Below, in pieces: positions 1 to 24,662 of a stretch of 24,662 nucleotides of DNA. The notes below the pieces were generated by a model. It was not told the DNA's origin. It did no database searches and saw nothing but the letters and a program-made list of their open reading frames with translations. Position 1 is the stretch's first letter; each line of letters begins with the position of its first letter. The translations under genes and the position numbers were made by a program. Where the stretch lies: the IMG/VR virus record IMGVR_UViG_3300020042_001560, positions 1 to 24,662 of that record; one strand, given 5' to 3'. Source of the stretch: a virus. Its lineage: Duplodnaviria; Caudoviricetes.

Positions 1-1
1 A

Positions 2-538
2 GCAGCAGAAGAAGTATCAGCAGGCCCAGGTGAAGCGATTGCGTTCCCTGCTGATGGTCGCGCTGAATATATAGAACCAGGTGGTACTAGTTTTGAGTAC
101 CAATTCAAGCGGCTAGAGCAGCTTGCAGGGCAGATTAATGAATTAGGTTTATCGGCAGTATTAGGTCAAAAGTTAAGCGCTGAAACAGCAGAAGCAAAAC
201 GCATTGACCGCAGCCAAGGCGATAGCACCATGATGGTAATTGCGCAGAATATGCAAGACATGATTGATAATTGCTTACAGTTTCATGCTGAATATCTCGG
301 CACTACTGAAGCGGCTGGTAGTTGTCATGTAAATCGTGATTTTATTGGCGCAAGACTAGAACCTCAGGAGATCCAAGCATTACTTCAGCTTTATACTGCT
401 GGCACCATCACGCAGGAGACATTACTGGAACAACTTGCTAATGGTGAAGTGTTAGGCGATGATTTTGATGTTGAAGAAGAACTCAGCGCAACTGCTAATG
501 GAGGGCTGAATGACGATACCGGCAGCCCTATTTCGTAA
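2..538 (+). CDS. Portal protein, C-terminal part (DUF4055-like); 5'-truncated by the window edge
   Basis: The frame of ORF 230..538 is open back to base 2 (AAEEVSAGPGEAIAFPADGRAEYIEPGG...AETAEAKRIDRSQGDS...). It has an acidic C-terminus with 'LYTAGTITQETLL' and lies directly upstream of a gpF-like gene. Confidence 0.8.
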   Translation, partial: AAEEVSAGPGEAIAFPADGRAEYIEPGGTSFEYQFKRLEQLAGQINELGLSAVLGQKLSAETAEAKRIDRSQGDSTMMVIAQNMQDMIDNCLQFHAEYLGTTEAAGSCHVNRDFIGARLEPQEIQALLQLYTAGTITQETLLEQLANGEVLGDDFDVEEELSATANGGLNDDTGSPIS

Positions 539-2576
539 CGCGATTGATTTAAACCGCTACAGCAATAGTGTAGGCCGTCAAATAGTAACAACTTATAATG
601 ATATTATTATTGACTCTGTAAACCAGCTACGAACAATTGACGAGCTAGCAGCACCAGTAAAAGCAGCAAGATTACGTGGGATATTAGCCCAGCTCAAAGA
701 CAGCCTTGATACATGGGCAGGTGATAGCACCGCTACCACTGCAAGCGAGCTGCAAGGCTTAGCAGAACTGCAATCTGATTTTGTTACTGAAGAGCTACGA
801 AAGGCATTGCCAGCAGGTGCTCGGAACATAGTGAATAGTGTAGAGATCAGCCCGCAATTTGCACAATCAGTAGTTACAACTGACCCGACACAGCTTAATG
901 TCGTGGCATTGTCGGATGATTTATACAAATCTGTCTATGGCGTGGAAGCGTTAGCCAATCAAGCAGGCACTGGTACATTCAGCCTCACCGCAGCAAAAGG
1001 CACAATGATCACTCTGCCTAACGGTGAGGTGGTAAGTAAAGCATTTCGTGGTATCGCTGTCGATCAAGCTGAACAGTTTGGGCAAGTGGTACGCAATGGC
1101 TTGTTAACAGGTGAGACTACATCTGATATTGCAAAGCGGTTAATTGGCAGCTTACAATTTGGCGAAGAGCCCACGATGATCAATAAGGCGCTTAAAAAGA
1201 TTATTGCAGCCGGCGGGCAATCAACTTCTATAGCTGATAACCAGATCATGGCGCTTGTACGTACAAGCATCAATCAGGTTGCTAATGCTGCCAGCCAACA
1301 GGTATACGAAGCAAACCAAGACATTACTAAGAAATATCGATACATTGCAACACTTGATACTAGAACCAGTGCAATATGCCGCGCATTGGATGGTCAAGAA
1401 TTTGACTATGGCAAAGGCCCGATGCCGCCGCAACATTTTAACTGCTTACCTGGCGACGCGATAGTAGCGCCCTGTGGCCGGATTGCGGCAGCTTACCGTC
1501 GGAGTTACGAGGGCTTTCTCTACGTCATCAAAACTGCCGATGGTCACGTAGTCAGAGTCACCCCAAATCATCCGATACTGACAAGTGCCGGATGGCAGCC
1601 TGCTCAAAGCATCAATGTGGGTGATCAAGTTTTCAGCCGCTCGATCGTTCCAGGCAAACTCATTCATGATTGCCAAAAAAGCAATGCTGTAGCCACTGCC
1701 GAGGATATATTTAGTGCGCTCAGGGAATCGAGCGCGATGTTGACCGTGGAAGTGCCAACCTCCGCCCCAGACTTCCACGGCGACACTTGGAGTGGTAGCC
1801 CAAGGATCAATCTTGCAAAGCAGGTCGCAGTTGTACTTGCCGATCGGAAATTGCTGCTCGCAGTTAACCCCAAATTGCTCAAGACTCTGTTGAACTTTGG
1901 ACTCCAAGGGTCCAATTTTGCGGCAGCGGGCAGCAGCCATCTTGATTTGAGTGATCTCGCTGTTAGGCCGTCCACGCTTAACAGCATTAGCGGCAGCAAC
2001 CAAAATTTTACGCTCGGCAGCGGTAGTGCGACCCATGCGAGCGAATTGCTGCTCGCTCCTATTCCTAAGATTGCGCCCGGATTCCATGATGATGCGCTCT
2101 ATGGGACGTGGCGAGACGTCGAAACGATCTGCAATACCACGGATACCAATACCATCGTCATAGGCGGAAATAATCAGGTCAATGTCGTCTGGATTAGGCG
2201 GGAACCATTTAGCGGGCATGTCTACAATTTTGAGACGGAGAGCGGCACCTATTGGGCCGATAGCATCCTAACCCATAATTGCAGGTCAACGACAGTGCCA
2301 GTGATTAATTATGAAGAGCTTGGGTTTGGTGCTCCTCCATCAGTTACGAAAGGCAAGCGTGCCAGCATTGATGGCCCAGTACCTGTTGGCACTACTTATG
2401 GGCAATGGCTTAAAGATCAACCACGTTCAGTGCAAGAAGATGTGCTAGGTAAAGATAAAGTAAAATACTTTAATCAATTAGCAGAAAAATACGGTGCACG
2501 CGATGCAATGGCAAAGCTAGTTCGTGACGATGGCTCCGAACTGACGCTAGAGCAACTCCGCAAGCGTTACGGCTAA
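510..2576 (+). CDS. Minor head / head morphogenesis protein (Mu gpF, SPP1 gp7 family), intein-containing precursor; 688 aa, 409 aa after splicing
   Basis: Family motif 'YIATLDTRTSAICRALDG...PMPPQHFN|CRST' is restored when residues 312-590 are removed. 'TYGQWLK.Q...Q..VLG' follows. Located after the portal. Confidence 0.9.
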   Translation: MTIPAALFRNAIDLNRYSNSVGRQIVTTYNDIIIDSVNQLRTIDELAAPVKAARLRGILAQLKDSLDTWAGDSTATTASELQGLAELQSDFVTEELRKALPAGARNIVNSVEISPQFAQSVVTTDPTQLNVVALSDDLYKSVYGVEALANQAGTGTFSLTAAKGTMITLPNGEVVSKAFRGIAVDQAEQFGQVVRNGLLTGETTSDIAKRLIGSLQFGEEPTMINKALKKIIAAGGQSTSIADNQIMALVRTSINQVANAASQQVYEANQDITKKYRYIATLDTRTSAICRALDGQEFDYGKGPMPPQHFNCLPGDAIVAPCGRIAAAYRRSYEGFLYVIKTADGHVVRVTPNHPILTSAGWQPAQSINVGDQVFSRSIVPGKLIHDCQKSNAVATAEDIFSALRESSAMLTVEVPTSAPDFHGDTWSGSPRINLAKQVAVVLADRKLLLAVNPKLLKTLLNFGLQGSNFAAAGSSHLDLSDLAVRPSTLNSISGSNQNFTLGSGSATHASELLLAPIPKIAPGFHDDALYGTWRDVETICNTTDTNTIVIGGNNQVNVVWIRREPFSGHVYNFETESGTYWADSILTHNCRSTTVPVINYEELGFGAPPSVTKGKRASIDGPVPVGTTYGQWLKDQPRSVQEDVLGKDKVKYFNQLAEKYGARDAMAKLVRDDGSELTLEQLRKRYG
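1446..2219 (-). CDS. Putative homing endonuclease (HTH + NUMOD3-like + Vsr/DUF559-type PD-(D/E)XK domain), antisense within the intein
   Basis: 257-aa ATG ORF. HTH-like 'IISAYDDGIGIRGIADRFDVSPRPIERII..G'; NUMOD3-like 'KRGRPNSEITQIKMAAAR'; nuclease core 'LESKVQQSLEQFGV...EQQFPIGKYNCDLL...VAVEVWGGGWH...ERTKYILGSGYSI'. Confidence 0.85.
   Translation of the reverse strand: MPAKWFPPNPDDIDLIISAYDDGIGIRGIADRFDVSPRPIERIIMESGRNLRNRSEQQFARMGRTTAAERKILVAAANAVKRGRPNSEITQIKMAAARCRKIGPLESKVQQSLEQFGVNCEQQFPIGKYNCDLLCKIDPWATTPSVAVEVWGGGWHFHGQHRARFPERTKYILGSGYSIAFLAIMNEFAWNDRAAENLITHIDALSRLPSGTCQYRMIWGDSDYVTIGSFDDVEKALVTPTVSCRNPATGRYYRVAR
2265..2272 (-). promoter_or_regulatory. Candidate -10 element (GTTAGGAT) for the antisense endonuclease
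   Basis: TAGGAT on the minus strand ends 45 nt upstream of the ATG at 2219. It has the same GnTAnnnT form as the + strand boxes. TTGACC lies upstream but with only a 13-nt spacer. Confidence 0.3.
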
Positions 2577-2608
2577 CATATCAGCATTCACTTGCAGTCG
2601 AGCGCATT

Positions 2609-2698
2609 ATGCCTGGTTACATGGGCGGTCCAGCAAAACCACAAAAGCCAGCACCAAAAGGCAAAGGCACAAAACCTAAAGGAGACAAGAAAAAGTAA
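2609..2698 (+). CDS. Small Lys/Pro/Gly-rich peptide, 29 aa (MPGYMGGPAKPQKPAPKGKGTKPKGDKKK)
   Basis: Hand-translated; below the ORF-track cutoff. Fills the intergenic gap, and its TAA overlaps the next ATG (TAATG). Confidence 0.65.
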   Translation: MPGYMGGPAKPQKPAPKGKGTKPKGDKKK

Positions 2699-2919
2699 TG
2701 GCAAAACCTCGCCGCGTACCAAAAGACAAGGCAACCGGCTTGCCTAAAAAGTATCTCAGTGGTGCTAAAAACAAGAGTGCAAAAGCTCTTGAAATTAAGC
2801 GCACCGCCGAGGCTTATAAACGCGGTGAGTTTATTAACATTCAAGCAGTATCCGAATCGAGGACTAAACAGGATGCCAAGCGCAAAGCCCCTAAACGAAG
2901 CAACAAAAAAAGCGCTTAA
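2698..2919 (+). CDS. Small basic hypothetical protein, 73 aa
   Basis: ATG coupled to the upstream stop; 'RRVPKDKATGLPKKYLSG'; very K/R-rich. Confidence 0.7.
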   Translation: MAKPRRVPKDKATGLPKKYLSGAKNKSAKALEIKRTAEAYKRGEFINIQAVSESRTKQDAKRKAPKRSNKKSA

Positions 2920-3118
2920 AGCGAAAGCTGAAGGCACGCGCTTTACCTACGGTGAACTTGCTGCGGTTTATCGTCGCGGTCAAGGCGCATACCTATCTAG
3001 CGGCTCACGTAACGTGCCGATGACTGCATGGGCAATGGGTCGCGTTAATAGCTACATCTCAGGTGAAGGCGGCGCACGTAAAGCAGATGGTGATATCTAC
3101 AAAAAGGCTAGAAAGTAA
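2873..3118 (+). CDS. Small basic viral protein, 81 aa (resembles the DUF5824-type motif)
   Basis: ATG at 2873 with GAGG upstream. Motif 'LAAVYRRGQGAY...WAMGRVNSY...D.DI'. Stop overlaps the next ATG. Confidence 0.7.
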   Translation: MPSAKPLNEATKKALKAKAEGTRFTYGELAAVYRRGQGAYLSSGSRNVPMTAWAMGRVNSYISGEGGARKADGDIYKKARK

Positions 3119-3393
3119 TGGCAATCGAACGTGGCGGTCACAAATTTGAAGGTTACAACAAACCAATACGCACGCCAAATCATCCTAAAAAATCACATGC
3201 GGTACTCGCCAAAGAAGGCGACACCATCAAGCTCATACGATTCGGCCAGCAAGGTGTAAGCGGCAGCCCACCAACTAAAGGTGAATCTATGGCTGATAAG
3301 GCAAGACGCGCTAACTTCAAAGCAAGATTTGCTGCTGATATCGCTAAAGGGAAAATGAGTGCTGCATTCTGGGCAGATAAAGAAAAATGGTAG
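3118..3393 (+). CDS. Small basic conserved phage protein, 91 aa
   Basis: Motif 'KLIRFGQQG...RRANFKAR...KMSAAFWADKEKW'; TAATG coupling. Confidence 0.8.
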   Translation: MAIERGGHKFEGYNKPIRTPNHPKKSHAVLAKEGDTIKLIRFGQQGVSGSPPTKGESMADKARRANFKARFAADIAKGKMSAAFWADKEKW

Positions 3394-3423
3394 GTAAGAT
3401 ACAACTGCAAACGCAAAATATCA

Positions 3424-4068
3424 ATGTCTGAAGAAATCCAAGCAACAACAGATGAAACGCAAAAAAGCATTGAAGCACTGGAACGCAAAAACCAAGAATT
3501 GATTGCTGAATTACGTGCCGCAAAAAAGGCACCAAAGTTGCCTGATGGTGTGGACATTGACGAACTGCTCGAATTTAAGCGCCAAGCCCAGCAAACCGAA
3601 CTTGAATCCGCCGGTAAATATACCGAAGCAAGGCAAGCTTTGGAGCAGCAGTACCGTGAGACGACGGCGCAAAAGGACCAGCGCCTTACTGAACTTGAAA
3701 CCAGAATCAAAGACCTAGAACTCGTAGCACCAGCGATTCAAGCATTAGCTGATATCGTGCACGATCCAGATATGGTTTTAAAGAACAAACTAGGCAGCGA
3801 TCAAATTGAACGTGAAGCTGATGGCACCGTTGTAGTAGTTAATGGGTACCAACGCACGCCAGTAGCAGAATGGGCAAAAACTTTACCGGCATGGATGCAA
3901 AAGGCACCGAAACCACAAGGCAGCGGTGCACCATCAGGCAATGCACCAAGCAGCTTGCCAATAGGCGTTAAAAATCCATTTGCGCCGGAATCATTCAACT
4001 TGACGGAACAGGCACGATTGTTTAGGACTGACCGCGATTTGTACGACCGCTTTAAAGCTAACCGCTAG
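3424..4068 (+). CDS. Capsid scaffolding protein
   Basis: Helical/coiled-coil E/Q/K-rich N-terminus, a 'PKPQGSGAPSG' linker and a 'KNPF...FNLTEQARL' tail. Immediately upstream of the capsid gene. Confidence 0.85.
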   Translation: MSEEIQATTDETQKSIEALERKNQELIAELRAAKKAPKLPDGVDIDELLEFKRQAQQTELESAGKYTEARQALEQQYRETTAQKDQRLTELETRIKDLELVAPAIQALADIVHDPDMVLKNKLGSDQIEREADGTVVVVNGYQRTPVAEWAKTLPAWMQKAPKPQGSGAPSGNAPSSLPIGVKNPFAPESFNLTEQARLFRTDRDLYDRFKANR

Positions 4069-4078
4069 AGTATCGACA

Positions 4079-4110
4079 ACCGGCTGCGCTGGTAATAGGG
4101 CTGCGCCCTA
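4079..4110 (+). promoter_or_regulatory. Twin hairpins with C-UGC-G loops in the capsid gene leader
   Basis: ACCGGC-TGC-GCTGGT (4079-4093) and TAGGGC-TGC-GCCCTA (4096-4110). Confidence 0.6.
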
Positions 4111-4137
4111 ACCTGTAAACCATTTCTATGAGGACTA

Positions 4138-5154
4138 ATGGCAACTTTAAGGTCTGATTTAATCATTCCCGAAATCTTCACCCCCTACGTTATTGAGCAG
4201 ACCACCTTGCGTGATGCTTTCTTGTCATCGGGTGTTGTACAACCAATGGCGGAATTGAACGCTACCGAAGGTGGCGACTATATCAATGTGCCATTCTTCA
4301 AAGCTAACTTAACTGGCGACTTTGAAGTGCTTACTGATAGCTCTTCATTGACACCTGGCAAGATCACTGCTGATAAGCAGGTTGGTGTTGTATTGCACCG
4401 TGGCCGTGCCTTTGAATCACGCGATCTCGCAGCTCTTGCTGCTGGCGCTGATCCCATGGCCGCAATTGGAGCCAAAGTGGCTGACTATGTAGCCAACCAA
4501 CGTCAAAAAGATCTCATCAAGTGCCTTGAAGGTGTATTTGGTGGCTTGACATCTAACACCGGCGCTGCATTCGCTGGATTATCGCTTGATCTAAGCGGCA
4601 TGACTGCACTTGGCCCCCGCCAATGCGCAAAAGCTCGTTCACTATTGGGTGATCAAGGCGAAAAGCTAACAACAGTGGCAATGCATTCCGCTGTTTTTTA
4701 CGATTTAATTGAGCGGAAAGCGATAGATTACGTGACAAATAGTGAGGCACGCGGCGGCGGCACTGTTGCTACCACCGGCATTGCTCCTGTAATCGCTGGC
4801 AGCATCACTGGTGCATATGAGAACCCAACAATTGCTCAATATATGGGAATGAGGGTAATTGTTTCAGATGATTTAGCACCTACCAGCACCAACTACCCAG
4901 TTTACTTTTTCACTGCTGGCGCTATTGGCAGCGGCGACATGGGGCTCAACACTGAAACCGATCGTGACATTCTGGCTAAGTCAGATGCCATGTCAATCGA
5001 CCTGCACTATGTGTATCACCCGATTGGCGCTAAGTGGACAACTGGCACCGTTAACCCAACTCAAGCTCAGCTTGCCACTATTGGCAACTGGTCTAAAGTG
5101 TATGAAACCAAAAACCTTGGTATCGTACGCGCCACTGTTACATCCAACTTCTGA
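4138..5154 (+). CDS. Major capsid protein (HK97 fold)
   Basis: 338 aa. 'MATLRSDLIIPEIFTPY', 'GGDYINVPFF', 'VAMHSAVFYDL', 'YMGMRVIVSDD', 'ETDRDILA'. GAGG RBS; follows the scaffold. Confidence 0.93.
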   Translation: MATLRSDLIIPEIFTPYVIEQTTLRDAFLSSGVVQPMAELNATEGGDYINVPFFKANLTGDFEVLTDSSSLTPGKITADKQVGVVLHRGRAFESRDLAALAAGADPMAAIGAKVADYVANQRQKDLIKCLEGVFGGLTSNTGAAFAGLSLDLSGMTALGPRQCAKARSLLGDQGEKLTTVAMHSAVFYDLIERKAIDYVTNSEARGGGTVATTGIAPVIAGSITGAYENPTIAQYMGMRVIVSDDLAPTSTNYPVYFFTAGAIGSGDMGLNTETDRDILAKSDAMSIDLHYVYHPIGAKWTTGTVNPTQAQLATIGNWSKVYETKNLGIVRATVTSNF

Positions 5155-5165
5155 GGTAATTAGTC

Positions 5166-5579
5166 ATGGCATCTATCTTTGAGCTTGGCGACATCCCAGG
5201 TGGCCTACTGCCTGGGCAAATGGGTTTAGCAGCTCCTACTGCTACCGCAACCCTAAGTACAGCTAACAGCTACAACGTCATTATCCGTGGCGTTCCTGCT
5301 GCTGCTGCTACATATACCACAGCTACGGCTGCGGCAGTTGTGGCTGCTATCGGTGGCGACTGCGCTATTGGCACCACTTTTATGGTGGTTGTTATTAACG
5401 CATCGGCTGGAGCTAATACCATCACTATTGCTGGTGGTACTGACGTAACAGTTAGCGGCGTAGCAACTGTTGTGCAGAATGCTTCCAAGGTATTCCTTGG
5501 CCGTGTTACTGCTGTAGCTGCTGGTTCTGAAGCCATTACTTTGTATGGCCTAGGTTCTACTGCTGCTGCTGCTGCTTAA
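5166..5579 (+). CDS. Ala/Thr/Gly-rich virion protein, possible capsid decoration protein
   Basis: 137 aa, beta-rich composition, GAGGT RBS, directly after the capsid gene and before the terminator-like hairpin. Confidence 0.55.
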   Translation: MASIFELGDIPGGLLPGQMGLAAPTATATLSTANSYNVIIRGVPAAAATYTTATAAAVVAAIGGDCAIGTTFMVVVINASAGANTITIAGGTDVTVSGVATVVQNASKVFLGRVTAVAAGSEAITLYGLGSTAAAAA

Positions 5580-5581
5580 TT

Positions 5582-5668
5582 ATGGGCATGTTCGCTTTCC
5601 GGCGAATGCGTGATCGTGAGGCTTTCTCCCGGAGGTGGCCTCATTTTCTATTGCGGAGCCTACACTAA
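5582..5668 (+). CDS. Small ORF, 28 aa (MGMFAFRRMRDREAFSRR...), possibly frameshifted
   Basis: Hand-translated; starts 2 nt after the upstream stop and runs through the hairpin. Confidence 0.35.
   Translation: MGMFAFRRMRDREAFSRRWPHFLLRSLH
5617..5649 (+). terminator. Probable intrinsic terminator after the capsid genes
   Basis: TGAGGCT...GGCCTCA stem with inner CTC/GAG pairing, followed by TTTTCT. Confidence 0.55.
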
Positions 5669-5686
5669 TACCAGAGGAGGCTACTG

Positions 5687-6247
5687 ATGGCAATCGTGAT
5701 AGTGGCGACCCCAAACGCCGCCGACGCAAACTCGTACATAACGCTGGCGAATGCCCAGTTGATAGTTGACGGGCTTGTGCAAGATGCAGATATCACTGCA
5801 TGGGGCTCTGCTACTACAGATGCCAAAAATCGTGCACTTTATACTGCGACACAACGATTAGATCGTGAACGGTTTTTAGGTGCTAGGGCAACTGATACGC
5901 AAGCGCTGCAATGGCCGCGTACTGGCGTGAGAAGGCCCGATACTTATATCAATACTTATGCCGTCGGTTTCCCATTTCGCATTACCACCGATTATTTTAA
6001 CGACAACGAAATCCCGCCGCAGGTGCAATATGCACAGGTGCTGCTTGCGGCGTACCTAAATAACAACACCGATGGCATTGGACTCAGCGGGCTAGAAGAT
6101 TTTAAGAATGTAAAAATCGGTAGTCTTGACGTCACGCCAAATTTCAGCGGTGCAGTCGGCGCAGATAAAATTCCTCCCATGGTTGAACGCTACCTGACAG
6201 GGCTTAGAATAAGCGGACCAGGCAACTTTGCAATCAAACGATCATGA
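5687..6247 (+). CDS. Head-tail adaptor (DnaT-like family)
   Basis: 'ANSYITLANA', 'ALYTATQRLD', 'QALQWPRTG', 'IPPQVQYAQ', 'VKIGSLDV'; GGAGG RBS. Confidence 0.8.
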   Translation: MAIVIVATPNAADANSYITLANAQLIVDGLVQDADITAWGSATTDAKNRALYTATQRLDRERFLGARATDTQALQWPRTGVRRPDTYINTYAVGFPFRITTDYFNDNEIPPQVQYAQVLLAAYLNNNTDGIGLSGLEDFKNVKIGSLDVTPNFSGAVGADKIPPMVERYLTGLRISGPGNFAIKRS

Positions 6248-6468
6248 GCGAATATCCAGGCGCTGAGTTTATTGATGATACTGCTGCCCATACCGGCAGG
6301 TTCGGCGAGATTGTTGCATTAGAGGATTCAGTAATTGCAAGCGTTACGGCGCTGGATTACACCGGTAATGCACTTACTGCAATTCCAATCAAGGCATCCT
6401 GCGAGATGTGTGGTGTATTCACCTCTATCACGCTCACCAGCGGCACTGTTATCGCGTACAAGATATGA
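6244..6468 (+). CDS. Small virion protein, paralog 1 (74 aa)
   Basis: ATGA overlap; 'DTAAHTGRF...GVFTSITLTSGTVIAYKI'. Confidence 0.8.
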   Translation: MSEYPGAEFIDDTAAHTGRFGEIVALEDSVIASVTALDYTGNALTAIPIKASCEMCGVFTSITLTSGTVIAYKI

Positions 6469-6719
6469 GCTTCAAAGGCCACCAGGGCGGCGATGTTGAC
6501 TACACGCTCGGCGGTGAGGTTATTACTGACACGGCTGTGCACACTGGTAGATTTAACCATATTGATTTTTTTGAAAACACTCATATTGATACAATTGTCA
6601 GCACTAACATGACGGGCAACACTTTAAACGGTGAGACATTCCCGGCAGGCTCTGAAATCCGTGGTGTGTTTACTAGCATTAAATTACAAACTGGCGCTTG
6701 CATTGCGTATAAAATATGA
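6465..6719 (+). CDS. Small virion protein, paralog 2 (84 aa)
   Basis: Start reassigned to the ATG at 6465 (ATGA overlap); 'DTAVHTGRF...GVFTSIKLQTGACIAYKI'. Confidence 0.8.
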   Translation: MSFKGHQGGDVDYTLGGEVITDTAVHTGRFNHIDFFENTHIDTIVSTNMTGNTLNGETFPAGSEIRGVFTSIKLQTGACIAYKI

Positions 6720-7072
6720 GCCTTTCCAGCCCGCTACGGAAAGTTGCTAGCAAGCTGATGGCTAAGTTTGGCGGTGTTGCGACCATCCGCCGGATCACGA
6801 TGGGCGCATACGATCCAGCTACTGGCACCGCAGCCGAAACTGCTGCTGATACGGCTATACGTGGTGTACTCGAGGACGTTAATTTGCGTGAGGTGAATGA
6901 CCTAATCCAAGCTGGTGACAAGCGGTTAACGATTGCCGCAGCAGATGTTGCAAATGCACCAACACCAGCAGATAAAGTGCTAATTGCATCAGTAGTGCAT
7001 CAAATAATTAGCGTTGCAACGACTGAGCAAGATAATACAGCGATAACTTATGAGTTGATCTTGAGGGCATAA
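6716..7072 (+). CDS. Head closure / stopper protein
   Basis: 118 aa. 'KFGG.ATIRR...YDPATG', 'LIQAGDKRL', 'YELILR'. Neck-module position. Confidence 0.7.
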   Translation: MSLSSPLRKVASKLMAKFGGVATIRRITMGAYDPATGTAAETAADTAIRGVLEDVNLREVNDLIQAGDKRLTIAAADVANAPTPADKVLIASVVHQIISVATTEQDNTAITYELILRA

Positions 7073-7509
7073 TGGCACGAATTATCCGCATTGAAGATAT
7101 TGGTGATTATGCCAATAACCAAGTAGAGAAGCTATTACGTGCAGCAGTATTAGAAACTGATAGTTTACTGAAACAAGCAAGCCCAGTCGATACTGGTAGA
7201 TTCCGCGCTAGCTGGCAGGTGGGCGAAAATGCTGCTGGTACATACGATGCCGGCCCACAACAATCACCAAGCAATCCTGGTCGCGGCAAAACAAGTGCAC
7301 CAGCAGGTCCAATGTTCCCATTACGCAAGATGAACTACCAGCAAGAACGTATTGGCAACGTCTATAGCGTGCACAACAATTTGCCATATGCGGAATCTCT
7401 TGCTAATGGCAGCAGCAAGCAAACCGACAAAGGCTGGATTCAAGGCATAGCTAAAGATGTTCAAAGCAGAGTACGAAGAGCTGCTGACGATATAGGCCGC
7501 AACTCATGA
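7072..7509 (+). CDS. HK97 gp10-like tail completion protein
   Basis: 'SPVDTGRFRASWQV' and 'NNLPYAESLANGSSKQ' motifs. Confidence 0.85.
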   Translation: MARIIRIEDIGDYANNQVEKLLRAAVLETDSLLKQASPVDTGRFRASWQVGENAAGTYDAGPQQSPSNPGRGKTSAPAGPMFPLRKMNYQQERIGNVYSVHNNLPYAESLANGSSKQTDKGWIQGIAKDVQSRVRRAADDIGRNS

Positions 7510-7928
7510 GCAGCACCTACAACAACGTCCGCGCTGCTATTGAAGGCCGTATTGCTACTGAAATGGCAATTGCACCTGTGTATCCGGTCAGCTATCAAAA
7601 CGTACCATTTACGCCGCCAGGTAATGCACCATGGCTACAAACATTTATACGGTTTGGCGATAATGCTTATGCAACGCTGCTACCTACAGGCGGTGTAGGG
7701 TTCAACCGCCAAAACGGTGTGCTGGTAGTAAATGTATTCACGCCTGTTGGTGTTGGCGCAGCAGCAAACTACACCATTGCTGAACGCATCAAGGATTTAT
7801 TTGATCGCGCTAAATTTTCAAGCATTATATTTGATGCCGCATCAGGGCCATCAGTTGTAACGCCTGCATCACCTGAACCATATTTTCAAACACAGCTAAC
7901 CGCAACTTTTGAAGCTTACTTGGATTGA
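7506..7928 (+). CDS. Tail terminator (DUF4128-like)
   Basis: 'VSYQNVPFTPP...PWL', 'GVLVVNVFTPVGVG', 'IAERIKDLF'; precedes the tail tube gene. Confidence 0.8.
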   Translation: MSSTYNNVRAAIEGRIATEMAIAPVYPVSYQNVPFTPPGNAPWLQTFIRFGDNAYATLLPTGGVGFNRQNGVLVVNVFTPVGVGAAANYTIAERIKDLFDRAKFSSIIFDAASGPSVVTPASPEPYFQTQLTATFEAYLD

Positions 7929-7964
7929 CGCTATACTAAAACAAGCCAATCATCTGCTAAATCA

Positions 7965-8723
7965 ATGGCCGTTACTGTTCTTTCCGGCACGTCCGGCGCT
8001 CTCTACTACAAGCCCGCTGGCACCATTGGTGATTTTGGCGAGACCAACGTCAGCATTGCTAACGACGAAATTACCGTTAAGACGTACCTTAATTTTAAGG
8101 CAGGCGACCCAGTTAAATTCCGTGTTGTAAACACTCAAACTGGTGCTGCTGGTTCCGGCACATTGCCTGCACCAATCAGTTCAGCCACCACTTATTACGT
8201 ATTAAGTTACGTTGCTGCTACGGGTGTATTGACCGTATCAACCAGTGCTGGCGGCGTTATCTTGCCAATCACTGATGACGGCACATTGGCTTCACCCAAT
8301 GAGTTTGAGGTTTATTACGCCGATTATGCTGCTGTAGGCCAAGTGCAGAACTGGAGCTTTGAGATCAGCCGCGCTGAAATTGACGTTACCACCATCGGCC
8401 AAGCTGTTGGGCAGTATGCACCATTCAAGGCTTACATCCCAGGTTTTGCTGACGGCAACGGCAGTGCATCTGTATTTGTGACCAGCGAAGATAGCGCACT
8501 ATCGAACAGGATGGTAGAAGACGTGCTACAGCGCCAGCAAGTAGGCGCAGCGTTTAAGTTGTACACCGACAAAGGGTCAACCGAAGCCCTAAGCCGCAGC
8601 ATCGCTATGGATGCTGTATTGCTTAGCGCAACGCTTAACATCAACCCAGATGACGCCCAGATGGTAGAAATCACTTTCCGTCCTACTGGCGCCCCATCGT
8701 TCGACTTTAGTACCACTGTTTGA
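7965..8723 (+). CDS. Major tail tube protein with an inserted beta domain
   Basis: 'LSGTSGALYY' ... 'VGQVQNWSFEISRAEIDVTTIG...YIPGFADGNGS' ... 'NPDDAQMVEITFRPTG'; lies between the terminator and chaperone genes. Confidence 0.85.
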   Translation: MAVTVLSGTSGALYYKPAGTIGDFGETNVSIANDEITVKTYLNFKAGDPVKFRVVNTQTGAAGSGTLPAPISSATTYYVLSYVAATGVLTVSTSAGGVILPITDDGTLASPNEFEVYYADYAAVGQVQNWSFEISRAEIDVTTIGQAVGQYAPFKAYIPGFADGNGSASVFVTSEDSALSNRMVEDVLQRQQVGAAFKLYTDKGSTEALSRSIAMDAVLLSATLNINPDDAQMVEITFRPTGAPSFDFSTTV

Positions 8724-8729
8724 TAACTA

Positions 8730-9077
8730 ATGGCATCCACTGCAATCAGGGCAATAGATCGTTTAAAGAAAGCTGCTAATTTAGTACCCGTCAAAAAAAC
8801 GGTCGTACTAACTGATGGCGCTGAGTTTGTGTTCTACCGTTCACCATTAACAATGGCTGAACGCGAACGGGCACAAAAGGATGCTGCATCCGATGATGTA
8901 AATGCTTTTGCATTGCAACTGCTGGTTCAAAAAGCAACAGATGAAAACGGCCAGCGGATATTTGCTGCTGGTGAGATTGCGGAACTAAAAAACGAGGTTC
9001 GTGATGCTGACCTGCAATCACTGATGCTTGCTGTTATCAGCGAGGATATCAAGGAAGAGGTTGATACAAAAAAATAA
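8730..9077 (+). CDS. Tail assembly chaperone (lambda gpG analogue)
   Basis: 115 aa between tube and tape measure genes; 'PLTMAERE', 'DENGQRIF'; ends ACA AAA AAA TAA. Confidence 0.85.
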   Translation: MASTAIRAIDRLKKAANLVPVKKTVVLTDGAEFVFYRSPLTMAERERAQKDAASDDVNAFALQLLVQKATDENGQRIFAAGEIAELKNEVRDADLQSLMLAVISEDIKEEVDTKK

Positions 9078-9113
9078 AGGCGGAGCTTAAAAGGGATAAC
9101 CTGCTTAGGCTCC
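9068..9113 (+). other. Programmed -1 ribosomal frameshift signal (gpG/gpGT type)
   Basis: Heptamer A AAA AAA (9068-9074), 7-nt spacer, then stem GGAGCTTAA (9082-9090) / TTAGGCTCC (9105-9113). Confidence 0.85.
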
Positions 9114-9253
9114 AGCTTGGTGTAGCCAAGGAATTAGGCTATACGTTAGCTAAATTAAATTCAGAGCTGACTATGGAAGAACTGCTTCTGTGGTCAGCTT
9201 ATTTTGAATTGTGCAATGATGAGCAAGAAGCTGCAATGCGACGGCGACGCTAG
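9074..9253 (+). CDS. Tail assembly chaperone -1 frame extension (gpT analogue); fusion about 174 aa from 8730
   Basis: The -1 frame reads IKAELKRDNLLRLQLGVAKELGYTLAKLNSELTMEELLLWSAYF...RRRR*, a typical gpT 'A.ELG.T..L...E...W.AYF' pattern. Confidence 0.85.
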   Translation: MKAELKRDNLLRLQLGVAKELGYTLAKLNSELTMEELLLWSAYFELCNDEQEAAMRRRR

Positions 9254-9280
9254 ACTGGATCTAGTAGTAGGTGGCTAGCT

Positions 9281-12200
9281 GTGTCGGTTGTTGCTAATGT
9301 TGCCATTAATGTTGACAGCAGGGGCGCAACGCAACAGTTACGGCAGTTTCAGACGCAAACTGAAAAAACGTCACAAGCAGTTAATAATTTAAAACTTGAC
9401 GCCTTACAAAGATCTATAAACGCGCTACCAGGCGGTCTTGGCTTAGCCGCTAATGGCATTGCAGATTTCTCCCGCCAACTCAACAATGCAGGCATCACCG
9501 CCAAAGCAGCAACCGCACAAATTATTGCTTTGCAAGCTGCCATTAGCAGCAAAAAGCTTCAATTAGCTGGCGCAGGCGGCATTGGCGGTGAAAAGATTAA
9601 AGCAGAAATTGCTGGGCTTGAGTCACAGCTTGGTGGATTATCAAACGCAGCAAAAGGAGTATCTCCAGCGCTATTAGTAGCTGGAGCAGGTGCCATTGCT
9701 TTAGCTGCTGGCATTGCAGCAGTGGCAGGCGCATCGCTTAAATTCTCAAACGAAATAGATAGGAACCGTCAACAATTAACATTATTTACAAAAAATGCAG
9801 AGGCAACTAATGAAATTATTGCACAATTAAAGGTTACAGCAGATGCTACAAGTCTTGGTTTGCCAGGCTTGCTAGAAGCTACTAAAACACTTGCAGCCTA
9901 TGGGGTATCGGCAAAGAATGCTGGCACAGCTACAAAAATGCTTGGAGACTTAGCGCTTGGTGATAGCGAAAAACTACAAAGATTTGCGGTTAACTTAGGC
10001 CAAATCAGTAGCATCGGCAAAGCATACACGGTTGATTTAAAGCAGTTTGCGATGGCGGGCATTCCTATATTTGAAGCGTTATCAAAAGTAATGGGTAAGA
10101 GTACATCTGAGGTATTAAAATTAGCAGAACAAGGCCAAGTTACTTATCCAATTGTTGTAAAAGCAATTGCAGAATTAACAAAAGAAGGCGCATCATTTTT
10201 TAATGGCGCAGAAAAAGGTGGCACTAATTTAGATAGGTCATTAAATCAATTAACAGGAGCATTTGAAAATTTACAAACAATTATAGGAACCGCAGTTGGG
10301 CCAGCAGCGGTTACAGCAGTATTAACTCTTAAAGATGCACTTGATGGTGTTTTATTAATAATAAAAAGTTTGTCTAACGAGTTTAAATATTTTAGCGGGT
10401 TAATTAACAAAAATGATTTTGGCCACGCTATAGTCAATGAATTTAAATTTGTTAAAAAATATTTAGAAGAGAATCCAATTTTAACGCAGGCATTAGACCC
10501 ACTTAATAAAGTATTAAACCCAGCCGGAGCAGTAATTGATACATTCGCGCAAGTCGGTAAAATTCAGAAGAAAGACGCAAGCAGCACAACTAGCAATAGC
10601 GAGGAAGCAGCACGGCAAAAATATTTAGCTGATATTGCTAAGCAAAATACAGCAGATGTGCTTGCTGATAAATTAAAAAAAGAAACAGAAATAAATGGAA
10701 AAATTGCAAAAATAAATAAAGATACAGAATTGCAATTAAATAATTCGCGTTTAGATTATGAGCGACAAATTGCTGATTTTAGAGAATCAACATTACGCCG
10801 TATTGTTGATATGGAGCGCACGCTCCAAGATCAGCGCATTAAAGGTAATTTTGATTTAGAACAATCGCAGTTAAAGCTTGCAGGGAAAGCGCAATACGGT
10901 AAAGATACTTCTGCAATGATCGCAGCAGCAACAACCGGTCAAGATACTACGATGTTATCTGCTGCCCGTGATAGCGCAAAATCTTTAAATGATGCTGCTG
11001 TAACTAGAAGACAAATTGAGTTTGATTCAACAATGAAAAAAATTCAATTAGAACGTACATTAACAGACTTCAAGAAAGGTATTGAGCGTGAAATTGGCGA
11101 GATGCAAAAAAGTTATGCACGGCAAACAAGCGATATTTTGACAACAGCAGGCACTAACATACAATCTGCAATGATTAAAGGGGCAAAAGAAGTAGAAGCA
11201 ATATTGACGCGACTTGGGACAGGCATGTCACCACCTGCGGCCCCAGAATTACCCGCTGCAAATTCGCAATTTGTTCGCAGAGCCAATGACCAACCAAACC
11301 AACAAGCCAACAGTGCTGCTGCTGGTGTAGGGAGGATTATCACCCCAAGCATGACACAACCTAGGGCTGTGACGCAAGGACCGCCAGGAATGCGGGCAAT
11401 GGTGCCAGGAGCGCAGTCAATGCAAGTTGATGCTGTGAATAATATTAGGCAATTCTCACCTGCAACAGCAAAGCTTGATCAAGACACAAATGTACTTAAA
11501 AATCAAGAGACACAAGCAAAAATTAATCAAATACTAGATCAACAAGTTACTAAAACGAATGAATTAAAAGATGCAACATTTCAAGTTACAGAACAATCAA
11601 TGGCAGGATTAAAAACATCAATTGAAAAAAGTCAAGCAGACCAAAGAACATTAGATCTAATTGTCAGCGGCACTAACCCAGCTTTAGCGGCACAATTTGC
11701 GCAAAACGAACAGCTTAATGCTCAAAATACATTAAAGCTTGAAGCTCAACGAGCGTCAGTGCAAAAAACATTAGAAGAAAAGGGTTTGACCGCTGAGACC
11801 GTCTTTGAACGTAAAAATCTTGTATTACAGCTTGATGAACAAATATCAAAGCAACCCCAAATATTAGAAGGCTTAAACCAGCAAGCTGTTAAACAAAAAG
11901 AAATTAATGATGCTAGTGCTGAATTTGCGTCTAAACAGCAATCAATTAAAAATTTAGTCCAAAACATTGGCGCTAGCATTGAAAGCGGAATTGTTGGCGC
12001 TATTGATGGCGCAATAACTGGCGCTAAAAGCCTGCAAGAAAGCTTGACTGATATATTAAAAGATATTGGCAAAATGCTGATATCATTTGGCGTTAAGGCA
12101 TTGCTTGGCGGTATTGAAATTGATGGCACAAAGATCTTTGGCGGGGGTAAAGCTGCTGGCGGCCCAGTAAGCAGCAACAGCAGCTACATGGTCGGCGAGA

Positions 12201-12532
12201 AAGGCCCTGAGTTATTTGTGCCACGCACCTCGGGCACTATCGTTCCAGCGGACGCTACGGCAGCAGCAATGGCGCGTTACCAACGCCAAGGCGGTAGCAG
12301 CAGCGGTGCTGGAGGCAGCACATCAGAACAAGGGCAAACATCCGCCAGCTCTAATGCTGCTATCGATGTAAATTACACAGTTGAACGCATCAATAGCGTT
12401 TCGTATGTGACTGATGAACAATTCCAGATGGGGTTACGGCAAGCGGCGAAACAAGGCGCTACCCTGGGACGCCAGCAGGTTATGTCTGACCTCACCAATA
12501 AACGCAGTGTACGCAGCAGGTTAGGAATATGA
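9281..12532 (+). CDS. Tape measure protein
   Basis: 1083 aa, helical, Ala/Gln/Leu-rich, GTG start. Tape-measure domain around 'LAAYG...LGDLA.G...LGQI...DLKQFAMAGIPI'. C-terminal 'AAGGPV...YMVGEKGPELFVP'. Confidence 0.95.
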   Translation: MSVVANVAINVDSRGATQQLRQFQTQTEKTSQAVNNLKLDALQRSINALPGGLGLAANGIADFSRQLNNAGITAKAATAQIIALQAAISSKKLQLAGAGGIGGEKIKAEIAGLESQLGGLSNAAKGVSPALLVAGAGAIALAAGIAAVAGASLKFSNEIDRNRQQLTLFTKNAEATNEIIAQLKVTADATSLGLPGLLEATKTLAAYGVSAKNAGTATKMLGDLALGDSEKLQRFAVNLGQISSIGKAYTVDLKQFAMAGIPIFEALSKVMGKSTSEVLKLAEQGQVTYPIVVKAIAELTKEGASFFNGAEKGGTNLDRSLNQLTGAFENLQTIIGTAVGPAAVTAVLTLKDALDGVLLIIKSLSNEFKYFSGLINKNDFGHAIVNEFKFVKKYLEENPILTQALDPLNKVLNPAGAVIDTFAQVGKIQKKDASSTTSNSEEAARQKYLADIAKQNTADVLADKLKKETEINGKIAKINKDTELQLNNSRLDYERQIADFRESTLRRIVDMERTLQDQRIKGNFDLEQSQLKLAGKAQYGKDTSAMIAAATTGQDTTMLSAARDSAKSLNDAAVTRRQIEFDSTMKKIQLERTLTDFKKGIEREIGEMQKSYARQTSDILTTAGTNIQSAMIKGAKEVEAILTRLGTGMSPPAAPELPAANSQFVRRANDQPNQQANSAAAGVGRIITPSMTQPRAVTQGPPGMRAMVPGAQSMQVDAVNNIRQFSPATAKLDQDTNVLKNQETQAKINQILDQQVTKTNELKDATFQVTEQSMAGLKTSIEKSQADQRTLDLIVSGTNPALAAQFAQNEQLNAQNTLKLEAQRASVQKTLEEKGLTAETVFERKNLVLQLDEQISKQPQILEGLNQQAVKQKEINDASAEFASKQQSIKNLVQNIGASIESGIVGAIDGAITGAKSLQESLTDILKDIGKMLISFGVKALLGGIEIDGTKIFGGGKAAGGPVSSNSSYMVGEKGPELFVPRTSGTIVPADATAAAMARYQRQGGSSSGAGGSTSEQGQTSASSNAAIDVNYTVERINSVSYVTDEQFQMGLRQAAKQGATLGRQQVMSDLTNKRSVRSRLGI

Positions 12533-12999
12533 GCATTCAAGCTATTGCAAATTTTATTGAACTCCAATCTGTCGATGGCAATAGCCAATCACGCTATCAA
12601 AATAGCAATGTTGGTGGCGTGATGACCTATGACGGTCATGGTTACAACTACCTGAGCTTTCTATATCAAGGCGCTAGTAGAAACCGCACCGGGGATAATA
12701 TATCTAGCTCGCTAACAATTGCGCAGAATGCTATATCAATGAATATAGCCCAACAAGCAATAATTAATTTCTGGAGCATTCGAGTTGATACGTTAGCGGT
12801 ACATCCGCAAACGCTTGCTGTTGGTAGGTTGCTTTCTACCGAATACTGGGTTGCTACAACAATGACGTACGACACCAATGCTGTAATCATTGAACTTAGC
12901 AGTGGCATTGATGCTGTCGGTGCTGATGCGCCGTTTAGATCATTGACCCGTGACTTAGTAGGTGCATTACCATTAAGCGCATCCATCCGCAACGGCTGA
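12529..12999 (+). CDS. Minor tail / tail tip protein (lambda gpL-like position)
   Basis: ATGA overlap with the tape measure gene; 'YDGHGYNYLSF', 'IELSSGIDAVG..AP.R.LT'. Confidence 0.6.
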   Translation: MSIQAIANFIELQSVDGNSQSRYQNSNVGGVMTYDGHGYNYLSFLYQGASRNRTGDNISSSLTIAQNAISMNIAQQAIINFWSIRVDTLAVHPQTLAVGRLLSTEYWVATTMTYDTNAVIIELSSGIDAVGADAPFRSLTRDLVGALPLSASIRNG

Positions 13000-13004
13000 T
13001 AGGC

Positions 13005-13343
13005 ATGGGCTATCGGTTGGGTGCTATCCCAGCTGTGCATGGCATGGGCGATTGCCTCAGTTTGGCCTGCGCTGTTTTGACGTGGTATGGCATTGAGGTG
13101 CCAATGCCTAAACGTGATTGGTATCGAAGGCTTAGGCGCGGAGATCGCAGTGTATTTCCTGACGAGCTTGGCGCGTGGGGCCAAAGGACAGATACAGCTA
13201 GAATAGGTACAATAGGTTTAACCCCCACCGGGCTAACAACTTTTTACGAGGGTGGATGGCTTTATTACAGCCCGGAACAACAGGTAGCATGGACACCTCT
13301 GGGACTCCTTACGGACGTAGAGCTTTATTGCCCTCGGAAGTAG
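13005..13343 (+). CDS. Tail assembly protein, degenerate NlpC/P60 (lambda gpK-like)
   Basis: 'YRLGA.P...GDCLSL..AVL..YGIEVP...WY' pattern, positioned before the hub gene. Confidence 0.6.
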   Translation: MGYRLGAIPAVHGMGDCLSLACAVLTWYGIEVPMPKRDWYRRLRRGDRSVFPDELGAWGQRTDTARIGTIGLTPTGLTTFYEGGWLYYSPEQQVAWTPLGLLTDVELYCPRK

Positions 13344-16300
13344 CATTATGTAATACGGTAGGACTTACTGCAGAGGAATATATATATTTTTGCCAATTAA
13401 GTGACGCATACAATGGATCTAGGCCAGCGGGATATGAACACATTCCTGATATAAAAAATGATTTTATTGTTACGCCTATTATTACAATTGTTGTTGGTGC
13501 GGCTGTATCTTATGGGGCTAGTGCACTTTCACCAAAACCTAAGGCACCGTCTGCACCAGCTAGGGCAGCGGCGGCACCTGAAAAAACATCAGTCGCGCCA
13601 ATTGATACGCCAGATATTAGTGGGCAAACTCGATTTACGTCTTTGTATGGATTTGAATCGCTGCAGAGTTTGGCAGCACTTGGCGAAATCCAGCCACTGG
13701 TTTTTACAAATTATGATGCTGCAGCAAAAACTGGCGGCATTCGCACCAAGGCTTTGTTGCTGTGGTCGCAATTATTAAGCCAAGGATCAAGCCAAGCATT
13801 AAAAGCTTTATACACTTTAGGATCTGGGGAGTTAGCAGCAAAACCAGATTACGACGGTTATGCAATAGGAGATCAATTACTAAAAAATTACACTAGGTCG
13901 CGATTAGCGTTGTATTTCCGCACAAATGGCGGACGCACGACAGAAGCTGACCGCTACGCAGAATATACACTGACGGCAAACGGTGTTAATGATCCATTTC
14001 TTGCCCGTGATGAACAGACTGGCACGGACGTATCACTTTTTTCTGGTGTTCGCACCCCAGGATCTCAAACCGTATTTGGAGCATATGCACCAACAAACAA
14101 TGGATCGCCTTATTGGCTGCCTTATGAGTTGGTGATGGTATTTAAGACTGCTGCAAATAGGATTGATTTATTAAAAAAGAGAGAAAAACTAGGGCAATCA
14201 TACGCGCCACGGCAAGCAATGACTCACCTCAATGGGTCAGAATATGCAGCACCAACTAGCGGCAGCATTGCCGTTGGTAATACGATGTATTACACGGTAT
14301 CATCAATTGATGAGTCAGAAGGCGAATACTTCCCACATGGCCTCAGTGATGTAAACAATGGGACACATGAGCGGCGCACATTCGCCGATGATAATTTAAA
14401 CGTTGGCGATACATATTTATTCGGTTCGGCTGTAATCCAATGCACTGATGTAAGCACTACTAACATATGGCAAGTGGGCCAAAATAAAGTTTGGCAGTTT
14501 ACTTGTATTGAAGCTGGGGCGTCATATTTCCAACCAACTAATACCGGACGAGGTTTAGGCAATTTGCCTTATGGCTTCCACCTGATGAGGATGGAATATG
14601 GAGTAGTAGCCAATAATAGAAAATGCGACCAAACAGAAATTGGCATCAAGTCAATGGTATGGAAACAAATAAGCGGATTCTCAAACGTCAATAGCCAACC
14701 ATCTGCTGAAGTTATTAGCGCCTACGAAGAATTAGATGCCAGCATAACACTGGGGCGCGTGACTAAATACATCCAGCGCTTTAGCTTTTTTGTGCTGGAA
14801 GCGCGGTTGGCTGGCACCGACGCATGGGTGGATCTAAGCGGGGGGACGCTGTTTGCCGTAAGAGGTACAACTCAAGAACCTATATTTAATTTTATTCGTA
14901 TTTCTCATTCCTATAACCAATATGAATTTAGACTTAGACCCGTAGCGGGCTCTATTGTATTTGCTACTTATATAAATAAATTTGTAAATTTATTAGATGG
15001 CAGTAGCTTTACATCTTATAACGTTGGGACAGAACAAATAGGATTTAGTGGCACACCGTTCCCGCTAACACCTTCGGCTGTATGCAATCCAGAATTTATT
15101 GTTGGCATTCCACCCGCAAACCATGGCGCGGTCACCAGTTTTCAAGCCTCGGGTGCAGGCATTAAGCCTCCCGGGGCATATACATGGGTTCAAAACGATG
15201 CACCAGCACTTGAAATAACAAACCCATCAAATTACAGCGCTGTCTGGAGCAGGGCCGATGGCAAGCAGATAAAAGCATATTACAAAGGTGCAAATGTATT
15301 AAGTCAATATAGTGACCCACCAGTTTATCCCAGCATCTATAAACCAAATTTAGCTGTAACGCCAATCCTCGACCCAGCGAAAACTGGTTGGGTACTGCTT
15401 GAAACGCGCAGTAATGATAACAACTATGTGCGAACTACACAAGGATCTTCAGCTGTTGCAGTAATTTGGGATGGTGCAAACGTAGCGGGCAGTTCTGGTG
15501 AAAACAATGTTTACCGTACCGGAGGCTATGTTAGAACCGTAGAAGGATTGCCAGATGGATATCATGTATTAGGTAATCCTCAATTGCTAGTTTTTGCAGA
15601 ATTTGCGGCAAATTATACCGGCGTTTGGCAGCATCAAACCACTGGCGAAACAATTGCTTATTACGATGGCGTAAATGTTTCTAATCTTTATGATGCCAAT
15701 CCTGCTGGTAGATCATCACCTTTTGCGCTAAATGGAATAAACCAAGCCATTATTTATACAAAGGGAACACTTTATTTTGTTGACACAAGCAATGGCGGCC
15801 CCTGGAATGTATATTACATCCAGGCGTATCAAGCCCAAACTGCCACACCAACTTATTATTATTATCAAATTCAAAAGTGGCTACTTGAATCGACACAACC
15901 AGAAGATTCTTATGACTGGTATGTTTACCCAATTTTAAGAGGTGCGTGGCAAGGCGACCCATCGAAAATAATAGCTAGCTACGAAAACCGCGCAATTACC
16001 GGAGGTTCTGGCACTGGATTATCAATTAATGCTTTTTCATTTGGTAGCAATTATTGGGAATTTGTTGTTGCACTACCAGGAAGTGGTTACAAAAATGGTG
16101 AAAGCATTTCACATACTTTGCCAGATGGCACACAAATATTATTAATTGTAAATACAGCAGATTCAAATTTAGCGCAAGATAGCATCAATCTAAATCCATA
16201 CGATGCAATAGCTGATTATCCTAAATACTCATTAGAACGCAGCAGCCATGAAGACGGCCCAGAGCATTCAATCGTTTATGTAAATGAGCAAATACGCCAA

Positions 16301-17476
16301 ATAAACATACCTCAATACACAGGATTAGCGTTAGCTGGTTTGCGGATGCTGTCAGGTCGCGAATGGACGCAATTATCCCAACTAACTGCTTACGTGAAAA
16401 AAGGCATTTTGGTTGAACGTTTAATTAATGATGCTGGGCAGCCGACTAATTCATTGATTGGTCCTACAAATAACATAGCCGAGATCGTTTACAACTTACT
16501 GACAAACAAAGAATTTGGTGCAGGCAGTAAAATTACCGCCGCCAGCGTTGACCGCGACCGGATGCAAAGTGCCGCACAATTTTGCAGAGCAAATGGGTTT
16601 GTATGGGACGGTGTTCTGGAATCTCGCGTTAATTTACGCAGCTGGATTTTTGAGCAAGCTGGTTATGCCCTTATGGATTTCACGATCCTTGGCGGACGGT
16701 TTAGCCTTGCTCCAGCTGTGCCATTTAATAGTAATTTTGTTATTGATAGCAATCAACCCCCTGCTATTTCAGCTTTGTTTACCGATGGCAACATGAGAAA
16801 TATGAGAGCAACATGGCTTACCCCAGATGACCGCCGTTTATTTAAAGCCGTCATAATATACCGCAAAGAAGTAGTTAATGGATTTAGTGAAACACAAACA
16901 ATAACCATCAGGCTTGGGGATAGTGAAGGAGGCAGCGATACCGACCCAGATGAGCGTTTTGACTTAAGCAGTTTTTGTACAAACAAATATCAAGCACAAC
17001 TCTTTGCTCAATATGCTTTGCTTTTGCGTAAGTACCAAGATCACAGTATTTCATTTGAAACCACACCCCAGGCAGCGGCTGGTATGCAGCCCGGGTCGTA
17101 TATTAAAATTGTTAGCGAAGCATCGCATACCTCACGGTTTAGCAACGGCAGTATTAGTGGTGATGGCTACGTGACGACTAGCAACGGCTTGGGAGATGGA
17201 AGCCACAGCATTATCTATTGGCGACCAGGCGATACAACCGTATCATCAGCGTCGCTAGTTATCGCTGACGATGCAACAGATGATTCAGCTTTGTTTGGCT
17301 GCGTCTTTACCGTAGTTAATTCAGAAGTAAACAAACGAATCTATAAAGTAGAAGAAATTGCAATCGGCGAAGATAGCCTGATGCAAATAACCGCAAGCCA
17401 TGCTCCAGTTACTGATACTGGTGCGCTTGCTATACTAGGCATGGACCCAACTCGCTTTGTCGTTGAAGAGGGCTAA
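13256..17476 (+). CDS. Tail tip / baseplate hub, host-specificity protein (lambda gpJ-like)
   Basis: 1406 aa. 'LAALGEIQPLVF', 'PTNNIAEIVYNLLT..FGAG', 'AAQFC.ANGFVWDGV', 'ISFETTP...PGSYI'. The start could alternatively be 13289. Confidence 0.85.
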   Translation: MALLQPGTTGSMDTSGTPYGRRALLPSEVALCNTVGLTAEEYIYFCQLSDAYNGSRPAGYEHIPDIKNDFIVTPIITIVVGAAVSYGASALSPKPKAPSAPARAAAAPEKTSVAPIDTPDISGQTRFTSLYGFESLQSLAALGEIQPLVFTNYDAAAKTGGIRTKALLLWSQLLSQGSSQALKALYTLGSGELAAKPDYDGYAIGDQLLKNYTRSRLALYFRTNGGRTTEADRYAEYTLTANGVNDPFLARDEQTGTDVSLFSGVRTPGSQTVFGAYAPTNNGSPYWLPYELVMVFKTAANRIDLLKKREKLGQSYAPRQAMTHLNGSEYAAPTSGSIAVGNTMYYTVSSIDESEGEYFPHGLSDVNNGTHERRTFADDNLNVGDTYLFGSAVIQCTDVSTTNIWQVGQNKVWQFTCIEAGASYFQPTNTGRGLGNLPYGFHLMRMEYGVVANNRKCDQTEIGIKSMVWKQISGFSNVNSQPSAEVISAYEELDASITLGRVTKYIQRFSFFVLEARLAGTDAWVDLSGGTLFAVRGTTQEPIFNFIRISHSYNQYEFRLRPVAGSIVFATYINKFVNLLDGSSFTSYNVGTEQIGFSGTPFPLTPSAVCNPEFIVGIPPANHGAVTSFQASGAGIKPPGAYTWVQNDAPALEITNPSNYSAVWSRADGKQIKAYYKGANVLSQYSDPPVYPSIYKPNLAVTPILDPAKTGWVLLETRSNDNNYVRTTQGSSAVAVIWDGANVAGSSGENNVYRTGGYVRTVEGLPDGYHVLGNPQLLVFAEFAANYTGVWQHQTTGETIAYYDGVNVSNLYDANPAGRSSPFALNGINQAIIYTKGTLYFVDTSNGGPWNVYYIQAYQAQTATPTYYYYQIQKWLLESTQPEDSYDWYVYPILRGAWQGDPSKIIASYENRAITGGSGTGLSINAFSFGSNYWEFVVALPGSGYKNGESISHTLPDGTQILLIVNTADSNLAQDSINLNPYDAIADYPKYSLERSSHEDGPEHSIVYVNEQIRQINIPQYTGLALAGLRMLSGREWTQLSQLTAYVKKGILVERLINDAGQPTNSLIGPTNNIAEIVYNLLTNKEFGAGSKITAASVDRDRMQSAAQFCRANGFVWDGVLESRVNLRSWIFEQAGYALMDFTILGGRFSLAPAVPFNSNFVIDSNQPPAISALFTDGNMRNMRATWLTPDDRRLFKAVIIYRKEVVNGFSETQTITIRLGDSEGGSDTDPDERFDLSSFCTNKYQAQLFAQYALLLRKYQDHSISFETTPQAAAGMQPGSYIKIVSEASHTSRFSNGSISGDGYVTTSNGLGDGSHSIIYWRPGDTTVSSASLVIADDATDDSALFGCVFTVVNSEVNKRIYKVEEIAIGEDSLMQITASHAPVTDTGALAILGMDPTRFVVEEG

Positions 17477-17877
17477 TGCCGGCGATAGCATTCCCCAATT
17501 TAAAACCCAGTGCCCGGTCTTACTCACCAGGCGAATTTGCATCAACCGAATTTAAAGCGCTGAATGGGGCGATAACAAAACTGCGATATGGCAATCGACG
17601 CCATAACTCAACTTTATCGTTGACATTTGCCAATATCAGCGATGATAACGCAGTGTTAATTTTGGATCATTACAGCCTTATAACCGTAACTGGCGACTGG
17701 GCATCATTTTCAACCGCTAGTGCAGCGGCTGGAGCATCTGAATCATTGGTGCCGTGGCTTGCGGAAAGCGTTAGTGGGCTAAGATGGCGTTACGCATCCC
17801 CACCAAATGTAAGCAGCGTGAAAAAGGGGCTTAGCACAATTGAATGCGAGTTTATTGCCAACCTTGACGGAGATTAG
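17476..17877 (+). CDS. Minor tail protein, distal-tail / lambda gpM-like
   Basis: 'FPNLKPSARSYSPG...F...NG....RYGNR....LSLTF.NI', 'WRYASPP'; TAATG coupling. Confidence 0.55.
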   Translation: MPAIAFPNLKPSARSYSPGEFASTEFKALNGAITKLRYGNRRHNSTLSLTFANISDDNAVLILDHYSLITVTGDWASFSTASAAAGASESLVPWLAESVSGLRWRYASPPNVSSVKKGLSTIECEFIANLDGD

Positions 17878-17879
17878 CC

Positions 17880-18281
17880 ATGTCAACCAAGTATTACTCA
17901 GGCAGGGATGGTACGCTTACGTTCAATGGCGCTCAAATAGCAAAAGTAACAACGTGGAGCATAGCGGCTAATATCGAAGCGCTTGAAACTACCGTGCTGT
18001 CAGAAGATTCACGTACTTATACCCCCGGTATCAGGGATGCAAGTGGTTCATGCAGCGTTTTGTATTATGACACTGCACCGGTAGGCTTGATTCAACGGGT
18101 TATAGGCATTCCAGCAGTTACAGATTTGGATAAGTACCGCATGATTTTAGGTTTTGATGATAAGGCTATTGAATTCGATTGCATTATTACAAGTGCAGAA
18201 TTGGCTTGCAGCGTCGGCGAAGTAATGACCGCAACTGTGCAATTCACTATGACTGGTGATTTTGCCAGCTTGACCCTCTAA
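17880..18281 (+). CDS. Tail-tube-fold minor tail protein (133 aa)
   Basis: 'YSGRDGTL...AKVTTWSI...LETTVL...TYTPGIRDASGS' parallels the tube protein at 7965. Confidence 0.65.
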   Translation: MSTKYYSGRDGTLTFNGAQIAKVTTWSIAANIEALETTVLSEDSRTYTPGIRDASGSCSVLYYDTAPVGLIQRVIGIPAVTDLDKYRMILGFDDKAIEFDCIITSAELACSVGEVMTATVQFTMTGDFASLTL

Positions 18282-19141
18282 TGACAGTTTATCTCGGCAA
18301 CGCCGGAAACATAGAACTTATTAGAGATAGCGATGATGTAATTGCAGGCACTATTAATATTGCTAGTGTTGATGTTAATAAAGACATGTTTAGCTTTGAT
18401 TTTAGTTTTGGCGCATTTGTAACAGGTGATTTTGTAGAATTTAGTAGTGCGTCTACGTTGTCATTTGTATCGGGCTATGCTTACGCAAGAGGTAATTGGT
18501 TTGTTAGTGTAGACCAGCTTGGCGGGTTGAGGTTATACCCTACATATTCTGATGCTGTGGCTGACACATCAAACAATAGAGTTGCGCTAGCCTTACCTGA
18601 AGTTGCTGCTATTACGGTTAACTGCAAAATTCTTAACTCAGTGCCAAGGGTATTAGGCCAAATTGTAAGATTTGAATTATCAACTGATCGCGAAGCGGTT
18701 GATACAACAGGATTGGGCGATGAATTTAGAAATCAATACAGCACTTTAATCACTGGGTCAGGCAGTATCGAATGTATTTTTGATTATGCGGTTGCTGGCA
18801 ACATTGAGGTTGCAGTGTATTTGCATAATTTATTATTGCGGCAACAGTTTGGCAGTGATTTCAGAGCTAATTTGTATATTTTAGGCGAAGGGCAAGGGCA
18901 AGGCGTCAATGCGGCAAATGATTCGGTGTGGTATGAAATCAGTGGCGTAATGACCCAGGCAGCAATTAGTTGCGCAGCAGGTGACATAATTGGCAGTACC
19001 TTTACGTTTGTCACTACTGGCGAAATTAAGTTAAGAGTGCAAACTACTACCTGGGGCGACCTGGTTCTCAACTCTGCGGGTGATAGACTGGTACTAAGCA
19101 CCGCTGACGCGGACATCCTGGAGCTTGGAGAAGAACTTTAA
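18281..19141 (+). CDS. Tail-tube-fold minor tail protein with insertion (286 aa)
   Basis: 'YLGNAGNIEL' ... 'LGQIVRFELSTDREAVDTTGLGDEF...LITGSGS' ... 'STFTFVTTGEI'. Confidence 0.6.
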   Translation: MTVYLGNAGNIELIRDSDDVIAGTINIASVDVNKDMFSFDFSFGAFVTGDFVEFSSASTLSFVSGYAYARGNWFVSVDQLGGLRLYPTYSDAVADTSNNRVALALPEVAAITVNCKILNSVPRVLGQIVRFELSTDREAVDTTGLGDEFRNQYSTLITGSGSIECIFDYAVAGNIEVAVYLHNLLLRQQFGSDFRANLYILGEGQGQGVNAANDSVWYEISGVMTQAAISCAAGDIIGSTFTFVTTGEIKLRVQTTTWGDLVLNSAGDRLVLSTADADILELGEEL

Positions 19142-21573
19142 TGGCTAACCAGCGGATCGATCAGCTAGTTGCTGAAACAGCGCCAGCAGCAGCAGATTTG
19201 CTGCCCTTATATTCGATTGCAGGCAGTGATACTAAGAGAATTACAGTTAAAAATCTAATACAGCAAGGCGCTGCATTAGTAGATAACGCATCAATACCAG
19301 TTGCAAAAATTGCAAGCATCACCGAGGCCAACCTAGGTAACACCAGTGCTGTTGGGCAGTTTGTCGCTGGGCCAGCTGCCGCAACTGGGGCATTAACCAA
19401 GCGCCGCATCGTAGCGGCTGATTTACCATTAGCGACAACCAGCGCCGTTGGAGGTATATCCGCATCAACGGGTCTGGCGGTATCAGGCGCTGGAGCACTC
19501 ACCGTTGCAGCAGCGACAACCGTTGCAGTTGGCGGCATATCGGTTCCCAGTTCATCCGGGTTAAGTGTTTCCGCTGGTGGGGTGATATCCCATACAGCAT
19601 CAATCTCTCCTGGTACTACATCAGGCGTAACCGTATCAGCTTCCGGGCACGTAACTGCACTCGCAGCACTGGTTGGCGCTGACCTGCCACTCGCAACCAC
19701 CAGTGTGGTGGGTGGTATATCAGTCGGATCTGGTTTTGCGGTAACCGGCGCTGGTGTATTGAACCATGGCGCAACAGTAACTGCCGCAACTGTTTCAGGG
19801 ATTACATTTAACGCCACTGGTCATATCACTGCCGCTACGGCATTAGTTGGGGCAGATTTACCTGCCGCAACAACGTCTGTAAAAGGTGGCGTTTCAATCC
19901 CGTCTGGGGCGCTAAGCGTAAACGGTTCAGGTGCTGTAACCCATGACGTATCTGGTGTTACCGCTGGAACGTATCCAAAAGTAACGGTAGATACTCGCGG
20001 CCACGTAACCGCTGGCGCGGCACTTGATGCCAATGATATTCCAAACATAAGCGCCGCAAAACTTACGAGCGGAACTGTTGCAACAAGTGTTTTAGGCACG
20101 AACTCAATAACGGGCGTTAAACTTGCCAATTATTCCACTGTGCAATTTGGTGGTGCAGGTAGCACGACAGGTATTGTTACATTCCCGACACCAGAATTTA
20201 CCGGCCAAGGGTTTTTTGATAGTTCAAACGGCGATTATTACATCTACGATGGCAACACATGGCAGCCTCTAACCGTTATCAGCGGCAACCTTGTTTACGC
20301 TGGCACGTATAACGCTTCAAATAATCAAGTTGCATCAGTCACAACTGCAGGCACCGCAGGCGGCTTAGTTGTTGGCAACGCATTACCTGCTGGTTCTGCC
20401 ACGCTAAGCCAGTATTACGTTGTTGTATCACAATCCGGCAACGGCGTGTCACCTGCGCCAGTGGTAGCGCTTGCGCCACCAGACATGATTATTTGCAATG
20501 GCGCGACATGGGATCTGGTTGACGTTTCAAACGCTATCGCTGGTCAAACTGCAACCAATATTTCTGTAACGCCTTATGGCAACATTGCGTCTACTAATGT
20601 TCAGACAGCGATACAAGAACTAGACGACGAGAAGATTGCCAAGACTGGCGGCACTGTTACTGGCGAATTACTAATTGGCACTGCTGGCACGTTTGCGTTT
20701 GAGGGCAGCACTGCTAACGCCTATGAAACATATTTGTCTGCAACGGACCCAACAGCAGATCGCGCCATTGTTTTCCCCGATCTATCAGGCACTGTAATCA
20801 TTAGCGGCAATGCCTCAATTGTTAATGCGGATATAAGTGTTACCGCTGCGATTGTAGATACTAAATTGGCAACTATTGCTACAGCTGGCAAGGTTAGCAA
20901 TAGCGCTACTACGGCCACAAACAGCAATACTTTATCAGCGATTGTTGCAAGGGATGCCTCGGGCAACTTTACCGCTGGCACAATTACTGCTGCTTTAACT
21001 GGCGTTGCTAGCAGCGCAACAGCGCTTGCTACAGCGCGAACAATTCAAGGCGTAAGTTTTGACGGTACTGCTAATATCACCGTTGCAACTGCTGGCAGCG
21101 GCATCAGTGTTACAGGAACTGCAATTGCTAACACTGGCGTCTTAAGCGTAAATGGCAGCACTGGGACGGTTACTGGGATTGCGCCTACAGCGTCACCAAC
21201 ATTTACTGGCACATTATCTGGGTCTGTTGGTTCTTTTTCTAGCACCCTTAGCGATATTATTGGCAATGTTCGCAGCATCCCGCAAAACGCAAAGACTGCG
21301 GCATATCAATTACTTGCCACTGACAATGGGCAACACATTAGTATCACTACTGGCGGCGTAACTGTGCCAAGCGCTATTTTTACTGCAGGCCAAGTTGTTA
21401 CAATTTTCAATAACAGCGCAAGCAGTCAAACAATTACACAAGGCGGAAGCGTCACTTTGCGTCAGGCTGGCACTGCCAGCACAGGTAATAGAACACTTGC
21501 TCAATACGGCGTGGCTACAATCCTTTGCGTAGACAGCAACACTTTTGTAATCACTGGCACGGGGGTAACGTAA
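19141..21573 (+). CDS. Tail fibre protein
   Basis: 810 aa, A/G/T/S/V-rich. Repeats 'ADLP.ATTS..GG.S' and 'GHVTA', plus 'SGVTAGTYPKVTVD', 'LATARTIQGVSFDGTANI' and a C-terminal beta head. Confidence 0.9.
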   Translation: MANQRIDQLVAETAPAAADLLPLYSIAGSDTKRITVKNLIQQGAALVDNASIPVAKIASITEANLGNTSAVGQFVAGPAAATGALTKRRIVAADLPLATTSAVGGISASTGLAVSGAGALTVAAATTVAVGGISVPSSSGLSVSAGGVISHTASISPGTTSGVTVSASGHVTALAALVGADLPLATTSVVGGISVGSGFAVTGAGVLNHGATVTAATVSGITFNATGHITAATALVGADLPAATTSVKGGVSIPSGALSVNGSGAVTHDVSGVTAGTYPKVTVDTRGHVTAGAALDANDIPNISAAKLTSGTVATSVLGTNSITGVKLANYSTVQFGGAGSTTGIVTFPTPEFTGQGFFDSSNGDYYIYDGNTWQPLTVISGNLVYAGTYNASNNQVASVTTAGTAGGLVVGNALPAGSATLSQYYVVVSQSGNGVSPAPVVALAPPDMIICNGATWDLVDVSNAIAGQTATNISVTPYGNIASTNVQTAIQELDDEKIAKTGGTVTGELLIGTAGTFAFEGSTANAYETYLSATDPTADRAIVFPDLSGTVIISGNASIVNADISVTAAIVDTKLATIATAGKVSNSATTATNSNTLSAIVARDASGNFTAGTITAALTGVASSATALATARTIQGVSFDGTANITVATAGSGISVTGTAIANTGVLSVNGSTGTVTGIAPTASPTFTGTLSGSVGSFSSTLSDIIGNVRSIPQNAKTAAYQLLATDNGQHISITTGGVTVPSAIFTAGQVVTIFNNSASSQTITQGGSVTLRQAGTASTGNRTLAQYGVATILCVDSNTFVITGTGVT
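19415..20015 (+). repeat. Protein-level tandem repeats in the tail fibre shaft (approximate limits)
   Basis: Four (LP)xATT..xGGxS units and three T..VT...GH(V/I)TA units in alternation. Confidence 0.75.
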
Positions 21574-22448
21574 TGAGCATTATGAGCCTTTTAGCAGCTG
21601 GCGGCGGTGTTGGCACTACAACAATCATAAATATTGGTGGCACTAATTACGATTTGTCTTCCGCACCAGCAACAATTACAACTTCAAACGTAAATTACAC
21701 AGTAACATGTGGCGCAAATATTACAGTTAGAGTGCAACTATGGGGCGGCGGCGGTTATTACGGAGGCGGTGCTGGCGGTTATGCTCAAGGCGTAATACAA
21801 CTTACCAGTGCATCTAGCTATGGCTTAATTGTAGGCATCGGTGGGCTAAATGGTACAGGTGGGTTCCCGGACGGAGGCAACGTTCCTAACTATGGAACTG
21901 GAAACAATGGATGGGCTGGCGGCGGCTCTAGTCGATTTGGCCCATATTATTCAAGTTACAACAACACGTCTAACGCATTTTATTTAATTGCAGGCGGAGG
22001 AGGAGGAGGGCATGTATATACAAGCGGCGCTGGCGGAGGCGGCGGTGAAACTGGGCAAAGCGGCCCGGTCGGTGATTACAGCGCTGGCGGAGGTGGTGGC
22101 GGGACTCAATCTGCTGGAGGCACTGGCGGCGTTGCATCACAGTATGGCGGCACAGGCCAATCGGGGAGCAAATACCTAGGCGGCGATGGGGTGCTTTCAT
22201 CTGTCTACGGCGGCGGCGGTGCTGGCGGCGGCGGTTATTACGGCGGCGGTGCTGGCGGCACCGTTTATGCAGTTGGTGGTGGCGGTTCTGGTTATGTTGA
22301 TACTTCCGTCGTTAGTTCAAGTGTTCTGACAACTGCATCAACCACTACACCTCCCAACCCATTAGGCAACAAACCAGCCAATATCGCTACCCCAGGCAGT
22401 GGCGGCACCGCTTATACCGGCGCTGCTATTTTCACCCTTGTCACCTAA
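21573..22448 (+). CDS. Glycine-rich virion protein, possible receptor-binding tip (291 aa)
   Basis: Start reassigned to the ATG at 21573 (TAATG). 'VQLWGGGG...GGAGGYA.G', 'LIAGGGGGG' and 'GGGGYYGGGAG...GGGGSGY' are typical of the Gly-rich polyglycine-II domain family. Confidence 0.8.
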   Translation: MSIMSLLAAGGGVGTTTIINIGGTNYDLSSAPATITTSNVNYTVTCGANITVRVQLWGGGGYYGGGAGGYAQGVIQLTSASSYGLIVGIGGLNGTGGFPDGGNVPNYGTGNNGWAGGGSSRFGPYYSSYNNTSNAFYLIAGGGGGGHVYTSGAGGGGGETGQSGPVGDYSAGGGGGGTQSAGGTGGVASQYGGTGQSGSKYLGGDGVLSSVYGGGGAGGGGYYGGGAGGTVYAVGGGGSGYVDTSVVSSSVLTTASTTTPPNPLGNKPANIATPGSGGTAYTGAAIFTLVT

Positions 22449-22452
22449 AACA

Positions 22453-22836
22453 ATGACACTATCAGAGCCAACATTTACTTGGTCAATTACTGACCTTGAG
22501 TACAAAACTCAAGATGGCTATATTGTGCGCCCTTTCTGGCAACTAGCTGGAACTCAAGGTTCTAACACAACCTACATCAATGGCTCTTTAAGTTTTGGTG
22601 ATGGCACCCCATCTGTGCCCTTTGAATCTGTAACAGAAGAAACAGTAATCGACTGGGTTTTAAATGCTATTGGCAGTACTGAGGTTGCAAGCATTGAAGC
22701 GGCATTAGGCCAAAAGCTAGCGCAATTAAACAATCCAGTATTTAGCTTTGGACGCCCGTGGGTTGCACCTGAGGTTGCGCCAATCCAAGGAAATATAACG
22801 GTCTTACCACTTCAAAATGGAGTGTCGGCACAGTAA
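22453..22836 (+). CDS. Tail-fibre-associated protein (127 aa)
   Basis: ATG at 22453; 'FTWSI..LE...DG.I....W', 'VPFESVTEETVIDWV', 'GRPW'. Follows the fibre genes. Confidence 0.65.
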   Translation: MTLSEPTFTWSITDLEYKTQDGYIVRPFWQLAGTQGSNTTYINGSLSFGDGTPSVPFESVTEETVIDWVLNAIGSTEVASIEAALGQKLAQLNNPVFSFGRPWVAPEVAPIQGNITVLPLQNGVSAQ

Positions 22837-22940
22837 TGCGTACAGCGATTGGAATCCTATCCCTGAGCCTGCTCCTACTGACGGGGTGGAGTTTTTTAGC
22901 AATGGCAGCACTTCAACAGGATTCTGAGCCGGTAGACTAG
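22836..22940 (+). CDS. Small hydrophobic peptide, 34 aa (MRTAIGILSLSLLLLTGWSFLAMAALQQDSEPVD)
   Basis: Hand-translated; TAATG coupling; one TM/signal-like segment. Confidence 0.4.
   Translation: MRTAIGILSLSLLLLTGWSFLAMAALQQDSEPVD
22872..22898 (+). terminator. Possible weak intrinsic terminator between tail and lysis genes
   Basis: Imperfect GCTCC...GGAGT stem followed by a T run. Confidence 0.3.
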
Positions 22941-22971
22941 GTGCATAGTTGAGACCCATTGCTGCTGCCCC

Positions 22972-23211
22972 ATGATTGAACTGGTTGCGGCGATTGCGGG
23001 GGCTTCCGTCTCAGTGGCAGCCATGGGGATCTTTGGCTACAGCCGTAGGAATGAAGAAGCATCCGCCGCAATAGTGAGGCTGACAAGTGCCGTGGAGCAT
23101 ATTGGCACATCGCTTGAGACCTTGCATATTGATATAAAAGAGAGCAACAAGGAGATGTTCCAGCGACTTAACCAAGTCGAAAACCGCGTCAGTAAGCTAG
23201 AGGTGCGATAG
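22972..23211 (+). CDS. Membrane-anchored coiled-coil protein, lysis module (holin/spanin-like)
   Basis: 79 aa; N-terminal TM 'LVAAIAGASVSVAAMGIF', C-terminal heptads 'RLNQVENRVSKLE'. Confidence 0.6.
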   Translation: MIELVAAIAGASVSVAAMGIFGYSRRNEEASAAIVRLTSAVEHIGTSLETLHIDIKESNKEMFQRLNQVENRVSKLEVR

Positions 23212-23246
23212 CGGCTAGACTGAGTGTGACGTTTGCCACAGTTCTT

Positions 23247-23387
23247 GTGGACTTCCTATCCCATCCCGCGTTTTGGATTGTTGTTGCCGCAGCATCTGAA
23301 TTGATTGCTGTGTCACCACTCAAAAGCAATAGCATCGTTCAATTAGTGTTCCAGATCCTTAATCTGTTGCGCGTAAAAAAGGGCTGA
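23247..23387 (+). CDS. Holin-like small membrane protein, 46 aa
   Basis: Hand-translated from GTG: MDFLSHPAFWIVVAAASELIAVSPLKSNSIVQLVFQILNLLRVKKG*. Hydrophobic with a basic tail; upstream of the endolysin. Confidence 0.65.
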   Translation: MDFLSHPAFWIVVAAASELIAVSPLKSNSIVQLVFQILNLLRVKKG

Positions 23388-23420
23388 TCCGCTTCGGCAA
23401 AGCCGCCTGGGAGCGTGATC
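23375..23420 (+). other. Candidate programmed -1 frameshift signal in the holin-like gene
   Basis: In-frame A AAA AAG (23375-23381), 4-nt spacer, stem GATCCGCTTC (23386-23395) / GGAGCGTGATC (23410-23420). Confidence 0.7.
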
Positions 23421-23623
23421 TTGAATTTGCCATCCGTCAATGGTGGTTTGAGAAGACGTTGCCAGCAAAGCTAGACGCTGCCGAAGCTGAATGGCATAAA
23501 ACTCAACCGTTACCGCCGCCGCCAATCGTGATAGAACACCCTATCAACGATGAGTTGCAAACAGGCGCTAGTCGCTTGTTAGGTGGTGAGATTTCAATCC
23601 ATGCACCGTACGACCGCTCATGA
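23381..23623 (+). CDS. -1 frame extension of the holin-like protein (80 codons; fusion about 125 aa)
   Basis: Open frame GLIRFGKAAWERDLEFAIRQWWFEKTLPAKLDAAEAEW...LLGGEISIHAPYDRS*. It contains no ATG, and its TGA overlaps the endolysin ATG. Confidence 0.65.
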   Translation, partial: GLIRFGKAAWERDLEFAIRQWWFEKTLPAKLDAAEAEWHKTQPLPPPPIVIEHPINDELQTGASRLLGGEISIHAPYDRS

Positions 23624-24662
23624 ATTTTCTCGCCGCCGTAAAAGCCACCAGCAGACCAGCAGCATTGCCACACCAAATGGCTGCATGGAACTATGCGTGG
23701 GACCTGTTGACTATTGAGGAGCAGCAAGAATTTCTGAGCAAATTCAGGGCTGATCCACCAGCTAAGGCAATAACGGAGCCCACCTACGGCAACACCTGGG
23801 CTGGTGTAACGGCTGCGGCCAAAGTGTCGGGCGCCAAATATCCTGAGCTAGTGGCTGCGCAATGGGCGCTTGAATCTGGATATGGCAAGCATGTATCTGG
23901 CACCCATAACTATTTTGGGCTGAAAGGATCCGGCACTGCTACCAAAACTCAGGAGTTTATTAACGGCCAAATGGTGTCAATGGTTGACTCATTCATTGAC
24001 TTTCCTGATTTACTGTCATGCGTCCGCTACCTCGTTCACAGGTGGCACTGTGATTACGTGGCATATAAAGGTTGCAATAGCGCAGCCAACCGCAATGAAC
24101 CTGCTAAGTGGCTAGTGAAAGATGGTTACGCTACCGATCCTGATTACGCTGATAAGTTAATTAAGCTAATGAGTGAGCAGGGCGCACCAGCTAAAGCCAC
24201 GTCTGTGTTGCTTAAGGTGCCATGCGAGGCGCAAAATGACAATGCCAGCGGCACAGGTTATAGAGAATGTTTCTCCAGTAGTTGCGCGATGATTGCTAAA
24301 TTTTACGGCAAGGTAAAAAACGACGATGAATACAATTTAATTCGTGCCAAATTTGGCGATACGACGGATTCACAAGCACAACTTGCAGCTTTGCGCTCCC
24401 TAGGTTTGCAAGCACGATTCGTAACCAATGCAGCGCAAGGTTTATTAGATCTTGAATTACGTGCTGGCAGACCTGTGGCGGTGGGCTGGTTACATCATGG
24501 GCCGTACAACGCGCCTACAGGCGGTGGACATTGGAGCGTAGTGATCGGTTTTACTGTTGAGCATTGGATTCAAAACGATCCCAATGGCGAGGCAGATCTC
24601 ATTAACGGTGGCTACACCAGCAATAAAAACGGTGCTGCCGTCAAATACAGCCGTCCGCGCTG
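23620..24662 (+). CDS. Endolysin: GH73 glucosaminidase/muramidase plus C39-like cysteine peptidase; 3'-truncated
   Basis: Hand-translated; open to the window end, so absent from the ORF track. GH73: 'AAQWALESGYG', 'NYFGLKG', 'GYATDPDY'. C39-like: 'QNDN...RECFSSSCAM', 'GRPVAVGWLH', 'GGGHWSVVIG', 'NDP'. Confidence 0.9.
   Translation, partial: MNFLAAVKATSRPAALPHQMAAWNYAWDLLTIEEQQEFLSKFRADPPAKAITEPTYGNTWAGVTAAAKVSGAKYPELVAAQWALESGYGKHVSGTHNYFGLKGSGTATKTQEFINGQMVSMVDSFIDFPDLLSCVRYLVHRWHCDYVAYKGCNSAANRNEPAKWLVKDGYATDPDYADKLIKLMSEQGAPAKATSVLLKVPCEAQNDNASGTGYRECFSSSCAMIAKFYGKVKNDDEYNLIRAKFGDTTDSQAQLAALRSLGLQARFVTNAAQGLLDLELRAGRPVAVGWLHHGPYNAPTGGGHWSVVIGFTVEHWIQNDPNGEADLINGGYTSNKNGAAVKYSRPR

What the first reader, a model, noticed from the sequence alone, without database searches (positions are those of the whole stretch)
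1443..2279. Intein whose homing endonuclease appears to be a separate gene on the opposite strand
Seen: a complete intein (C1; TPNH; VYNFE; THN/C) whose central ~170 aa show no LAGLIDADG or HNH motif. The reverse strand holds a 257-aa ATG ORF fully inside the intein. It has an HTH-like N-terminus (aa ~13-52), a NUMOD3-like segment (aa ~81-98) and a Vsr/DUF559-type core (E106, Q-F-P-I-G-K-Y-N-C-D132, E149-V-W-G-G-G-W-H156). Established: canonical inteins carry the endonuclease in-frame within the same polypeptide, and Vsr-like (EDxHD-type) enzymes with NUMOD/HTH modules act as phage homing endonucleases. Inference: the endonuclease gene invaded a mini-intein in reverse orientation, and the sense frame stayed open so the passenger sequence is spliced out. 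Standard gene callers would miss this two-strand element. I know of no description of this architecture but cannot check the literature.
Basis: partly seen in the sequence, partly recalled or inferred. Interest (0 to 1): 0.95.

Follow-up and report, generated by a model that had tools for sequence, protein, structure and literature searches.

The report
Intein interlocked with antisense nuclease gene
A phage head-assembly gene carries a predicted self-splicing insert (intein) whose opposite DNA strand encodes a conserved, predicted DNA-cutting enzyme that likely spreads the insert; a 2025 preprint already described this layout, but the two proteins overlap in their working parts and the intein likely needs a piece encoded opposite the enzyme's predicted active site.

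Summary
Confirmed: a 279-aa intein (1443-2279) sits in a phage MuF head-morphogenesis gene. A 257-aa ORF (2219-1446) lies on the other strand in codon register. It models as HTH plus Vsr-like nuclease (pLDDT 94; Vsr Z 12.2) and is under purifying selection. The element shows homing signatures: intein 98.8% identical between phages whose flanks are 58-85% identical, and a near-identical empty allele.

The layout is not new. Gosselin et al. (bioRxiv 2025) report anti-sense VSR-like inteins, Gordonia phages carry homologs, and this scan has met it many times on other DNA.

The nuclease ORF covers the whole N-terminal splicing region. Its start codon, and in most lineages a likely promoter and ribosome site, lie in blocks F/G. 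The family lacks the usual segment between blocks A and B. A sense-frame segment ending in FHGD, opposite the nuclease's predicted catalytic strand, is selected, and is kept in a natural mini-intein and where an HNH gene replaced the nuclease. It likely completes the splicing fold (complex prediction: weak support). Splicing, cleavage and expression are untested. The last Asp of EDxHD is not conserved.

The parts
510..2576 (+). Host gene: MuF / SPP1 gp7-like head morphogenesis precursor, 688 aa (409 aa after predicted splicing), between portal and scaffold genes
   Evidence: Pfam Phage_Mu_F E 3.7e-12; phrog_241 E 3.6e-85
1443..2279 (+). Class 1-type intein, 279 aa, inserted at HFN|CRS
   Evidence: Motifs in sequence; Hint fold, Z 13.9 to 1at0; the same site is empty in 77 of 80 loci with the closest exteins
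1443..1637 (+). N-terminal splicing region (aa 1-65, block B at 1560-1571), about 20-35 aa shorter between blocks A and B than canonical inteins; double-coded with the nuclease C-terminal tail
   Evidence: pLDDT 90-97 over aa 1-60; spacing; omega sense 0.39, antisense 0.49
1692..1784 (+). Sense-frame segment aa 84-114 (helix AEDIF.. to D-F-H-G-D at 1770-1784), likely part of the splicing domain; lies opposite the nuclease's predicted catalytic strand V146-E149
   Evidence: Codon freezing; kept in mini-intein P0249 and in HNH-replaced copies; pLDDT 86 for 81-100 and 50-68 for 101-120; complex prediction weak support
1848..2162 (+). Sense-frame passenger linker aa 136-240, kept free of stops
   Evidence: Sense omega 0.90; 0 sense-stop codons among 1574 Leu and 1485 Ser nuclease codons in 80 lineages; low pLDDT
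2163..2279 (+). C-terminal splicing region aa 241-279 (blocks F and G)
   Evidence: pLDDT 90-97; sense omega 0.07 for aa 260-279
1446..2219 (-). Antisense gene, 257 aa: HTH (about aa 11-46), helical linker, Vsr-like nuclease domain (about aa 100-235), C-terminal strands. Start = reverse complement of block F His codon; stop = reverse complement of intein Leu2
   Evidence: Model pLDDT 94.2; Vsr 1cw0 Z 12.2, I-Bth0305I 3r3p Z 9.8; start opposite CAT or CAC in 127 of 131 inteins
2265..2270 (-). Predicted -10 box of the antisense gene (TAGGAT here, 4 of 6, no extended TG; TATAAT in 20 of 79 lineages), written in block G codons
   Evidence: 46 of 79 lineages match at least 5 of 6, against 16.4 +/- 2.9 in synonymous recodings. 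Weak in this copy; no transcript data
2227..2232 (-). Position of the family's predicted Shine-Dalgarno site (block F Asn-Leu codons); absent in this copy
   Evidence: 71 of 79 lineages have at least 4 contiguous matches, against 42.7 +/- 4.0 expected; the window scores 0

Best explanation
This is a predicted self-splicing intein in a phage MuF gene whose opposite strand encodes, codon against codon, a conserved HTH plus Vsr-like protein that likely cuts intein-free MuF alleles and so likely spreads the element by homing. The precursor would splice to give 409-aa MuF. The nuclease would be made from its own antisense transcript, starting at a predicted promoter in block G, with its start codon opposite the block F His. 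During co-infection it would cut the empty site of a related phage, and repair from the intein-bearing genome would copy the element. The two genes are interlocked. The nuclease's last strands are read from the antisense of blocks B and A. The intein lacks the usual segment between blocks A and B and likely takes a substitute (aa 84 to about 135, with FHGD) from the DNA that encodes the predicted catalytic strand. Shown: anatomy, selection on both frames, patchy distribution. Predicted: both folds. Inferred: splicing, expression, cleavage, and the role of aa 84-135.
For: Nuclease fold and conserved acidic residues. Antisense omega 0.15-0.21 across aa 66-240, against 1.43 for the antisense of the extein. 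Antisense stops 0 observed against 90 expected in codons 30-75 of 78 lineages. Window versus L001: intein 98.8% identical, flanks 58-85%. Window versus empty L108: 98.6% upstream, 89% in the last 100 nt, 100% downstream. At least 7 gains or losses are forced on the extein tree. The empty allele co-occurs in 3 of 3 DNA runs laid. Promoter and SD enrichment. Short A-B spacing goes with the antisense gene in 126 of 126, long spacing in 0 of 20. FHGD codon freezing and retention after loss of the nuclease. Fragment 78-118 on the Hint core scored 0.47 against a best control of 0.01: weak support.
Against: No activity or expression is shown; one RNA contig of depth 3.7 covers 1663-1885, with strand unknown and DNA carry-over possible. 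The Asp matching I-Bth0305I D222 is not conserved. This copy has a weak -10 box and no SD. FHGD itself is modelled at pLDDT 50-68, and about 1 in 5 copies deviate from it (101 of 129 exact). Likeness of aa 84-95 to the missing canonical segment is weak (hhalign probability 1.5%, P 0.034). Slow intein divergence is partly expected from double coding, and the exteins look mosaic. The tree was the quick search, and intein-bearing and empty alleles were sampled by different searches.
Confidence: 0.8

Rival explanations
1. The layout and homing are as above, but the sense centre is pure passenger. The invariant bases at FHGD/VAVE would be a nucleic-acid signal (operator or RNA element) or a shadow of nuclease constraints, not a protein motif of the intein.
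For: FHGD lies exactly opposite V-A-V-E, and pLDDT there is low. The complex score is only weak support. In three HNH-replaced contigs (L548, L552, L570) the HNH tail overlaps the motif.
Against: Variation falls at sense third positions (GAY, GAY, GGN), while antisense synonymous sites are frozen: GAA 79/80, GTG 76/76, GCC 74/76. Equally invariant E106 uses GAA 42 and GAG 36. Mini-intein P0249 keeps the helix and DFHGD. L549 keeps FHGDG with synonymous changes and no HNH overlap.
Confidence: 0.3
2. The antisense protein is real but is not the element's homing enzyme. It would be a DNA-binding or mismatch-nicking protein that benefits the phage, and the element would move by ordinary recombination.
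For: The best fold match is Vsr, a mismatch nickase. The last EDxHD Asp is missing.
Against: It was found only inside inteins in 92 of 92 loci examined. It is patchily distributed and occupies several insertion sites. The replacement by HNH genes in some copies suggests the slot holds a mobility nuclease.
Confidence: 0.12
3. The antisense ORF is an untranslated shadow of codon bias in a decayed canonical intein.
For: In-register antisense ORFs arise by chance; this window has another antisense ORF of 218 aa.
Against: Stop depletion, antisense omega about 0.17, a confident nuclease fold, and 1,279 clusters at E<=1e-30.
Confidence: 0.01

Closest known systems
Full inteins with an anti-sense VSR-like homing endonuclease in actinobacteriophages (Gosselin, Arsenault, Gogarten, bioRxiv 10.1101/2025.01.02.630785; seen: abstract, passages, sections 7 and 15; supplements closed)
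   Same: Contiguous intein, unstructured sense centre, antisense Vsr/EDxHD-like nuclease (their matches 1CW0 and 3R3P are also ours), and minor capsid (IPR006528) among the host genes of their non-canonical inteins. Gordonia phages Angelicage and ViaConlectus carry homologous elements in MuF (hhalign E 1.4e-31).
   Different: [quoted passage not shown] Here the ORF covers blocks A and B and part of F. Its main text has no hit for promoter, ribosome, truncat or permut. This copy is from an uncultured phage found in freshwater metagenome runs. Which host genes hold their VSR-like type is in a figure and supplement I could not see.
I-Bth0305I / EDxHD homing endonucleases (PMC3239194; seen: passages and section 17)
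   Same: N-terminal HTH-type DNA-binding region plus C-terminal Vsr-like domain; Glu, Asp and His at matching positions (E106, D132, H156; match inferred from profile and fold).
   Different: Encoded in a group I intron, not antisense in an intein. It has two NUMOD2 motifs and an essential D222, which has no conserved counterpart here. Our protein has about 50 extra C-terminal residues read from the intein's antisense.
Cyanobacterial dnaX intein with out-of-frame LAGLIDADG nuclease (bioRxiv 10.64898/2026.09.14.751524; seen: abstract, sections 10 and 17)
   Same: Nuclease in a separate overlapping ORF; selection falls on that frame; sporadic distribution; empty alleles co-exist.
   Different: A +2 frame ORF, a LAGLIDADG enzyme, a cellular gene, and common mini-inteins.
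Split inteins flanking a Vsr-like endonuclease gene (Dassa et al. 2009, PMC2677866; seen: search listing, and as cited in the 2025 preprint)
   Same: Vsr-like nuclease gene associated with an intein.
   Different: The intein is split into two genes; here it is contiguous and read through.
HINT-HEN mutualism, e.g. Mja TFIIB intein (as summarised in PMC6801210; seen: passages)
   Same: Splicing depends on sequence at the endonuclease site, which slows loss of the endonuclease region.
   Different: There the in-frame nuclease domain braces the fold. Here the likely helper segment is the opposite-strand reading of nuclease DNA.

Membership tests
Class 1 intein | Cys1, block B TxxH, terminal His-Asn, +1 Cys/Ser/Thr | tested here: met
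   C1, T40, H43, H278, N279 invariant in 110 aligned inteins; C+1
Class 1 intein | Hint fold | tested here: met
   Z 10-13.9 to 21 solved Hint domains, about 100-115 residues aligned; segment between blocks A and B is short
Class 1 intein | Exact in-frame insertion relative to an empty allele | tested here: met
   77 of 80 loci read HFN|CRS without insert; contigs skip 837 nt
Class 1 intein | Self-splicing activity | not testable with these tools
   Needs protein expression
Anti-sense VSR-like HEN intein (Gosselin 2025) | Intact ORF on the anti-sense strand inside a full intein | tested here: met
Anti-sense VSR-like HEN intein (Gosselin 2025) | Antisense product has a Vsr-like fold | tested here: met
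   1cw0 Z 12.2, rmsd 2.4, 115 aligned; 3r3p Z 9.8. Foldseek alone gave no match at E<=0.001
Anti-sense VSR-like HEN intein (Gosselin 2025) | No recognisable in-frame endonuclease | tested here: met
   No LAGLIDADG or HNH Pfam hit; aa 111-240 block pLDDT 33-63; fold search returned only Hint-type hits above Z 4
Anti-sense VSR-like HEN intein (Gosselin 2025) | Secondary ORF typically outside the splicing domain | tested here: not met
   The ORF covers intein codons 2-259; the Gordonia homologs also overlap block B. The preprint gives this as a tendency, not a rule
EDxHD homing endonuclease | Glu, Asp and His of the motif | tested here: met
   E106 78/80, D132 80/80, H156 59/80 lineages
EDxHD homing endonuclease | Last Asp (I-Bth0305I D222, Vsr D97) | tested here: not met
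   No conserved Asp in helix 159-174; the Asp of 3hrl aligns to a variable position, F165 here. Sequence-level test only
EDxHD homing endonuclease | N-terminal NUMOD/HTH DNA-binding region | tested here: inconclusive
   HTH yes; no NUMOD family hit
Homing endonuclease (function) | Cleaves the empty allele near the insertion site | not testable with these tools
   Only indirect signs

The most novel reading that the evidence does not exclude
This large intein family is a mutually overprinted selfish element. The nuclease gained its C-terminal strands, start codon, ribosome site and promoter from the antisense of the intein's catalytic blocks. The intein lost a standard piece of the Hint fold and replaced it with a segment read from the DNA of the nuclease's catalytic strand. 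The result is an internally rearranged Hint domain that cannot shed that DNA, and the most constrained 12 bases became the site where HNH genes replace the resident nuclease.
Probability: 0.5. Interest if true: 0.65.

Novelty: new member of a known kind. Interest (0 to 1): 0.42.

Why it matters
The layout is published, so this copy mainly extends its range. The family is large (1,279 clusters at E<=1e-30), and in the 8 cultured-phage records opened the antisense gene is not annotated. If the interlock holds, it is a natural case of two folded, functional domains encoded codon against codon on opposite strands. It would also be a rearranged Hint fold, and a reason why the step from full intein to mini-intein in the homing cycle is rare here (1 of 88 precursors with a measured intein). 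Cultured homologs such as Escherichia phage Snoke and Gordonia phages make all of this directly testable.

Tried and rejected
Chance antisense ORF: rejected. In-frame LAGLIDADG or HNH remnant in the sense centre: none found. NUMOD3: no Pfam hit. The standard sigma-70 scan found nothing above chance and missed the block G site (4 sites against 3.1 expected); a terminator-like hairpin at 1700-1680 on the minus strand is also at chance level. Rfam: no match in the window. Foldseek on the nuclease gave no match at E<=0.001; VIA-align did. Co-conversion upstream of the site: the last 100 nt differ from the nearest empty allele (89%), but the region is mosaic, so no tract can be called. Expression: only one low-depth RNA contig, not usable. 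A motif scan for the canonical segment picked offset +46/47 in 21 of 79 lineages and the symmetric copy at +14 in 16, which is suggestive only. Free-standing relatives were not found, but the lists seen were capped at the best hits, so the nuclease's origin is open. The careful tree did not finish; the quick tree was used. Host organism not determined. Literature: searches listed no paper on double coding of the splicing domain or a rearranged Hint fold; subscription journals and bioRxiv supplements were not searchable.

Full report
OBSERVATION. The window is a 24.7-kb piece of a tailed-phage structural region, a virus record about 50% complete, running portal, MuF, scaffold, capsid, connector and tail genes. 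ORF 510-2576 is a Phage_Mu_F protein. It holds a 279-aa intein at 1443-2279 with C1, TPNH at 40-43, VYNFE and HN/C. A 257-aa ORF runs 2219-1446 on the other strand in exact codon register. Its ATG is the reverse complement of the block F His codon, and its stop is that of intein Leu2. It therefore covers the N-terminal splicing region as well as the centre.

THE ANTISENSE PROTEIN. With 145 aligned sequences it models at mean pLDDT 94.2 along its whole length. VIA-align gives Vsr 1cw0 (Z 12.2, rmsd 2.4, model 100-235), I-Bth0305I 3r3p (Z 9.8) and HTH domains for aa 1-49. Foldseek alone found nothing at E<=0.001. Across 80 lineages (clusters at 55% identity) E106 is kept in 78, D132 in 80, E149 in 80 and H156 in 59. 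No Asp matching the last EDxHD residue is conserved, and no NUMOD family was hit. So it looks like an EDxHD/Vsr-type homing nuclease but is not filed as an EDxHD member.

MORE THAN CHANCE. In 92 of 92 loci found by nuclease homology (some redundant) the in-register sense frame was open across the match. To avoid that selection I also collected inteins by sense motifs only. With a block F/G pattern, 65 of 120 loci could be parsed and all 65 carried the antisense gene; 55 were too short or unparsed. In 129 distinct inteins, codons that would stop the antisense frame number 2 against 174.5 expected in codons 17-75. In 78 lineages they number 0 against 90 in codons 30-75. The sense frame is kept open too: none of 1574 Leu and 1485 Ser nuclease codons is TTA, CTA or TCA. 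NG86 on 28 close inteins (27 spanning-tree pairs) gave omega, sense/antisense: extein 0.11/1.43; aa 3-65 0.39/0.49; aa 66-83 1.24/0.15; aa 84-135 0.52/0.21; aa 136-240 0.90/0.17; aa 241-258 0.36/0.36; aa 260-279 0.07/2.68. In overlaps these ratios are coupled between frames, so they are read as a pattern, not as exact values.

MOBILITY. Of the 80 loci with the closest exteins, 77 are empty at HFN|CRS. The window's sister on the extein tree is the empty L108. The tree needs at least 9 label changes, 7 forced by strong branches; it is a quick tree of 84 rows with one incomplete extein left out, and the two allele types came from different searches. The window and L001 share 98.8% of the intein but 58-85% of the flanks. 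L003 and L004 share 95.7% against 48-72%. Contigs that skip the 837 nt stand beside intein-bearing ones in 3 of 3 DNA runs laid. This is the expected trace of homing. It does not show cleavage.

EXPRESSION SIGNALS. Read antisense, block G gives a -10 box: 46 of 79 lineages match at least 5 of 6, against 16.4 +/- 2.9 in 500 synonymous recodings, and 27 against 3.4 also have the extended TG. Block F gives a Shine-Dalgarno-like site in 71 of 79, against 42.7 (one of 80 lineages was unparsed). The residue opposite the start is His (CAT 113, CAC 14) in 127 of 131. This copy is weak: TAGGAT, no TG, no SD. One RNA contig of depth 3.7 is no proof of transcription.

THE SENSE CENTRE IS NOT ALL PASSENGER. 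The intein model is confident at aa 1-70, 81-100 and 241-279 and poor at 111-240. About 100-115 residues align to solved Hint domains. Among 156 distinct loci picked by block B alone, spacing from Cys1 to block B was short (35-42) in 126, and all 126 had the antisense gene. It was long (57 or more) without the gene in 20. Of the other 10, two scored long by a wrong Cys and start without Cys1, two had 51-52 with the gene, and six were undetermined, two of them with the gene. The long ones carry the usual I-E-x-V-type segment after block A. The short family lacks it but has a similar helix at aa 84-95; the likeness is weak (P 0.034). At aa 110-115 the sense motif D-F-H-G-D-G lies opposite nuclease V146-A-V-E149. 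There the antisense synonymous sites are frozen (GAA 79/80, GTG 76/76, GCC 74/76, GTC 65/65), while E106 uses GAA 42 and GAG 36. The variation that remains is at sense third positions. In a wider set FHGD is exact in 101 of 129. Natural deletions agree. P0249 is a 178-aa mini-intein, the only one among 88 precursors with a measured intein (91 examined). It has Trp at the start-codon position and lacks about 100 central residues, yet keeps the helix, DFHGD and the next strand (its DNA was not seen). L447 (210 aa, nuclease stopped early) keeps the segment as DFHDD. In L548, L552, L570 and L549 an HNH gene in another antisense frame (Pfam HNH, E 1e-8 to 1e-10) has replaced most of the Vsr-like gene up to this motif. 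The sense frame stays open and FHGDG stays. These were found with a pattern that fixed F and part of H, so only G-D-G is independent, and in three of the four the HNH tail overlaps the motif. A three-fragment prediction placed aa 78-118 on the Hint core with score 0.47 against a best control of 0.01 (runs agree in at least 72% of contacts, partner pLDDT 53-54). The tool rates this weak: the mark was reached by 116 of 157 solved complexes and 2 of 215 mismatches, and at 0.60 or under by 18 solved and both mismatches. Pieces of one fold may also pass by likeness to solved inteins. I put the interlock at about 0.5-0.6.

MECHANISM. Shown: anatomy, selection on both frames, patchy spread. Predicted: both folds. 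Inferred from established intein and homing biology: the precursor splices to 409-aa MuF; the nuclease is made from an internal antisense promoter, cuts the empty MuF site in a co-infecting phage, and repair copies the element. Inferred here: aa 84 to about 135 complete the splicing domain, so the DNA of the nuclease's catalytic strand cannot be deleted freely.

WHAT IS KNOWN. Gosselin, Arsenault and Gogarten (bioRxiv 10.1101/2025.01.02.630785; abstract, passages, sections 7 and 15 read) report full inteins with anti-sense VSR-like nucleases, list minor capsid proteins among the hosts of non-canonical inteins, and propose invasion by a free-standing nuclease. tblastn found 105 cultured-phage records with homologs, 6 of them Gordonia phages. 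The two opened have the same anatomy in MuF. Whether these exact phages are the preprint's VSR-like set is in supplements I could not see. [quoted passage not shown] Searches listed nothing on the interlock. Earlier notes of this scan list 147 findings with these words in at least 134 genomes. Some mention the promoter and ribosome site, and one a rearranged fold. I had reached the preprint and these features before reading them, and they are not independent evidence.

VERDICT. Real, selected and likely mobile, but a new member of a published kind. What raises it above routine is the double coding of working parts on both strands and the likely rearranged Hint fold, both testable with simple deletions. 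Interest 0.42.

Noticed in passing
L548:1500-2051, L552:486-1037, L570:1291-1890, L549:1551-2102 (all minus strand): An HNH gene, antisense and in a different frame, has replaced most of the Vsr-like gene inside otherwise similar inteins. The junction is at the doubly constrained FHGD/VAVE bases and the sense frame is still open. Search 92 and the scan look-up listed nothing on it.
   Followed up: partly
P0249 aa 273-450: Natural 178-aa mini-intein of this family in MuF; keeps the helix and DFHGD, with Trp where the antisense start codon would be.
   Followed up: partly
L441 (Microbispora oryzae contig): Intein at a MuF-like site (HEVIQ|C...HN|CRC) with canonical A-to-B spacing and an antisense ORF bearing a LAGLIDADG-like motif by eye; would match the preprint's other antisense type.
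   Followed up: no
L328, L369, L379, L475: Family members whose intein appears to start without Cys1 (Ala, or Gly/Ser); possibly a different splicing class.
   Followed up: no
L316, L360, L428, L436, L461, L476, L485, L500, L323, L487, L506: The same two-strand intein occurs at other insertion sites with different flanks (e.g. TN|CPVN, GS|CTAN, RTE|T); host genes were not identified.
   Followed up: no
P0012-P0020, L214, L233, L466: The nuclease's N-terminal HTH unit occurs in one to several copies, giving intein lengths of about 265, 320, 365 and up to 445 aa.
   Followed up: no
L100, L101 (Escherichia phage Snoke, Salmonella phage LSPA1): Cultured Guernseyvirinae carry the element, with an unannotated antisense gene; Snoke has a perfect extended -10 box and SD. 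A ready test system.
   Followed up: partly
L551, L594: Intact antisense ORFs with Lys in place of the E149-equivalent while FHGD is kept; possibly inactive nucleases.
   Followed up: no
window 19161-19817, 3180-3710, 12666-13184 (minus strand): Other long antisense ORFs (218, 176, 172 aa). Two were scanned and had no Pfam match; probably shadows.
   Followed up: partly
window 2698-3393: Three small basic ORFs between MuF and scaffold, with weak DUF5824 and DUF5754 matches below cut-off.
   Followed up: no
window 23620-24662: An open frame runs off the end of the window after the tail genes; by position a candidate lysis enzyme. Not scanned.
   Followed up: no
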